DNA of 64,000 nucleotides from Alphaproteobacteria bacterium (GCA_033763775.1 JANRJW010000008.1:7256-71255); one strand, 5' to 3'; positions 1 through 64,000 are shown, numbered from the stretch's first letter. Translations and numbers: made by a program. Notes: generated by a model not told the origin, from the sequence alone.

Positions 1-352
1 TGATGCCTTTGTGATTCTAAGCTCGGTGACGTTGCTCATACATTTCTCCCCATTGATTTGTAGTGTGGTGCGCATGAGCGACACCGAAAAGGGAATGCAC
101 TATAACAACCTTTAGTTTAATATGCAAGTATGAAAAGCAACCTAAAGGGGAATTTATTGTTGCTGTAGATCAAAGCGGTCGTCGATTTTCTGAAAATCGT
201 GTCAGATAACACGCGCAAGAGGACATAGCACGTTCCCCATTCACTGATGATTTGATTGTTCGATGTAGGTGCATTCATATTGAAAAAACCTGCTGTACCG
301 AGCATTCCTAAAAATCATTGCGTAGCAATAGATTGCAGTTTTTATGCACCAT

Positions 353-384
353 TTCTGCTGTACCGAGTTTCTGGTACAGCAGAA
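353..384. repeat. Perfect 12-bp-stem hairpin (TTCTGCTGTACC / GGTACAGCAGAA, 8-nt loop) built from the TGCTGTACC motif
   Basis: Read directly from the sequence. 353-364 is the exact reverse complement of 373-384. It lies about 50 nt beyond the 3-prime end of tRNA-Phe. No U/T run follows on either strand. Confidence 0.6.
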
Positions 385-434
385 AACTCCAATCTGGTTA
401 GTTCAAATTTTTCTAGGTTTTCTGCGGGAGAGAG

Positions 435-510
435 TGGTGCCCGGAGCCGGAATCGAACCAGCGACACAGGGATTTTCAGTCCCTTGCTCTACCAACTGAG
501 CTATCCGGGC
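435..510 (-). tRNA. tRNA-Phe (anticodon GAA), CCA encoded
   Basis: The reverse complement reads GCCCGGATAGCTCAGTTGGTAGAGCAAGGGACTGAAAATCCCTGTGTCGCTGGTTCGATTCCGGCTCCGGGCACCA. It has a 7-bp acceptor stem, a canonical D loop, anticodon loop CTGAAAA and T arm GGTTCGATTCC. Confidence 0.92.
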
Positions 511-639
511 ACATCGAAATGTGCTCTTTTGTGCGTTTGCTGTACCGGTGCTGTACCGACACATTTTTGAAAATTCAACCATACGCACAACGCGTTGAAT
601 TTCCAATCTTAAACCCCACGCCGCCAGAGACAGGAACGT

Positions 640-682
640 GGATTTTCAGTCCCTTGCTCTACCAACTGAGCTATCGAGGCAC
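640..682 (-). pseudogene. Truncated tRNA-Phe copy (5-prime half only: acceptor strand, D arm, anticodon loop)
   Basis: 640-682 matches 470-512 with 2 mismatches. Beyond the anticodon loop the sequence diverges. The anticodon stem is broken and there is no GGTTCGATTCC T arm. Confidence 0.6.
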
Positions 683-741
683 ATGCCATATCGGCAATAA
701 AGAGCCTGCGTTATAGAAGAAGCGTTTTTGCTTGTCCAGCC

Positions 742-2265
742 TTAGAATAAGGTTTCGAGCAGGCCAGCGTCGCTGGGCTTGCTGTAAGTCATTTCCTCCC
801 ACCCGCCGCCCAGCGCGCGAATGAGGCTCACGGCCGCGTTCATGCGTGCACCCTGCCCTGCGATAGCGGCGCGGCTGGCGGCCAGCGCCTGCCGGTCGCT
901 CTCGGCCACTTCAAAATAGCTGACATCGCCCTGCTCATAGCGCCTGCGGGTTAAATCCAGTGTGCGGCGGCTGGCGCTGGCGGCTTTATCCAGCTCCTGC
1001 TGCGCCTCGGCAAGCAGGCGCTGGCTGGAGAGGGCGTTTTCAACATCAGCAAACGCAACCAGCACCTGCGCGCGGTAGGCCTCGAGCGACCCCTCATAGA
1101 CTGCCTGCGCGCTATCGACACGGGCGATGGTGCGGCCGCTATCAAAAATGGTCATGGCAAGTGCGCTGCCGCCCACCTGCCCCAGCGCCCAGTTTCGGCT
1201 GCTCCATTTGAAAAGATCAGCAAGGCTGGCTGATTCATAGCCAAAGTTCGAGGTGAGCGACAGGCTGGGGAAAAATGCCGCGCGGGCGACCCCAATGCGC
1301 CGGTTGGCCGCCTGCATGGTGGAGGCCGCCTGCGCCACATCCGGCCGCCTTGCGAGCAAGGTCGAGGGCAGACCAGCAGGAATATTCGGCGGCGTCATGA
1401 CCACCGATGCCTCGGGAAAGCGGTAGGTTGAAGGCAGCTCGCCAAGCAGCACCGCAAGGGCATTTTCATAACCCGCGCGCGCGCGATCCAGCGAGAGAAG
1501 ATCTGCTTTTGCCTGTGCAAGATCGGCCTCGGTGCGGCTGACATCCTGCTCGGAGACGGTGCCAACATCGAAACGCCGCTGCATGATACGTGCCGCTTCT
1601 TCGCGCACTGCGACTGTATCACGCAGCAGCAGGCGCTCGGCATCGAGTGCGCGTAGCGTAAAATAGGTGCTGGCGACATCGGCCTGCAGCGCCAGCAGTG
1701 TGCTGCGATAGAGCGCGTCCTGCGCGTCGGTTTCAAATTCCAGTGCGCGCTCGCTATCTAAGATGCGGGCGAATAAATCCACCTCATAGGTGAGTGTCGC
1801 GCCGGCGCCGTAAAGATTGTAGGGCTTTAAATCATTCGTGGCGCCGCCAAAGGCTACGTTGCCCGCGCTTGCTGATTTAGCGCGCACCGCATTGCCGCCT
1901 GCCTGCAATGTGGGAAGCAGCGTGGAAGCCACACTGCGCGCCTGCGCCCGCGCCTGATTCACACGCGCGGCAGCAATTTTGAGGTTCGGGTTGTTACTGG
2001 CTGCCTGCTCCTGCAGGCTGCTTAGTACACCATCATCAAAGATGCGCCACCACTGGCCGCGATCTTCACCTTCTCGCGGCGTAATTTCTTTCCACTCCCC
2101 CACCTGCTCGGCGGCGATTTGCTCCTTATATTGCTCCGGCAGCTTGGTTTCCGGCATCACAAAATCAGGCGCCAAGCTGCAGCTGCTGAGCAGTGTTGTT
2201 GTCAGAAGCAGGCTGGCAACTAGCGACCGATAACTAGAGACACTATTCACGACGCTCTCCTTCAT
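742..2265 (-). CDS. RND efflux outer-membrane lipoprotein, NodT/OprM family
   Basis: Lipobox LLSSCS follows a hydrophobic leader. The protein has two long coiled TolC-like repeats. It is the last gene of an MFP-RND-OMP operon. An alternative GTG start at 2250 is preceded by AAGGAG. The gene overlaps the RND stop codon. Confidence 0.85.
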   Translation of the reverse strand: MKESVVNSVSSYRSLVASLLLTTTLLSSCSLAPDFVMPETKLPEQYKEQIAAEQVGEWKEITPREGEDRGQWWRIFDDGVLSSLQEQAASNNPNLKIAAARVNQARAQARSVASTLLPTLQAGGNAVRAKSASAGNVAFGGATNDLKPYNLYGAGATLTYEVDLFARILDSERALEFETDAQDALYRSTLLALQADVASTYFTLRALDAERLLLRDTVAVREEAARIMQRRFDVGTVSEQDVSRTEADLAQAKADLLSLDRARAGYENALAVLLGELPSTYRFPEASVVMTPPNIPAGLPSTLLARRPDVAQAASTMQAANRRIGVARAAFFPSLSLTSNFGYESASLADLFKWSSRNWALGQVGGSALAMTIFDSGRTIARVDSAQAVYEGSLEAYRAQVLVAFADVENALSSQRLLAEAQQELDKAASASRRTLDLTRRRYEQGDVSYFEVAESDRQALAASRAAIAGQGARMNAAVSLIRALGGGWEEMTYSKPSDAGLLETLF

Positions 2266-5200
2266 GATGGTGCGCGTGTTCAAGTGAAGCGGAATGAAGC
2301 GTTCCGCCAAACATCATGCGCAGCCCGACATAGAAAATCGGGGTAAGAAATAGGCCGAAGAAGGTCACACCCAGCATGCCCGAAAACACCGCCACGCCCA
2401 TATCCTGACGCATCTCCGAACCGGCGCCGCTTGAAAAGACCAGCGGCAACACACCCATGATAAAAGCAAAAGAAGTCATGAGAATGGGGCGAAGACGCAG
2501 GCGGCACGACTTGATGGCCGCGTGAAACGGCGAGAGCTTCTGCATAATCTCCAGCTCGCGAGCAAACTCCACAATTAAAATGGCGTTTTTGCAGGCAAGC
2601 CCCACGAGTACGATGAGTCCTATCTGGGTGAAGATGTTGTTATCGCGCCCGACAATCCACACACCAAAAATGGCCGATAGCAAACACATCGGCACAATCA
2701 GAATCACCGCCAGCGGCAACACCAGACTTTCATACTGCGCCGCCAGCACCATGAATACCAGCAGCACGCAAAGCGGGAAAATGAGCAGCGCCGTGTTGCC
2801 AGCTAAGATTTCCTGATAGGTGAGCTCCGTCCATTCAAACGTCATGCCCTTGGGCAAGGTTTCGCGCACGATACGCTCAATCTCGTCCTTCACTTGCCCG
2901 GTAGAATAGCCAGCCGCCGGGCTTACGTTGATATCCGCCGAGCGATAGGCGTTGTAGCGCGTGGCATTATCCGGCCCATAGCTTTCGGTGACTTTGATGA
3001 GCGCGCCGAGCGGCACCATCTCGCCAGAACTACTCCTGACTTTCAGCTGCAGCATATCGCTGGCGCGATCACGAAACTCGCTATCGGCCTGCGCGAACAC
3101 ACGGTAGGTACGGCCGAATTTATTAAAGTCATTGATGTAAGCCGAGCCGAGATAGATCTGCAGCGTGGCGAAAATATCAGTGATATTCACGCCCATCTGC
3201 TTGGCGCGCACGCGGTCAACCTTCACTTCCAGCTGCGGCACGTTAATACCGTAGAGTGAGTAAGCACCGCCCTGCGGGTCAAACACCGGCGACTGCCGCG
3301 CCTTGCCGAGAATTTCGTTTTTCACGGCATCGAGCGCTTCATAGCCAAGATCCGCACGATCCTGAATCTGCAGCTTCGCACCGCCAGTGGTCGATAGCCC
3401 CATCACCGGCGGTGGTGGCAGGGCGAGCACCGGAAAGGCCTCTTTAATCTGCATGAAATACTGCCCCATCAGCGCACCGGAAATGGCGCCAGCAGAAAGA
3501 TCGGGGGTGGTGCGCTCTTCAAAAGGCTTCAGCGATACGAAGGTGATACCGGCGCTTGGGCTATTGGTGAAGCCCTTGATGGAAAGCCCCGGAAACGCCA
3601 CTGCGCTTTGAACGCCCGGCTGCTTCATCATAATGTCCGACATTTTGCGCATCACCTCTTCGGTGCGATCCAGATTCGCGCCGTCGGGGAGCATGGCAAA
3701 GCTCACCAGATATTGCTTATCCTGCTGCGGAATGAAGCCTTTCGGAGTGAGCTGAAACAGCAGACCCGTGACACCGATGAGCACGACATAGCCCATCACA
3801 AAAGCACGCTTACGCTTAAGCGAGCTCTGCACGCCGAGCGAATAGCGCTCAGACTGGCGGCCAAAATAGCGGTTAAACAGATCAAAGCCCTGCGGCGCAC
3901 CTGCGGCGGGCGGCGTGAGCATATGCTTGATGGCAAGCACCGCGCCTATGGCCACCGACAGCCAGATAAGCACCGTAAAGCCGATGCCAACGAACATCAG
4001 CACCGGGCTGAAGCCAAGCAAACTGCCCAGTATTTTCATGATGATGATATCAGCAATGACCAGAAGCACCGCCGCCAGAAACCAGCGCCACGCATGAAAA
4101 ACGCCGCCAAAGATTTTTTCAATCAAAAGCGTGAGCTTGTCCTTGGGTAGCCCCTTGGGCTTTAGCAGCATGGCGGCGAGCGCCGGGCTTAAGGTGAGCG
4201 AATTGAACGCGGAGATAACGGTGGAAATAGCAATGGTGAGCGCGAATTGCTGGTAGAACTGGCCGGTGAGGCCGCTCATAAACGCAATCGGCACGAAGAC
4301 GGCAATCAGCGTGAGTGCAATCGCGATGATCGGGCCAGATACCTCGCGCATCGCCTGATAGGTCGCTTCAAGCGGGCTTAGGCCTTCTTCAATATTACGC
4401 TCGACATTTTCCACCACCACAATCGCATCATCCACCACAATCCCGATGGCGAGCACCAGGCCGAAGAGCGATAGCGCATTAATCGAAAAACCAAACGCAT
4501 ACATGAAGGCGAACGTGCCCACGATCGACACCGGCACCGCAAGCAGCGGAATAATCGAAGCGCGCCAGGTTTGTAAGAAAACAATCACCACCAGCACCAC
4601 CAGCGCCACTGCCTCGAGCAGGGTTTTAATCACCGCCGTGATCGAATCACGCACGAAAACTGTAGGGTCGTAGACGATGCTGTAGTCGAGTCCGGGCGGA
4701 AAATCTTTTTTTAGTTCCGCCATAGTGGCGCGAATATCATCGGAAATCTGAATGGCGTTGGAGCCGGGCGCCTGAAAAATGGGAATCGCCACCGCCGGCT
4801 TGTTATCCAGCAGCGAGCGCAGGCCATATTCCGACGCGCCCAGCTCAATGCGCGCCACATCGCGAAGGTAGGTCACGCCGCCAGTTTGCGGATCGGTCTT
4901 CAGCACAATCTCGCCAAATTCTTCTTCGGTCTGCAAGCGCCCCTGCGCGCTCACGTTCAGCTGAATCTCGGTGCCCTTCGCATAGGGCGGCCCGCCAATC
5001 ACACCAGCGGCCACCTGCACGTTCTGCTCGCGCACCGCCATCACCACATCGGTGGCGGCTAAGCCGCGCGCGGCCATTTTTTCCGGGTTCAGCCACAGGC
5101 GCATCGCGTAATCGCCGGAGCCAAACACCGCCACCTGCCCCACCCCGCGCACACGCGCGAGCGCATCTTTCACGTTCAGCACCGCGTAGTTGCGCTGATA

Positions 5201-5662
5201 GAGCATATCGCGGCTGCCATCCGGCGAGAGCAGATGCACCACCATGGTGAGATCGGGCGAACTTTTTACGGTGGTGACACCAAACTGGCGCACCTCATCA
5301 GGAAGACGTGGCAATGCCTGCGACACACGGTTTTCCACCAGCTGCTGGGCTTTGTCCGGATCGGTGCCAATTTTGAAGGTGACAGTAAGGCGCATCACAC
5401 CATCGCTGGTGCCCTGCGACGACATGTAGAGCATACCCTCGACGCCGTTAATCTGCTCTTCCAGCGGCGCGGCCACCGTTTCTGAAATCACTTTCGGGTT
5501 CGCGCCCGGATATTGCGCGGAAACTTCCACCGTGGGCGGCACAACATCAGGATATTCCGAGATGGGCATCAGCGGAATGGCGATCAGACCGGCGATAAAA
5601 ATCAGCGCCGAGAGCACTCCGGCAAAAATCGGGCGATCGACGAAAAAGCGGGAGAAGTTCAT
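2243..5662 (-). CDS. RND (HAE1/AcrB-type) efflux permease, 1139 aa, with an extra ~85-aa two-helix insertion
   Basis: N-terminus is MNFSRFFVDRPIFAGVLS. The family motif GIVVDDAIVVVEN is present. The start forms an ATGA overlap with the upstream MFP gene. See the finding on the insertion at aa ~505-589. Confidence 0.93.
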   Translation of the reverse strand: MNFSRFFVDRPIFAGVLSALIFIAGLIAIPLMPISEYPDVVPPTVEVSAQYPGANPKVISETVAAPLEEQINGVEGMLYMSSQGTSDGVMRLTVTFKIGTDPDKAQQLVENRVSQALPRLPDEVRQFGVTTVKSSPDLTMVVHLLSPDGSRDMLYQRNYAVLNVKDALARVRGVGQVAVFGSGDYAMRLWLNPEKMAARGLAATDVVMAVREQNVQVAAGVIGGPPYAKGTEIQLNVSAQGRLQTEEEFGEIVLKTDPQTGGVTYLRDVARIELGASEYGLRSLLDNKPAVAIPIFQAPGSNAIQISDDIRATMAELKKDFPPGLDYSIVYDPTVFVRDSITAVIKTLLEAVALVVLVVIVFLQTWRASIIPLLAVPVSIVGTFAFMYAFGFSINALSLFGLVLAIGIVVDDAIVVVENVERNIEEGLSPLEATYQAMREVSGPIIAIALTLIAVFVPIAFMSGLTGQFYQQFALTIAISTVISAFNSLTLSPALAAMLLKPKGLPKDKLTLLIEKIFGGVFHAWRWFLAAVLLVIADIIIMKILGSLLGFSPVLMFVGIGFTVLIWLSVAIGAVLAIKHMLTPPAAGAPQGFDLFNRYFGRQSERYSLGVQSSLKRKRAFVMGYVVLIGVTGLLFQLTPKGFIPQQDKQYLVSFAMLPDGANLDRTEEVMRKMSDIMMKQPGVQSAVAFPGLSIKGFTNSPSAGITFVSLKPFEERTTPDLSAGAISGALMGQYFMQIKEAFPVLALPPPPVMGLSTTGGAKLQIQDRADLGYEALDAVKNEILGKARQSPVFDPQGGAYSLYGINVPQLEVKVDRVRAKQMGVNITDIFATLQIYLGSAYINDFNKFGRTYRVFAQADSEFRDRASDMLQLKVRSSSGEMVPLGALIKVTESYGPDNATRYNAYRSADINVSPAAGYSTGQVKDEIERIVRETLPKGMTFEWTELTYQEILAGNTALLIFPLCVLLVFMVLAAQYESLVLPLAVILIVPMCLLSAIFGVWIVGRDNNIFTQIGLIVLVGLACKNAILIVEFARELEIMQKLSPFHAAIKSCRLRLRPILMTSFAFIMGVLPLVFSSGAGSEMRQDMGVAVFSGMLGVTFFGLFLTPIFYVGLRMMFGGTLHSASLEHAHHHEGERRE

Positions 5663-6822
5663 GGCTGTGATTCGGGATTGGGGATTGGGGATTCGGGATT
5701 TGGGTTTGTTTGAGGTTGCTCAGTTGCTGTCATGCTAACCAGCTCCGGCACCACCGGCGCGCCGGGGAAAAAGACGCGCTGCGTGCCATTGATGACGATT
5801 TTTTCGCCAGCACTCAAACCATCGGTAATGATGCGCAGGCCTTCGGCCACGCCGCCCAGTGTCACCGCGCGCTGCTCGGTGGTGCCGTCTTCCTTCACCA
5901 CAATCACGAACTTGCGGCTCTGATCCGTGCCGATCGCTTTTTCAGCCACTAATATCGCAGGATGAGGCACTGCATCCGCAATGCGCACGCGGGCAAAAAG
6001 ACCCGGCAGTAGCGAGCCATCCTCATTGTCAAAAACAGTGCGCACACGAATGGTGCCGGATGCGATATTCAGCTGGTTATCAAATGATTGCACGCGGCCA
6101 GTGTAAGTTTTATCGCCGGTGGAAAGCGCCAGCTCCACCGGAATGGACGAGATGGTTTCCTGACTTCCCAGCGCTGGCTGCAAATAGCGCACGAAGGTCT
6201 GCTCATCGATTTCCACATCGGCATACATCGGATGGATGGAGACCACGCTGGTGAGCACAGGCGCATTGCCGCCAGCGTCAACCAGATTACCCACGGTGAG
6301 CTCCGGACGGCTTGCGCGGCCTTTGATTGGCGAGCGCACCTCGGTGTATTCCATATCCAGCTGGGCGCGGGTGAGCGCGGCGCGGGCGATTTCCAGCTCG
6401 TTCCTGCGCTGATCGAATTCGCGTTTGGGGATGGCCTTATCGGCTATCAGCGCACTGGCACGAGCGAACTCAGCTTCGGCGAGCGCGGCGGTTGCCTGCG
6501 CCGCTTTCAGGGTTGCAGCATAAGGGCGCGGGTCAATGGTGAAAAGTGGCTGGCCGGCCTCCACCATCTGCCCTTCGGTAAAATGCAATTTCTGAATCAC
6601 GCCAGAAACGCGCGGGCGAATCTCAGCGCTTTCCACCGCGCTTAAGCGGCCGGTAAACTCGCGCCACTGCCGCACCTCTTTGGCCACCACTTCGGCAACT
6701 TCCACCGGCATCGGCCCGCCCATGCCCGCCTGGCCGCCAGCACCGCGGCCTGAAACCATGGAATACACCCCATAACCGCCTGCAGCGACAAGGATAAGAA
6801 ACGCAAGATAACGACGCGGCAT
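5659..6822 (-). CDS. RND efflux periplasmic adaptor (membrane fusion protein)
   Basis: Single N-terminal TM helix, lipoyl/hairpin/beta-barrel MFP layout, translationally coupled to the RND gene. The C-terminal tail TNPNPESPIPNPESQP is encoded by heptamer repeats. Confidence 0.88.
   Translation of the reverse strand: MPRRYLAFLILVAAGGYGVYSMVSGRGAGGQAGMGGPMPVEVAEVVAKEVRQWREFTGRLSAVESAEIRPRVSGVIQKLHFTEGQMVEAGQPLFTIDPRPYAATLKAAQATAALAEAEFARASALIADKAIPKREFDQRRNELEIARAALTRAQLDMEYTEVRSPIKGRASRPELTVGNLVDAGGNAPVLTSVVSIHPMYADVEIDEQTFVRYLQPALGSQETISSIPVELALSTGDKTYTGRVQSFDNQLNIASGTIRVRTVFDNEDGSLLPGLFARVRIADAVPHPAILVAEKAIGTDQSRKFVIVVKEDGTTEQRAVTLGGVAEGLRIITDGLSAGEKIVINGTQRVFFPGAPVVPELVSMTATEQPQTNPNPESPIPNPESQP
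5669..5703. repeat. Tandem heptanucleotide array (GATTCGG GATTGGG GATTGGG GATTCGG GATTTGG)
   Basis: Five in-phase heptamers read directly from the sequence. They are followed at 5714-5730 by GTTGCT-type units. The array lies inside the 3-prime end of the MFP CDS. Confidence 0.85.
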
Positions 6823-6828
6823 AATGAC

Positions 6829-7161
6829 CTATTTTTTGGTTTTGGTTTTTTTGACTTTGTAGGGTTTGTGGTGCGCGAGGATGGATTCGAGCAGACCGGG
6901 AAATTTCTTATCAATGTCCTTTTTGCGAAGCGTGTTGTGCACCTCAATGCCTTTTTTTTCTGACCTCACCAGACCGGATTCCCTGAGTATCCGAAAATGA
7001 AAAGACAGAGTAGAGGGCGAAATTACATCGCAGCTCTGATTGCAACGCATGCCTTCACATTCCATCAGCCGCACCACGATTTCGCGGCGCAGTGGGTCAG
7101 AAAGCGCATGCACTACCGTATCCAGCGAGATTTGTTTTAAAGTGGGGTGATGAAAAGCCAT
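6829..7161 (-). CDS. ArsR/SmtB-family HTH transcriptional regulator
   Basis: LSDPLRREIVVRL...LSFHFRILRESGLV is the typical ArsR winged-helix core. It is the first gene of the efflux operon and is divergent from the lipid cluster. Confidence 0.8.
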   Translation of the reverse strand: MAFHHPTLKQISLDTVVHALSDPLRREIVVRLMECEGMRCNQSCDVISPSTLSFHFRILRESGLVRSEKKGIEVHNTLRKKDIDKKFPGLLESILAHHKPYKVKKTKTKK

Positions 7162-7168
7162 AGCGAGT

Positions 7169-7206
7169 TTATAGTGCCTATAATTTAATAATTCAAGAAT
7201 ATTGAA
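7169..7206. promoter_or_regulatory. Two AT-rich 15-bp palindromes in the divergent promoter region (TTATAGtgcCTATAA at 7169-7183; TTCAAgaataTTGAA at 7192-7206)
   Basis: Both inverted repeats were read directly. They lie between the ArsR-family gene and the oxidoreductase gene. The operator role is inference only. Confidence 0.3.
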
Positions 7207-7283
7207 ATAATCATGGACGCATGGGTTCTGGCTGCGACAATCGCCTTGACGAGTGGTCGCCTGAGCGCCTAATCTTTCGCGCG

Positions 7284-8531
7284 ATGAAAACTGTGGCAGT
7301 GATTGGTTCTGGCATTTCCGGCATGGGCGCGGCCTATTTGCTGTCGAAGCGCTATCGCGTGACGCTGTTTGAAAAAAACGCCGTCACCGGTGGCCATAGC
7401 CGCACTAAAACCGTCAGCTTTGACGGTAAGCAGATTCCCGTTGATACCGGGTTCATTGTTTTTAATTACCCAACCTACCCTGAACTGGTGGGGCTGTTTA
7501 AGCATCTTGGTGTGGCGCATGAGAAAAGCGACATGTCCTTTGCTTTTACCAGCAATAGTGGGGCATTTGAGTGGGGCGCGCGCAGCCTGAATGCTGTGTT
7601 CGGCCAGCGCAGCAATCTACTGAATCCCTCCTTTTATAAAATGATTTGGGATGTGCGGCGTTTTTTCCGGCAGGCGCCCGCCTGCCTCGCACGCGCCGAT
7701 GAACCAACCCTTGGCCAGCTGCTTTCCGAGCTTCGCCTGGGGGATGGCTTCAGGCACCGCTTCATCATCCCCATGGGCGCGGCGATCTGGAGCTGCCCGG
7801 CGGCGGCGATGTTTGATTTTCCCGCCAAGACCTTTGTGCGTTTTTTCATTAATCACGGGCTGATGTCGTTTGGCGGCCAGCACCAATGGTATACGGTAAG
7901 CGGCGGCAGCCAGGAATATGTGAAAAAAATCACTGCGCCGCTGGCCGGCCATATCCGTACCAGCGAGGCGATTAGCTCCGTGCGGCGCGAGGGTGAAAAA
8001 ATTGCGGTGACGAACCAGCGCGGTGAAGTATTTTATTATGACGAAGCGGTGCTCGCCTGCCACGCGGATGAGGCGCTCGCCATGCTCAGCGACGCAACCG
8101 ATGACGAGCGCGCGGTGCTTTCCTGCTTTTCCTATCAGGCCAACCAGGCGTACCTGCACTCCGACCCGCGCTTCATGCCAAAGCGCCGCGCCTGCTGGGC
8201 AAGCTGGAATTATCATGAAGGCGCGCCGGGCAAAGTTTCGCTCACTTACTGGATGAATCTGCTGCAGAATATCGACGAGACCGATGCGCTGTTTGTGACA
8301 CTGAACCCCGAAACACCCCCCGCCCCCGAGCTTACCCACGACAGCCATCTGTTTCATCACCCGGTCTTTACCAGCGAGGCCATCGCCGCGCAGGCGCGCA
8401 TTCCTGAAATCCAAGGCAAGCGCGGCATCTGGTTTGCCGGCGCATATCAGCGCTACGGTTTTCATGAAGATGGTTTGCAAAGCGCCGTAAAAGTTGCCGA
8501 GATGATGGGAGCGAACATCCCGTGGCGCTAG
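7284..8531 (+). CDS. FAD/NAD(P)-binding oxidoreductase (amine-oxidase-like; UfaD-like candidate)
   Basis: The MKTVAVIGSGISGMGAAY dinucleotide-binding motif is followed by FEKNAVTGGH. This protein type characteristically precedes DUF1365 and a CFA-synthase-like gene. Confidence 0.8.
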   Translation: MKTVAVIGSGISGMGAAYLLSKRYRVTLFEKNAVTGGHSRTKTVSFDGKQIPVDTGFIVFNYPTYPELVGLFKHLGVAHEKSDMSFAFTSNSGAFEWGARSLNAVFGQRSNLLNPSFYKMIWDVRRFFRQAPACLARADEPTLGQLLSELRLGDGFRHRFIIPMGAAIWSCPAAAMFDFPAKTFVRFFINHGLMSFGGQHQWYTVSGGSQEYVKKITAPLAGHIRTSEAISSVRREGEKIAVTNQRGEVFYYDEAVLACHADEALAMLSDATDDERAVLSCFSYQANQAYLHSDPRFMPKRRACWASWNYHEGAPGKVSLTYWMNLLQNIDETDALFVTLNPETPPAPELTHDSHLFHHPVFTSEAIAAQARIPEIQGKRGIWFAGAYQRYGFHEDGLQSAVKVAEMMGANIPWR

Positions 8532-9280
8532 CGCATGGCCTGATGGTCGCTGATGTTTTCCACAAACGGCTGCACCCGAAAGAGCATGCTCTCAGCTACA
8601 AAGTCTATTATCTCTGCCTGCCAATGTCGCGGCTTGGCGAGGCCGCCGGAAGACTGCTTCGCATCAATCGCGGCGGGCTGATGAGCTTTCGCGCAAGCGA
8701 TTACGGCTTTGGTAACAAAGGCGAGGTCTGGGCGCGCAGTGTTCTGAAACAATATCAGCTGGCGGCGGCGGATGGCGAGCTGGTGCTGGTTACCATGCCG
8801 CGCATTCTGGGCTATGGCTTCAACCCGGTGAGTTTCTGGTTTTGCCTCGGTAAAGACGGTGCGCTGCGCGCCGTTATCTCGGAAGTCAACAACACGTTCG
8901 GCGAGCGCCATGCCTATATTTCCTATCACGACGACCAGCGCCCCATCACCAAAGACGATGTGCTGGAGAGCCGGAAAATTTTCCATGTATCCCCGTTTAT
9001 GAAGGTCGAAGGGCGCTATGAATTTCGCTTCAGCTACAGCGAAGAAAAAATCGGCGTGTGGATTGATTATTTTGATAACCAGCGGAAAATGCTCATTACT
9101 TCCGTCGTTGGCAAACGCACTGGTCTAGATGATAAAAGCCTGCTAATTTGTTTTTTCACCTACCCGCTGGTGACGCTGAAAGTGATCGCGATGATCCATC
9201 TGCATGCGCTGAGGCTTGTCATCAAGGGTATTAAATATCATATTAAACCTGAGCCACCGACCGAAGAGATCAGTCGATAA
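8522..9280 (+). CDS. DUF1365 family protein (UfaO-like candidate)
   Basis: Size and the N-terminal V..VFHKRLHPKEHALSYKVYYLCL pattern fit DUF1365. It sits between the oxidoreductase and the CFA-synthase-like gene. The start is uncertain (GTG at 8522 or ATG at 8543). Confidence 0.7.
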   Translation: MALAHGLMVADVFHKRLHPKEHALSYKVYYLCLPMSRLGEAAGRLLRINRGGLMSFRASDYGFGNKGEVWARSVLKQYQLAAADGELVLVTMPRILGYGFNPVSFWFCLGKDGALRAVISEVNNTFGERHAYISYHDDQRPITKDDVLESRKIFHVSPFMKVEGRYEFRFSYSEEKIGVWIDYFDNQRKMLITSVVGKRTGLDDKSLLICFFTYPLVTLKVIAMIHLHALRLVIKGIKYHIKPEPPTEEISR

Positions 9281-9282
9281 CT

Positions 9283-10449
9283 ATGATGAACCGTTTTTAC
9301 GAACGCCTGCTGTTTGACACGTTTGAGCGCGCGATTGAACGCGGCGATATCACCATCACCGCTCCCGGCGGTGCCACCAGAACGTTTAAGGGAAGTGTGC
9401 CCGGCGCCAAAGCAATCTGGCAGATTCATGATTGGCAGGTGGTCAAGGCGCTTGCCAGCCGCGGGGATATTGGCCTTGGCGAGACGTATACGCAGGGGCT
9501 ATGGGACAGCCCGGATTTGGATGCACTCTTTACTGTGTTTATCGACAATCTCAGCCGGCTGGATCGCTTTGCCAATGGCAGCGCGCTCAGCCGCGCCTGG
9601 CTTGCGCTGGTCAACAACGTGATACGCCGAAACAGCCTGCGCGGCAGCAGCCGTAATATCCGCGCGCATTACGATGTCGGTAATGAATTTTACAAGCTGT
9701 GGCTGGATCCGACGATGACCTATTCATCTGCCATCTATTCCGGCTCCGAAATGACGCTGCAGGACGCTCAGCGCGAAAAATACCAGCGCATCCTTTCCAA
9801 AATTGAGGAAGGCCGCAAACATATCCTTGAAATAGGCTGTGGCTGGGGCGGCTTTGCTGAAGAGGCCGCACGGCGCGGCCACCGCCTCACCGGCCTGACG
9901 CTTTCGCACCAGCAGTACGCCTATGCCAGCGAGCGGCTGAAACACCAGCCGGCCGATATTCGCCTGCAGGATTACCGCGAGACCGGCGGTATGTTTGACG
10001 CCATTGCCTCGATCGAGATGTTTGAGGCGGTGGGTAGCCGCTACTGGCCATCGTATTTTGATACGCTGAAATCGCGCATGGCGAAGGATGGTGTCGCCAT
10101 GGTGCAGACCATCACGGTGGGCGATGAGATTTTCGACGATTATGCCGCGCGCAGCGACTATATCCGCCATTATGTGTTTCCCGGCGGGCTGCTGCCATCG
10201 GTGGCGAGGTTCCGCGAAAGCGCCGAAAAAGCAGGCCTTGCGGTGAAAGAGGTGTTTGCCTTCGGGCAGGACTATGCGCGCACGCTGCGCGAATGGCTCG
10301 CGCGCTTTGATGCCAGCGAAACGGCTATCCGCGCACTTGGCTATGATAGCGCCTTTATTCGCAGCTGGCGGCTTTATCTTGCGATGTGCGCGGCGTCGTT
10401 TGCCTGTGAGCGCACCAACGTGGTGCAGGTGGAGCTGGTGCATGCGTAG
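9283..10449 (+). CDS. Cyclopropane-fatty-acyl-phospholipid synthase family SAM-dependent methyltransferase
   Basis: SAM motif ILEIGCGWGG, HYDVGNEFYKLWLD and the C-terminal RLYLAMCAASF are typical of the CFA synthase family. Confidence 0.85.
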   Translation: MMNRFYERLLFDTFERAIERGDITITAPGGATRTFKGSVPGAKAIWQIHDWQVVKALASRGDIGLGETYTQGLWDSPDLDALFTVFIDNLSRLDRFANGSALSRAWLALVNNVIRRNSLRGSSRNIRAHYDVGNEFYKLWLDPTMTYSSAIYSGSEMTLQDAQREKYQRILSKIEEGRKHILEIGCGWGGFAEEAARRGHRLTGLTLSHQQYAYASERLKHQPADIRLQDYRETGGMFDAIASIEMFEAVGSRYWPSYFDTLKSRMAKDGVAMVQTITVGDEIFDDYAARSDYIRHYVFPGGLLPSVARFRESAEKAGLAVKEVFAFGQDYARTLREWLARFDASETAIRALGYDSAFIRSWRLYLAMCAASFACERTNVVQVELVHA

Positions 10450-10954
10450 CCGCTCGCTGGTTGTTGCTCTCCTGATCTCTCTTGCGCCGCTCACCGCGCA
10501 GGCCAAGCCTGCGGAAATCAGCCCGGCCATCAAAGCCGAGGCTGCTTATGGCAAAGGCGCGCTCACAAGGCTGATTTTCCATGCCTATGACGCCGAGCTG
10601 TGGACGGACGCAACGCCATGGTCGTATGACGCGCCGTTTGCCCTCACCCTCACCTACCGCATGAATTTCACCAGTGAAGAGCTGGTGGAAAAAACCCTTG
10701 ACGAGCTTGCGCGCATCCATGGTGATAAAAGCCGCTACCGCGATGAGCTTTATCAGGCGTTCCCGGAGGTCAAAGAGGGCGACCGCATCACCGCGCTTTT
10801 CCTGCCGGAAAAGGGAGTGCGTTTTTACTATAACGGGCAGAAAACCTCGATGATCCCCTCGCCCGCTTTTGCCCGCAAGTTTTTTGATATCTGGCTGTCG
10901 GATCAAACCTCCGAGCCGCGCCTGCGCCGCAAGCTACTGGGGCTGAGCGCATGA
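10442..10954 (+). CDS. Chalcone-isomerase-like family protein, secreted
   Basis: Start MRSRSLVVALLISLAPLTAQA is a signal peptide and overlaps the upstream stop. The C-terminal FARKFFDIWLSDQTSEPRLRRKLLG resembles the bacterial CHI-like family. Confidence 0.6.
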   Translation: MRSRSLVVALLISLAPLTAQAKPAEISPAIKAEAAYGKGALTRLIFHAYDAELWTDATPWSYDAPFALTLTYRMNFTSEELVEKTLDELARIHGDKSRYRDELYQAFPEVKEGDRITALFLPEKGVRFYYNGQKTSMIPSPAFARKFFDIWLSDQTSEPRLRRKLLGLSA

Positions 10955-12219
10955 GCCAATTAGTCGCGCGCGCGCAGCTGCTGCGCTACGCGCTGCTGGG
11001 AGTGCCGCTTGGGTTTGTCGGGCTACCGCTTTATGTGCATTTGCCGAAATACTACGCGGATTTTCTGCCACTGTCGCTGGCGGCCATTGGCTTCGCGATG
11101 TTTATCACGCGGATTGTGGACTGCGTGGCCGATCCTTTCATCGGCGTGCTGTCGGATCGTCTGGCGGCGAAGCGCCGGCTACTCAGCGTCGCCGCGGCTT
11201 TGGTGATGGCGCTGGGCGTCATCGCGCTGTTCTTCCTGCCGAGCTACGCCACCAGCGAGAGCGCCATGGGGCTACTCATGCTGCTACTTTGCATCACCTA
11301 CCTTTCCTTCAGTCTTCTATCGGTGAATTTTTATGCGGGCGGGTTATCGCTTTCCACCGACCCACGCGAAACCACGCGCATCTCCGCCTGGCGCGAAGGC
11401 GCGATTATTCTGGGCGTGCTGGTGGCTTCTGCTTTGCCGCAAATACTCACAGAGGGACGCAGTAGCGAAGAAGCCTATCATCTCTTTGCGTGGATCGCGG
11501 CGGGGGTGATTATAGCCGCTTTGTTTACTCTTAAATCGCCATCATCCATTAAAACACCCCCACCCTACCCACCCCCGCAAGCAGGGGAGGTAAATTTTAG
11601 AACTGTCTGGGAAAATAAAACGCTGCGCTGGATTTTTGCGATTTTCTTTATCAACGCCATTCCGCCTTCCATCACTGCGACGCTGTTTTTATTTTTTGTC
11701 TCGGATGTGCTGGGCGCGCCGGACTCAAGCGGCGCGTTTCTTGGGCTTTATTTTTTAGCGGCGGTACTCGCCATGCCGCTATGGGTGAAGCTGGCCGCGC
11801 GCATCGGCAAGCGCCGCTCGCTGATTGGCTCGATGACGCTCGCCATCCTTTCCTTCATCTGGGCGTATGGGCTGGATAGCAGCAATAGCACCATGTTTTA
11901 TGCCATCTGCCTGCTTTCCGGCGCGGCGCTCGGCGGCGATCTGGCGGTGCTTCCCTCGCTGCTTTCAGACGCGCTGAAAGGCAAAGAACATCAAGGCGGG
12001 CTGGAGTTCGGCATCTGGAACTTCATCAGCAAATTCACCCTCGCCATGGCCGCCGGCATTGCGCTGCCGCTGCTTGCGGCGCTGGGCTATGAATCAGGCG
12101 CACGAAGCGAGGCAAGCCTTGGCGCACTCTCATTTGGCTACGCGCTGCTGCCCTGCCTCTTTAAACTCGGCGCGCTCGCACTACTTATACTAAGCCCCTT
12201 AGAGAGGAAAAACCCATGA
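10951..12219 (+). CDS. MFS (GPH-like) transporter
   Basis: About 12 hydrophobic segments. The D-rich motif after TM2 reads RIVDCVADPFIGVLSDR. Both ends have 4-nt overlaps with the neighbouring genes. Confidence 0.72.
   Translation: MSQLVARAQLLRYALLGVPLGFVGLPLYVHLPKYYADFLPLSLAAIGFAMFITRIVDCVADPFIGVLSDRLAAKRRLLSVAAALVMALGVIALFFLPSYATSESAMGLLMLLLCITYLSFSLLSVNFYAGGLSLSTDPRETTRISAWREGAIILGVLVASALPQILTEGRSSEEAYHLFAWIAAGVIIAALFTLKSPSSIKTPPPYPPPQAGEVNFRTVWENKTLRWIFAIFFINAIPPSITATLFLFFVSDVLGAPDSSGAFLGLYFLAAVLAMPLWVKLAARIGKRRSLIGSMTLAILSFIWAYGLDSSNSTMFYAICLLSGAALGGDLAVLPSLLSDALKGKEHQGGLEFGIWNFISKFTLAMAAGIALPLLAALGYESGARSEASLGALSFGYALLPCLFKLGALALLILSPLERKNP
11554..11592. repeat. Partial CTCCCCC/GGGAGG-family element inside the MFS central loop
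   Basis: ACACCCCCACCCTACCCACCCCCGCAAGCAGGGGAGG resembles the right arm of the elements at 20789-20905 and 27807-27913. It translates in frame as TPPPYPPPQAGE. Confidence 0.6.
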
Positions 12220-12746
12220 AAAAACTCTGCGCCCTTGCTGCCACCGCTGCCTTCATGCTTGGCGGCTGCAGCGCCACCACCACCGAAGATTATGCCAGCA
12301 AAACCCCCAAGCTCGATATCCGCCAATATCTCAATGGGCCGCTCGAAGCGCACGGTATTTTGTTTGATATCTCCGGCAAAGCTGACCTTGAATTTGTAGT
12401 CACGATGAAGGGCGCATGGAACGGCAATACCGGCACGCTGGATGAAGATTTTGTATTCAGCGACGGGCGCAAGGATAAGCGTGTCTGGACGGTGACATTC
12501 AAAGATGATCACAACTTCACCGCCACCGCGCATGATGTGATTGGCGAAGCTGTGGGCACGCAGCACGGCAATGCAGTGAATATGAAATACACGCTGCGAG
12601 TAAAGCGTTCAAATGGCGATATGATCGACCTTGCCATGGATGACTGGATGTATTTGCTGGATGACAAAACCCTGATCAACCGCACCAAGATGAAAAAATT
12701 TGGCTTCACGGTCGGTGAGCTGGTGATTACGTTCAGGAAACTCTAA
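12216..12746 (+). CDS. DUF3833 family lipoprotein (lipocalin-like)
   Basis: Lipobox MLGGCS, then the YLNGPLEAHGILFD...GTLDEDFVFSDG pattern seen in DUF3833 proteins of CFA-type clusters. Confidence 0.62.
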   Translation: MKKLCALAATAAFMLGGCSATTTEDYASKTPKLDIRQYLNGPLEAHGILFDISGKADLEFVVTMKGAWNGNTGTLDEDFVFSDGRKDKRVWTVTFKDDHNFTATAHDVIGEAVGTQHGNAVNMKYTLRVKRSNGDMIDLAMDDWMYLLDDKTLINRTKMKKFGFTVGELVITFRKL

Positions 12747-12747
12747 T

Positions 12748-12814
12748 ATCATCCCGAGCGAAGTCGAGGGATCTTGAAGATCCCTCCACGTGCTTCGCTT
12801 GGTCGGGATGACAT
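12748..12814. repeat. Short-form GTCATCC...GGGATGAC palindromic element
   Basis: TCATCCCGAGCGAAGTCGAGGGATCTTGAAGATCCCTCCACGTGCTTCGCTTGGTCGGGATGAC is a long imperfect hairpin that fills the gap between the DUF3833 and SDR genes. Confidence 0.85.
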
Positions 12815-12830
12815 CAATTAGTGAGGAACG

Positions 12831-13583
12831 ATGACTTTCTCAGGCAAGCATATCTGGCTGATCGGCGCGAGCGAGGGTATCGGCGAGGCGCTGGCGGCAA
12901 AGCTGGCGCTAGCGGGCGCGCATGTGTGTCTGTCAGCGCGGCAAGCTGATAAGCTGGAGGCGCTTAAAGGTTCCCTGCAAGGAACGAATCACCTCACTGC
13001 TGCGCTTGATGTCACCTCGATGGATAGCCTTAAGGCCGCATGGGAAAAGATTCATCAAAACTGGCCGCGCGTTGATACCGTGATTTATAATGCTGGAACT
13101 TACGTACCGATGGATGCGACGCAGTTTGATCTTGCGAAAGTGGAGCGCACGGTGGATGTGAATTTTTTAGGCGCACACCGTATGCTCTCGCTGGTGCTGC
13201 CTTATTTTATCCAGCAGCAAAAAGGCCATATCGCCCTGGTTGCGAGTGTGGCGGGTTATCGCGGCCTGCCCGCCGCGATGGGTTACGGCGCGAGCAAAGC
13301 CGCGCTGATTCACCTCGCTGAAAACCTGAAAGCAGATTTGAAGGACATGGTGAAGGTACAGGTGATTAACCCGGGCTTTGTCGCCACACGCCTTACGGCG
13401 AAAAACAATTTCCATATGCCGATGATGATCACGGCGCAGAAGGCAGCGGATTATATCTTTGCTGGGCTGCAGAGCAGCCGCTTCGAGATTCACTTCCCGC
13501 CTGCTTTTTCACTGCTGCTGAAAGCGCTCGCCCGCCTGCCCTACGGGGTTTATTTCTGGCTGCTGAAGCACATGAAATTTTAG
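12831..13583 (+). CDS. Short-chain dehydrogenase/reductase (SDR)
   Basis: Cofactor motif GASEGIGEA and catalytic YGASKAAL. GAGGAA Shine-Dalgarno lies upstream. Confidence 0.85.
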   Translation: MTFSGKHIWLIGASEGIGEALAAKLALAGAHVCLSARQADKLEALKGSLQGTNHLTAALDVTSMDSLKAAWEKIHQNWPRVDTVIYNAGTYVPMDATQFDLAKVERTVDVNFLGAHRMLSLVLPYFIQQQKGHIALVASVAGYRGLPAAMGYGASKAALIHLAENLKADLKDMVKVQVINPGFVATRLTAKNNFHMPMMITAQKAADYIFAGLQSSRFEIHFPPAFSLLLKALARLPYGVYFWLLKHMKF

Positions 13584-14968
13584 GCAGCCGCCGCCTTATT
13601 GCTCAAAGGCTCGAAATGTGCGGTGAAATGGCGCAGGAATGGCGCCTGCCAGGTGATGCGGTGCGGCATAATTCGGCTAGCGTTTTTCTTCACTTCCGCG
13701 AGCACCTCGATCACATAATCAAAATGGCTCTGGGTGTAGACGCGGCGCGGAAAGGCGAGGCGTACCAGCTCGCGCGGGCCGCTGATTTCGCTGCCGTCCT
13801 TGTGCTTGCCAAACATCACGCTGCCAAGCTCCACCGCGCGGATGCCGCCTTCGAGATAGAGCGCGTTGATGACGCCAATACCGGGATAATCGGTTGGCTT
13901 TAAGTGCGGGCAAAAACGCTGCGCATCGATAAACACCGCGTGGCCGCCCGGCGGACGCACGATGGGAATATCAAGCGCGATCAGCCGCTCAGCCATGTAT
14001 TGCACGGTGGCGTGGCGGTAGCGCTGGTAATCTTCTTCAAGCGCTTCCATCAGCCCCACAGCAATCACCTCGAGGTCACGTCCGGCAAGGCCGCCGTAAG
14101 TTGGAAAGCCTTCGGTGAGAATCAGCATGTTGCGAAAATCTTCCGCCCATTTGTCGTCATTGCAGGTGAAAAACCCTCCGATATTGGCAAGCCCGTCTTT
14201 TTTCGCGCTCATCGAGGAGGCATCGGCGTAGGAGAACATTTCCTGCGCAATCGCAAGCAAGCTTTTATTCTGATAGCCCGGCTCGTGCTGCTGGATGAAA
14301 TAGGCATTTTCGGCAAAGCGGCATGAGTCCAGCACCAGTGGGATGTTATGCTTTTTCAGCACGGCCTTCACGGCGCGAATATTTTCCATCGACACCGGCT
14401 GACCGCCGCCGGTGTTATTCGTGACCGTAATCATGCCGAAAGGAATCTTTTCACGGCCATGCCTCTCAATCACCGCTTCAAGCTTCTCAATATCCATATT
14501 GCCTTTGAACGGCTTGTCAGCGGCAAGATCCATGCCGGCATCGGTGAGCAGATCCAGCGCTTCGGCGCCCGCCACTTCGAGATTGGCGCGGGTGGTGTCA
14601 AAATGGCTGTTATTGGGAATCACATGGCCGGGCTTAATGCGCGTCTGGGCGAGGATGCGCTCGCCTGCCCTACCTTGATGGGTGGGAAAAATATGCTTCA
14701 TGCCGGTGATGTTTCGCACCGTCTGCTCGAAACGCTGCCATGATAGGCTTCCCGCGTAGCTTTCATCACCGAGCATCAGCGCCGCCCACTGCTTGGCCGA
14801 CATCGCGCCGGTGCCGCTATCGGTGAGCAGGTCGATGGTGATATCCTGCGCCTGAAGCAGAAACACGTTATGGTGCGCTGCAGCAAGGGCAGATTCGCGC
14901 TGGCTGCGGTCCGTAATTGGCACCGCCTCCGTCATTTTGATGCGAAATGGCTCGATAATCGTTTTCAT
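13580..14968 (-). CDS. Tryptophanase / tyrosine phenol-lyase family beta-eliminating lyase (PLP-dependent)
   Basis: EPFRIKM..., DLLTDSGTGAMS, PTHQGRAGE, the PLP-lysine region SMSAKKDGLANIGGF and C-terminal LRHFTA all align by eye with TnaA and TPL. Substrate preference cannot be decided. Confidence 0.85.
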   Translation of the reverse strand: MKTIIEPFRIKMTEAVPITDRSQRESALAAAHHNVFLLQAQDITIDLLTDSGTGAMSAKQWAALMLGDESYAGSLSWQRFEQTVRNITGMKHIFPTHQGRAGERILAQTRIKPGHVIPNNSHFDTTRANLEVAGAEALDLLTDAGMDLAADKPFKGNMDIEKLEAVIERHGREKIPFGMITVTNNTGGGQPVSMENIRAVKAVLKKHNIPLVLDSCRFAENAYFIQQHEPGYQNKSLLAIAQEMFSYADASSMSAKKDGLANIGGFFTCNDDKWAEDFRNMLILTEGFPTYGGLAGRDLEVIAVGLMEALEEDYQRYRHATVQYMAERLIALDIPIVRPPGGHAVFIDAQRFCPHLKPTDYPGIGVINALYLEGGIRAVELGSVMFGKHKDGSEISGPRELVRLAFPRRVYTQSHFDYVIEVLAEVKKNASRIMPHRITWQAPFLRHFTAHFEPLSNKAAAA

Positions 14969-15050
14969 AAAAGTCTCTGTTTTAAGCTTTTGTTCATCTA
15001 TAGCTATTAGCGTGTTTGCTTGGTTTTGATAAGTAAAAAAGGATGAAGCT

Positions 15051-16322
15051 ATGAGTAAAATTCCCGCTCCCGCGATGGTGTATATTGCCGGTGAGGAAAT
15101 GACGCGTGAAGTGATGAAGCGTGTGCTGGATGCGTGGGTTTCTCCTTACCTTGAAACAGCGAAATGGCAATGGTTTGATCTCTCCTGCAAAAGCCGGGAT
15201 ACGACCGGCGATAAGGTGCTGAAAGATGCCATTAACGCTGGCGCCGAGGTGGGCGCAATTTTCAAAGAACCGACGATTACGCCGACTGACGAGCAGATGC
15301 GCGAGATGGGGCTTTCCAAACCGCTCGGCAGCCCCAACGGTAAAATGCGCGCGGCGTGGAATGGCTATTCGATCGACCGTGATACCATCGTGGTGCCCGG
15401 GCTTGAAAATTTGATGGGTTATAAAAGGCCGGTGCTGTTCTGCCGCCATGCCGTGGGCGGGGAATATGGCGCAGGTCATGCCGTGGTTGGCCCCGGCACT
15501 CTCAAACTGCTCTATATTGCGAAAGACGGCACCGAACAGGTGATCGACACGCGCGAACTGATTGACCAGAAAAATGCCGCCGTGGTCTATCACAACCCGC
15601 TGGATAATGTGCCGCTGCTGGCGCACCATTTCTTCAGCCGAGCCTTAGCGGCGAAGGTGACGCCCTATATCGTTACCAAAAAAACGGTGTTCAAATGGCA
15701 GGAGCCGTTCTGGAAGCCGATGAAGGAAATTTTCGAACGCGATTACAAAGCGAAATTTGCGGAGGCCGGCCTGCTCGACAAAACCGGCGGCGAGCTGCGC
15801 CATCTGCTCTCGGATGATGCGGTGATGAAAATGGCGCAGTGGCGCGATGGCGGCTTTGCCATGACCGCGCACAACTATGACGGCGACGTGCTGACCGATT
15901 TAGAGGCGCAGATTTATAAATCACCGGGGTTCATTTCGTCGGTGCTGACCGGCGTGAAAGCCAGCGGCCAGAAAATCATGGAATTTGAGGCCTCACACGG
16001 CACCATCGCCGACCAGTATCACAAATTTTTAAAAGGCGAGGAAACCTCGGTCAACCCACTCGGCATGGTCTATGCGCTGCGCGGCGCGATTGACCATTCG
16101 GCGACACTCGCGCTGGAAAACAAGCAGATCGACAGCAGCTCAGCCGAACGCATCAAAACCTTCACCAGCCTGATGTATAGCGCCATGTGCGAAGCGATGG
16201 CCGAAGGCAAAGGCACGCGTGATTTATCCGGCGCAAGCGGGCTTACCACCGAAGGCTTCATCACCGAAGTGGCTGGCAGGCTGAAAAGCAAAGTCGCCAA
16301 AGATTTAAAGATTGCTGCGTAG
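15051..16322 (+). CDS. icd: NADP-dependent isocitrate dehydrogenase, eukaryote-like (type II) family, divergent
   Basis: GEEMTR near the N-terminus, TITP...SPNG, NYDGDVLTD and EASHGT motifs are present. The region after SPNG is more diverged than usual. Confidence 0.78.
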   Translation: MSKIPAPAMVYIAGEEMTREVMKRVLDAWVSPYLETAKWQWFDLSCKSRDTTGDKVLKDAINAGAEVGAIFKEPTITPTDEQMREMGLSKPLGSPNGKMRAAWNGYSIDRDTIVVPGLENLMGYKRPVLFCRHAVGGEYGAGHAVVGPGTLKLLYIAKDGTEQVIDTRELIDQKNAAVVYHNPLDNVPLLAHHFFSRALAAKVTPYIVTKKTVFKWQEPFWKPMKEIFERDYKAKFAEAGLLDKTGGELRHLLSDDAVMKMAQWRDGGFAMTAHNYDGDVLTDLEAQIYKSPGFISSVLTGVKASGQKIMEFEASHGTIADQYHKFLKGEETSVNPLGMVYALRGAIDHSATLALENKQIDSSSAERIKTFTSLMYSAMCEAMAEGKGTRDLSGASGLTTEGFITEVAGRLKSKVAKDLKIAA

Positions 16323-16329
16323 CATTCAA

Positions 16330-16429
16330 TCTCCTTCTCCCCTCCGGGGAGAAGGCCGGGATGAGGGGGCAAAGCCTTACCGCTAATCACTACCCCCTCA
16401 CCCTCCCCTCTCCCCAGAGGGGAGAGGGT
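16330..16429. repeat. CTCCCC/GGGAGAGG-family composite element
   Basis: Hairpins CCTTCTCCCCTCCGGGGAGAAGG and CCCTCTCCCCAGAGGGGAGAGGG flank TGAGGGGG...CCCCCTCA. It lies upstream of the second MFP gene. Confidence 0.8.
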
Positions 16430-16480
16430 TTTTTTTGGTTCCAGCTTGTCCAAACCCGCCAGTCTGATAGAGTGCTGGCC

Positions 16481-17611
16481 ATGGTTTCTAAGCGTTTGAT
16501 TCTTGGTCTGGTGGTGGTCGCTGGCAGCGCCTACGGCGCTTACAGCTATTTCCTTTCCGGCGGCGAGAGCAGCAAACAGCCGCCGCGCAGCGCGAGTGTC
16601 ACGGTTGCGGCCGCCAGCCGGCAGGATGTTCCCCTTCAGCTATCGCTGGTGGGCACGGCGGAAGCCTTTGAAACGGTCGCGGTCAAATCGCGGCTGGATT
16701 CCCAAATTACCGAGGTGGCGTTCAAGGATGGCGATTTGGTGAAGGAAGGCCAGTTGCTATTTACGCTGGATGACCGCGCGCTGGCCGCGCAGGCGCGCGA
16801 GCTGGAAGCAGAGCTTATGCAGGGCAAGGCGCAGCTGACCAACGCCCGCCTGCAATATGAACGGGCGCAGGAGCTTTTTAAAACCAACACCGTGGCACAG
16901 GCGCGGGTGGATGATACAAAGGCGGCGTTTGAAGCGCAGCAGGCGCAGGTAGCGGCAACTGCGGCCAGCCTCGAAAACGTTCGGGTCATGCTGGGCTATA
17001 GCCGCATCACCGCTCCCATCTCCGGACGCGCCGGCAGCATCCATGCCACACGCGGCAACAATGTGAAGGCCAACGATGTGGCGGCGCTGGTGGTCATTAA
17101 TCAGGTGCAGCCGCTGCGTGTGCAGGTGGCGATCCCGCAGCGCCACGTGGGCGAGGTGCGCCGCGCCATGGCCGCAGGTCAGGTTGCCGCCACCGCCACC
17201 CATGACGGCGCCGATACCCTGTCACACGGGGTACTCGATTATCTTGATAATGCCGTGGATGTCACGAGTGGCACGCTTGCTGCGCATGTACGCTTTGCCA
17301 ATGAAGACGAAGCGCTGTGGCCGGGCATGTTCCTGCGCCTCACCCTCACGCTTGGCACCGAGCAGGCAGCACTCACCATTCCTGCCGCAGCGATTCAGGG
17401 CGATGAAGGGGCGCGGTTTGTGTTTGTGGTGGATGAGGCTGGCAAAGCGAAGCGCACCAGTGTCACCGTTTCCAGAATCATGGCGGATGTCGCGGTGATT
17501 GAAAGCGGGCTGGAAGAAGGTGCCCGCGTCATCACCGATGGGCTGCTGCGGGTGAGTGATGGCAGTCAGGTGGAAATTAAGAATTCGTCATCCCGTGGAG
17601 CGGAGCAGTAG
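16481..17611 (+). CDS. RND efflux periplasmic adaptor (membrane fusion protein)
   Basis: Start taken at MVSKRLILGLVVVAGSAYG, because the ORF-track N-terminus reads through a repeat. Typical MFP hairpin and barrel regions are present. The last 8 codons and the stop lie in a repeat element. Confidence 0.85.
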   Translation: MVSKRLILGLVVVAGSAYGAYSYFLSGGESSKQPPRSASVTVAAASRQDVPLQLSLVGTAEAFETVAVKSRLDSQITEVAFKDGDLVKEGQLLFTLDDRALAAQARELEAELMQGKAQLTNARLQYERAQELFKTNTVAQARVDDTKAAFEAQQAQVAATAASLENVRVMLGYSRITAPISGRAGSIHATRGNNVKANDVAALVVINQVQPLRVQVAIPQRHVGEVRRAMAAGQVAATATHDGADTLSHGVLDYLDNAVDVTSGTLAAHVRFANEDEALWPGMFLRLTLTLGTEQAALTIPAAAIQGDEGARFVFVVDEAGKAKRTSVTVSRIMADVAVIESGLEEGARVITDGLLRVSDGSQVEIKNSSSRGAEQ

Positions 17612-17735
17612 CGCAGCGAGCACGGGATCCACGCTAAAAATGTCAGTAGACATTTTTAGACGCAAAAAGTCTTCTGACTTTTTGCTATACTGGATCCCGG
17701 ATAAATTTTGCTGCTGCAAAATTTTCCGGGATGAC
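17587..17735. repeat. Long-form GTCATCC...GGGATGAC multi-hairpin element (4 hairpins)
   Basis: GTCATCCCGTG...CACGGGATCC, then AAAAATGTCagtaGACATTTTT, then GCAAAAAGTCttctGACTTTTTGC, then GGATCCCGGATAAATTTTGCtgctGCAAAATTTTCCGGGATGAC. Near-identical modules recur at 46157-46302. Confidence 0.9.
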
Positions 17736-17746
17736 AAAAGGAAATT

Positions 17747-20700
17747 ATGAACCTCTCTGAGTTCTGTATCCGAAGGCCGGTTTTTACCACGCTGCTGATG
17801 CTGGCGGTGGTGGTGGCGGGCTGGGCGGGTTACCGCGCCCTGCCGGTATCGGCGCTGCCGAAAGTGGATTTCCCCACCATTCAGGTGACTGCGCGTCTGC
17901 CCGGCGCAAGCCCGGAGACGATGGCCTCATCGGTGGCCACGCCGCTGGAGCGGCAGTTTTCAACCATCGCCGGCATCAGCTCCATGACCTCCACCAGCTA
18001 CCTGGGGGTTTCGGAAATCACCCTGCAATTTGAGCTGGATCGCGATATTGACGGCGCGGCGCTCGATGTGCAGACGGCGATTGCGGCGACACTCAGCCGC
18101 CTGCCGCCGGAAATGCCAACCGCGCCTTCCTTTCGCAAAATCAACCCTGCCGACCAACCGATTTTATTCATCGCCGTCTCGTCGGATACGCTGCCCATTT
18201 CTAAAGTGAATGAATATGCCGATACGCTGATGGCGCAGCGCATCTCGATGGTCACCGGCGTGGCACAGGTGCAGATTTTTGGCGCGCAGAAATATGCGGT
18301 GCGCATTGAGGCGGATCCCAAGCGCCTCGCCGGTCATGACATCAGTTTTGATGAGGTGGAGCGCGCGGTGGCGGCCGCCAGCTCGAATGCGCCCACCGGC
18401 GTGATCAGCGGCGAAAAGCAGCTTTTTAACCTGAAAGTTGCCGGCCAGCCGATGGATGCGGCGACCTTCCGGCCACTGATTGTGACATGGAAAAACGGCG
18501 CGCCGGTTCGGCTTTCGGATATCGCGACGGTGACCGACTCGGTGGAAGATGACCGCTCGGTCGGGTTTATTGACGGCGAGCGTTCGGTGGTGCTTGCCAT
18601 TCAGCGCCAGCCGGATGCCAATACCATTCAGGTGGTGGATGATATCCGCGCCCTGCTGCCGCAGTTTCGCGCGCAGGTGCCGGCGAGCGTGGCACTCACG
18701 CCGATGCTCGATCGTTCGATCGCCGTGCGTGAATCGGTGCATGATGTGCAGCTGACACTGGCGCTCAGTGTCGTGCTGGTGGTGCTGGTGATCTATGCGT
18801 TTCTGCCGAGCCTGTCTGCCACTTTCATTCCGGCGATTGCCATTCCGCTATGCATCATGGCGACTTACGGCGCCATGGCGCTGCTTGGCTTTTCACTCAA
18901 TAACGTCTCGCTGCTGGCCATCACGCTATGCGTTGGCTTCATGGTCGATGACGCGATTGTGATGATGGAAAATATCATGCGCTATCTGGAGCGCGGCATG
19001 GCACCGTTTGAGGCGGCTATCAAGGGCGCGCGTGAAATCACCTTCACCATCATCTCGATCAGCCTGTCGCTGGTCGCAGTGTTTATTCCGGTTTTATTCA
19101 TGGGCGGGGTGATCGGGCGGCTGTTTAACGAGTTTGCAGTGACCATCACCGTTGCTACGCTGGTTTCCGCGCTGGTCTCGCTCACCTTAACCCCCATGCT
19201 CTGCAGCAGGTGGCTGAGGGCAGGCGCGCATCAGCCGGATAAGCAAAGCCGTTTTGAAAGGCTGTGGCAGCACAGTGTGCGCGGCTATGAGGCCAGTCTC
19301 GGCTGGGTACTGCGTCACCAGCGCGCCACGCTGCTTACTACGCTGGCCAGCATCGCGCTTACGGTGGGTGCGTTCATGATCGTGCCCAAAGGGTTTTTCC
19401 CGCTGGAAGATACCGGCTTTGTCTTTGTCTCCACCGAAGGCGCGCAGGATATTTCCTTTGAAGCGATGATGGAAAAACAGATCGCCGCCGCTGAGATTGT
19501 GCGCGCTGACCCGGCGGTGAAGAATGTATTTTATGCGGTGGGCGGCGGGCGCGGCGCGCTCAACACCGGCCGTATGTTTTTCAGCTTAAAGCCGAGGGGC
19601 GAGCGCGACCATGCCAGCGTGGTGATTGCCCGCCTGCGCGCTAAAACCGCCAGCGTGCCGGGCATTAATGTGTTCATGCAGCCGGTGCAGAACATCACCA
19701 TTGGCGGAAGATTAAGCCGCGCACTGTACCAATACACGCTGCAAAGCTCTGACCTTGAGGCGCTCTACGTCGCTGAGGCGAAATTGATGACGATGCTGCG
19801 TAAAGAAAGCGGCTTTCGCGACCTTAATTCCGACCTGCAGATGAAAAGCTTAGAAACGCACCTGCTCATTGATCAGGAAAAAGCGGCGAGCATGGGCATT
19901 ACCTATGAAGATATACGCCGCGCGCTGTATCAGGCGTTTGGCACGGCGCAGGTGGGCACGCTCTACACCCCCACCAACGATTACGCGGTGATACTGGAAG
20001 CAAAAAGCGATGCCTCGCCATCGCCGGGTGAGATTCTACAGATTCACCTGCGATCAACGAGCGGCACGCTGGTGCCGATGAGCAGCTTTGCCACCCTGAT
20101 GCAGCGCACTGGCGCACTTTCCATCAACCATCAGGGGCAGATGCCGTCAGTGACCATTTCTTTCAACCTTGCCGAAGGTTTTGCGCTGAGCCAGGCGGTC
20201 GATCGCATCCGCGCGTTGGAGCGCGAGGCGGGACTTTCCGAAGCCATCACCACTAATTTCCAGGGCGCGGCCAAGGCGTTTGAAGATTCCGAGAAAAATC
20301 AGGGCATGCTGATTATTCTCACCATCCTCGTGGTCTATATCATCCTCGGCATGCTCTATGAGAGCTTCATTCACCCGGTGACCATCCTCTCCGGCCTGCC
20401 ATCGGCGGGGCTTGGCGCGATTCTCGTGCTGCTGTTGTTTGGCATGGATCTCAACGTCATCGCGCTAATCGGCCTTCTGCTGCTGATTGGTATTGTGAAG
20501 AAAAACGCGATCATGATGATTGATTTTGCGGTGGCCGCGCGCGCTGAGGGAAGTAGCGCCGAGGAAGCGATTTATCAGGCCTGCCTGCAGCGCTTCCGGC
20601 CGATCATGATGACCACCTTCTGCGCGCTGTTTGGCACGCTGCCGATTGCGCTGGGCATTGGCGCCGGCGCCGAGCTGCGCCAGCCGCTGGGGGTGACGGT

Positions 20701-20788
20701 GGTTGGCGGGCTTATTACCTCGCAGGTGCTAACCCTTTATATTACCCCGGTCATTTACCTATTTTTTGAGCGGCTGCGTAAATCATAG
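17747..20788 (+). CDS. RND efflux permease (MdtB/MdtC/AcrB-like), 1013 aa
   Basis: MNLSEFCIRRPVFTTLLM and GFMVDDAIVMMEN are present, with 12-TM RND architecture. AAGGA Shine-Dalgarno sits directly after the repeat element. Confidence 0.92.
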   Translation: MNLSEFCIRRPVFTTLLMLAVVVAGWAGYRALPVSALPKVDFPTIQVTARLPGASPETMASSVATPLERQFSTIAGISSMTSTSYLGVSEITLQFELDRDIDGAALDVQTAIAATLSRLPPEMPTAPSFRKINPADQPILFIAVSSDTLPISKVNEYADTLMAQRISMVTGVAQVQIFGAQKYAVRIEADPKRLAGHDISFDEVERAVAAASSNAPTGVISGEKQLFNLKVAGQPMDAATFRPLIVTWKNGAPVRLSDIATVTDSVEDDRSVGFIDGERSVVLAIQRQPDANTIQVVDDIRALLPQFRAQVPASVALTPMLDRSIAVRESVHDVQLTLALSVVLVVLVIYAFLPSLSATFIPAIAIPLCIMATYGAMALLGFSLNNVSLLAITLCVGFMVDDAIVMMENIMRYLERGMAPFEAAIKGAREITFTIISISLSLVAVFIPVLFMGGVIGRLFNEFAVTITVATLVSALVSLTLTPMLCSRWLRAGAHQPDKQSRFERLWQHSVRGYEASLGWVLRHQRATLLTTLASIALTVGAFMIVPKGFFPLEDTGFVFVSTEGAQDISFEAMMEKQIAAAEIVRADPAVKNVFYAVGGGRGALNTGRMFFSLKPRGERDHASVVIARLRAKTASVPGINVFMQPVQNITIGGRLSRALYQYTLQSSDLEALYVAEAKLMTMLRKESGFRDLNSDLQMKSLETHLLIDQEKAASMGITYEDIRRALYQAFGTAQVGTLYTPTNDYAVILEAKSDASPSPGEILQIHLRSTSGTLVPMSSFATLMQRTGALSINHQGQMPSVTISFNLAEGFALSQAVDRIRALEREAGLSEAITTNFQGAAKAFEDSEKNQGMLIILTILVVYIILGMLYESFIHPVTILSGLPSAGLGAILVLLLFGMDLNVIALIGLLLLIGIVKKNAIMMIDFAVAARAEGSSAEEAIYQACLQRFRPIMMTTFCALFGTLPIALGIGAGAELRQPLGVTVVGGLITSQVLTLYITPVIYLFFERLRKS

Positions 20789-20905
20789 TTCTCCCCCCGC
20801 TTGCGGGGGAGTTAGAGGGGGGGTGATTCACCCCCACCACTCGCCTAAGAATGTTGTCAAAACAACATTCAAGGCTCATTGCCTCCCCCGCAAGCGGGAG
20901 AGGTT
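20789..20905. repeat. CTCCCCCCGC...GCGGGAGAGG-family composite element
   Basis: CTCCCCCCGCTTGCGGGGGAG hairpin, then TAGAGGGGGGTGATTCACCCCC, an AT-rich core with TGTTGTCAAAACAACA, then CCTCCCCCGCAAGCGGGAGAGG. Confidence 0.85.
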
Positions 20906-20947
20906 AAGACTTGAATTTCTAGGCTCAGCGCGCTATAGAAGCGCTCT

Positions 20948-21769
20948 ATGGCCACACCCCTGCTCAAACGTTTTTATCAGGATCGCTTCCTGCAGATGCG
21001 ATCCTTTGCACTCACCCTGCTGACTGTAGGCGCGCTGTCGGCGCTTCTGTTCAATATCATGCCCGCCTCTCACTATGTGTTTTCGCCGAGCAGCTGGCAT
21101 CTGCTACTCATTCCGCTGGCGATTTATCTAGGCGGGGTTTCGGCGGTGTGGATTCATAATGCGACCCATGGCAGCTTTTCGCCCAAATGGCTGAACTGGA
21201 TCTGCGGCCAGATTGCCGGCATTCACCAGCTCTGGGGCTTTACCGGCTGGAAGCTCATCCACCTGCTGCACCACATGTATTCCGATGATGAAAAGCTCGA
21301 CACCCATCCGCCCAAAGGCATGACCATCTGGCAGTTCGGCAAAATCATGTTTGTGTATTCGTCCAAACAGGTCTCTGCCCGCTACCGCGAACATTGGGGT
21401 GATACGAAAGAAACGAAACTCATTCAGCAAGTGGGTCTTGCGATATTCCTGATGATGTCGGCGGCGAACCTGATCTTCTGGTTTGCACTGCTCGGCGCGA
21501 ATGGTTTTGTGTTTTTCTTCCTGCCGTCTTTCATCACCAATCATCTGCTGTTTGTGGACATTAACTACAGCGCCCATCCGGCTGACCCCGCGACCGGCGA
21601 AACGAAGCCCGCCAACCTCAACCACACACCTTACTACAAACTTGCGAATTTTCTCTGGTCGGGGATTTATTTCCACGGCAACCACCACAGAAAACCCCTG
21701 CTCTTTAACCCGCGCATGATGCCCGAGCGCGCGCCCAGGCGGCCGGACGAACTTAAAGAAGCAGCTTAA
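20948..21769 (+). CDS. Membrane fatty-acid desaturase family protein
   Basis: Three histidine boxes (HNATHG, HLLHHMYSD, HGNHHRKP) and 4-5 hydrophobic segments. Confidence 0.75.
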   Translation: MATPLLKRFYQDRFLQMRSFALTLLTVGALSALLFNIMPASHYVFSPSSWHLLLIPLAIYLGGVSAVWIHNATHGSFSPKWLNWICGQIAGIHQLWGFTGWKLIHLLHHMYSDDEKLDTHPPKGMTIWQFGKIMFVYSSKQVSARYREHWGDTKETKLIQQVGLAIFLMMSAANLIFWFALLGANGFVFFFLPSFITNHLLFVDINYSAHPADPATGETKPANLNHTPYYKLANFLWSGIYFHGNHHRKPLLFNPRMMPERAPRRPDELKEAA

Positions 21770-21780
21770 CGATCAATAAA

Positions 21781-22344
21781 TTATTGTTTTGCTTTGCGGG
21801 CAGCTTCGCGCTCAGCACGCTTTGCCGCATTGTGAGCGCGGATATCCGCCTGCGTGATCACGCCGGATTTACGATCATCCACCGCGTCGAAAAACTTCTC
21901 GTGGTGCGCAAAAAACTCTGCTTTGGTGAGCTTGCCATCACGGTTACCATCGGCGCGCACAAACCAGCGAATCGGGCGGGGCTTTGCTTTCGGATCAGCG
22001 ACCGGCGCGGGCTTTCCTTCGCGCTGGGCACGCGCGGCAGCTTTCTGAGCGTTCAGCGTATGAATATCCTGCTGGGTGATGGCGCCTGATTTACGAATAT
22101 CCATCTGATTGTAATAGCGCTCGTGAAAAGCCAGAAATTCTGCCTTCACCAGTTCGCCGTCGCGGTTGGTATCCGCGCGCACAAACCAGCGAATCGGGCG
22201 CGGCGGCTTGTTGCCCGCTTCCTGCTTCGCGTTTGCTTTTTGCTCATGCGCGGCTGGCGGCGAGTCTTTCCCGCCGACCACAGCAATCCCCACCGCGGCC
22301 AGCACGGCCGCACCGGCTAATGCCCCGATATGCGCTGTTTTCAT
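21781..22344 (-). CDS. Secreted EF-hand calcium-binding protein with internal ~74-aa tandem duplication
   Basis: Signal-like N-terminus. Two canonical 12-residue loops (DTNRDGELVKAE and DGNRDGKLTKAE) are each followed by a degenerate second loop. The nucleotide repeat period is 222 bp (CGCGCACAAACCAGCGAATCGGGCG at 21954 and 22176). Confidence 0.8.
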   Translation of the reverse strand: MKTAHIGALAGAAVLAAVGIAVVGGKDSPPAAHEQKANAKQEAGNKPPRPIRWFVRADTNRDGELVKAEFLAFHERYYNQMDIRKSGAITQQDIHTLNAQKAAARAQREGKPAPVADPKAKPRPIRWFVRADGNRDGKLTKAEFFAHHEKFFDAVDDRKSGVITQADIRAHNAAKRAEREAARKAKQ

Positions 22345-22363
22345 CGCCGCCTCCCTTGGTTAT

Positions 22364-22723
22364 TTACGCCGCAACCAGTCCGCCAAGCGGCTTGCCGGCG
22401 AGCAGATGCACGTGGAAATGATGAACCACCTGCCCTCCTTCTTTACCATGATTGCTGATTAAACGATAGCCGTTCTTATCAATGCCCAGCTGGCTGGCCA
22501 CTTTCTGCACCGCGTAAAAAAAGCCCTGCATTTTTTCCGGGGAGGCCTTGGCAGCAAAATCCTGAAAGGACTGATACTCGCCCTTAGGAATCACCAGCAC
22601 ATGCACCGGTGCTGCCGGAGCGATATCGTGAAACGCCAGTGCAAAACCATCTTCATAGACTTTATTGCAAGGAATTTCGCCGCGCAGAATTTTAGCGAAG
22701 ATATTGTTGCTGTCGTAGGTCAA
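22364..22723 (-). CDS. HIT (histidine triad) family protein
   Basis: Histidine triad HHFHVHLL and IFAKILRGEIP are present. The start is set at TTG 22723, preceded by GAGAGGGA. The ORF-track ATG at 22762 lies inside a repeat element and is the alternative. Confidence 0.82.
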   Translation of the reverse strand: MTYDSNNIFAKILRGEIPCNKVYEDGFALAFHDIAPAAPVHVLVIPKGEYQSFQDFAAKASPEKMQGFFYAVQKVASQLGIDKNGYRLISNHGKEGGQVVHHFHVHLLAGKPLGGLVAA

Positions 22724-22735
22724 TTTATCCCTCTC

Positions 22736-22850
22736 GTCATCCCGGCGTAGGCCGGGATCCATTTTTTTATTTCGACGCTAAAAGTCTACTGAATTTTAGC
22801 TTTACTGGATCCCGGATAAATTTTGCTACTGCTAAATTTTCCGGGATGAC
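22736..22850. repeat. Long-form GTCATCC...GGGATGAC multi-hairpin element
   Basis: GTCATCCCGGCGTAGGCCGGGATCC ... CTAAAAGTCtactGAATTTTAG ... GGATCCCGGATAAATTTTGCtactGCTAAATTTTCCGGGATGAC. Confidence 0.88.
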
Positions 22851-22855
22851 GGCGA

Positions 22856-23440
22856 TCACTCAACTCTACAGAATTCACCAAATTCTGGCCTTGGGCTGCG
22901 CGGGTAAAGCTTGCTGACATCGCCGTAGCCAAGATTGCAGATAAAGTTGGATTTAATCGTGGTGCCCTTAAAAAACAGTTCATCCACCATCTGGTTATTA
23001 AAGCCGCTCATCGGCCCGCAATCGAGACCCACCGCGCGCGCGGCCAGCATGAAATAAGCACCCTGCAGGCTGCTGTTGCGCATCGCGAGCACTTCCAGCA
23101 CATTCTCCGGCAGGTCTTTAAACCATGCCTTCGCATCCACATGCGGAAACAGGCGCGGTAGCTCGTTGTAAAAATGAATATCCATGCCGATGATGGCGGT
23201 GACCGGCGCGCTCATGGTTTTATCGATATTGCCCTTATCGAGCGCGGGCTTTAGTTTTTCTTTAGCCGCCTGTGACTTTACAAACACGATGCGCATCGGC
23301 TGCATGTTGGCGCTGGTCGGCGCCATTTTTGCAAGGTCAAAGGCCTGCTTAAGAAGCGCATCATCGACCGGCTTTGCAAGCCAGCCATTATGCGTGCGCG
23401 CACTATTAAACAATACATCCAGACTTTTGCTATCGATCAT
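22856..23440 (-). CDS. Nitroreductase-family protein, RutE-like malonic semialdehyde reductase
   Basis: Aligns by eye along its full length with E. coli RutE (ARTHNGW, PTSAN, APVTAI, GPMSGF, GYGD motifs). Confidence 0.75.
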   Translation of the reverse strand: MIDSKSLDVLFNSARTHNGWLAKPVDDALLKQAFDLAKMAPTSANMQPMRIVFVKSQAAKEKLKPALDKGNIDKTMSAPVTAIIGMDIHFYNELPRLFPHVDAKAWFKDLPENVLEVLAMRNSSLQGAYFMLAARAVGLDCGPMSGFNNQMVDELFFKGTTIKSNFICNLGYGDVSKLYPRSPRPEFGEFCRVE

Positions 23441-23766
23441 AGGTCGTTCCTTCTTCGCTTTTTTTCCACATGGCCGGAGGTGCCCTCACGGCGGGTCATC
23501 TCGGCCATCACTTCCTCCAGCGTAATACCCTGATCCACCAGCAGCAGCAGCCAATGAAAAATCAGATCCGCTGATTCATTGATGAGTTCTTTTTTATCGC
23601 CGCGCATGGCGGCAATCACAGTTTCCACCGCCTCTTCGCCCAGCTTCTGGGAGATTTTTGCGGTGCCCTGCTTCAGGCGTTTGGCGACATACGATGTGTC
23701 AGGATCACCGCCGCGGCGGCTTTCAACAACTTTGTAGAGGCGTTCGAGTGTGTCGTTAGTGCTCAT
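23437..23766 (-). CDS. hisE: Phosphoribosyl-ATP pyrophosphatase
   Basis: LGEEAVETVIA...ESADLIFHWLLLL is the typical HisE pattern. It is the last gene of the his cluster. Confidence 0.9.
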   Translation of the reverse strand: MSTNDTLERLYKVVESRRGGDPDTSYVAKRLKQGTAKISQKLGEEAVETVIAAMRGDKKELINESADLIFHWLLLLVDQGITLEEVMAEMTRREGTSGHVEKKRRRNDL

Positions 23767-23767
23767 A

Positions 23768-24532
23768 TCACCTTCTTACGGCAATCCCGGCCGCTTGCAT
23801 AGACTCTTTCACCTCAGCAATGCTGAATTCGCCAAAATGAAAAACCGAGGCCGCGAGCACAGCGCTGGCATGGCCAGCACTCACCGCCTCAGAAAAATGG
23901 GCAAGCGAGCCGATACCACCGGAAGCAATCACCGGAATGGGCACGCTATCCGCCACGGCGCGGGTGAGCGGGATGTTCACTCCCTGCTTGGTGCCATCGC
24001 GATCCATGGAGGTGAGCAGAATCTCCCCTGCCCCGTAGCCTGCCATTTTCTTCGCCCACGCTACGGCGTCCAGGCCGGTTGGATTGCGTCCTCCATGTGT
24101 AAAAACTTCAAAGTTACTCACGGAGCTTTCTGCCGACTTCGCATCAATCGCCACCACAATGCACTGGCTGCCGAATTTCTCCGCCGCTTCACGTACAAAT
24201 TCCGGCCGTTTAACGGCCTCGGTATTAATCGACACTTTATCCGCCCCTGCCAGTAGCAGGTGCCTGATATCATCCAATGTGCGCACGCCGCCGCCAACCG
24301 TGAGCGGCATGAAGCATGCTTCAGCGACACGCGAAATCACATCATACAAAATGCCGCGATTGTCACTTGAAGCGGTGATATCGAGAAAGCACAGCTCATC
24401 AGCGCCGCCTGCATCATAAAGCTTTGCCTGCTCCACCGGATCCCCTGCGTCGCGAAGCTCCACAAAATTCACGCCCTTGACCACGCGGCCATCTTTCACA
24501 TCAAGGCAGGGAATGATACGCGTCTTCAGCAT
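23768..24532 (-). CDS. hisF: Imidazole glycerol phosphate synthase, cyclase subunit
   Basis: [28 protein letters not shown] and GGGVR motifs. Confidence 0.95.
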
Positions 24533-24535
24533 GGC

Positions 24536-24787
24536 TTAAATCTTCTTTCGCGCGCGAAGAATGCCGCGCAGCGCATACAGGCCAATGAAACACCAGATGA
24601 TGTTCAGCGCCGCGGAAGGCAGTGCATCTTTCCAGTACGTATAGACAGCAAGCAGCAGCGCGCCGATGATATTCATCCCGTGATAGACAAGCGTATCGCT
24701 TTCGATTTTTTTGGCCGCAAGCAGGCCGTATGCGCCAAGCACCAGCACCATCCCTACCCAGCCCATGGTTTCAAACAGCATCGCCAT
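24536..24787 (-). CDS. Small integral membrane protein (83 aa, about 3 TM) embedded in the his operon
   Basis: Three hydrophobic segments, tight packing between hisA and hisF (1-nt and 3-nt spacing). No function recognised. Confidence 0.6.
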   Translation of the reverse strand: MAMLFETMGWVGMVLVLGAYGLLAAKKIESDTLVYHGMNIIGALLLAVYTYWKDALPSAALNIIWCFIGLYALRGILRARKKI

Positions 24788-25512
24788 CAGCCACCCGCCA
24801 GCGCCAGAGCTTCTTTGGGGTCAATCACCCCATCATAAAGCGCGCGGCCGATAATCACGCCGTCGATACCGCTGGCCATTTGCTCTTGATACGCGCGAAT
24901 ATCAGCAAGCGAGGAAACACCGCCGGAAGCAATGACTGGAATGGAAATCTGTTTCGCAAGTGAAACGGTCTCGGCGACATTGCTGCCTTCCATCGCACCA
25001 TCGCGGCTGATGTCGGTGTAGATGATGGCGGCGACGCCCGCATCTTCAAATTTCCTCGCCAGCTGCGCCGCCTTGATGTCGGACACTTCTGCCCAGCCCT
25101 CCACGGCCACATAGCCATCCTTCGCATCAATACCCACCGCGATTTTACCCGGAAACAGCTTGCAGGCCTGTTTCACGAGCGGCGGGTTTTTGAGCGCCGC
25201 CGTGCCCAGAATCACCCGCGAGATGCCCAGCGATAGCCACGCATCGATCTGGTTTAGGCTACGAATGCCGCCGCCCAGCTGCAGCTTCATGCGCACACTG
25301 GCGCGAATCGCGCGCACCGCCTGTTCATTCACCGGCTTTCCTTCAAACGCGCCGTTTAAATCCACCACATGCAGCCATGAAAAGCCAGCTGCTTCGAATT
25401 GCTTTGCCTGATCGGCGGGCGTATTTTCAAAAACGGTTGCTTTCTCCATGTCGCCGCGCAGCAGACGCACGCAGCGTCCGTCTTTGAGGTCAATGGCGGG
25501 GTAGAGGTTCAT
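24787..25512 (-). CDS. hisA: ProFAR isomerase
   Basis: [15 protein letters not shown] and GGGIRS motifs, with a TIM-barrel HisA layout. Confidence 0.94.
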
Positions 25513-26042
25513 ACCAGCGTACTGATCGGCTCGAGGTTTTTATAATAAAAGCGCCCGGGAATCATCTGCGCGCTTTCAAATTCATAGTAGGGCAGCGTAC
25601 CCCAGTGGGTGTAGCCGCTTTCTTCATAGAGCTTGATCGCGGCTTCCTGTGTGGCGCGCACAGAGAGCCTGAGCACCGAAAAACCTTGCGAGCGCGCTTC
25701 GCGCTCCGCCGCTTCGAGCAGCATTTTAGCAAGGCCATGCCCGCGCGCCCAGGGCGCTACAAAATGCGCCTCGATATGCGCAGCAAAGGATGAGGTTTCC
25801 TTACTGGGCCCCGGCTTTAAGAGCTGAATGCTGGCTGATAATGTGCCGTCCAGACGCCCAGCAAAGAGTACGCGCTCCGGCACCACCAGCACGCCTTTCC
25901 AGTACGTCTCGAGCACGTCCTTGCCCGGCGGAAGCACCCAGTTAAAGCCGATGCCTTCGCGAATGGCGTCCTCGGTCGCCTGTACCAGCTCGGGCAGGTC
26001 GGCGTGGCGGAATTCGGTGATGCGTTCGACGCGAGCGGGCAT
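25509..26042 (-). CDS. GNAT-family N-acetyltransferase inserted between hisH and hisA
   Basis: The acetyl-CoA motif region [15 protein letters not shown] is present. The gene overlaps the hisA start by 4 nt. Confidence 0.75.
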
Positions 26043-26043
26043 A

Positions 26044-26697
26044 TCAGAGCCTTACGAAATTGCTGAGCAGGCGCAGCCCCGTTTCCTGACTTTTTTCCGG
26101 GTGAAACTGCGTGCCCATGATGTTGCCCTTCGCTACCACTGCGGTGATGGTTTGTCCATAGTTGCAGCTGGCAATCACATCCGGCGAACCTGCCGCATGG
26201 TAGCTATGCACAAAATAGGCGTGCGCGCCCGTTTGGATGCCAGCAAGCAGCGGGTGTGCGCTCACGGTGAGTTCATTCCAGCCCATGTGGGGGATCTTGA
26301 GGGATTGGGCATTAGGGATTTGGGATTGGTTCGCTAGTCCCTGATGCCTGATGCCTAATGCCTTTACTTCCCCCTTCAGCCAGCCCAGTCCGTCATGCAT
26401 GCCGTGCTCAAAGCCACGTTCAAACAAAAGCTGCATGCCGACACAAATGCCCAGAAAGGGCTTTTGTTTCACCTGCACTTCTTCATGCAATGCTGCCAGC
26501 ATGCCGGGGATGGCGGCAAGACCGCGCATCGAGTCGCCATACGTGCCGACACCGGGCAGCACGATATGGCTCGCGCGTTTTAAATCCTCTGGGCTTTGGG
26601 TGATATGGACATGGACGCCATCGGGCGCAACACGCTCCAGCGCTTTGGCGGCCGAGCGCAGATTGCCAGAGCCGTAATCAATCACCGCGATACTCAT
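26044..26697 (-). CDS. hisH: Imidazole glycerol phosphate synthase, glutamine amidotransferase subunit, carrying a ~24-codon repeat insertion
   Basis: IAVIDYGSGNLRS, GICVGMQLL (catalytic Cys), PHMGWN and QFHPEKS motifs. See the repeat at 26291-26362. Confidence 0.93.
   Translation of the reverse strand: MSIAVIDYGSGNLRSAAKALERVAPDGVHVHITQSPEDLKRASHIVLPGVGTYGDSMRGLAAIPGMLAALHEEVQVKQKPFLGICVGMQLLFERGFEHGMHDGLGWLKGEVKALGIRHQGLANQSQIPNAQSLKIPHMGWNELTVSAHPLLAGIQTGAHAYFVHSYHAAGSPDVIASCNYGQTITAVVAKGNIMGTQFHPEKSQETGLRLLSNFVRL
26291..26362. repeat. Inverted heptamer-array element inside hisH (72 bp)
   Basis: The left arm is GGGATTG GGCATTA GGGATTT GGGATTG and the right arm is CCTGATG CCTGATG CCTAATG CC. 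GGCATTAGG (26308-26316) pairs with CCTAATGCC (26354-26362). Confidence 0.8.
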
Positions 26698-26711
26698 GCA
26701 CTATTTTTCCT

Positions 26712-26776
26712 GTCATTCCGACCGACCAACGGGAGCAGAGGAATCTTAAGATCCCTCGGCTTCGCTCGGGATGACA
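26712..26776. repeat. Short-form GTCATYCC...GGGATGAC palindromic element (degenerate left arm)
   Basis: GTCATTCCGACCGACCAACGGGAGCAGAGGAATCTTAAGATCCCTCGGCTTCGCTCGGGATGAC. Confidence 0.8.
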
Positions 26777-26787
26777 TCAAAACAACA

Positions 26788-27186
26788 CTAAACATTGACT
26801 GCAGAACCAAGCAAACGCTCGAAATAGCGCTGCTCGGCGCGAAGCAGGCTATCACCCGCTGTAATATCCGCCATGATGTAGCCGCGCTTTGCAAGCCTCG
26901 CGCGCAGCCAGTCATTGGCATGAAAGCCGATGAGCAAATTGCAGCCCAGCTGCAGGATGGAAATGCCCTCCATGCCAAACCACTGCCCCTTGGCCATCGC
27001 CATCAGCGCGACATTAACAAGGAAAATGCCCAGCGCCGGCAGCCACAAGCGATGATACAGCGCCCAGAACATGGTGAAAATAAACGCATAGAGATTAAAC
27101 CCTTCGCGCACAAAGACCGGCCGCTCATAGGCGCTTGCCGCACCGGGTTTCACATGCACGGTGTAAAGTTTCATCCGGCCGAACAT
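26788..27186 (-). CDS. DUF2628-like small membrane protein between hisB and hisH
   Basis: The pattern FVREGFNLYAFIFTMFWALYHRLW and two TM helices are present. This position in alphaproteobacterial his clusters is familiar. An alternative start MKLY is at 27174. Confidence 0.6.
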   Translation of the reverse strand: MFGRMKLYTVHVKPGAASAYERPVFVREGFNLYAFIFTMFWALYHRLWLPALGIFLVNVALMAMAKGQWFGMEGISILQLGCNLLIGFHANDWLRARLAKRGYIMADITAGDSLLRAEQRYFERLLGSAVNV

Positions 27187-27785
27187 TAAAGTGACCCTCC
27201 TAGCGTGCCTTTGGTCGAAGGAATGGCATCGCTCTTTCTCGGGTCAATCGCGCAGGCGGCGCGTAAAGAGCGGGCGAGCCCTTTGTAGCAGGATTCAACG
27301 ATATGGTGATTGTTCACGCCATAGAGATTTTCGACATGCAGCGTGATGCCGGAGGCAAAGGCAAAGGCCTGAAACCACTCGCGGAACAGCTCGGTGTCCA
27401 TCTCGCCCAGCTTGGGTTTGGAAAATTCCACCTTCCACACAAAATAAGGCCGGCCAGAAATATCCAGCGCCACGCGCGATAGCGTCTCGTCCATCGGGCT
27501 ATAGGCATGGGCGTAGCGCGTGATGCCCCGGCGCTCGCCGAGGGCTTTGGCGACCGCTTCGCCAATCGCGATGCCGGTATCTTCGGTGGTGTGGTGCTGG
27601 TCGATATGCAGGTCGCCCTTCGCGCTCACCGTAAGGTCGATCAGGCTGTGGCGCGAGAGCTGCTCAAGCATGTGATCCAGAAACCCGATGCCGGTGGAAA
27701 CGTTATATTCCCCAGTGCCGTCGAGATTCACCGTGACAGAAATCTCGGTTTCTTTGGTTTTTCGTTCTACGGTTGCGGTGCGCAT
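27186..27785 (-). CDS. hisB: Imidazoleglycerol-phosphate dehydratase
   Basis: [31 protein letters not shown] and HHIVES motifs. The start is set at MRTATVER, since the longer ORF reads through a repeat. Confidence 0.93.
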
Positions 27786-27806
27786 TGGTTGTCTTTCAAG
27801 TGATAT

Positions 27807-27913
27807 TCCTCCCCCGCTTGCGGGGGAGGCTAGGTGGGGGTGATATGGCTCACTTAATCTCATTCCAAATGAGGTCACCCCCCTCTAACTCCCCCCGCAA
27901 GCGGGGGGAGAGC
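27807..27913. repeat. CCTCCCCCGC...GCGGGGGGAGAG-family composite element
   Basis: CCTCCCCCGCTTGCGGGGGAGG, then TAGGTGGGGGTGA...TCACCCCCCTCTAA, then CTCCCCCCGCAAGCGGGGGGAG. Same architecture as 20789-20905. Confidence 0.85.
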
Positions 27914-28080
27914 ATTAGTTGGCTGTTTTTAGCAGAAATCCTACCAAAAACAAGCCCATAATCCCTTATTTTCTAGGCGCAAATCCGCCGTCACCAAATC
28001 TTCACAAAACCCACCTTGCTTACCCCCCCCCCATTTGTTAAGATGCGTTAGTTTTTTCATTTTGTTGTCTGGGATGTATT

Positions 28081-28752
28081 ATGAGCAAAACTCAAAAGCC
28101 GCGTATAGTATTGAGTCTGAAAGATGAAACCAGAGATTTGCTCAATGATATTTTAGATTATGTCCCTGTGGTTACTGTTGAATCTAAACTCGACGAACAT
28201 TGCAAGCAATTACGCGACAAGGGATGTGACGAAGCGTATATTGAAAAATCCAAATCCCGTATGCTAAAGATTTACCATTCAAAAGGTTTTCAATTTACGG
28301 AGGATCACGCTAGAGATTTGCTTGTTTCACTGGCTGGGGAAAAGCAGCATCAAGGACACAAAAAGTTTTCTGAACCAGCCGGTTATCCTACGGTTTTCGA
28401 TGCGGCATGGGGGAAAAACTTTGTACTTACTACGCTGCAGCAAATCATCCGCTTTGAAGAAGGTCAAAGGTTTGATAGATTGCGCCACAGCAAGAAACAA
28501 CCTCCTGTAGTTGAGCATAGACAAAATATTAATCCATACTTGGATAAAGCTGCGGAAAATCTGATGTTAGAGGCTTCTGATGAACGCAGAGCACAATTAA
28601 AGGAAGCCGCTGAACTCGCTATGATCGACATAGAAAAAACTTTTGAAGAAATCTATCAACAGTCAAAACAAGATAAATCAGAAACAACACCATCAGGAAG
28701 CAATTGGGCCAACAAAACTGGTAACAAACCAGCTTCACGCGGAATAGGCTAA
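28081..28752 (+). CDS. Hypothetical protein (223 aa), AT-richer than its surroundings
   Basis: Long ORF with no recognisable motif. It is charged and helical-looking with a Lys/Gln-rich C-terminus. It sits in an AT-richer islet between hisB and lptG. Confidence 0.55.
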   Translation: MSKTQKPRIVLSLKDETRDLLNDILDYVPVVTVESKLDEHCKQLRDKGCDEAYIEKSKSRMLKIYHSKGFQFTEDHARDLLVSLAGEKQHQGHKKFSEPAGYPTVFDAAWGKNFVLTTLQQIIRFEEGQRFDRLRHSKKQPPVVEHRQNINPYLDKAAENLMLEASDERRAQLKEAAELAMIDIEKTFEEIYQQSKQDKSETTPSGSNWANKTGNKPASRGIG

Positions 28753-28789
28753 CCTCCTTCAGCCCCACCGCCGCTGGTCATACTTGCCA

Positions 28790-28822
28790 CAAAAAACATA
28801 GCCCCGCCGTAAAGGGCGGGGC
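28790..28822 (-). terminator. Rho-independent terminator for the PemK-like gene
   Basis: GCCCCGCC (28801-28808) pairs with GGCGGGGC (28815-28822). On the minus strand the hairpin is followed by TATGTTTTTTGT. Confidence 0.7.
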
Positions 28823-28866
28823 CGCAAGTCCGTTTCCGGATGACGCAAACATCATATCATAACGGC

Positions 28867-29253
28867 TTAGACAAAGTCAAGATAAGCCCTAACCGATTGG
28901 CAAACCAGATTGAAATCATCAGCAGAAATCGATGGGGTTAAAAAAGCCTCCCCTACCCTGATGCGATCCAGCCTCTTGAGTGCGACGGTGTAGATCATAT
29001 CCGCCTTAACCCAGCTATCATCCTGCTGACTCAGAAACCGATATTTGGCTGCCGGAATCCTTGAGTGAAAATCCTCAATATATTCCGGCACGCGAGTGCT
29101 GATCGGAACCACGGTACAAATGCCGCGCTTGTTTTGCTGATAAGGTGAGATCACAATCACACGCCGCTTCTTCACCATTTCCGGCGGTATGAAGCCTGTA
29201 TTGAAATCGCAAATCAGTACCATGCCCGGCTTAGGGTGAAAGGTTATCGCCAT
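28867..29253 (-). CDS. PemK/MazF-superfamily protein (YifN-like), no adjacent antitoxin
   Basis: The N-terminal PKPGMVLICDFNTGFIPPEMVKKRRVIVISP follows the PemK pattern P-x-G-x-v-x-x-dF...E-x-x-K-x-R-P-x-v-V-x-S. Size is 128 aa. Confidence 0.6.
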   Translation of the reverse strand: MAITFHPKPGMVLICDFNTGFIPPEMVKKRRVIVISPYQQNKRGICTVVPISTRVPEYIEDFHSRIPAAKYRFLSQQDDSWVKADMIYTVALKRLDRIRVGEAFLTPSISADDFNLVCQSVRAYLDFV

Positions 29254-29268
29254 AACTCAACTCTCGCG

Positions 29269-30366
29269 TTAACCATCTTCAACCTGCAGCAGCAGTGCGG
29301 TGCCAATCATCGCCACCACCAGCGCCGGTGTCCATGCCGCAAGTGCCACTGGAAGCGTGCCGGCAGCGCCGAGTGCGTGAATGAGGTCGGTGAAGAAATG
29401 CATCAGAAAGCCGGTTAAAACCCCTGCCACCACCAAAATGCCAACCTTGCCGCGGCGCGGCAGGCGCAGCGAAAAAATCGCAGCAATCAGCACCGTGGCG
29501 GCCAGCAAAAACGGGCTGGCCAGCAGGCTCTGCCAGTGAAGCTGATGCTTAAGGGCTGAAAAACCTGCATTTTCAAGCATCACCATAAAGGACGGCAGCG
29601 CCCAGAACGACATGGTTTCCGGCGAGGCGAAGCTGTCCTGAATGTAGCTGAGTGTGAGGGTGGTCGGAATTTCAAACCGGGCAATTGGCTGCGGCGGCCT
29701 GCCGGGAATAGAGCGAGTGACATCGATCAGTACTAATCTACCGGTCTCGAGCACGGCCTGCTTGGCATCGAGACGCTCCTTGAAGGTTTTGTCCTTGCCA
29801 AAGCTGAAGATCACCACATTCGCAAACGACATATCGCTCTGGGAAATACGCAGGGCATGAATAATATGTTCATCGCCATCCCCCTCAATCTGCCTGAGCC
29901 ACAGCCCGGAAGCAGAGACAGCAAGCAAGCTGGGCTGGCCAGTCAAATAGCGGCCTTCCACCTGCTCAAAACGCAGCAGCAACGCAGAGGCCAGCGGGTT
30001 AAAGACCGTGGTCATGAAAGCGCCAAGCGCCAGCACCACCACCATTGCCGGATAAAGAAACTGCCAGACAGACACGCCCGCCGCACGCACCACCACCAGC
30101 TCCTGCGTGCGCGTCAGGCGGGTGAGCGAGAGCATGCTACCGATAAGCACCGCATATGGCAGCAGCTTTTCCGCCATGCTGGGCAGCTTCAGCGCGGACA
30201 TCTGCAGAATCACAATAAATGGGACATTGTCGCGGCCGGAGGCGCGGCGCAGCAGCTCCACCACATCGACCAGCATGCTGATCGCAAGCAGGCCAAACAG
30301 CGCCAGCATGATGCTCTGCAGAAAATGCTTGCCAATATAGGCGGAAAGCGTCCAGGGCAGTCTCAT
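29269..30366 (-). CDS. lptG: LPS export ABC transporter permease
   Basis: YjgP/YjgQ-type 6-TM permease with a central periplasmic domain. It overlaps lptF by 4 nt. The order pepA<>lptF-lptG matches E. coli. Confidence 0.82.
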   Translation of the reverse strand: MRLPWTLSAYIGKHFLQSIMLALFGLLAISMLVDVVELLRRASGRDNVPFIVILQMSALKLPSMAEKLLPYAVLIGSMLSLTRLTRTQELVVVRAAGVSVWQFLYPAMVVVLALGAFMTTVFNPLASALLLRFEQVEGRYLTGQPSLLAVSASGLWLRQIEGDGDEHIIHALRISQSDMSFANVVIFSFGKDKTFKERLDAKQAVLETGRLVLIDVTRSIPGRPPQPIARFEIPTTLTLSYIQDSFASPETMSFWALPSFMVMLENAGFSALKHQLHWQSLLASPFLLAATVLIAAIFSLRLPRRGKVGILVVAGVLTGFLMHFFTDLIHALGAAGTLPVALAAWTPALVVAMIGTALLLQVEDG

Positions 30367-31457
30367 GCCGCCCTCCGATCCGGCCAGAGACGCCGGCCAC
30401 TGAGGCTGGCCATCGCTGCCGCCAGCGGCAAGGCAAAGGCGAGATAATACACCACAATCATCGAGGCATGGTTAGCAATCACGCCGCGCAGCCCCACCTG
30501 CGCAAACAGCCACACCACCGCCACCGCTACCGCCACCGCCAGTGGCCGCCAATGGCCGCGACGGTTAAACTCGCTGGCAAGCATGACAGCCAGCGCGGCC
30601 AGCGCAACACCGAGGCTGAGCGCCGGCCATAAAATGCGCTGGTGGCCTTCGGCGCGGCGCTTCATCTGCTCCTGCGGCGAGGCTGTGTCATCGACAGCAA
30701 ACAGCTCATGCACAAACATTTCCTGCGGGTCGCGGTAGCGCTGGCCGCTTTGCTGCGTGTACAGGCTGATATCAAGGGTGTAATTGTCAAAATTCAGAAA
30801 TGAGAGCCGGCCATTTTCGACTTCCTGACGGTTGCCTTTCAGCATGATAAAGCGCGGCCCCTGCGGGGTTTGCACCAGCTTGCCTTCTTGCGCCATCATG
30901 GTGATGTTTTTGTCCGGCGTGCGGTTATCATGCACCAGAATGCCATAGAGAATGTTATTATCATCACGCTCGCGGATAAACACGGTCAGACCCGCTACCG
31001 GGCTGGAAAACACCCCCTCCTGCAGCAGGATCGAGGCGTAATTATTGCGAAGGAAAAACTGCATTTCCTTGAATTCCCGGTAAGTGACTGGCTGCAGGTA
31101 AAACGCAATCACGTAGCCCAGCAAGGTTGTTATCCCCGCCACCATCAGCACCGGCTTTGCCAGCGCCCACTTGGAAAGGCCAGCCGCCTGCAGTACCACC
31201 AGCTCACTGTCGATTTTCAGTTTGTTATACACAAACAACACCGAGCAGAGCATGGCCGGCGGCAGAATCATCAGCAGCAGCGACGGCACGAGCAGCAGCG
31301 TCAGGGTGACAAAAATAAGAATCGACACACCCTGACTGACAATCACATCAATAAAGCGCAGCGCTTGCGTCAGCCAGACGATGCTGGTAAGGCTGATGGT
31401 AATCAGCAACATAGAGTGCGCCAGCATGCGCATGATATAGATGTTGTAACGTTCCAT
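30363..31457 (-). CDS. lptF: LPS export ABC transporter permease
   Basis: YjgP/YjgQ family, divergent from pepA. Confidence 0.82.
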   Translation of the reverse strand: MERYNIYIMRMLAHSMLLITISLTSIVWLTQALRFIDVIVSQGVSILIFVTLTLLLVPSLLLMILPPAMLCSVLFVYNKLKIDSELVVLQAAGLSKWALAKPVLMVAGITTLLGYVIAFYLQPVTYREFKEMQFFLRNNYASILLQEGVFSSPVAGLTVFIRERDDNNILYGILVHDNRTPDKNITMMAQEGKLVQTPQGPRFIMLKGNRQEVENGRLSFLNFDNYTLDISLYTQQSGQRYRDPQEMFVHELFAVDDTASPQEQMKRRAEGHQRILWPALSLGVALAALAVMLASEFNRRGHWRPLAVAVAVAVVWLFAQVGLRGVIANHASMIVVYYLAFALPLAAAMASLSGRRLWPDRRAA

Positions 31458-31499
31458 TCTTCATCCTTAGCCTTATTGAATCTTAAAGGAAAGCCCCCT

Positions 31500-33038
31500 A
31501 TGCAGATCAGATTCACCGAACGCTCCAGCGCCCTCGTCGATAAGGTGATGATTTACCTCATCGCCGATGACCTTAAACTTTCCAGCGAAGCAAAGGCGAT
31601 TGACCAGAAAGCAAGCGGCCTGATCAGCAAAGCAATCAAAACCAGCCAGTTTAAAGGCAAGCGCGGCACGCACCTTGCCATCGCGCTGGCGGGCGGCGCA
31701 CGCGCGGACTATGCCCTGCTCTGCGGTATCGGCAGCCTCAAGGATTTGAGCGAACATGCGTGGGAAAAAATCGGTGGCAGCTGCGTGCCGAAGCTCAATT
31801 CCTTGCGCGCAAGCTCTGCCACGCTGGTGATAGAAAACGCCAAAATAGGCACATTTTCTGCGGCTGATATCGCCGCGCGCATCGCCCATGGCGCGCATCT
31901 TCGCAGCTTCACCTTTGATAAATATTTCACCAAAAAAACCGCTGATGACAAACCAACCCTGAAGGTTTTTGCCGTAGCGCTGACGGGCAGCAAAGCCGCT
32001 GCCAAGCCCTACAGCGAGCTGGAAAAGCTGGCCGAAGGGGTGTTTTTCACCCGCGAAGTGGTTTCGGAACCTGCCAACATCATCCACCCCGAATCGCTCG
32101 CTGAGCGCTGCCTGGAGCTGAAAAAACTCGGCGTGGAGGTCGAAATTTTCGGCGAACCAGAAATGCACAAGATGGGCTTTGGTGCGCTGCTTGGCGTGGG
32201 CCAGGGCTCGGTGCGCGAATCGCAGATGGTCATCATGCGCTATCATGGCCTGCCTACGCCGAAGCGAAGCTCCGGCTTCGCGCAGGCAGGCGCAGGCAGA
32301 GGCAAAGCCGCCCCACTCGCCTTCATTGGCAAGGGCGTGACGTTTGACACGGGCGGCATCTCCATCAAGCCGGCAGGCGGCATGGAAGAAATGAAATGGG
32401 ACATGGGCGGCGCCGGCACCGTCATCGGCCTGATGAAGGCGCTGGCTGGCCGCAAAGCCAAGGTGAATGTGGTCGGCGCGGTGGGGCTGGTGGAAAACAT
32501 GCCCGACGGCAACGCCCAGCGCCCGGGCGATGTGGTAACCAGCTATTCCGGCCAGACAATCGAAGTCCTCAACACCGATGCAGAAGGCCGCCTCGTGCTC
32601 GCGGATGTACTGTGGTATGTGCAGAAACACTTCAAGCCCAGCGCCATGATTGATCTTGCGACCTTAACCGGCGCGATCATTGTCGCGCTTGGCACGTCGC
32701 GCGCAGGCCTCTTTTCCAACAACGACAAGCTTGCTGAACAACTCTTTAAAGCAGGTGAAAAAACCGGTGAGGAAGTCTGGCGTCTGCCGCTTGGCAAAGT
32801 CTATGATGAGCAGATTAACTCTGATATCGCCGACATGCAGAATATCGGCCGCGACCGCGAGGCCGGCTCCATCACCGCCGCGCAGTTTCTGCAGCGTTTT
32901 GTGAATGATGTGCCGTGGGCGCATCTGGATATCGCCGGCACCGCCTGGAGCAAAAAAGCCAGCGAGATCTATGACAAAGGCGCAACCGCCTACGGCGTGC
33001 GCCTCTTGAATGAGTGGGTGAAAGAGAATTATGAATAG
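31500..33038 (+). CDS. pepA: Leucyl aminopeptidase (M17)
   Basis: GKGVTFDTGGISIKP, NTDAEGRLVLAD and DLATLTGA motifs. The start is set at MQIRFTERSS after AAAGGAAAG. The upstream ORF-track extension is antisense to lptF. Confidence 0.93.
   Translation: MQIRFTERSSALVDKVMIYLIADDLKLSSEAKAIDQKASGLISKAIKTSQFKGKRGTHLAIALAGGARADYALLCGIGSLKDLSEHAWEKIGGSCVPKLNSLRASSATLVIENAKIGTFSAADIAARIAHGAHLRSFTFDKYFTKKTADDKPTLKVFAVALTGSKAAAKPYSELEKLAEGVFFTREVVSEPANIIHPESLAERCLELKKLGVEVEIFGEPEMHKMGFGALLGVGQGSVRESQMVIMRYHGLPTPKRSSGFAQAGAGRGKAAPLAFIGKGVTFDTGGISIKPAGGMEEMKWDMGGAGTVIGLMKALAGRKAKVNVVGAVGLVENMPDGNAQRPGDVVTSYSGQTIEVLNTDAEGRLVLADVLWYVQKHFKPSAMIDLATLTGAIIVALGTSRAGLFSNNDKLAEQLFKAGEKTGEEVWRLPLGKVYDEQINSDIADMQNIGRDREAGSITAAQFLQRFVNDVPWAHLDIAGTAWSKKASEIYDKGATAYGVRLLNEWVKENYE
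32248..32291. repeat. CCTACGC...GGCTTCGC palindromic element inside pepA
   Basis: GCCTGCCT (32248-32255) pairs with AGGCAGGC (32284-32291), and CGAAGC (32260-32265) pairs with GCTTCG (32275-32280). A related intergenic copy lies at 39006-39038. Confidence 0.65.
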
Positions 33039-33045
33039 TAAGCGC

Positions 33046-33160
33046 TGTCATCCCGTGACGTTTGTCAGTAGACAAACGTGCACGGGATCCAGAAAAGAAA
33101 CATGTCAGCAGACATGTTTCGTCAATATAAAAACGTGGATCCCGGCCCTCGCCGGGATGA
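33046..33160. repeat. Long-form GTCATCC...GGGATGAC multi-hairpin element
   Basis: GTCATCCCGTGACGTTTGTCagtaGACAAACGTGCACGGGATCC ... GAAACATGTCagcaGACATGTTTC ... GGATCCCGGCCCTCGCCGGGATGAC. It fills the pepA-holC spacer. Confidence 0.88.
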
Positions 33161-33164
33161 CAAC

Positions 33165-33614
33165 ATGACCCAGATCTCCTTCTACCATCTGACCGCTACT
33201 GCACTCGATCAGGCGCTGCCCAAGCTGCTCGAAAAAGCCTATGGCAGCGGGCTGCGCGCGCATGTGTGGTGTGAGTCTGAAGCGCGAATGGAGCAGCTGA
33301 ATACGCTGCTATGGACGTATGATCCGGCAAGTTTTCTGCCTCATGGTAGTGAAAAAGAGCCGCATCCGGAGCTTCAGCCAGTGCTGCTTGGCACTGAGGA
33401 AAACGCTGCCAATCAGGCACCGGCACTATTCATCACCCACGGGCAGACGGTTGTAAATCCTACCTCTTTCGATCGCGTGTTCGATCTGTTTGACGGCAAA
33501 GATAGCGCCGCCACCGACGCCGCGCGCGCGCGCTGGAAGCATTACAAAGACCAAGGCCTCACCCTTTCCTATTTCAAACAGACACCCGCAGGCGGCTGGG
33601 AGAAGGCGGCGTAA
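33165..33614 (+). CDS. holC: DNA polymerase III chi subunit
   Basis: MTQISFYHL...LLEKAYGSGLRAHVWC is a typical chi N-terminus. The protein is 149 aa, and its position downstream of pepA is conserved. Confidence 0.8.
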   Translation: MTQISFYHLTATALDQALPKLLEKAYGSGLRAHVWCESEARMEQLNTLLWTYDPASFLPHGSEKEPHPELQPVLLGTEENAANQAPALFITHGQTVVNPTSFDRVFDLFDGKDSAATDAARARWKHYKDQGLTLSYFKQTPAGGWEKAA

Positions 33615-34348
33615 TGGAACGACAGCTTTACCAGCAGATGGCAGTGAGCGAAGATACGCATTGGTGGTTTGCGGCACGTCGAAGCATGGTTCGTGCGCTG
33701 CTGTGCAAAGCACCGAGAGTTGACCATGCCGAGCTTTTAGATGCAGGATGCGGTACTGGCGGCAACCTCGCCATGCTCTCAGAATTTGGCAAGGTTTATG
33801 GCTTTGAATATGATGACGAGGCGCGTGGACATGCAAAAGCGCGCGGTATTTGCACTATTGAGGCAGGTAGCCTGCCAAACGGCGTTCCATTTGATGGCAT
33901 CACATTTGATGGCATTTTACTGACCGATGTGCTCGAGCATATCGATGATGATAATACTACGCTTGCCTCCCTGTCTAAGCGCCTTAAACCTGGCGGGTGG
34001 CTGATCATCACTGTGCCCGCTTTTTCTTTTTTATGGACACATCACGATGTACAAAACCACCATAAGCGGCGCTACCTCAAGGCCGAGCTGGAAAGTAAAT
34101 TAGCGCAGGCCGGCTTTCACCTTACCTATTCAAGCTACTGCTTCCTGACTATTTTTCCGCTCGCACTGCTTGCGGCGTGGTGTGAAAAGCTTGGCATCGC
34201 TGGTCTCAGGGAAACCGGCCTGAAACAGCCCCACCCGCTGATCAACAGCATGCTGCGCCTTGTTGCCTCGCTGGATGTGCTGTTTATTCGCTTAGGAATC
34301 ACTCTCCCAATCGGTGTTTCCTGCATTGCACTGGCGAGAAAATCCTGA
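33614..34348 (+). CDS. Class I SAM-dependent methyltransferase
   Basis: Motif I LLDAGCGTGGNLAML and post-I FEYDDEA. Confidence 0.8.
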   Translation: MERQLYQQMAVSEDTHWWFAARRSMVRALLCKAPRVDHAELLDAGCGTGGNLAMLSEFGKVYGFEYDDEARGHAKARGICTIEAGSLPNGVPFDGITFDGILLTDVLEHIDDDNTTLASLSKRLKPGGWLIITVPAFSFLWTHHDVQNHHKRRYLKAELESKLAQAGFHLTYSSYCFLTIFPLALLAAWCEKLGIAGLRETGLKQPHPLINSMLRLVASLDVLFIRLGITLPIGVSCIALARKS

Positions 34349-34349
34349 C

Positions 34350-35981
34350 ATGTCCGCTCACCTGAATCGCCGCACCTTTGCTATCATCTCCCACCCTGAT
34401 GCGGGGAAGACAACGCTCACTGAAAAGCTACTGCTGTTTGGCGGGGCGATTCATCTGGCCGGTGCGGTCAAAGCCAAAAAAGGTGGCAAATCCGCAACCT
34501 CCGACTGGATGGCGATTGAGCAGCAGCGCGGTATTTCGGTCACCGCGTCGGTGATGACGTTTGAATATAACGGCCACACCATCAACCTGCTGGACACGCC
34601 CGGCCATAAAGATTTTTCGGAAGACACCTACCGCACGCTCACCGCCGTGGACTCCGCCGTGATGGTGCTGGACGGCGCGAAGGGCATCGAGGAGCAGACC
34701 TATAAACTCTTCGAAGTCTGCCGCCTGCGCGATACGCCGATTACCACCTTCATCAACAAAATGGATCGCGAAACACGCGAGCCGTTTGAGCTGCTTGATG
34801 AAATTGAAAGCCGATTGCAGCTTTCCGTCTGCCCGATCACCTGGCCGATCGGCATGGGCGAGCGCTTCCGCGGTTGTTTTAACCTTGTGAGCGACACGCT
34901 CTATCTGTTTGATGCCGGCGTAAACCCCTTCTCCCCCCGCCTGCGGGGGGAGCCAGAGGGGGTTGATCACCCCCCCTTCCCCCCCGCAGGCGGGGGGGTA
35001 ATAAAATATACCAGCGCAGATGACCCGGCGCTGGACGATGTTATTCCGGAAGCGGAACTGAAAAAATTCCGCGAAGAAGTAGCGATGGTTAAGGCGATTT
35101 ACCCACCCTTTAACCGCGAGCATTTCCTGGAAGGCCATGTCACGCCTGTGTTTTTTGGTAGCGCGGTGAATAACTTCGGAGTTCGCGAGCTGCTTAGCGC
35201 CATCTGCGACTATGCCCCCTCGCCCCGCCTGCAGAAAACCGAGACGCGCGAGGTGGCGCCTGAGGAGCCGAAATTCACCGGCTTTGTGTTTAAAATTCAG
35301 GCGAACATGGATAAGAACCACCGCGACCGCATCGCCTTTGTGCGGGTCTGCTCCGGAAAATATACACGCGGCATGAAAGTGCTGCATGTAAGAAGCGGCA
35401 AGACACTGGCGCTCAATAACCCTGTTTTGTTTCTGGCGCGTGAGCGCGAGCTGGCCGAAGAAGCCTGGCCGGGCGATATTCTCGGTATTCCCGGCCATGG
35501 CCACCTGCATATCGGTGATGCGCTGACCGAGGGTGAAAAGCTCTACTTCACCGGCATTCCAAGCTTTGCGCCCGAGCTTTTCCAGCGTGTGCGGCTGGAA
35601 GACCCGCTGAAATCCAAGCAGCTCAAGGAAGCGCTCACCCAGCTTTCCGAAGAAGGCGCCTCACAGATTTTCAAACCGCTCGATGGCAGCCCGTGGATTT
35701 TAGGGGTGGTGGGCGCGCTGCAGTTTGATGTGATTGCCTCGCGCCTAGCCGCCGAATATGGCGTGAAGGGCAGTTTTGAAGCCGTCTCCTACACCGCCGC
35801 GCGCTGGCTGAAAGCGAAAGACCAGAAAACGCTCGATGATTTCTTGAGCAAAAATAAATTCAGCACCGCCGAGGATGCGACCGGCCAGCTGGCCTACCTC
35901 GCACCAAACGCATGGCATCTAGAGCGCATTCAGAAAGACTTTCCCGAGATTGAGTTTTTAAGGACAAGAGAGAATCGGTAA
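34350..35981 (+). CDS. prfC: Peptide chain release factor 3, carrying a ~24-codon repeat insertion
   Basis: RRTFAIISHPDAGKTTLTEKLL, DTPGHKDF, NKMDR and FKIQANMD motifs. Confidence 0.96.
   Translation: MSAHLNRRTFAIISHPDAGKTTLTEKLLLFGGAIHLAGAVKAKKGGKSATSDWMAIEQQRGISVTASVMTFEYNGHTINLLDTPGHKDFSEDTYRTLTAVDSAVMVLDGAKGIEEQTYKLFEVCRLRDTPITTFINKMDRETREPFELLDEIESRLQLSVCPITWPIGMGERFRGCFNLVSDTLYLFDAGVNPFSPRLRGEPEGVDHPPFPPAGGGVIKYTSADDPALDDVIPEAELKKFREEVAMVKAIYPPFNREHFLEGHVTPVFFGSAVNNFGVRELLSAICDYAPSPRLQKTETREVAPEEPKFTGFVFKIQANMDKNHRDRIAFVRVCSGKYTRGMKVLHVRSGKTLALNNPVLFLARERELAEEAWPGDILGIPGHGHLHIGDALTEGEKLYFTGIPSFAPELFQRVRLEDPLKSKQLKEALTQLSEEGASQIFKPLDGSPWILGVVGALQFDVIASRLAAEYGVKGSFEAVSYTAARWLKAKDQKTLDDFLSKNKFSTAEDATGQLAYLAPNAWHLERIQKDFPEIEFLRTRENR
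34929..34999. repeat. Compact CTCCCCCCGC-family element inside prfC
   Basis: CTCCCCCCGC (34931-34940) pairs with GCGGGGGGAG (34943-34952), followed by AGGGGGTTGATCACCCCCC and CCCCCCCGCAGGCGGGGGGG. It translates as PFSPRLRGEPEGVDHPPFPPAGGG. Confidence 0.85.
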
Positions 35982-36047
35982 ATTTAATGGATTGTACTTT
36001 CCCATAAAAAGAACTAGAGAGTTCGAAAATTTATCAGCAGGAGTATT

Positions 36048-36995
36048 ATGGATAAGCCATTGTGGATGTGGGGTGTATTCCTGCTGATTGTGGTTATTCT
36101 TCTGGTTCTTGACCTTGGTGTCCTGCACCGCAAGCAGCGCGAAATTGGCGTGAGGGAAAGCCTTGGACTCAGCGCGTTTTATATCATGATCGGCCTGCTT
36201 TTTGGCGGCTGGGTATGGTATGAGCTTGGCGCGCAAAGCGGCAAAGAATACTTAACCGGCTTTGTCGTCGAAAAAACGCTGGCGATGGACAACATCTTCG
36301 TCATTTCGCTGATCTTCACTTATTTCGCCATTCCGCGCATCTACCAGCACCGCGTACTATTCTGGGGGATTCTCGGCGTGATTATTCTGCGTGCGATCAT
36401 GATCGGTCTTGGCGCTACGCTGGTATCACAGTTCAGCTGGATTCTTTATATTTTCGCACTGTTCTTGATCGCCACTGGCATCAAGATGTTCTTCATGATC
36501 GATAAACTGCCGGATATATCCCAGAATCCGCTGCTGCTGATGATGAAGAAACATATGCGCATTACCAACGAGCTGCATGCAGAAAAATTTGTGGTCAAAA
36601 AACCTGACCCAAAACAAGCAGATAAGTTAGTGTTGTGGTATACCCCGCTCTTTGTGGCGCTGATATTGATTGAATTTGTGGATCTGATTTTCGCGGTCGA
36701 CAGCGTGCCGGCGATTTTCGCCATCACCACCGATCCGTTCATTGTCTATACCAGCAATATTTTTGCGATTCTCGGCCTGCGCGCGCTTTATTTTGCGCTG
36801 GATGCGGTGATTCACCGCTTCAAATACCTGAAATATGCGCTGGCGATGACGCTGGTGTTTATTGGCAGCAAAATCTTCCTTGCGGATTTGATGGGGCTTG
36901 AGAAATTTCCGGTGTGGATTTCGCTAACGGTCACGCTCGGGCTGATCGGCGGCGGTATTATCTACTCGCTTTATAAAACGCGTAAAACCGTTTAA
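36048..36995 (+). CDS. TerC family integral membrane protein
   Basis: Motifs EKTLAMDNIFV and FAVDSVPAIFAIT, with about 9 TM segments. Confidence 0.85.
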   Translation: MDKPLWMWGVFLLIVVILLVLDLGVLHRKQREIGVRESLGLSAFYIMIGLLFGGWVWYELGAQSGKEYLTGFVVEKTLAMDNIFVISLIFTYFAIPRIYQHRVLFWGILGVIILRAIMIGLGATLVSQFSWILYIFALFLIATGIKMFFMIDKLPDISQNPLLLMMKKHMRITNELHAEKFVVKKPDPKQADKLVLWYTPLFVALILIEFVDLIFAVDSVPAIFAITTDPFIVYTSNIFAILGLRALYFALDAVIHRFKYLKYALAMTLVFIGSKIFLADLMGLEKFPVWISLTVTLGLIGGGIIYSLYKTRKTV

Positions 36996-37484
36996 TCAGA
37001 ATACATCATCTTCGATGCGGCAAAGATAACTGAAAGCGCGCTGAAGTGGGTTTGCACTGCTTGCCATCGCCACACGAAGACGCTCTTCGTCCCTGAAGGC
37101 TTCCGCCTCTTCGCGTGCGGCTTTCAGCGCCGCTTTGAGGTCAATGGTCAGCATGTGTTTATCGTAGATGGCCTGCCAGATTTTCTGTTCCACTTCAGAA
37201 AAATCGCCATCAATATGAAAAAGAACGCGGGCAAAATTAATCAGATGAGCGCGATCTCGCTTATCAGTAATTTCGCCAAAAATATTTTCAATCGCTATGC
37301 CCTGATGCAGATCTTTATCGAGCTGCGCCTGCTGCGCGTCAGAAAAATCAAACTGCTGCCAATATTCATGGATTAAATCCATTTCAGAATTCGACAGGCG
37401 ATGATCACTATAGGCAAGCGCAATCGCGCCGCGCCACATGGCGAATTTACTTTCGGTAACCGGCACTCGTCGAACAACTTTCAT
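36996..37484 (-). CDS. Hypothetical protein, possibly TerB-like
   Basis: 162-aa helical acidic protein. The repeated pattern D...S..E...I resembles TerB-type domains. It converges on terC with zero spacing. The assignment is weak. Confidence 0.35.
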   Translation of the reverse strand: MKVVRRVPVTESKFAMWRGAIALAYSDHRLSNSEMDLIHEYWQQFDFSDAQQAQLDKDLHQGIAIENIFGEITDKRDRAHLINFARVLFHIDGDFSEVEQKIWQAIYDKHMLTIDLKAALKAAREEAEAFRDEERLRVAMASSANPLQRAFSYLCRIEDDVF

Positions 37485-37554
37485 AGCAATCTCCTCGTAT
37501 CAGTTTTTTAAACCATAATGGTTAATAATACCCTTCCTGAGCAGTGTTGCTATT

Positions 37555-37609
37555 GTCATCCTGAGCGAAGCGAAGGATCTTCAGATTCCTCGCTTACACT
37601 AGGAATGAC
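37555..37609. repeat. Short-form GTCATCC...GGAATGAC palindromic element
   Basis: GTCATCCTGAGCGAAGCGAAGGATCTTCAGATTCCTCGCTTACACTAGGAATGAC. It ends 6 nt before the holin start codon. Confidence 0.82.
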
Positions 37610-37615
37610 AAACAT

Positions 37616-38029
37616 ATGCTCCAAACCCTCATCCCCGCCATTTCCCAACTGCTCGACAAGCTGATCCCCGACCCGGCCGCGCGCGAGCAGGCGAAAATCG
37701 AGCTACTGAAAACCGAGCGCGAAAGCGACCTGGAGGCGCTGCGCCTTGCCCTTTCCGCCGATCAGGCGCAAACGGAAATCAACCAGCAGGAGGCCGCGCA
37801 CAGCGACCGGTTTGTGGCGGGCTGGCGGCCATTCATTGGCTGGGTGTGCGGGGTGGCCTTTGCCTATCACTTCGTGCTGCAGCCGCTGCTGGCCTTTGCC
37901 ATCATGAATAGTGGCGGCGAGGTGAAGCTACCCGCTTTTGATATGGATGCGCTTTCCACCGTGCTGATGGGCATGCTTGGCCTTGGCGGCCTCAGAACGA
38001 TTGAAAAGATTCGTAAAGCTGGTAGATGA
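37616..38029 (+). CDS. 3TM holin (GTA-type holin family, PF11351-like)
   Basis: DKLIPDP...AKIELLK...EINQQEAAHSDRFVAGWRPFIGWVCGVAFAYHFVLQPLL matches my memory of the holin-of-3TMs family. No endolysin is adjacent. Confidence 0.62.
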   Translation: MLQTLIPAISQLLDKLIPDPAAREQAKIELLKTERESDLEALRLALSADQAQTEINQQEAAHSDRFVAGWRPFIGWVCGVAFAYHFVLQPLLAFAIMNSGGEVKLPAFDMDALSTVLMGMLGLGGLRTIEKIRKAGR

Positions 38030-38031
38030 GT

Positions 38032-38108
38032 AACCCTCACCCACGCGCTTTGCGCGTTTCCCTCTCCCTGAAAGGGAGAGGGTCAGGGTGAGGGTCGCTT
38101 TGCGACCC
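38032..38108. repeat. CCCTCACCC/CCCTCTCCC-family element
   Basis: CCCTCACCC...CCCTCTCCCTGAAAGGGAGAGGGTCAGGGTGAGGGTCGCTTTGCGACCC. Its reverse complement closely matches 39297-39345. Confidence 0.85.
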
Positions 38109-38117
38109 AATCGATGT

Positions 38118-38191
38118 GCGGGTGTAGTTCAATGGTAGAACGGCAGCTTCCCAAGCTGCATACGAGGGTTCGATTCCCTTCACCCGCTCCA
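38118..38191 (+). tRNA. tRNA-Gly (anticodon CCC), CCA encoded
   Basis: GCGGGTGTAGTTCAATGGTAGAACGGCAGCTTCCCAAGCTGCATACGAGGGTTCGATTCCCTTCACCCGCTCCA. The acceptor GCGGGTG pairs with CACCCGC, the anticodon loop is TTCCCAA, and the T arm is GGTTCGATTCC. Confidence 0.92.
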
Positions 38192-38349
38192 CTTAGATTT
38201 TCTTAGCAGCTTTGCTGCTTAGAAAATCAAGTGTCCGACGTAGCTCTTTAGAGCGAAGGCGGACTGGTTGAACAATCTCGGCCTTAATTGAAATTTAACG
38301 CAGAATCTAGTATAGCGTAGTTATTCTATCATCATTGTTTGGAGATATT

Positions 38350-38844
38350 ATGCGTTTTCGCACTGCCCTGCTCACCAGCCTTGCCGCCCTCAGCCTGTCC
38401 GCCCCCGCCTCGGCATCGGATTACCTGACCGGCTATGTCGGCTGGTTTGATGTGGTGGATGAAGAAAATGAAGCCACGCAGTTTGGCCTCGAATATCGCC
38501 TAAGCCCCGTTGGCTACGGCCTGCGGCCGACCATTGGTATTGACGTAACTACAGACGGCGCAGTCTATGCGTTTGGCGGGATTAACTGGGAAGTGCCGCT
38601 GATTGATAACCAGCTGTTTCTGATTCCAAACTTCATGGCCGGCGGCTATTCGCAGGGCGATGGCAAGGATCTCGGCCATGGGCTTGAGTTCCGCTCTGGT
38701 ATCGAGCTTTCCTACCAGATGGAAAATAGTCACCGCGTGGGCGTGGCATTTAACCATATCTCCAATGCCAGCCTTGGTGACAAAAACCCCGGCGCGGAGA
38801 CGGTGCTGATTAATTATTCCGTACCGGTGGGCACGTTGTTCTAG
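38350..38844 (+). CDS. Acyloxyacyl hydrolase / PagL-like lipid A deacylase outer-membrane protein
   Basis: Signal peptide ending ASA, a beta-strand-rich sequence, and the catalytic-region motif FNHISNASLG..NPGAE. GGAGA Shine-Dalgarno precedes the ATG at 38350. Confidence 0.62.
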   Translation: MRFRTALLTSLAALSLSAPASASDYLTGYVGWFDVVDEENEATQFGLEYRLSPVGYGLRPTIGIDVTTDGAVYAFGGINWEVPLIDNQLFLIPNFMAGGYSQGDGKDLGHGLEFRSGIELSYQMENSHRVGVAFNHISNASLGDKNPGAETVLINYSVPVGTLF

Positions 38845-38862
38845 GTTTTACCGACGCGTTTC

Positions 38863-38975
38863 GTCATTCCCGCGAAAGCGGGAATCCATTCAAAGCCGCT
38901 TTCTGGCGGCGATAAAGTATTTTTTCTCCTCGCTACCACGGTAAGTATCTGGATCCCCGCTTTCGCGGGGATGAC
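38863..38975. repeat. Composite element: GTCATTCCCGCGAAAGCGGGAATC ... GGATCCCCGCTTTCGCGGGGATGAC
   Basis: Two terminal mini-hairpins in inverted orientation flank a 64-bp spacer. Confidence 0.85.
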
Positions 38976-39267
38976 GATGACGTAACAAAATAGGGCGCGC
39001 CTCCTCCTACGCTAAAGCTTCGGAGGACCGGCTTCGCAGTGTTTGGCGGACGTTGTTTGCATGGCTGCATTCAACTAGCGGCTGCAGGCGGGGTTGGTGC
39101 CGCGAGCAGCGCTGCTGACCCGGATGATCTGCCACACCCAAACCAGACTTTGCTTCGGCCGAAGCAAGGGTGATGATGGTGGGCAAATAGATGTTCGGGA
39201 AGGGGGAAAGTTTACGAAAAATACAATAAGCCGCCATCGCCTGAATTCGCTTTTGCAAATTCTGAAA

Positions 39268-39396
39268 CATTTTCGATTTAATCATGCACAGAGTTTGGGT
39301 CGCTAAACGACCCTCACCCTAACCCTCTCCCTAGTAGGGAGAGGGACACAGCGGCTACAGTGCTGCGGTAGAGGGTGCATGATTAAATCGAAAATG
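39268..39396. mobile_element. MITE-like 129-bp element with perfect 22-bp terminal inverted repeats enclosing a CCCTCTCCC-family repeat
   Basis: CATTTTCGATTTAATCATGCAC (39268-39289) is the exact reverse complement of 39375-39396. The interior carries GGGTCGCTAAACGACCCTCACCCTAACCCTCTCCCTAGTAGGGAGAGGG. Confidence 0.6.
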
Positions 39397-39494
39397 CGCT
39401 AATAGGTGATCTAAAAATAAAGCTGGATTGCCCTAGGATTTTTGAAAAAAACAAAAATCCGGGCAATGACGGGAACGATACTGCCAAGGCTTAG

Positions 39495-39525
39495 CCCAAA
39501 AAAAAGGCCGCCCGGAGGCGGCCTT
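39495..39525 (-). terminator. Rho-independent terminator of the pilin-like gene
   Basis: AAGGCCGCC-cgga-GGCGGCCTT. On the minus strand the hairpin is followed by a run of 8 T. Confidence 0.8.
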
Positions 39526-39549
39526 CCTTTGGTTAGTTACGACAGCAAA

Positions 39550-40389
39550 TTAGAAGCTGGCGCGGATACGCAGGATACACTCAGTGTCGTTTGCGCGAGT
39601 GGTGGTGCCAGTACTGTACTTATCATCCGAGGTTGCAGGATCCGCGGTGCCATTGTTATCTTTACAGATGTTTTCAGTTGGTGTAGCTGCGTTCGCACCA
39701 CCATCTAATGTTGTATAAGTTGCAGTTGCCGATGCTGAAACCACACGGCCAATGGAAGGATTGCCGTCATCCAGCTTTGAATCAATCTGGAATGCATCAA
39801 TCACCGGTATCTGCGACCCATCCGTGTAGGTTGCAACACCGTCTTCAACTGTTGGAATGCCAAGAAAGAAGAAATTCTGACCATTGGCACCGCGTGCCGT
39901 CACCAGTGTACCGCGACCCATTTTAGATACCGGCATGAAGTTGGTCGCCTCATCAATATCGCCTGCCGCGTAGTTGGTAGTTTTGGTTGTTCCTGTTCCT
40001 GCATAGGCGTTGATTGCCTCAGAGATCAGGTTAGCATCGGCCATATGGCTGAAAAATGCCGCAGCCTCATATTGAAATTGGTTACCCGCATCTGCTGCTG
40101 TGGTGGCTGCAATAAACCCATCGCCGTTGCCCGTAGCTGATACAAAACCAAAAGTCGCTGCGTTGTTCATATCGCCCGGCAGCGCGTTATATTTACCGCG
40201 GAAGGTGTTGACCGCTGCATCGTATTTTTCCAGCTGACTGATAGTAGCGCGGAGTTCGGCGGCTTTAATCAGATCCTGGCCGACGAGTACGCCGCCGACG
40301 ATCAGGCCGATGATCACGAGCACGATTGATAATTCAATCAGCGTGAAACCTGATTTTCCAGATTTTGCTCTGGCTTGTTGATTGGTCAT
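39550..40389 (-). CDS. Prepilin-type N-terminal cleavage/methylation domain protein (type IV pilin / pseudopilin-like), 279 aa
   Basis: KSGFTLIELSIVLVIIGLIVGGVLVG is the class-III signal with hydrophobic alpha-1 helix. AGGAGA Shine-Dalgarno. No pil or gsp genes are nearby. Confidence 0.8.
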   Translation of the reverse strand: MTNQQARAKSGKSGFTLIELSIVLVIIGLIVGGVLVGQDLIKAAELRATISQLEKYDAAVNTFRGKYNALPGDMNNAATFGFVSATGNGDGFIAATTAADAGNQFQYEAAAFFSHMADANLISEAINAYAGTGTTKTTNYAAGDIDEATNFMPVSKMGRGTLVTARGANGQNFFFLGIPTVEDGVATYTDGSQIPVIDAFQIDSKLDDGNPSIGRVVSASATATYTTLDGGANAATPTENICKDNNGTADPATSDDKYSTGTTTRANDTECILRIRASF

Positions 40390-40711
40390 AAATTTTCTCC
40401 TGAACTGGGTTATTTAAGGGTTACTGCCCCCGCATATGCTGCGAAAACAGGGTTAATGATGGCTCAGCTCTGCGCCTCTTGCTACTCACTTGTAGGTGCA
40501 TCACAAATTGCGCAACTCTGGCACAACGCTAACAGCCAAAAGTTACCAAAACGTTAGCAAAGATGGATTAATCATGTTTATTTCAGGTGATAAACTCCAT
40601 TCATCATCAAGCACTTAGTGCTTAATCTGCAGATTTCAAAAGATGAGCGGCTATTAATTTGTAAGATTGTTGTTTTGAGGCAACAATTGGGTGGCGTTCA
40701 CTGAACTTCCC

Positions 40712-40731
40712 CCTCTCCCAACGGGGAGAGG
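40712..40731. repeat. CCTCTCCC-aac-GGGGAGAGG mini-hairpin
   Basis: Read directly. It lies just downstream of the DUF1013 gene stop. Confidence 0.6.
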
Positions 40732-40745
40732 ATAAAACAGAGTAA

Positions 40746-41279
40746 CTAACCCGCCTTTACTTCCGGCTTGATTTTCGCGACCACTGCATCGAGCATCGTC
40801 TGCGAGCACAGGCCAAGCAGCACCGGATCACGCGGCTTGATGTTGTTCGAGTTCCAGTGCGTTTTGCCGCGCACTGCGGCAATGGTGTTTTTAGTGGTAC
40901 CGACCAGCTTACCAATCTGGGCATCGCTCATGGTGGGGAAGTTTTTCACCAGCCATGCAATCGCATCCGGTTTATCCTGGCGGCGAGCCACCGGCGTGTA
41001 GCGGCCACCCTTCGATTTTTTGTTGATGTATTGTTTGGCCGTGCCAGCAATGGCAAGGCGCGCGTCGCTGTCCGCCTCGCAGCGCTTGATTTCTTCCATG
41101 GTCAGCTGGCCGTTCGCCGTGGGATCCAGCCCGCGAATACCGCCAGAGACATCACCATCGGCAATGCCCTGCACTTCCAGCGGGTGCATGCCGCAGAATT
41201 CAGCGATCTGCTCAAAGGTGAGCGCGGTGTTTTCAACCAGCCATACGGCGGTTGCTTTCGGCATGAGTGGCAGGGTCAT
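40746..41279 (-). CDS. DUF1013 domain protein (TrcR-like cell-cycle transcriptional regulator family)
   Basis: MTLPLMPKATAVWLVENTALTFEQIAEFCGMHPLEVQGIADG is the highly conserved alphaproteobacterial DUF1013 N-terminus as I recall it. Confidence 0.7.
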   Translation of the reverse strand: MTLPLMPKATAVWLVENTALTFEQIAEFCGMHPLEVQGIADGDVSGGIRGLDPTANGQLTMEEIKRCEADSDARLAIAGTAKQYINKKSKGGRYTPVARRQDKPDAIAWLVKNFPTMSDAQIGKLVGTTKNTIAAVRGKTHWNSNNIKPRDPVLLGLCSQTMLDAVVAKIKPEVKAG

Positions 41280-41293
41280 CGCTTCTTCTCCTT

Positions 41294-41317
41294 GTCATTC
41301 CTGCGAAGGCAGGAATC
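41294..41317. repeat. Solo GTCATTCC-TGCGAAGGCA-GGAATC mini-hairpin (half element)
   Basis: Same terminal module as 38863-38886 and 54789-54812. Confidence 0.7.
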
Positions 41318-41394
41318 CTGAATCTTGGGTCTGTGGGGGATTATCGTGGGTGGTTTTTAGTGGTTTTATTGGCTGAATCAAGTATTTTCAGCGC

Positions 41395-42168
41395 ATGGAA
41401 CCCCTCATTCTTGCAAGCCAGCCAGCTGAAGCCGTGCTTTTACTGACGCTCAGCCGCCCCGAAGCAGCGAACGCGCTGACCAGCGAGCTGGCCAAGCAGC
41501 TGATAGATAAGGTTAAAAATATTCCCTCCTCGGTGCGCTGCATCGTGCTGGCGGGAAGCGGCAAGCATTTCTGCGCCGGCGCCGACCTGAAAGAACGAAA
41601 AAACATGGACGAAACCGCATGGAAAGCCCAGCATGCGCTGTTTCGCGGGGCGCGTGATGCGCTGCTGGAAGCGCCGGTGCCGGTGATCGCCGCGGTGCAT
41701 GGCGCGGCGATGGGCGGCGGGATGGAGCTGGCGCTCGCCTGCGATTTCATTTATGCGGCGGATGATGCGCGTTTTGCGCTGACTGAAGCCACGCTCGGCA
41801 TCATGCCCGGCATGGGCGGAACACAAACCCTGCCCCGCGCCGTGGGCAGCCGCCGCGCGCGTGAATTATTGCTGAGTGGCCAGCCATTTAGCGCGATACA
41901 GGCCTATGAATGGGGCATGGTCAACCGGCTATGCACGCCCGAAACATTGCACAAGGAAGCGATAGAAACGGCGATGATCATCGCCGCCAATGCCCCGCTT
42001 TCCATCAAAGCCATCCGCAGCGCGCTACGCGAAGGGCTGGAAATGCCGATGGATCAGGCGCTTGAAGCCGAACTTCGTCATTATAACCGCCTGCTTTCCA
42101 GCGCTGACCGTCATGAAGGCATGGCCGCCTGGAACGAGAAACGAAAGCCTGTTTTTAAAGGCGAATAG
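41395..42168 (+). CDS. Enoyl-CoA hydratase/isomerase (crotonase) family protein
   Basis: Oxyanion-hole region FCAGADLKE and GGGMELALACD. Confidence 0.87.
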   Translation: MEPLILASQPAEAVLLLTLSRPEAANALTSELAKQLIDKVKNIPSSVRCIVLAGSGKHFCAGADLKERKNMDETAWKAQHALFRGARDALLEAPVPVIAAVHGAAMGGGMELALACDFIYAADDARFALTEATLGIMPGMGGTQTLPRAVGSRRARELLLSGQPFSAIQAYEWGMVNRLCTPETLHKEAIETAMIIAANAPLSIKAIRSALREGLEMPMDQALEAELRHYNRLLSSADRHEGMAAWNEKRKPVFKGE

Positions 42169-42186
42169 CTGCTATACTGGCCGTCC

Positions 42187-43149
42187 ATGCCTAAGCCAAT
42201 CAAAACCCACAAAATCTCACTCGCGCTTCAGGGCGGCGGTGCGCACGCGGCGTTCAGCTGGGGCGTGATCGACCAGCTGCTGCAGAACGAGAGCACCGAG
42301 ATTGAGGCCATCAGCGCCACGAGTGGCGGCGCGATGCTCGCGGTGGTGATGGCGCAGGGCATGATGGAAGGCGGGCGCGAGGGTGCGCGCGATGCGCTGC
42401 TCAAATTCTGGCGCAAAGCCAATATCGCCGCCGGTCTGCTGCCCATTCGCACCACCATTGCTGATAAATTTTTAGGCAATGTCGGGCTTGATCTTTCGCC
42501 CTCCACGGTGGCGCTGGACATGCTGACTAAAATGTTCTCGCCCTACCAGTTCAACCTGTTTGATATCAACCCGATGAAAAGCATCATCGAGGAGATGGTT
42601 GATTTTAAGGTGCTGAATAAAAAAAGTCCGCTCGCGCTTTACATCAACACCACCCACGCGCGCACCGGCAAAAGCCGCATTTTCGACCATAGCGAAATCT
42701 CGCTGGATGCAGTGATGGCCTCCTCTTGCCTTCCTTATATTTTCCGTACCGTGGAGATTGAGGGCGAGCCGTATTGGGATGGCAGCTTTTCCGCCTGCCC
42801 TGCCCTCGCCCCGCTGGTGGGCAGCGGGCGCGATATTGTGCTGGTAGAAGTTCATCCACATTATGTGGAGGAGATTCCTACCGCTGCGGCGGATATTCTC
42901 GATCGTATGACCGAGATCAGCTTCACCGCCGCCCAGCTTTCAGAAATGCGCGCGATTGAGCAATATAATAACATGATTGAAAGCGGCGTGCTGAAGCAGA
43001 AACCAATCACCATACACCGCGTCGAAGCGCAGGACATTCTGCTTGGGCTTGGCCGCTCGAGCAAACTGAATCTCGAATGGAGCTTCCTTATGTACCTCCA
43101 TGATACTGGCATTCAGGCGGCAACTGACTGGCTTGAAAAAAGACGATGA
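42187..43149 (+). CDS. Patatin-like phospholipase
   Basis: Glycine-rich LQGGGAHAAF, the nucleophile elbow SATSGGA and a later DG(S) dyad region (YWDGSF). Confidence 0.8.
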   Translation: MPKPIKTHKISLALQGGGAHAAFSWGVIDQLLQNESTEIEAISATSGGAMLAVVMAQGMMEGGREGARDALLKFWRKANIAAGLLPIRTTIADKFLGNVGLDLSPSTVALDMLTKMFSPYQFNLFDINPMKSIIEEMVDFKVLNKKSPLALYINTTHARTGKSRIFDHSEISLDAVMASSCLPYIFRTVEIEGEPYWDGSFSACPALAPLVGSGRDIVLVEVHPHYVEEIPTAAADILDRMTEISFTAAQLSEMRAIEQYNNMIESGVLKQKPITIHRVEAQDILLGLGRSSKLNLEWSFLMYLHDTGIQAATDWLEKRR

Positions 43150-43757
43150 ATAACCCGTGGAATGATTCGGATGATCCTCTGGATCGTCCTGCGCTGACCC
43201 CAGAGCTTGCAGCGCAGATTAAGAAATGGGCATCACAGCCTCTGAGCGCAGAAGGTCAGCAGGTGCTTGCAGCAAAACTTGCTGGCGTAGCAAAAGAACA
43301 GGAAGACAAGAAAAAAATCCCTCGCCTGAGTCTTACAGAAAATAAAGCGCGGCTCTTTATCGCCGCCGATGCGAATGAAACAGACGGCGATTTAATCCGT
43401 GAATTCAAACAGTGGCTGGATGGTTTTGCCTCTGCCCCTCTTACTGATGCAGCGGTAAGAAAAGAGCTGGTGCGGGGCTTTGCTGAGATTATCACAGCGC
43501 TCGATCAGGACAACCACCCGCTAGCACAAGCCCAAGTCGAGATGCGGGCGAGCGACCGCGCGGTGCTTGATCTTCGCGACCGCATCATGGCGTTGCCAGC
43601 TGTCGCAGCGTCAAATTTTCCAAAAGAAACCGCCAATGGGCTAACGGGACAAATCATCCGCCCTGCCATTGTTGCTGCTGGTAGGCTGGGCATTGCCAGA
43701 CCCAGCATCACCAAAGATTTGTTTATGCGGGAAACACAAAGCGCCGGACGCTACTGA
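43146..43757 (+). CDS. Hypothetical protein (203 aa), translationally coupled to the patatin gene
   Basis: ATGA overlap with the patatin stop. Helical, acidic N-terminus. No motif recognised. Confidence 0.55.
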   Translation: MNNPWNDSDDPLDRPALTPELAAQIKKWASQPLSAEGQQVLAAKLAGVAKEQEDKKKIPRLSLTENKARLFIAADANETDGDLIREFKQWLDGFASAPLTDAAVRKELVRGFAEIITALDQDNHPLAQAQVEMRASDRAVLDLRDRIMALPAVAASNFPKETANGLTGQIIRPAIVAAGRLGIARPSITKDLFMRETQSAGRY

Positions 43758-44365
43758 CCCGTCAGAATCTCGCGCATCGCACCCATGTCTTTCACCTTAT
43801 CCAGCTCACCGGGTTTTGGCACTAGACGCAGTTCCAGTTTGCATACCGCATCCTTAAGCAGCGCTTCTTCCTGTTCATAGACAGTATTGCCGCTGCAAAC
43901 ACCTTTCACCGTGTAGCGCATGTTCAGCGCCACGCCGCTGGCGTGCGAAATACCATCCGCCCAGCCATCATTCTCAAAGCTTACGTTAGCAGCGCCATCG
44001 TCTGCCAGCGCAAAGCTGGTGATGCGCCCTTCGTACATGTAGTCGCTCAGTGGATAGAGCACATTATCGATAAAGGGGATGAACGTGTCTTTGGTGAAAT
44101 CCTGGATAAGCGGTGGGTTTTCGCGGCCGAGCACAGTCTGGATGGTGATGAAAGAAATCTCGAGGCGAACCTTAGCATCCGGCGCAAGGAATATGCCCAG
44201 CGCTGCGCCAATTTTCGCGCGGTCTTTGCTCGCCACCGCCTCGCCAAACGCAGCCAGCGAACGTTCGGCGGCGCGCTTTTTGACCACCGGCGGATACGCC
44301 ATAAAATAATATGCTGCGCCTGCAACCAGCGTGAATACCAGTAGCAACACCGTGAGATATTTCAT
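43751..44365 (-). CDS. Hypothetical membrane-anchored protein (204 aa)
   Basis: N-terminal TM helix LTVLLLVFTLVAGAAYYF. It has a 4-nt overlap with the upstream asparaginase-like gene. Confidence 0.6.
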   Translation of the reverse strand: MKYLTVLLLVFTLVAGAAYYFMAYPPVVKKRAAERSLAAFGEAVASKDRAKIGAALGIFLAPDAKVRLEISFITIQTVLGRENPPLIQDFTKDTFIPFIDNVLYPLSDYMYEGRITSFALADDGAANVSFENDGWADGISHASGVALNMRYTVKGVCSGNTVYEQEEALLKDAVCKLELRLVPKPGELDKVKDMGAMREILTGQ

Positions 44366-44895
44366 ATTTCTGTCTCCTCAAAGCGCATGGTCTGCCTGTT
44401 TTTGCGAAAATGGCCGGGCGCAAAAAAACGCTGGTGCATCACCACATGCACCCCCGGCTTCAGCTGCTCTATCGTTTCGACAGCGAAACGAAGATTATCA
44501 TAAGCATCACTGGCGCGCCCATTGGCCAGCGGCATCATCGAGCCGGTGAGAATCACGGTTTTACCTGTGCCCTGCATTTGTTTCGCAAGTTCTGCCGCCG
44601 TTTGTGCCATACGATCGGTGCCGTGGGTGACAATGATATGCTGCGCGCGGCGCTGCTTGATAAAGACCGATAGTGCATAAATCTCCACCTCGGTGAAATT
44701 TTTGCTGTCTTTCATCATCCACTGAAAAAAGCGGCAGTCCGGCGCATAGCCAAGCTCCTCCATCGCCATCGGCACCAGGCTATCCTTCAGCACAATCGCA
44801 TTTTTGGGCGGATGCTGAGGATCCGGATAGGCCTCCGCGTCAATCGTGCCGCCGGTCATGATGAAGAGAATATCTTTGGTCATAATTTCTGTCAT
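44362..44895 (-). CDS. Single-domain asparaginase-like protein (N-terminal domain only)
   Basis: MTGGTID, VTHGTDRM and ILTGSMMP correspond to the TGGTI, HGTDT and TGAMRP motifs of L-asparaginase N-domains. At 177 aa it has no C-domain. The ATG at 44895 lies in the GTCAT terminus of a repeat, and an alternative ATG is at 44883. Confidence 0.62.
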   Translation of the reverse strand: MTEIMTKDILFIMTGGTIDAEAYPDPQHPPKNAIVLKDSLVPMAMEELGYAPDCRFFQWMMKDSKNFTEVEIYALSVFIKQRRAQHIIVTHGTDRMAQTAAELAKQMQGTGKTVILTGSMMPLANGRASDAYDNLRFAVETIEQLKPGVHVVMHQRFFAPGHFRKNRQTMRFEETEI

Positions 44896-44964
44896 CTTGA
44901 GCGAGCACAGCGAGTCGAAAGATCTTTTAAAAGCATCAGATCCCTCGGCTACGCTCGGGATGAC
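44891..44964. repeat. Short-form GTCATC...GGGATGAC palindromic element
   Basis: GTCATCTTGAGCGAGCACAGCGAGTCGAAAGATCTTTTAAAAGCATCAGATCCCTCGGCTACGCTCGGGATGAC. Confidence 0.82.
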
Positions 44965-44966
44965 AC

Positions 44967-46142
44967 CTACTCACTTTTAAACGCCTGAAGTCCGGTAATC
45001 GCGCGCCCTAAAATCAGCGCGTGGATATCATGCGTGCCTTCATAGGTGTTCACGCTTTCCAGATTCATCACATGGCGGATGACGTGATACTCATCGGCGA
45101 TGCCGTTGCCGCCATGCATATCACGCGCCACGCGCGCCATTTCCAGCGCTTTACCCGCGGAGTTGCGCTTGATGATCGAGATCATATCGGGGTGCCATCT
45201 GTCCTCGTCAATCAGCCGCCCAACGCGCAGGCAGGCCTGCAGGCCGAGTGCGATCTCCACCAGCATATCGGCCAGTTTTTTCTGGATGAGCTGGTTGGCG
45301 GCGAGCGGTTTTCCGAATTGCTTGCGATCCATCACATAGTTGCGCGCTGCCTCGTAGCAGAACTCCGCCGCGCCCAGCGCCCCCCAGCCAATGCCATAGC
45401 GCGCTTTGTTGAGGCAGGAAAATGGGCCTTTCAGACCTTTCACGTCGGGCAAGATATTATCTAGCGGCACGAACACATCCTGCATCGAGATCATGCCGGT
45501 GATCGACGCGCGAAGCGACATCTTGCCTTCGATTTTCGGCGCGGTGAGGCCTTTCATATTTTTTTCCAGAATAAAGCCGCGAATCTCCCCGTCCAGCTTT
45601 GCCCAGATGATAAAAATATCGGCAATCGGCGAATTGGTAATCCAGTTTTTCGCGCCGTTTAAGATGAAGCCGCCATCCACCTTTTTCGCATTCGTCACCA
45701 TGCTGGAAGGGTCGGAGCCGTGGTCGGGCTCGGTGAGGCCAAAACAGCCGATCAGCTCGCCGGTTGCCAGTTTTGGCAGATATTTATCTTTCTGCGCCTG
45801 CGTGCCAAACGTGTAAATCGGGTGCATGACCAGCGAAGACTGCACCGAAAGCGCCGAGCGATAGCCGGAATCCACCCACTCCACCTCGCGGCAGATCAGC
45901 CCCATCGCCACATGGCTCACACCCGCACAGCCATAGCCTTTAATCGTGGAGCCAAACAGCCCGAGTGCGCCCATCTCGCGCATGATGGCGGGGTCGAAAT
46001 GCTCGTGGCGGCTGGCTTCCAGTACACGCGGCATCAGCTTATCACGCGCATAGCCACGCGCCGTATCGCGCACCATGCGCTCTTCGTCGGTCAGCTGGGA
46101 TTCAAGGTCGAAAGGGTCGAAGGGATTGAGGTTTTTCAGCAT
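44967..46142 (-). CDS. gcdH: Glutaryl-CoA dehydrogenase (acyl-CoA dehydrogenase family)
   Basis: [35 protein letters not shown] and a C-terminal YEGTHDIH. The overall pattern matches GCDH. Confidence 0.82.
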
Positions 46143-46156
46143 GTCATCTGTTTTAC

Positions 46157-46302
46157 GTCATCCTGAGGATTTTGTCAGCAGACAAAATCCGTGAGGATCC
46201 ATTTTAAAATGTCAGCAGACATTTTAAACGCAAAAAGTCTGCTGACTTTTTGCTATGCTGGATCCCGGAAAATTTTGCTGCTGCAAAATTTTCCGGGATG
46301 AC
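46157..46302. repeat. Long-form GTCATCC...GGGATGAC multi-hairpin element (4 hairpins)
   Basis: GTCATCCTGAGGATTTTGTCagcaGACAAAATCCGTGAGGATCC, TTAAAATGTCagcaGACATTTTAA, GCAAAAAGTCtgctGACTTTTTGC, GGATCCCGGAAAATTTTGCtgctGCAAAATTTTCCGGGATGAC. Confidence 0.9.
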
Positions 46303-46305
46303 GGC

Positions 46306-46542
46306 TCACACTAACAAATTCAAAATCGTACCGCGATCCCACGTCGAACCCTGACGCAGCGCCGCCACAGCGCTACGGATCAGTGTCGCCAGCGACTCTT
46401 CGGCGGGGATGATGTTGAGGCTCGCACGCTTTGGAACTGGAACCGGCGCTTCACGCTCGCTTTGCTGCGATCGGCGCTGGGTGGATGGCTTCACGCCTCC
46501 AGAACTGGCGCCAATGCGGCTTGGATTGATGTTGATAGTCAT
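46306..46542 (-). CDS. Hypothetical small protein (78 aa)
   Basis: ORF with plausible composition but no clear Shine-Dalgarno and no motif. It is flanked by repeat elements on both sides. Confidence 0.4.
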   Translation of the reverse strand: MTININPSRIGASSGGVKPSTQRRSQQSEREAPVPVPKRASLNIIPAEESLATLIRSAVAALRQGSTWDRGTILNLLV

Positions 46543-46549
46543 AAGCTTG

Positions 46550-46619
46550 GTTGCTAGTTGCTAGTTGCTAGTTGTTAGTGGTCAACTATAAACCAGCAAC
46601 CAGCAACTCTCAACCAGCA
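46550..46619. repeat. Ten in-phase heptamers forming an inverted array (GTTGCTA x3, GTTGTTA, GTGGTCA, ACTATAA, ACCAGCA x2, ACTCTCA, ACCAGCA)
   Basis: Read directly. The left arm is nearly the reverse complement of the right arm, with A/G differences that become G-U wobbles only on the minus-strand transcript. Confidence 0.85.
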
Positions 46620-46627
46620 ACTTATTT

Positions 46628-47506
46628 ATGTTTCTCGTCGCCGCTTTTTATCATTTTTTTGATTTTCCGGATTTTCGTGCCCATCAGCAGCCGCTGCTTT
46701 CACTGCTGAAATCGCAGGGCATCAAAGGCTCGATATTAATTGCGGATGAAGGCTTCAACGGCACGATCTCCGGCACCCAGCCGGCCGTGCACGCGGTGCT
46801 CGAGCGCCTCAAACACATCGGCGGTGCGTTTGAGCATAAGGAAAGTTTTTTTGAGAAGCAGCCTTTTGGCAAAGCGAAAGTAAGGCTTAAAAAGGAGCTG
46901 ATTTCGCTTGGTGAAGCCGCTTTCGTTCGTCATCCCCGCTTCGTGCGGGGATCTAAGGCCGCAGAGCTTGATGGCTCAGGATCCCCGCTCAAGGCGGGGG
47001 TGACAGTGGGTGATTATGTTGAACCGAAAGACTGGAACGCGCTGATTAGCGACCCCGATACCATCGTGCTTGATACACGCAATAGTTACGAGACGTATCT
47101 TGGAACATTCGCGCGCGCGATAGACCCAAACACCAGAAACTTCAAAGAGCTACCGGCATTTGTTCGCGAAACACTGCAGGACAAGAAAGATAAAAAAATT
47201 GCCACCTTCTGCACCGGCGGCATTCGCTGCGAAAAATTCACCGCGTGGATGAAAGCCGAAGGTTTTGAAAACGTGTATCACTTAAAAGGCGGCATCCTGA
47301 AATATCTGGAAGAAATTCCAAGAGAAGAAAGTTTGTGGAACGGCGAGTGCTACGTCTTTGATGAGCGCGTGGCGGTCGGCCATGGGCTTGCGCCATCGCA
47401 GACCGCGAGCTCCTGCACCGCCTGCGGCCATACGCTCAAAGAACAAGATCATCGTTCTCCCTTATATAAGGAGAATGAATCATGTCCACATTGCATTGCG
47501 CGCTGA
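46628..47506 (+). CDS. trhO: Rhodanese-domain protein of the YceA/TrhO (UPF0176) family, carrying a ~25-codon repeat insertion
   Basis: AAFYHFFDF, ADEGFNGTISG, DTRNSYE, the rhodanese loop FCTGGIRCEK and C-terminal CxxC motifs. Confidence 0.8.
   Translation: MFLVAAFYHFFDFPDFRAHQQPLLSLLKSQGIKGSILIADEGFNGTISGTQPAVHAVLERLKHIGGAFEHKESFFEKQPFGKAKVRLKKELISLGEAAFVRHPRFVRGSKAAELDGSGSPLKAGVTVGDYVEPKDWNALISDPDTIVLDTRNSYETYLGTFARAIDPNTRNFKELPAFVRETLQDKKDKKIATFCTGGIRCEKFTAWMKAEGFENVYHLKGGILKYLEEIPREESLWNGECYVFDERVAVGHGLAPSQTASSCTACGHTLKEQDHRSPLYKENESCPHCIAR
46929..47004. repeat. GTCATCCCCGC...GCGGGGGTGAC element inside trhO
   Basis: GTCATCCCCGCTTCGTGCGGGGATC ... GGATCCCCGCTCAAGGCGGGGGTGAC has the same two-mini-hairpin layout as 38863-38975. 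It translates as RHPRFVRGSKAAELDGSGSPLKAGV. Confidence 0.82.
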
Positions 47507-47783
47507 CTTCACCGACTTATCCCAAGCCTGTAATTTTTTATTGCTGATTTCTAAAGCACTTGGCGAATTATCCCCAACTTTCACAGGCATTACTATCCCC
47601 AGCACCACAGCATCTAGCGGCGAAAACCATGTCAACCACAATATGTAGTTGCATCGCATTTTTTTCATGGTTATGGTGATAGTCCTTCAAAGCAATCTGG
47701 AATGTGTGCACAACAACGTCAGCAGCTCTCGCTTTGAAGCAAAAAACATATTAAAATCATCGGATATAGGGAGATCCACCACC

Positions 47784-50700
47784 ATGCGTATTGAGCGCCA
47801 CTATCTGAAGCCAAAAGAAAATGCCTACGATGCCATCACCTTCCGTAAAACCGATGTGGTGATGAAAAATCCTGATGGCTCGCTGGTGTTTGAATGCCGC
47901 GGCGTGGAGGTGCCGGAGCATTGGTCGCAGGTGGCTTCTGATGTGCTCGCGCAGAAATATTTTCGCAAAGCAGGCGTGGCCGCCAAGCTCAAAAAGGTGG
48001 AAGAAAATGCCGTGCCAAGCTGGCTGTGGCGCAGCGTGCCGGATGAGGCGGCGCTTGCCAAACTGCCGGAAAAAGAACGTTTCGTGGGCGAAACAAGCTC
48101 CAAGCAGGTGTTTGATCGTCTTGCTGGTGCATGGACATACTGGGGCTGGAAAGGCGGCTATTTTGATACGGAAGCGGATGCCAAAAGCTTCCATGACGAG
48201 CTGCGCTACATGCTGGCAATGCAGATTGCCGCGCCTAATTCGCCACAATGGTTCAACACTGGGCTGCACTGGGCGTATGGTATTGATGGCCCGTCGCAGG
48301 GGCATTTTTATGTCGATCCCGAAACCGGCAAGCTCAGCAAATCAAAAAGCGCCTATGAGCGCCCGCAGCCACACGCCTGCTTCATCCAGAGCATTAAAGA
48401 TGATCTGGTGAATGATGGCGGCATCATGGATCTATGGGAGCGCGAGGCGCGCCTGTTTAAATATGGCTCTGGTACTGGTTCGAACTTCTCCGACCTTCGC
48501 GGCAGCGGCGAATCGCTCTCCGGCGGCGGAAAGTCTTCTGGCCTGATGAGCTTCCTGAAAATTGGCGACCGTGCGGCGGGCGCCATCAAATCCGGCGGCA
48601 CCACTCGCCGCGCCGCCAAAATGGTGGTGGTGGATATTGACCACCCGGATGTGGAAGAATTCATCAATTGGAAAGTGATTGAAGAGCAGAAGGTCGCAGC
48701 ACTCGTCACCGGCTCTAAAATCTGCCGCAGGCACCTCAAGGCCGTGATGGCCGCCTGCCAGCAAGGCAGTGGTGATGGCCGCTTCAGCCCGTCCGATAAC
48801 CCGGCGCTGAAGAAAGCAATGCGCGAAGCGATCAAAGCGCAGGTGCCGGATAATTATGTGCAGCGCGTGGTGCAATTCGCCAAGCAAGGCTATAGCGAGC
48901 TGGAATTTGAAGAATATGATACAGACTGGGATTCCGAGGCATACCGCACGGTGTCCGGCCAGAATTCGAACAACTCGATTCGCGTCACCAATGAATTTTT
49001 AGAAGCGGTGGAGCAGGACAAGCCCTGGCACCTGCTGAACCGCAAGAACGGCGAAGTTGCCAAAGAAATTTCCGCGCGCGATCTGTGGGAGCAGGTCTCC
49101 TACGCGGCGTGGGCATGCGCGGATCCCGGCATCCAGTATGATACCACCATCAATGAATGGCATACCTGCCCGCAGTCAGGCCGCATCCGCGCCTCGAACC
49201 CCTGCTCGGAATACATGTTCCTCGATGATACGGCGTGCAACCTCGCCTCCATCAATCTGCTGAAATTCCGCACGTCAGGCGGCACGTTTGATACCAAGGC
49301 GTATGAACATGCCGTGCGGCTGTGGACGGTGGTGCTGGAAATTTCGGTGGCCATGGCGCAGTTTCCTTCCAAAGAAATTGCACAGCGCTCCTATGAGTTC
49401 CGCACGCTCGGCCTTGGCTATGCGAATATCGGCGGTCTGCTCATGGCCAGCGGTATTGCTTATGATTCCGAGGAAGGCCGCGCACTGACGGGTGCTTTGT
49501 CTGCCATTCTCACCGGCGTTTCTTATGCCACCTCGGCGGAAATGGCCAAGGAACTTGGCGCCTTTGACGGCTATGAAAAAAACAAGCGCGACATGATGCG
49601 TGTGATGAAAAACCATCGCCGCGCCGCGCTTGGCGAGAGCAGTGGTTATGAGGAGCTTTCCATTCTTCCCACCCCGCTGGATACCCAGAACCTGCCGGAT
49701 AAATCGCTGGCAAAATCTGCGAAAAAAGCGTGGGACACTGCCATCATGCTCGGAGAGAAATATGGCTTCCGTAACGCGCAGGCCACCTGCATTGCGCCCA
49801 CCGGCACCATTGGCCTTGTCATGGACTGCGATACCACCGGCATTGAGCCGGACTTCGCGCTGGTGAAGTTTAAAAAACTCGCCGGCGGTGGTTATTTCAA
49901 AATCATCAATCAGCAGGTGCCTGAGGCGCTGAAAACGCTGGGCTACAACGCTAAGCAGATTGCCGATATCACTGATTACGCGGTTGGCCGCGGCACCTTG
50001 AAAGACGCGCCAGGTGTAAACCATGCAGCCTTACGCGCCAAAGGTTTTGGCGACGAGGAGCTGGCGAAAGTTGAAAAAGCGCTCGCCTCAGCGTTTGATA
50101 TCAAGTTTGTGTTTAACCAGTGGACACTCGGTGAGGCTTTCTGCAAACAAAAGCTCGGCTTTACCGATGCGCAGCTGGCAAGCCCCGGCTTTGATATGCT
50201 CGCCGCGCTTGGTTTCCTCAAGGCTGATATTGACGCAGCGAATGACTATTGCTGCGGCACCATGACCGTAGAAGGCGCACCTTCCTTAAAGAAAGAGCAT
50301 CTCGCGGTGTTTGATTGCGCGAACCCCTGCGGTAAAAAAGGAAAGCGCTTCCTTTCCAGCCAAAGCCACATCCTGATGATGGCGGCGGCGCAGCCTTTTA
50401 TCTCCGGCGCGATTTCCAAAACCATCAATATGCCGAATTCGGCCACTGTCGAAGAATGCAAGGAAGCCTATATGATGTCGTGGAAGCTTGGCCTGAAAGC
50501 CAACGCGCTCTACCGCGATGGCTCGAAGCTTTCGCAGCCGCTTTCGAGCTCGCTGGTGAGCGATCTGGGGGCGGATGATGAGGACGATGCTCAGGAAACT
50601 GCCCGCGCCAGCCGCCAGCCGCAGATTGTGGCAGAGCGTATTGTTGAGCGGTTAGTTGAGCGTATCGTTCATGCCTCTGAGCGCCGCAAGCTGCCGGAGC

Positions 50701-51452
50701 GCCGCAAAGGCTACACCCAGAAAGCCTCCGTGGGTGGCCATAAAGTGTACCTGCGCACCGGCGAATATGAAGATGGCAAGCTTGGCGAAATCTTCATCGA
50801 TATGCACAAAGAAGGCGCGGCGTTCCGCTCGCTGATGAACAACTTTGCCATCTCGGTGTCCATCGGTCTGCAATATGGCGTGCCGCTGGAGGAATATGTC
50901 GATGCCTTTACCTTCACCCGCTTTGAGCCGAGCGGCATGGTGGAAGGCAACGAGGCGATCAAGATGTCGACCTCGATTCTCGACTATATTTTCCGTGAGC
51001 TGGCGATTTCCTACCTTGGCCGCCATGATCTGGCGCATGCAGAAATCGGCGAGCTCAGCTCGGATACGATTGGCCGCGGCGAGGGCGATTCGACGCGTGG
51101 CGATAGCGAGCCGGAACTGCCTTTTTTCAATAAAATGACCAGCACCGGCTTTGTGCGCGGCCAGCTGCAGGTGATTACCAGCAGCAAACCCGCCACCTCC
51201 GGCGCCCTCGCACTCGCTGCCACCCAGGAAACCACCGCGCTTCTGAAAAACGACACGCAGGACGGCATGATCGTGCAGGTCGGTGTCTCCGTATCGCAGA
51301 AGGAGCATGATCATCTGCGCGAGAAAATCCGTGAGGCCAAGGCGAAAGGCTATGAGGGTGATTCGTGCCATGAGTGCGGCATGTTCACGCTGGTGAGAAA
51401 CGGCACCTGCATGAAGTGTGACACCTGCGGCGCCACCAGCGGCTGCAGCTAA
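47784..51452 (+). CDS. nrdJ: Vitamin B12-dependent ribonucleotide reductase (class II, long form)
   Basis: [16 protein letters not shown], the active-site [18 protein letters not shown], a C-terminal Cys cluster CHECG...CMKCDTCG. The start is at MRIERHY, after GGGAGA. Confidence 0.95.
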
Positions 51453-51465
51453 ACCTGACGCATAA

Positions 51466-51507
51466 AAACACCCCCGCGGCGCAGCCAGACGGGGGTGTTT
51501 GTTTACC
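51466..51507 (+). terminator. Rho-independent terminator after nrdJ
   Basis: AAACACCCCCG (51466-51476) pairs with CGGGGGTGTTT (51490-51500), followed by GTTT. Confidence 0.75.
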
Positions 51508-51519
51508 AGCCGCTCAGTA

Positions 51520-51972
51520 TTATTTTTTCTTTGGCGCAGTCCCAGGCCTATTTGGCCTTACAGGCTTCGTTCCTGGCTTTATTCTATAATCGCGATACAA
51601 CTTTTCGCGTCTTTCTCTTGCAGCCTCTTCATCAACTATAGGGCTTGTTTCTTTTTTATATTTTTCTTGAAGACGACAAATTAATTTTTTCTCGGTATAC
51701 TCAAAGTCTGTAATACCGAGATCTGGACACCTTTTCATAAGATCATCTCTGGAAGAAAGATATTGAGCTTCAAGTACTTCACATCTTATGATTGATTTAG
51801 AATCATTTTTAATTTCTTCTTCGAGTAGACCTCGATACGTCCACAAAAGATCTCTGTAATCATTACAATCGGGAATAACAACTTGGTTATGCAGCTGAGC
51901 ACTCACAGGAGCGGAGTGGATGAGGGTCGCGGTTGCCAGGAGAGCCGCGAGCATCGTGGTGGTTTTTTTCAT
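51520..51972 (-). CDS. Hypothetical secreted protein (150 aa), AT-rich
   Basis: Signal peptide MKKTTTMLAALLATATLIHSAPVSA. Cys-containing, Lys/Glu-rich mature part and a basic Pro-rich C-terminus. Confidence 0.6.
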   Translation of the reverse strand: MKKTTTMLAALLATATLIHSAPVSAQLHNQVVIPDCNDYRDLLWTYRGLLEEEIKNDSKSIIRCEVLEAQYLSSRDDLMKRCPDLGITDFEYTEKKLICRLQEKYKKETSPIVDEEAARERREKLYRDYRIKPGTKPVRPNRPGTAPKKK

Positions 51973-52175
51973 GGTAAGTCCTTTTTTTGATCGGTTAATT
52001 TCGCGTGGTTTATGGTGGCAGGTGATAGGTCTGTATCTTGTGACATTTTAGCCGAACCATGTGACAAAATGATGACGCTTTGGTGATGATTTGATGACAA
52101 ACTGGCTTGCCGAACCACAGAAGCGGCGCTAGGATTCTTGCGCAACTCTCTGAATCAGAACATAAAAAATAACAT

Positions 52176-53069
52176 ATGAAACAACTCATCGAAACTCACT
52201 TTGGCCTTGCGCTGATGCTTGCCTGCGTGCTGGGGCTGTTGCTGCCCGGCCTGCCGAGTGTTCCCAATCAGCTGGCGGGGCTGGCGCTGGCGGTGCTGAT
52301 GTTTGTTTCATGCTATCGCCTGAGCGATAGCCAGCTGAGCGATATTCGCCCGCGTGAGCTGATGTTATTTTACATCACACGCTACGTGGCGCTGCCGCCG
52401 CTTTTATATGTCCTCACGCTCCAGCTTGCGCCAGATTATGCGCTGGCGGTGCTGTTGCTATCGGTGGTACCGGCAGCCGTTTCCAGCCCGGCTTTTACGG
52501 CCATTTATGGCGGCAAGGTGGCGATTGCTTTTGCCGTGGTGCTGCTCTCGCAGCTGCTATCACCGGTGGTGATTCCGCTGCATTTCATAGCAGTGGGCGC
52601 CGATGGCATCACGCCCTCGGCCGCCCATCTCTTTCATACATTGCTGCTGTGTGTTGTTCTGCCGATGGTCGTGTATGCGCTGGCTCGAAAACATGCCGCG
52701 AGCAGGGAATATTTTTACGCGCAGGGGAAGCTTATCTCCATCCTGCTTATCATGTTTATCATTGCGCTGGCGATCGCCAAGCAGCGCGATGTCATTCTGA
52801 CAAACCCCACTCATCTGCTGCTGCCCTTCGCGCTCGCGATGGGGTGCTATGTGGTGTATTTTCTGGTGGGCTTTGCCTTTGCGCGCCGCGACCGGGCATC
52901 ACAAATCAGCTATGCCACCTGCTCCGGTTTTAACAATGCCGCGCTTGGGGTGAGTCTTGCGCTGATGCATTTTGGCACTGACGTGCTGCTTTTCATCGCG
53001 GCGGCTGAAATCGGGTGGTCATTACTACCCATGCTGATGCGGTTTTGGGTCAAACAGACTGATAGATGA
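52176..53069 (+). CDS. Bile acid:sodium symporter (BASS/SBF-like) family transporter
   Basis: About 9-10 TM segments. Size and the N-terminal pattern LLPGL...LALAVLMFVSCYRL resemble SBF-like transporters. The call is tentative. Confidence 0.5.
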   Translation: MKQLIETHFGLALMLACVLGLLLPGLPSVPNQLAGLALAVLMFVSCYRLSDSQLSDIRPRELMLFYITRYVALPPLLYVLTLQLAPDYALAVLLLSVVPAAVSSPAFTAIYGGKVAIAFAVVLLSQLLSPVVIPLHFIAVGADGITPSAAHLFHTLLLCVVLPMVVYALARKHAASREYFYAQGKLISILLIMFIIALAIAKQRDVILTNPTHLLLPFALAMGCYVVYFLVGFAFARRDRASQISYATCSGFNNAALGVSLALMHFGTDVLLFIAAAEIGWSLLPMLMRFWVKQTDR

Positions 53070-53078
53070 GCATCTTAT

Positions 53079-54746
53079 TCAGGACACTGCAAGTTTATAA
53101 CGCCTCACGAATCCGGCAATCATTATTAGCAGACCCAGCCCAGCCCAGCTGATGAGATTCGCCTCACGCACCTTAGGAATATGCTGCACCATCTCTATGT
53201 CATGCGTGCCTTGAGGAGCACGAAGCGTCAGTAATGCTCCGCGTTCAATCACATCTATTCTGGGCAGTGTGGGTGATATGATTTTCCAGCCAGGATAATG
53301 GTAGCGCTTCAGCGCAATCTCAGCCTGTGGCGATGTGACCTCCACGTCGATAAAAATCTCGTTCACCCCCTGTATCATCAAAATAACTTCTGCCTCGCCT
53401 TCCAGTATCTCTGACTCAGGAACATTCAGAAAATGAGCGGGCGGATCCAGCGGCTGGACAATACCCGCCCGGCGCATGGCATGGGTCATGTGTGATTTAT
53501 GGGGAACCAGCTTATATTGCTCAACGCGCTGCCAATAATCTTGATGGGTATCATCATAGCGGTAATTCGCGTGAAAGATTAAACCCGCAACCGTAAGAAA
53601 AATGACCAGCGGATAGCAGAAACTATGACCTTTTAATTTATGATACCAATAGGATAGTAAAAAAATCAGGCATAAGTGAGTCACAAGACCAAATCGAATT
53701 GAAAACTGAAGCTTTTTGAGTAGCTCAAAATTCTCCCATAACCACCTGGAGGAAGAGAATATCATGAACATCGCCACAAGATACATGGCGCAAAAGAAAA
53801 TAACCGGCGATTTATCCGGACTTAGTGGCTTTTCAGACTTTACAATCCATAGCATACTGGCAAAAATTATTAAACTTGCCATCACCGAAACTATACCCGG
53901 CCAGTAAAACGTGTCGGGCAGCGAGACATGTTTAAGAAATCGCGGAAAATGCATTTCCGGGGAATGAAACCAGTTAGTATAGAGGTGAGACCTGATAAAT
54001 GATTCGTTGCCAGTCAAAGGCAGCCAGTAGATCGCAGAAAGCATCAAGGCGACTAAAACCGCCAAAGTAAGCGCCAGCATAAGATGCATTCGCTTGCCAG
54101 AGGGTGCGTTTATCAATGCATAAAGTCCAGGAATGGCCGAAAATATAACCGTAGAAGGCAGGTGAGACAGGATCAACAATGCCTGTACGAATGCATAATG
54201 CGGCAGGTAATAAGATGGATTATCTGCAATACGCCGTGCCACCCACATAAAGACCGGTACAATAAGAAAGACACAAAATGCTGCGCTATGGCCATCGGCT
54301 AGCCGTCCCATGCCTCCCCAGAATATATAAAGAATAGCCCCCGCTTGCGCGCGAGTATGGTCCATATGCTCCATCAGCCAGCGATACATAGCAAGACCGC
54401 CAAGGAAGATGAGTGCGCTATTCACCATCATCAGCCGCCCGTAGCCATGCGGATCATAATCACGCAGAAATTGTAGCGGCAGGGCGAGGTAAAATGACGT
54501 CAGTGGCTGAAAAATAGCAACCGGGCTGCCCAGACCAGCGTTTGCTTCCATCAGCCAGCGCGGGTAAAAATCACCCTGCCAGATCTGCGCCGTGACCATA
54601 TCCAGAAGCATGGCACGCAGCACATGATCAATCCAAATTGGCCAACGCTCTGAAAGCAGCCATGCGGCAGGCAGCACAATGCACAACCAGACTAGAAATA
54701 GCCACAGCAGGAATGAGGGTGGAAACAGGGTGAGAAATCGCTGCAT
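53079..54746 (-). CDS. Large polytopic membrane protein (555 aa), possibly a GT-C-type glycosyltransferase
   Basis: Twelve or more TM segments plus a ~130-aa C-terminal soluble domain. The first-loop motif GDFYPRW...G.GSPVAIFQPL is reminiscent of GT-C/YfhO-like enzymes. AT-richer than its neighbours. Confidence 0.35.
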   Translation of the reverse strand: MQRFLTLFPPSFLLWLFLVWLCIVLPAAWLLSERWPIWIDHVLRAMLLDMVTAQIWQGDFYPRWLMEANAGLGSPVAIFQPLTSFYLALPLQFLRDYDPHGYGRLMMVNSALIFLGGLAMYRWLMEHMDHTRAQAGAILYIFWGGMGRLADGHSAAFCVFLIVPVFMWVARRIADNPSYYLPHYAFVQALLILSHLPSTVIFSAIPGLYALINAPSGKRMHLMLALTLAVLVALMLSAIYWLPLTGNESFIRSHLYTNWFHSPEMHFPRFLKHVSLPDTFYWPGIVSVMASLIIFASMLWIVKSEKPLSPDKSPVIFFCAMYLVAMFMIFSSSRWLWENFELLKKLQFSIRFGLVTHLCLIFLLSYWYHKLKGHSFCYPLVIFLTVAGLIFHANYRYDDTHQDYWQRVEQYKLVPHKSHMTHAMRRAGIVQPLDPPAHFLNVPESEILEGEAEVILMIQGVNEIFIDVEVTSPQAEIALKRYHYPGWKIISPTLPRIDVIERGALLTLRAPQGTHDIEMVQHIPKVREANLISWAGLGLLIMIAGFVRRYKLAVS

Positions 54747-54788
54747 GAGGGTGTTCTAGTTTGGTGTTCGCCTCACCCTACCTTTTTT

Positions 54789-54872
54789 GTCATTCCCGCG
54801 AAAGCGGGAATCCAGCCATAGTTACTCTGGATCCCGGATCGCGCTCGCGGCTGCGCGCTTGTCCGGGATGAC
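54789..54872. repeat. Composite element GTCATTCCCGCGAAAGCGGGAATC ... GGATCCCGGATCGCGCTCGCGGCTGCGCGCTTGTCCGGGATGAC
   Basis: Read directly. Its right arm (54822-54872) encodes the last ~16 codons and the stop of xerD. Confidence 0.85.
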
Positions 54873-55850
54873 GCGGCGAGAAAGCGGATGTTTTTCTTCG
54901 ACCAGCTGTTTCAGGTGAAGGCCAGCGACATGCGTGTAGATCTGGGTGGTAGCGATGTCGCTATGACCAAGCAGCTCCTGAATCACTCGCAGGTCGGCGC
55001 CGCCTTCCAGCAGGTGGGTCGCGAAGCTGTGGCGCAGCGCGTGCGGTGATATTTTTTCGGGATTAATCCCTGCCTTGATCGCCAGCTCTTTCAGCATGAC
55101 GCCAAACTGCTGGCGTGTGATATGACCACTCGCGCGGTGGTAGGGAAACAGGTAGGTGGATGACGGATGGCGGTTGACGGATGGCGACGAGGCGGATTTT
55201 TTTCTTTTTTCCTTCTCATTCGTCATCCGGGCTCCGTTATCCTGAAGAAACATATCCCTGACTTTCAAATAGGAAGCCAGTGCCAGCCTTGCTTTAGCGC
55301 CCAGCGGCACAAGACGTTCCTTGCTGCCTTTGCCACGAACCAGCATGAAATCCTGCTTATGCACCGCAGATAGCGGCAGCGACACCAGTTCAGACACACG
55401 CAGCCCCGCCCCGTAGACCAGCTCAAGCATGGCAGAAAGCCTGAGTCCTTTCGGACTATCGTCGAGCGCCGCGCACTCCAGCAGCAGGTGAATGTCATCA
55501 GCGGTGAGCACCTGCGGCAATGTTTTGGCAAGGCGCGGTGCTGCCACCGTGGCGGCAGGGTTATCTCGGCGCAGCTTTTCACTGTAAAGAAACTGAAAAA
55601 ACTGCTTGATGGCAGACAGCCTGCGCGCCTGAGTCTGCGGCGAAAGACCTCGTGCGCTGAGGGTGGCAAGATACGCCTCAATCGCCTGCGAGCGAAGATG
55701 GCTGAGACGCAGTTTATGCTGCTTGCCATAAGCAAGAAAATCTTCAAGATCACGCCGGTAAGCCGCCACGGTATGGCCGGAGGCGGCGCGTTCAGCGGCC
55801 ATCATCTCCAGAAAGGCGTCGAGCTGATTACTGGCTGACAGCCCTGACAT
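54822..55850 (-). CDS. xerD: Tyrosine site-specific recombinase XerD
   Basis: SPHALRHSFATHLLEGGADLRVIQELLGHSDIATTQIYTHV is the catalytic R-H-R-Y region. The gene neighbours aroK-aroB. It has an extra ~20-aa segment (aa ~204-231) and a C-terminal extension. Confidence 0.85.
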   Translation of the reverse strand: MSGLSASNQLDAFLEMMAAERAASGHTVAAYRRDLEDFLAYGKQHKLRLSHLRSQAIEAYLATLSARGLSPQTQARRLSAIKQFFQFLYSEKLRRDNPAATVAAPRLAKTLPQVLTADDIHLLLECAALDDSPKGLRLSAMLELVYGAGLRVSELVSLPLSAVHKQDFMLVRGKGSKERLVPLGAKARLALASYLKVRDMFLQDNGARMTNEKEKRKKSASSPSVNRHPSSTYLFPYHRASGHITRQQFGVMLKELAIKAGINPEKISPHALRHSFATHLLEGGADLRVIQELLGHSDIATTQIYTHVAGLHLKQLVEEKHPLSRRVIPDKRAAASAIRDPE

Positions 55851-55983
55851 CGATCGGCTTTTCTACCGGCTGCTGCGGTGGGGTGATGGGCCGTGACAGC
55901 AGCACAAAAAACACCCCGAAGGTCAGCCCCACGAGCATCATCAGGAGCACGACAGGGCGGCAGTAGCGCGGCTTGGCTTGCAT
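55828..55983 (-). CDS. Candidate small membrane protein (51 aa), below the ORF-track cutoff
   Basis: My own translation is MQAKPRYCRPVVLLMMLVGLTFGVFFVLLSRPITPPQQPVEKPIDVRAVSQ. It has one clear TM helix. AAGGA lies 13 nt upstream. The 3-prime end overlaps the xerD start. Confidence 0.35.
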   Translation of the reverse strand: MQAKPRYCRPVVLLMMLVGLTFGVFFVLLSRPITPPQQPVEKPIDVRAVSQ

Positions 55984-56045
55984 TTGCTAACGTTTCCTTT
56001 AATGGTAAGAACGATGAACCAGAAAAGACTAGCAGCAAACCGACT

Positions 56046-56588
56046 ATGGCTCAAGATGTGATGATGACCCTGAGCCGCCCCGTGGTGCTGGTGGGGCTGA
56101 TGGGCGCTGGCAAAACCACCATTGGCAGACGCCTCGCACAAGCGCTGCATGTGCCATTCATTGATGCTGACCATGAAATTGTGGAGGCGGCAGGCTGCAG
56201 CATTTCTGATATTTTTGCGCTGTATGGCGAAGCCATTTTTCGTGATCTCGAACAGCGTGTGCTGGTGCGCCTGATTGGCGCCAGCCCGTGCGTGCTGGCC
56301 ACTGGCGGCGGCGCATTCATGAATCCGCTGATCAGGGAGGCGATTCAAACAGGCGCCACCTCGGTGTGGCTGAAGGCCGATCTGGATACGCTGGTGGAAC
56401 GCACCGGAAAGCGTGATACCAGGCCGCTACTGCAGCATGGAGATCGCGGCGAAATCCTCGCACGGCTGATGCAGGAGCGCTATCCTGTCTACGAGCAGGC
56501 ACACATTACCATCGATAGCAATGCCAGCGCCCATGAGGTGGTGGTTTCACGCATCATTAAGGCGCTGAAAGAGAGGTCGCATGACTGA
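56046..56588 (+). CDS. aroK: Shikimate kinase
   Basis: P-loop VLVGLMGAGKTTIGRRLA and FRDLE. It overlaps aroB by 8 nt. Confidence 0.9.
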   Translation: MAQDVMMTLSRPVVLVGLMGAGKTTIGRRLAQALHVPFIDADHEIVEAAGCSISDIFALYGEAIFRDLEQRVLVRLIGASPCVLATGGGAFMNPLIREAIQTGATSVWLKADLDTLVERTGKRDTRPLLQHGDRGEILARLMQERYPVYEQAHITIDSNASAHEVVVSRIIKALKERSHD

Positions 56589-57687
56589 CACCGTGCGCGT
56601 GGAGCTGGAGCGCAGAAGCTATGATATTCTTGTGGGCGAGCGCCTGCTTTCCAGAGCCGGCGAGCTGATGAAGCCCATCTGCGGCGAGTCGCTGGTCATC
56701 GTTATCAGCGACCGGCAGGTGGCACGGTTTTATCTGCACCGTTTAACCGGCGCGCTGGAAGATGCTGGCATTCGTAGCCGAACCGTGCTGGTGGATGCAG
56801 GAGAAGGCAGCAAAAGCCTCAGTGTCTATGCGACGCTGATGGAGCAGATACTCGAGCACAAACCAGACCGCAGCACCGTGCTGGTGGCACTCGGCGGCGG
56901 TGTGGTAGGAGATTTAACCGGCTTTGCCGCCGCCACTTTGCTTCGCGGCGTACGCTTTATCCAGATTCCCACCACATTGCTCGCGCAGGTCGATAGCTCG
57001 GTGGGCGGCAAAACTGGTATCAACTCCGCCCATGGCAAAAACTTGATTGGCGCGTTTCACCAGCCCTCGCTGGTGATGGCCGACATCGCCACTCTGACCA
57101 CCCTGCCCGTTCGCGAAAAACTGGCCGGCTATGCGGAAATTGTGAAATATGGCCTGATTCAGGATGCCGATTTTTTCAGCTGGCTGGAAACCCATGGCAC
57201 GGCGCTGCTCGGCGGTGACAGCGCGGCGGCCATACGGGCCGTAACGCGCAGCTGCCGGTCTAAAGCAGCGATTGTCAGCGCGGATGAAACCGAGCAAGGA
57301 CAGCGCGCGCTGCTGAATTTTGGCCACACATTCGGCCATGCGCTGGAAGCAGAAACCGGATTTTCAGACCTGCTGCTGCACGGCGAAGCTGTCGCGGTTG
57401 GCATGGTGGCAGCACTGCGCCTTTCGGTGCGCATGGGGCTGTGCCCACCCGAAGATCTGGAACGCACGCTTGCGCATTACCGCAGTACCGGCCTGCCGGC
57501 CTGCCTGAACGCCATTGCCCGCGACTGGTCGCCCGACGCGCTGCTGGCGCACATGACGCGCGATAAAAAAGCTAAAAATGGCCAGCTGACATTGATTCTA
57601 TCGCGCGGTATCGGCCGCGCATTCATCCAACATGATGTGGCGCCAGCGCTTGTGCTCGAGGCACTTGCAGCAAGCCTTGAGGCATAA
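56581..57687 (+). CDS. aroB: 3-dehydroquinate synthase
   Basis: GGGVVGDLTGFAAAT, PTTLLAQVDSSVGGKTGIN and NFGHTFGHALE motifs. Confidence 0.95.
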   Translation: MTDTVRVELERRSYDILVGERLLSRAGELMKPICGESLVIVISDRQVARFYLHRLTGALEDAGIRSRTVLVDAGEGSKSLSVYATLMEQILEHKPDRSTVLVALGGGVVGDLTGFAAATLLRGVRFIQIPTTLLAQVDSSVGGKTGINSAHGKNLIGAFHQPSLVMADIATLTTLPVREKLAGYAEIVKYGLIQDADFFSWLETHGTALLGGDSAAAIRAVTRSCRSKAAIVSADETEQGQRALLNFGHTFGHALEAETGFSDLLLHGEAVAVGMVAALRLSVRMGLCPPEDLERTLAHYRSTGLPACLNAIARDWSPDALLAHMTRDKKAKNGQLTLILSRGIGRAFIQHDVAPALVLEALAASLEA

Positions 57688-57703
57688 TATAGTCCGGATT
57701 CTT

Positions 57704-58261
57704 ATGTCGGAACTTACATTCATGGAACCAGAAACCCAGATTTTCAGTGCGCCACGCGCCATGGCCGCAGATGGTACGATTATCCGCGCGATGGTGCTTT
57801 CAGATATCGATGCGGTCTGCGACATGGCGGCGCGTATCTGGCGCCAGCATTATGTGCCGGAGATTGTCACCGCCGGCCAGATTGAATACATGCTGCCACG
57901 CATTTATAACCCGGATATCATCAAAAAAAACATGCTGGATCGCAAGCAGCGTTTCTGGATCATGCTCAAAGACAATGAACCAGTAGGCTACGCTGCCGCC
58001 GAACCACGCGGCGATGGCGTGTGGTTTCTGGATAAACTCTATGTGGATATGGATAAACAGCGTGGCGGTCTTGGCGCGCGTCTGCTGGCGGCGGTGCTGC
58101 TGGAAACACATCCCAAAGAGCTGGCGCTGCGTGTGAACCGCAAGAATTACAAAGCCATTAATTTTTATTTCAGGCAGGGATTTTTCATTCAGGGGCTGGA
58201 TTGCCTCGACATTGGCGGCGGCTATGTGATGGATGATTTCCTGATGAGAAAGATCGTGTAG
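57704..58261 (+). CDS. GNAT-family N-acetyltransferase
   Basis: The acetyl-CoA region LYVDMDKQRGGLGARLL is present. The start is set at MSELTF. Confidence 0.72.
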   Translation: MSELTFMEPETQIFSAPRAMAADGTIIRAMVLSDIDAVCDMAARIWRQHYVPEIVTAGQIEYMLPRIYNPDIIKKNMLDRKQRFWIMLKDNEPVGYAAAEPRGDGVWFLDKLYVDMDKQRGGLGARLLAAVLLETHPKELALRVNRKNYKAINFYFRQGFFIQGLDCLDIGGGYVMDDFLMRKIV

Positions 58262-58267
58262 TCGGCC

Positions 58268-59578
58268 ATGCCCGAACTGGACAACGAGATCATCTTTTAT
58301 GGTCTCACGATTCTGATTTTTCTACTGATATCAGCTTTTTTTTCCGCTGCGGAAACAGCCATGACCGCGGTATCGCGCGCGCGCCTTTACCAGCTGGTGA
58401 TTGACGGCAACAAGCGCGCACAAACGGTCAGCCGGCTGCGGCGCAACAAGGAAGCAACCATCGGCACTGTGCTGCTGGGCAACAATGCGGTTAATATCGC
58501 CGCCTCGACCATTGCCACCACCCTCACCATCCGGCTGTTTGGCACAGAAGAAGGCGGGCTGGTGATCGTCACCGTGGTGATGACGCTGCTGGTAGTGATT
58601 TTCACCGAGGTGCTGCCTAAAACCTTTGCGATTCAGAATGCAGAGCGCGTCTCGCTCGCGCTGTCGCCTGCGCTGAGCATTCTGGTCAAGCTGCTCTATC
58701 CTATTACCTATACCATTCAGATGATCATCCGCGCCGTTCTCAAACTTTTTGGTGTCGATATCACCCAGAGTAACACGCTGATTTCCGCGACCGACGTCGT
58801 GCGCGGCACCATTGAGCTGCATCACCGCGAGGGCAAGCTGATCAAGCAGGATCGTGACATGCTGGGCAGCATCCTCGATTTAAATGATATTGAGGTGAAT
58901 GATATCATGATCCACCGCATGGAGGTGGAAACCATTGATGCCACGCTTCCCGCGCCGGAGTTGATTAAACAGGCCGTTTCCACCATGCATAGCCGCATTC
59001 CGTTGTGGCGCGGCGAGCCGGACAACATCATCGGCATTTTGCATGTCAAAGATCTCGTCAAGGCGATGAGCGGCAGGCTGGGCACGCTCTCCAGCGAGGA
59101 TATTGTCGCCATCTGCCACAAGCCGTGGTTCATTCCGGAAACCACCAGCCTGCACGACCAGCTGCTGGCTTTCCGCAGCCGCCGACAACATTTTGCGCTG
59201 GTGGTGGATGAATATGGCAGCTGGCAGGGCATTGTCACACTGGAAGATATTATTGAGGAAATTGTTGGCAATATTGATGATGAGCACGACGAAACTTCCC
59301 GCGATGTTCAAAAAATTAATGACCAGTCTTATCTGGTGAGCGGCTCGGTGACGCTACGTGATTTGAAACGCCAGCTCGACTGGGAACTGCCGGACGAGCA
59401 TGCCTCCACCATCGCTGGCCTGCTGATTCACGAGGCGCAGACCATTCCTTCCGTAGGCGAGCATTTTTTTCTTCATGGTTTCCGCTTTACCGTGGTGGAA
59501 AAAGACGATACCCAGCTTTCCCTGCTGCGCATTGAGAAGCTGGCAAGCACCCAGCCAACCGATGATGGTGAGCTGTGA
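58268..59578 (+). CDS. Hemolysin-family protein TlyC/CorC-like (DUF21 + CBS pair + CorC_HlyC)
   Basis: The N-terminal 4-TM DUF21 has SAAETA. CBS-pair and C-terminal transporter-associated domains are recognisable. Confidence 0.85.
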   Translation: MPELDNEIIFYGLTILIFLLISAFFSAAETAMTAVSRARLYQLVIDGNKRAQTVSRLRRNKEATIGTVLLGNNAVNIAASTIATTLTIRLFGTEEGGLVIVTVVMTLLVVIFTEVLPKTFAIQNAERVSLALSPALSILVKLLYPITYTIQMIIRAVLKLFGVDITQSNTLISATDVVRGTIELHHREGKLIKQDRDMLGSILDLNDIEVNDIMIHRMEVETIDATLPAPELIKQAVSTMHSRIPLWRGEPDNIIGILHVKDLVKAMSGRLGTLSSEDIVAICHKPWFIPETTSLHDQLLAFRSRRQHFALVVDEYGSWQGIVTLEDIIEEIVGNIDDEHDETSRDVQKINDQSYLVSGSVTLRDLKRQLDWELPDEHASTIAGLLIHEAQTIPSVGEHFFLHGFRFTVVEKDDTQLSLLRIEKLASTQPTDDGEL

Positions 59579-59775
59579 GCCGCCCGCCGCAGAGCGATGG
59601 CTACATTGTGGAATACGTGGCGATTGGCACGTCGGTGAAAGTAACCGCGTTTGACCCGGCAACACTCACCGAAGCCAGCATCGTTGCGCCTTCAGGCGCG
59701 TCGCAGCAGGATATGGCGCAGCTGGCGGTGCGCAAGCTGGAATATGTGCTGGGCAAGAAACAGGCAGGCGAGTGA
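59575..59775 (+). CDS. Small conserved hypothetical protein (66 aa)
   Basis: GTGA-type overlaps with both neighbours suggest translational coupling. No motif recognised. Confidence 0.5.
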   Translation: MSRPPQSDGYIVEYVAIGTSVKVTAFDPATLTEASIVAPSGASQQDMAQLAVRKLEYVLGKKQAGE

Positions 59776-61838
59776 TGGTACGGCTTTTTAAACGACGCAA
59801 ACCCCGGCGCAAATACCCCACCTATCGCTCGCGCAGGCCGCCCGCGCTGGAATCAAGCCGCGCAGTCAAACGCCAGCCGCGCGATGATAGTGCGCGCAGC
59901 GAGCGAAAACCCGCACGCAGCCCCGCACGCCGAAGCACTGGCGGGTTTGGCTATCTTCTGCGCCGCGGGCTGCTCTATGGCACGATGGCTGGCGGCGCAT
60001 TCCTTGGCTATGTCTGGCTGACGTTGCCGGATATTGACGGGCTGAATCGTTTCCTGAAAACCCCGAGCATTGTGGTCAAGGCCGACGATGGCAAAATCAT
60101 CGGCAGCTTCGGCGATGTGTATGGCGATTATGTGCGTTTCGAAGAATTTCCCACCGCACTGGTCGATGCCGTGATGGCCACGGAAGACCGCAATTTTTAT
60201 TACCATTTCGGGGTGGATCCGCTGGGGCTTGCCCGCGCCATGGTGGCTAATTTTCAGGCCGGCCGCGTGGTGCAGGGCGGCAGCACCATCACCCAGCAGG
60301 TGGCAAAAAACGTCTTCCTGACGCCCGAACGCTCGATGATGCGCAAGCTGCGCGAAATGATTCTCGCCTTCAAGCTGGAATATCGTTTTTCCAAACAGGA
60401 TATCATGGCGATTTACTTAAACCGCGTCTATCTCGGCGCGGGCACGTACGGGGTGGACGCTGCCTCACGTCGCTATTTCGATAAATCCGCGCGCGAGATT
60501 AACCTAAGCGAAGCAGCTATTCTTGCCGGTCTGCTTAAAGCGCCGTCGCGCTTTGCACCCACCAGCAACCCTACCCGCGCCAAACAACGCGCCGAACAGG
60601 TGCTGGTGAATATGCAGGACGCTGGCTATTTAAGCGAAGCGCAGACAACACGCGCCCGCGCGCAGCTGAGGGAAGCGATGAGCACCCGCCAGCGTGAAAC
60701 ACAAGGCAGCATGTATTTTGCGGAATGGGTGGCCGATCAGGTGCCCGATCTGATTGGCCAGACACAGGAAGATGTGGTGGTGATTTCCACCCTGAAGTCC
60801 GAGCTGCAGGACGCCGCAGAAAAAGCCCTCACCGCCGCGCTGGAAAAAGACGGACAGAAAGAAAAAGTGTCGCAAGCGGCGCTGGTGTCGATGACACCGG
60901 ATGGCGCGGTGCTGGCGATGATGGGCGGGCGCAGCTACGGCGAGAGCCAATTTAACCGCGCCACCCAATCGCAGCGCCAGCCCGGCTCGGCCTTTAAACT
61001 TTTTGTCTATCTGGCCGGGCTGGAGGACGGCATGTCGCCGGATATGCTGGTGGAAGACGCACCGATCACCATCCCCATTCCCGGCGGGAGCTGGAGCCCG
61101 AAAAACTACACAGGCCGCTTTGAAGGCGCGATCACGCTGCGCGAAGCAGTGGCAGAATCGATCAACACTATCGCCGCGATGATTGCGCAGCAGGCTGGCG
61201 TTCAGACCGTGGTGGATATGGCGCAGCGCCTTGGCATTAGCTCACCGCTTATTGCGGTTCCCAGCATTGCGCTTGGCTCCACTGAAGTAACCCTGCTGGA
61301 ACTGACCACCGCCTATGCCCATCTGCCCGCTGGCGGCCAGGTGGTGATACCGCGCGGCATTCAGCGTATTGAAACCAGCCAGGGCAGTCTGCTTTATGAA
61401 TACACGCCCGATCAGCGCGCACAGGTGCTCAGCACCAACACGGTGAATATGATGAATGACATGCTGATGGCGGTCACCACCAGCGGCACCGGCAGGCGGG
61501 CACAGTTTGGCCGCGCCATCGCTGGAAAAACGGGTACGACGTCTGATTACAAAGATGCCTGGTTTATCGGTTACAGCGCCCAGCTGGCGACCGGTGTATG
61601 GGTGGGCAATGACGACAACATGCCCATGAAAAAAGTCACCGGTGGCGGCATGCCGGCCGGCATCTGGCGTGACTACATGAAAGTAGCGACGGCCGATCAG
61701 CCCGCGCTTGGTCTGCCGACTGAATTTCAAGAAAATCAGCGTCTGCCATGGCAAGCCGGCGAGCCAGCAGATGCGGCTGGCTCGGTGCAGGATCTCAAGC
61801 TGGGGCCAAGCTTCTGGGACAAGCTGATGCGTGAATAA
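59775..61838 (+). CDS. Penicillin-binding protein 1A family (bifunctional transglycosylase/transpeptidase)
   Basis: GT51 motifs EDRNFYYHFG and GGSTITQQ. Transpeptidase motifs SAFK, SIN and KTGTT. Basic Arg-rich cytoplasmic N-terminus. Confidence 0.9.
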   Translation: MVRLFKRRKPRRKYPTYRSRRPPALESSRAVKRQPRDDSARSERKPARSPARRSTGGFGYLLRRGLLYGTMAGGAFLGYVWLTLPDIDGLNRFLKTPSIVVKADDGKIIGSFGDVYGDYVRFEEFPTALVDAVMATEDRNFYYHFGVDPLGLARAMVANFQAGRVVQGGSTITQQVAKNVFLTPERSMMRKLREMILAFKLEYRFSKQDIMAIYLNRVYLGAGTYGVDAASRRYFDKSAREINLSEAAILAGLLKAPSRFAPTSNPTRAKQRAEQVLVNMQDAGYLSEAQTTRARAQLREAMSTRQRETQGSMYFAEWVADQVPDLIGQTQEDVVVISTLKSELQDAAEKALTAALEKDGQKEKVSQAALVSMTPDGAVLAMMGGRSYGESQFNRATQSQRQPGSAFKLFVYLAGLEDGMSPDMLVEDAPITIPIPGGSWSPKNYTGRFEGAITLREAVAESINTIAAMIAQQAGVQTVVDMAQRLGISSPLIAVPSIALGSTEVTLLELTTAYAHLPAGGQVVIPRGIQRIETSQGSLLYEYTPDQRAQVLSTNTVNMMNDMLMAVTTSGTGRRAQFGRAIAGKTGTTSDYKDAWFIGYSAQLATGVWVGNDDNMPMKKVTGGGMPAGIWRDYMKVATADQPALGLPTEFQENQRLPWQAGEPADAAGSVQDLKLGPSFWDKLMRE

Positions 61839-62540
61839 TCAGGCGCAGAAACGATACAGCTCATTGCCATGTTGTTTGAGCCAGCCGCGCCAGCGCTCAT
61901 AATCCGGACAGAGTGAACCCACCACCCGCCAGAAAGCCGGGCTGTGATTAAGATGCACAAGATGCGCGACCTCGTGGCACACCACATAATCCAGCACCTC
62001 ATACGGCGCGAGCACAAGGCGCCATGAAAATGACAGATGCCCGCGCTGGTTGCAGCTGCCCCAATGTGAATGAGTATCGCGCAGACCAACACGCCGGATG
62101 GCAACGCCCAGCGTAGCGGCATGCTGCTTCGCCAGACGCACTATTTCTTCGCGCGCGCATTTCACGAGCGCATCGCGGACGCGGCGTGCCAGAAATGCAC
62201 GGTCGCCATACACCAGCAACCGCCCCTCATCCTGAAGCGGGCAGGTCGTGATGTGCGCCGTTCCCCTGCCCCCGCGATACTCAATCACGCAGGGCCTACC
62301 CAGAACCGATAGCCGCAGCCCCTCATCCAACGTGATTCTGGGTGGCTTTTTGCCGAGCTGCTGTTCAATCCAGCCGCGCTTTTCTTCAAGAAAAGACAGG
62401 CCTTGCTTTATCGATACGAACCGGGGTAAAGTCAGCGTTAAGGAATGGTTAATGGGTTGGTAGCGCAGCACCATGCTGCGGCTTTTCGGGTGTTTGCGAA
62501 TCACAACCTCGATGGGCTGCTGCTGAATGATGAATTGCAT
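61839..62540 (-). CDS. M48-family metallopeptidase, YgjP-like (DUF45)
   Basis: Zinc motif HEVAHLVHLNHSPAFW. The start is set at MQFIIQQ. It converges on the PBP gene with zero spacing. Confidence 0.75.
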   Translation of the reverse strand: MQFIIQQQPIEVVIRKHPKSRSMVLRYQPINHSLTLTLPRFVSIKQGLSFLEEKRGWIEQQLGKKPPRITLDEGLRLSVLGRPCVIEYRGGRGTAHITTCPLQDEGRLLVYGDRAFLARRVRDALVKCAREEIVRLAKQHAATLGVAIRRVGLRDTHSHWGSCNQRGHLSFSWRLVLAPYEVLDYVVCHEVAHLVHLNHSPAFWRVVGSLCPDYERWRGWLKQHGNELYRFCA

Positions 62541-62632
62541 GACGCTATCTGATGTGACCTGATGGAAACATCTTCCACCATTTCCTGCCCGCCTGCAACC
62601 TGCCTGTGTTATGAACGGACGAGGAACTGACC

Positions 62633-64000
62633 ATGCGCTTTGCGCCATCATTCATCGAAAGGGTCAAGCAGCATTTTCTGCTGTCGGAAGTGATTGGCAA
62701 ATATCTGGCGGTGAAGCGCCATGGCCGCGAATATCAGGCGCTGTGCCCGTTTCACAACGAAAAATCCCCTTCCTTTACCATCAATGATGAAAAAGGATTT
62801 TATCACTGCTTTGGTTGCGGCGCGCATGGCGACGCGATCAGCTTCCTGATGCAGCATCAGCGCGCGACCTACCCTGAAGCCATCGAAATGCTCGCACGTG
62901 AGGCCGGCATTGCGCTGCCGGAGATATCGCCCGAACAGGCGCGAAAAACACAGGCAGAAAAAACATTGTATGATGTCATGGAGGCCGCCGCCCTGTGGTT
63001 TGAAACCCAGCTTCAGGCAAGCGCGCATCATCAGGCGCTGGAATATGCCAGGCGGCGCGGCCTGAGCGCACAGGCGCTGCGACAATATCGCATCGGCTAT
63101 GCACCAGACCAGCGCACTGCCCTGCATCAACATTTAACCAAGCTGGGGTTTTCTGCCGCGCTGCAGCTTGAAGCCGGGCTGGTAATCGCGCCGGAAGATG
63201 GCGCGGTGTATGACCGCTTCCGCGGCCGGCTGATGTTTCCTATCCGCAGCAGCAGCGGCAAGGTGGTCGCGTTTGGCGGCCGCCTGCTTGCCACTTCCAA
63301 AACAGCTGCGAAATATCTCAACTCGCCGGAGACACCGCTGTTTAAAAAAGGTGAGATGCTGTTTAATCTGGATCAAGCCAAGCGCAGCGCACGCGAACAT
63401 AACCGTGTCGTTGTCATGGAAGGCTACATGGATGTGGTGATGACCGCGCAGGCCGGCATCGACTACGCGGTGGCCACGCTCGGCACCGCTGTGACCCCCA
63501 GCCATCTTCATCTGCTCTGGCAGCTGGCCAAAGAGCCGGTGATGTGCCTTGACGGTGACGCGGCGGGCAAACGCGCCATGCTACGTGCGATTGAAGTTGC
63601 GCTGCCGCTGCTGAAGCCCGGTTTCAGCCTTCGTTTTGCGGTGCTTCCTGCCGGCGAGGATCCGGATTCATATGTGCAGAAACATGGCCGCGAAAATTTT
63701 GAAACCCTGCTTGCCGGCGCACGGCCACTGTCGCAGGTCATCTGGGACACGCTCGCCGCGCCGCATCAACTTGCACGGCCGGAAGGCAAGGCCGCACTAG
63801 AAGGTGCATTCACCAAGCTCTGCGGCGCGATCACCGATAACGCTGTGCGCAGCCATTACCTTTCTTTTTTCCGAAAGCAATTGTGGGACGCGGCGCGCAG
63901 TAAAAAACCTGCCAGCCAGAACCGCACGCGCTCGGCGCATGTTGAACAGATGGCGCTACAGCACCACAGCAGCGCCCTTGATACGCTGGTGCGCCGGCTG
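62633..64000 (+). CDS. dnaG: DNA primase (3-prime end beyond the window)
   Basis: My own translation from ATG 62633 (after GAGGAA) is MRFAPSFIERVKQHFLLSEVIGKYLAVKRHGREYQALCPFHNEKSPSFTINDEKGFYHCFGCGAHGDAISFLMQ, a CHC2 zinc finger. The frame stays open to the window end, so the gene is absent from the ORF track. Confidence 0.9.
   Translation, partial: MRFAPSFIERVKQHFLLSEVIGKYLAVKRHGREYQALCPFHNEKSPSFTINDEKGFYHCFGCGAHGDAISFLMQHQRATYPEAIEMLAREAGIALPEISPEQARKTQAEKTLYDVMEAAALWFETQLQASAHHQALEYARRRGLSAQALRQYRIGYAPDQRTALHQHLTKLGFSAALQLEAGLVIAPEDGAVYDRFRGRLMFPIRSSSGKVVAFGGRLLATSKTAAKYLNSPETPLFKKGEMLFNLDQAKRSAREHNRVVVMEGYMDVVMTAQAGIDYAVATLGTAVTPSHLHLLWQLAKEPVMCLDGDAAGKRAMLRAIEVALPLLKPGFSLRFAVLPAGEDPDSYVQKHGRENFETLLAGARPLSQVIWDTLAAPHQLARPEGKAALEGAFTKLCGAITDNAVRSHYLSFFRKQLWDAARSKKPASQNRTRSAHVEQMALQHHSSALDTLVRRL

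Follow-up and report, generated by a model that had tools for sequence, protein, structure and literature searches.

The spacer between a 78-aa ORF and trhO, at positions 46550-46619 of the window (the whole 64,000-nucleotide stretch of DNA under analysis, from an uncultured alphaproteobacterium), is filled with heptanucleotide repeats facing each other as two inverted arms. This raises the question of what kind of element it is, how such arms are made, and whether they act as a hairpin in the transcript of a neighbouring gene. An earlier note on the window had taken it for a representative of a distinct element class, and had proposed that only the minus-strand gene has a leader in which a long hairpin is favoured. 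The window belongs to contig C8 of a genome of 1.87 Mb in 14 contigs with 54.5% GC (labelled G000 here), whose closest records are MAGs labelled Rickettsiales or Alphaproteobacteria.

Read in heptamers, the sequence of 46550-46619 is GTTGCTA three times, GTTGTTA, GTGGTCA, ACTATAA, ACCAGCA twice, ACTCTCA and ACCAGCA. Two period-7 arrays were detected in it by TRF, one at 46550-46579 (4.3 copies, 95% matches, score 53) and the other at 46591-46621 (4.4 copies, 75% matches, score 41), both of them with about four units, the modal copy number genome-wide. Combining TRF with a reading of the sequence, the left (5') arm occupies 46550-46577 and consists of GTTGCTA x3 plus GTTGTTA, the G/T-rich version of the unit, and the right (3') arm occupies 46592-46621 and consists of ACCAGCA x2, ACTCTCA and ACCAGCA(AC), its C/A-rich complement. 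The two arms, each of about four heptamers, are near reverse complements, and on this point, as well as on the heptamer sequence and its placement between the two genes, the earlier note was right. Its count of ten in-phase heptamers was overstated: eight repeat units are present, and the two "units" in the middle correspond to a unique, AT-rich loop of 14 nt (46578-46591, GTGGTCAACTATAA). In any case, being in phase means nothing in itself when the two arms are inverted, and an agreement is expected by chance once in seven.

The element fills an 85-nt divergent spacer (46543-46627) that can be folded as a long hairpin on either strand. The 78-aa ORF (46306-46542, minus strand) is conserved in two congeners and matched no Pfam family; its length and its stop are identical in both congeners, supporting that it is a real gene. 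On the other side, trhO (46628-47506, plus strand) shows UPF0176_N, Rhodanese and Rhodanese_C domains. The left arm, which on the minus strand reads TAACAAC followed by TAGCAAC x3, stops 7 nt short of the start codon (ATG) of the 78-aa ORF, and the right arm 6 nt short of that of trhO, in such a way that the sense strand of both genes carries the C/A-rich arm at 6-7 nt from the start codon. Searches of the locus against Rfam 15 gave no family at gathering score, the only matches being sub-threshold ones to generic hairpins (miRNA models, E 0.1-0.3). Terminator-like sites were absent from 46250-46750, there is no T-run at the element, and its place between two gene starts, not downstream of a gene, is not that of an intrinsic terminator.

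The loop GTGGTCAACTATAA contains -10-like hexamers in both directions, TATAAA on the plus strand and TATAGT on the minus strand. Towards the 78-aa ORF, a putative sigma-70-like promoter, TTGAGA-17-TATAGT (46585-46613, minus strand), agrees with the consensus at 10 of 12 positions, with its -35 box in the right arm and its -10 box in the loop; 0.4 such sites are expected per shuffle. Towards trhO, a weaker candidate, TTGCTA-16-TATAAA (46565-46592, plus strand), was read by eye and falls below the rule used in the scan; its -35 box would be a left-arm heptamer and its -10 box would again lie in the loop. A minus-strand transcript starting at the first of these putative promoters would begin inside the loop and have a leader with one arm and no hairpin, and if both were used, each leader would hold only the proximal C/A-rich arm.

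The locus copy is an ordinary member of a genome-wide population. With a TRF score of at least 40, the whole genome contains 81 period-7 arrays versus 3 of period 6, 5 of period 8 and 11 of period 10, and no period-7 array was found in any of three dinucleotide-preserving shuffles of the genome; the earlier note's expectation of further arrays elsewhere is thus confirmed. After merging, about 140 period-7 loci were counted. Their units belong to at least nine families (GGATGAC; GTGGACG; AGGCATT/GGGGATT; GGGCTTT/AGGCTTC; AGGATTC; GTGCTTA; GTTGCTR; AGTGGCG; GCTAGTG), which share a weak common core: once aligned in their optimal register, the 49 distinct units had 4.53 bits in common, versus 3.96 +/- 0.11 for letter-shuffled units. 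This shared information and the frequent presence of chimeric arrays support that the families form a related network. Arms are of fairly uniform length, with a median of 30 nt and 57 of 116 arrays at 4.0-4.5 copies. In 94 of these 116 arrays the unit lacks any G3 run, and the four-unit mode is identical in those 94; the motif for G-quadruplexes (G4), G3+N1-7 x4, fits only 11 of the 116.

Thirty pairs of arrays with an inverted partner were found, well above a composition-matched null, and in all 30 the G-rich (G/T-rich) arm is 5' and the C-rich (C/A-rich) arm is 3'. Since this arm order is unchanged by reverse complementing, it represents a genuine polarity of the unit with respect to the dyad. 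The same was seen for neighbouring arrays up to 200 nt apart, where G is followed by C in 33 cases, C by G in none and C by C in 2. Loops range from 5 to about 380 nt, and those of 10 nt or longer (23 of the 30 pairs) are each present once in the genome, with no two alike. The pairs with long loops show the highest arm complementarity (0.87-0.96) and enclose conserved host sequence, in such a way that the arms can stand 100-380 nt apart around conserved coding sequence. This is the situation in carA and murD, where the two arms are located in two variable loops flanking a conserved segment, and a pair on contig C7 has its arms on either side of a stop-to-start junction. One apparent long pair, in polA (loop of 293 nt), was discarded as the arms of two separate short-loop elements; those of carA, murD and C7 stand.

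Many arrays are located within genes. By crude ORF calls (a hexamer model, 1865 calls, 91.5% coverage, so that the class counts are approximate), 64 of 115 arrays (56%) fall within ORFs, 17 straddle the end of a gene and the other 34 are intergenic; intergenic DNA, about 9% of the genome by the same crude calls, nevertheless holds 30-44% of the arrays and is thus enriched in them. Reading in frame was checked by hand or by alignment for hisH, carA, murD, polA, priA and the MFP tail, and C-rich sense arms encode peptides rich in Pro, Ser, Gln and Asn. The earlier note had already pointed to two of these, a two-armed element in hisH and a one-armed array in the MFP tail, and both were verified by TRF and in the sequence. 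The hisH element (26291-26363) has an AGGGATT-type arm at 26300-26327 and a CCTGATG-type arm at 26340-26363, and in the hisH frame (26044-26697, minus strand) it is read as a loop 11 aa longer before LKIPHMGWN. In the MFP gene (5659-6822, minus strand), encoding an HlyD-type adaptor, the array GATTSGG x5.7 (5669-5708) encodes a Pro/Asn/Ser-rich C-terminal tail, 6 nt from the ATGA stop/start overlap with an RND pump gene, and is adjoined by two GTTGCT(N) units (5714-5730).

Ten in-gene arrays deviate from their unit consensus exactly at a codon that would otherwise be a stop, as in a 352-aa gene on C8 where GGATGAC is changed to GGATGGC; the test is significant but partly circular, because "in-gene" is itself defined by the open frame. 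Orientation at gene ends was strongly biased: 19 of 20 arrays abutting start codons have a C-rich sense strand, and 12 of 15 abutting stop codons have a G-rich one, a bias that follows from the polarity of the pairs. Shine-Dalgarno-like 4-mers precede about 35% of the starts versus 13% in the control, and given this weak signal an array at 6-7 nt from an ATG is not exceptional. Being an element of 5' leaders was rejected as the primary explanation of the arrays, as many of them abut starts but more than half are deep inside ORFs.

Comparison with relatives shows that the positions persist and their contents change. The closest relative is RE-15aug16-6 (G002), a MAG from a reservoir with flanks 94-100% identical to those of G000, and at the locus it has no array: 1.3 kb separate the 78-aa ORF from trhO, and this interval contains a BrnT/BrnA toxin-antitoxin pair. 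Another congener (G003) carries a degenerate TTRGTRM array beside the start of the 78-aa ORF. In hisH, one and the same loop has received four inserts in four species, namely AGGCATY/CCNAATS arms in G000, (CAGCAAC)x4 in G003, a GTGACGA/CACTCGC pair in G004 and a GC-rich palindrome in G002, and more distant relatives have no insert. When 26 elements of G000 were examined in G002, of which 24 gave informative slots, 7 slots had a matching element without gain or loss of a single unit, 13 a different palindrome (of another heptamer family or a GC-rich REP-like element), 2 a different length that was not inspected and 2 a large insertion; 2 were unresolved and none was empty. One of the seven common elements had a rearranged right arm. 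Three or four slots were empty in G003, and in carA, murD and priA the arms are at matching positions in all three congeners with different unit families. Such all-or-none differences support that change is saltatory and that the slot persists.

The distribution at larger scale is patchy. Among the stretches sampled, arrays were present in G003, G004, locus L010 and G019 (dense, and from another family) and absent from those of G001, G007, G009, G011, G013-G015, G018 and G020. The pattern GTTGCTR x3 was found in 28 of 301 genomes of the order, belonging to 22 of 161 genera and at least 8 families, with up to 37 matches per genome, versus 3 of the 301 genomes for the reversed control pattern. 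Where two GTTGCTR arrays formed a close pair in another genome of the order, they were plus then minus in 8 of 8 cases.

How are these arms made? The reading that we favour, to which we give a probability of roughly 45%, is slippage plus intramolecular template switching in place, with survival at permissive sites only. The replication machinery would make and remake the arms where they stand, and they would not be carried from site to site in the manner of a transposon. An array would be built and homogenised by slippage on a 7-nt register, intramolecular template switching (snap-back copying) would write an inverted copy a short distance downstream, and the products would persist only where they are harmless, in intergenic spacers and flexible protein loops, with in-frame stops being mutated away. 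At the locus, the 5' leader of each gene would most likely consist of the proximal C/A-rich arm only, and the element would supply the promoter boxes, its distal arm providing the -35 and its AT-rich loop the -10. With single-arm leaders no RNA hairpin is needed, and the element would serve as a spacer that is tolerated and perhaps co-opted.

In many bacteria, no other simple repeats are as over-represented as heptamers. Slippage was proposed by Mrazek and co-workers for this over-representation, as summarised in MacGregor 2015 (PMC4679880). In our case we infer slippage and template switching from the anatomy of the arms and from the absence of mobilising enzymes of the two families searched. 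The Y1 (RAYT) transposase PF01797 is absent from G000, G002, G003, G004 and G019, with matches in the control genomes, and no reverse transcriptase RVT_1 (PF00078) was found in G000, G002 or G019. On these grounds RAYT or IS200 as mobiliser, and addition by a reverse transcriptase or a telomerase-like activity, were both rejected. No target-site duplication was detected at filled-versus-empty junctions (segments 0, 2, 25). The lack of Y1 and RVT_1 enzymes, of a shared core and of target duplication, together with arms placed around host sequence, argue against a copy-paste unit of the MITE, REP or RPE type.

Three findings count against making in place. Template switching alone predicts both polarities, so that the strict G-first order needs an extra asymmetry. 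More than half of the informative slots in the comparison of G000 with G002 (13 of 24) have a different palindrome and none is empty, a pattern that looks like one-step replacement or selection for a hairpin, neither of which follows from a purely neutral in-situ model. And GTTGCTR occurs in 22 genera of at least 8 families, a spread across the order that could represent horizontal transfer of the element or of an enzyme. Slippage and template switching in place leave two features unexplained, the polarity and a replacement in one step that shows no empty intermediates, and for this reason an enzyme-driven element and a structural role stay as alternatives.

The first of these treats the arrays as non-autonomous mobile palindromes of the MITE, REP or RPE sort. 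A so far unrecognised enzyme would copy them to fresh sites or into palindromes already present, and the replacement of slots between congeners would then be hairpin-targeted insertion. It would account for the patchy distribution over the sampled genomes and the presence of GTTGCTR in 28 of 301 genomes, for the slot-for-slot replacement by unrelated GC-rich palindromes with no empty intermediates, and for a fixed arm polarity such as that of terminal inverted repeats. We regard it as an unlikely, though serious, contender, as there is no conserved core, the loops being unique or host sequence, target-site duplications are missing at the filled-versus-empty junctions, array-rich genomes have neither Y1 transposase nor reverse transcriptase, and conserved coding sequence can separate the arms by 100-380 nt.

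A bolder proposal starts from congeners with 95-100% identical flanks that have different cassettes in one slot, the slot never being seen empty. Here, a transposase-free process operating in the order would "write" hairpins, with arms of fixed polarity (the G/T-rich strand 5' to 3' toward the centre) set around short pieces of host DNA, the loops of essential enzymes included, and overwritten in single steps. We put it forward as a speculation that is also unlikely to be correct as it stands.

Selection for structure is the second alternative: any stable stem would serve, position and architecture being conserved and the sequence free, with protection of mRNA 3' ends, termination between genes, insulation, processing by RNase III or recognition by a protein that reads heptamers (e.g., a cold-shock protein) as possible roles. 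Slots are kept filled in three congeners despite changes in sequence, even by other types of palindrome, and arm complementarity is highest in the long-loop pairs. The placement of arrays at starts and stops follows the rules described for Xanthomonas and Nostoc, whose repeats are mostly transcribed (PMC4692102), and deletion of heptamers changed the behaviour of the recO promoter in assays in Nostoc and E. coli (10.1101/2022.06.06.494920). We find this rather improbable as the general explanation, since folding shows no strand preference, essential coding regions contain many of the copies, G003 has some empty slots, and the locus itself is a poor example: a terminator or 3' stabiliser makes no sense between divergent genes and without a T-run, and the closest relative has the BrnT/BrnA module in place of the array.

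The narrower proposal of the earlier note was that G-U wobbles on the minus strand, in place of A-C mismatches on the plus strand, restrict the hairpin to the minus-strand transcript, where it would regulate the 78-aa ORF through its leader. The difference is real but small, and a long hairpin is obtained on both strands. Folded as RNA, the spacer gives -37.2 kcal/mol on the plus strand (z -6.3 versus shuffles) and -43.7 kcal/mol on the minus strand (z -8.3), a gain of 6.5 kcal/mol; as DNA, the values are -20.4 and -23.6, respectively. The plus-strand stem is broken by three single-base interruptions, and that of the minus strand is of 18 bp without interruption. A sister element, C12:61475-61582, shows an asymmetry in the same direction (-36.1 versus -50.1), which favours the proposal, but in the related element C14:112393 the asymmetry is the opposite, and the TAG/CAG arm variants are alternatives found family-wide. 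For hisH, the better fold is that of the antisense strand (-43.4 versus -19.4 for the mRNA), and among 24 short-loop elements the better-folding strand is independent of gene sense.

For the elements inside genes, the better strand was the sense one in 3 cases and the antisense one in 7, and RNA-level selection on the sense strand was rejected on this basis. A mutational bias between replication strands was also rejected as the origin of the G-U versus A-C asymmetry, since neither local GC skew (rho 0.12, p 0.56) nor gene-strand bias correlated with the energy difference. A hairpin exclusive to the minus-strand leader is thus not supported at the locus, given the strong folding of the plus strand and the promoter-like site, which would leave the distal arm outside the leader, and it fails as a general rule across the 24 elements. 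As, in addition, the 78-aa ORF of G002 has no such element at all, we consider this regulatory reading very improbable.

Finally, contingency loci, in which slippage by one unit would shift frame or spacing and switch genes on and off, as a unit that is not a multiple of 3 located at starts, at stops and inside ORFs might permit, are hardly credible here, since the seven elements shared by G000 and G002 differ by no single unit, arms have only about four units and the hosts are housekeeping genes (hisH, carA, murD, polA, priA). The comparison of copy number between strains that the earlier note had suggested for slippage or phase variation thus gave a negative answer in those seven elements, and pattern scans of metagenomes for the same comparison at strain level gave no match.

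The architecture described here is already known from other bacteria, and by comparison the closest kind, which it matches, is the class described by Rehm et al. 2015, PLoS One 10:e0144275 (PMC4692102). Each Xanthomonas genome has about 185 GGGAATC arrays, with about 70-75 convergent pairs (G-rich on plus, then G-rich on minus) dispersed genome-wide. Those arrays lie on the non-coding strand when they precede an ORF, by no more than 50 bp, and on the coding strand when they are placed at a stop codon; only 7-11% are inside ORFs, and their position is kept between related species while the length differs (PMC4692102). In the same work GGGGA(C/T)T arrays of Nostoc PCC 7120 showed similar properties, and the preference for four units was ascribed to G4 formation (PMC4692102). 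The four-unit mode, the convergent pairs and the strand rule at starts and stops are all found in our genome, as is a GGGGATT unit (MFP tail and hisH). The claim of a distinct element class thus holds in that the elements are real and recurrent here, both between and within genes, and not in that the class is new.

There are also clear differences from that class. Our genome, an alphaproteobacterial one of 1.9 Mb, has at least nine unit families, unit families are often swapped between close congeners, and 56% of the arrays are in ORFs by crude calls, versus 7-11% in Xanthomonas. The locus unit is not of the GGGNATC type and has no four G3 tracts, and the GTTGCTA/ACCAGCA arrays are among the 94 of 116 without a G3 run, which cannot form G4. 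The G4 account of the four-unit preference is therefore inapplicable to most arrays here.

Other known repeats resemble the arrays in part. The short tandemly repeated repetitive (STRR) heptamers of heterocystous cyanobacteria were reportedly described by Mazel and co-workers in 1990, and their units, CCCCA(A/G)T (STRR1), TT(G/T)GTCA and CAACAGT, are described as mainly intergenic. STRR1 is the complement of the GGGGATT and GATTGGG units of our genome. Both systems consist of tandem heptamers with several families per genome, and the earlier note's comparison with STRR was apt, but the STRR1 complement is found only at 5669-5708 and 26300-26327, the locus unit GTTGCTR is no STRR unit, and the hosts are of different phyla, the closest records of the present genome being MAGs labelled Rickettsiales or Alphaproteobacteria. 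To our knowledge, inverted pairing, a polarity rule and in-frame copies in essential genes form no part of the STRR description.

Palindromic repeats tolerated in frame in an alphaproteobacterium bring to mind the Rickettsia palindromic elements (RPE), said to have been described by Ogata and colleagues in 2000. RPE are of 100-150 bp, have a conserved full-length consensus per family and are inserted in frame in conserved genes as extra surface loops. The in-frame likeness extends to hisH, carA, murD, polA, priA and the MFP tail and is absent from the 46550 copy itself, which is intergenic; unlike RPE, only a 7-nt unit is common to the elements here, with unique or host sequence at their centres and arms up to hundreds of bases apart.

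The TAACTGA heptamers of marine Beggiatoaceae, cyanobacteria and some Bacteroidetes are found as 2-6 copies directly upstream of start codons, in a patchy distribution with no evident transfer mechanism (MacGregor 2015, PMC4679880). They share with our arrays the short heptamer arrays at start codons and the patchy spread, but they have a single unit, are mostly intergenic and are direct instead of inverted (169 direct sets versus 1 indirect; PMC4679880). Contiguous heptamers of several unit types have been described as well at start codons of Nostoc, with regulatory roles that are speculative (10.1101/2022.06.06.494920). REP/BIME elements are likewise short, hairpin-forming intergenic repeats, and GC-rich REP-like palindromes occupy slots in congeners, but RAYT (PF01797) is missing here and in array-rich relatives and the arms are tandem repeats, not a fixed palindrome; from MITEs, the arrays differ by the lack of target-site duplication at the filled-versus-empty junctions. 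For alphaproteobacteria, no description of such heptamer arrays was found in the literature searched.

What stands out across the lineage is the combination of numerous unit families that are not of the G4 kind, a strict polarity, copies read in frame within essential genes, and replacement that conserves the slot. G-quadruplex formation is, as far as we know, the only role that has been proposed for the class of Xanthomonas and Nostoc. The same architecture built with mostly non-quadruplex units argues that its origin lies in how the repeats are made and not in a G4 function. If hairpins are indeed written as speculated above, this would be a replication-linked mutational mechanism (by template switching or 3'-end addition) that creates translated hairpins de novo, and it could also account for the heptamer repeats of Xanthomonas and cyanobacteria. 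With its strict arm polarity, its unique or host-derived centres and its slot-for-slot replacement between near-identical congeners, the lineage is a good natural system for the study of the mechanism, and it would show to what extent essential enzymes tolerate the insertion of disordered segments.

Heptamer arrays, paired or single, were found inside the coding sequences of priA and polA in the source genome, in every case in frame. In priA (contig C14, 118900-121023) there are six arrays, which make up three paired elements plus singles, and polA (contig C12, 229260-232262) has one array at its N-terminal end and two elements with short loops within the 3'-5' exonuclease region.

The paired elements have a G/T-rich arm at the 5' side and a C/A-rich arm at the 3' side, and a sole exception was seen, the pair (CAGTTAC)x4.4 ... 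(AACTGGT)x4.6 located around 340 nt upstream of trhO in the MAG samp_2119_metabat2_316 (locus L010, 2571-2661), where the C-rich arm comes first, so that the polarity is reversed by the G-minus-C count. Judged by the similarity of its units to AGTTGCT, this pair may still obey the polarity rule.

In the closest relative (RE-15aug16-6 MAG, locus L001, 405-1591), the 78-aa ORF is separated from trhO by a 1.3-kb insert in their spacer, which encodes the toxin BrnT (PF04365, E 4e-22) and the antitoxin BrnA (PF14384, E 7e-25), together with a 151-aa ORF with no family assigned. Directly past the stop of the 78-aa ORF, the window has a non-heptamer palindrome, GGATCCCGGAAAATTTTGC TGC TGCAAAATTTTCCGGGATGAC (46262-46303), preceded at around 46212-46250 by a terminator-like stem, GTCAGCAGAC...GTCTGCTGAC, that has a T-run. 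In the congeners, the slots of the heptamer elements are occupied by related GC-rich palindromes (ATCCCCGCGAAAGCGGGGAT, GTCATTGCGAG...CTCGCAATGAC and CCCTCCCCCCTTGAGGGGGAGGG).

The Shine-Dalgarno signal is weak in the source genome, with an SD-like 4-mer upstream of around 35% of crude gene starts genome-wide versus 13% in a control window, and the starts of trhO and the 78-aa ORF, as many others, lack it.

Two period-6/12 arrays in the window, AGGGAGAGGGTC (38073-38096) and ACCCTCACCCTA (39310-39333), are mutually inverted with around 1.2 kb between them, and possibly belong to another repeat family.

Regarding the GTTGCTR unit, matches to three consecutive copies numbered 37 and 27 in two other genomes of the same order (G086 and G284, respectively), versus 10 in the source genome, and these two would be the better material for work on this family.
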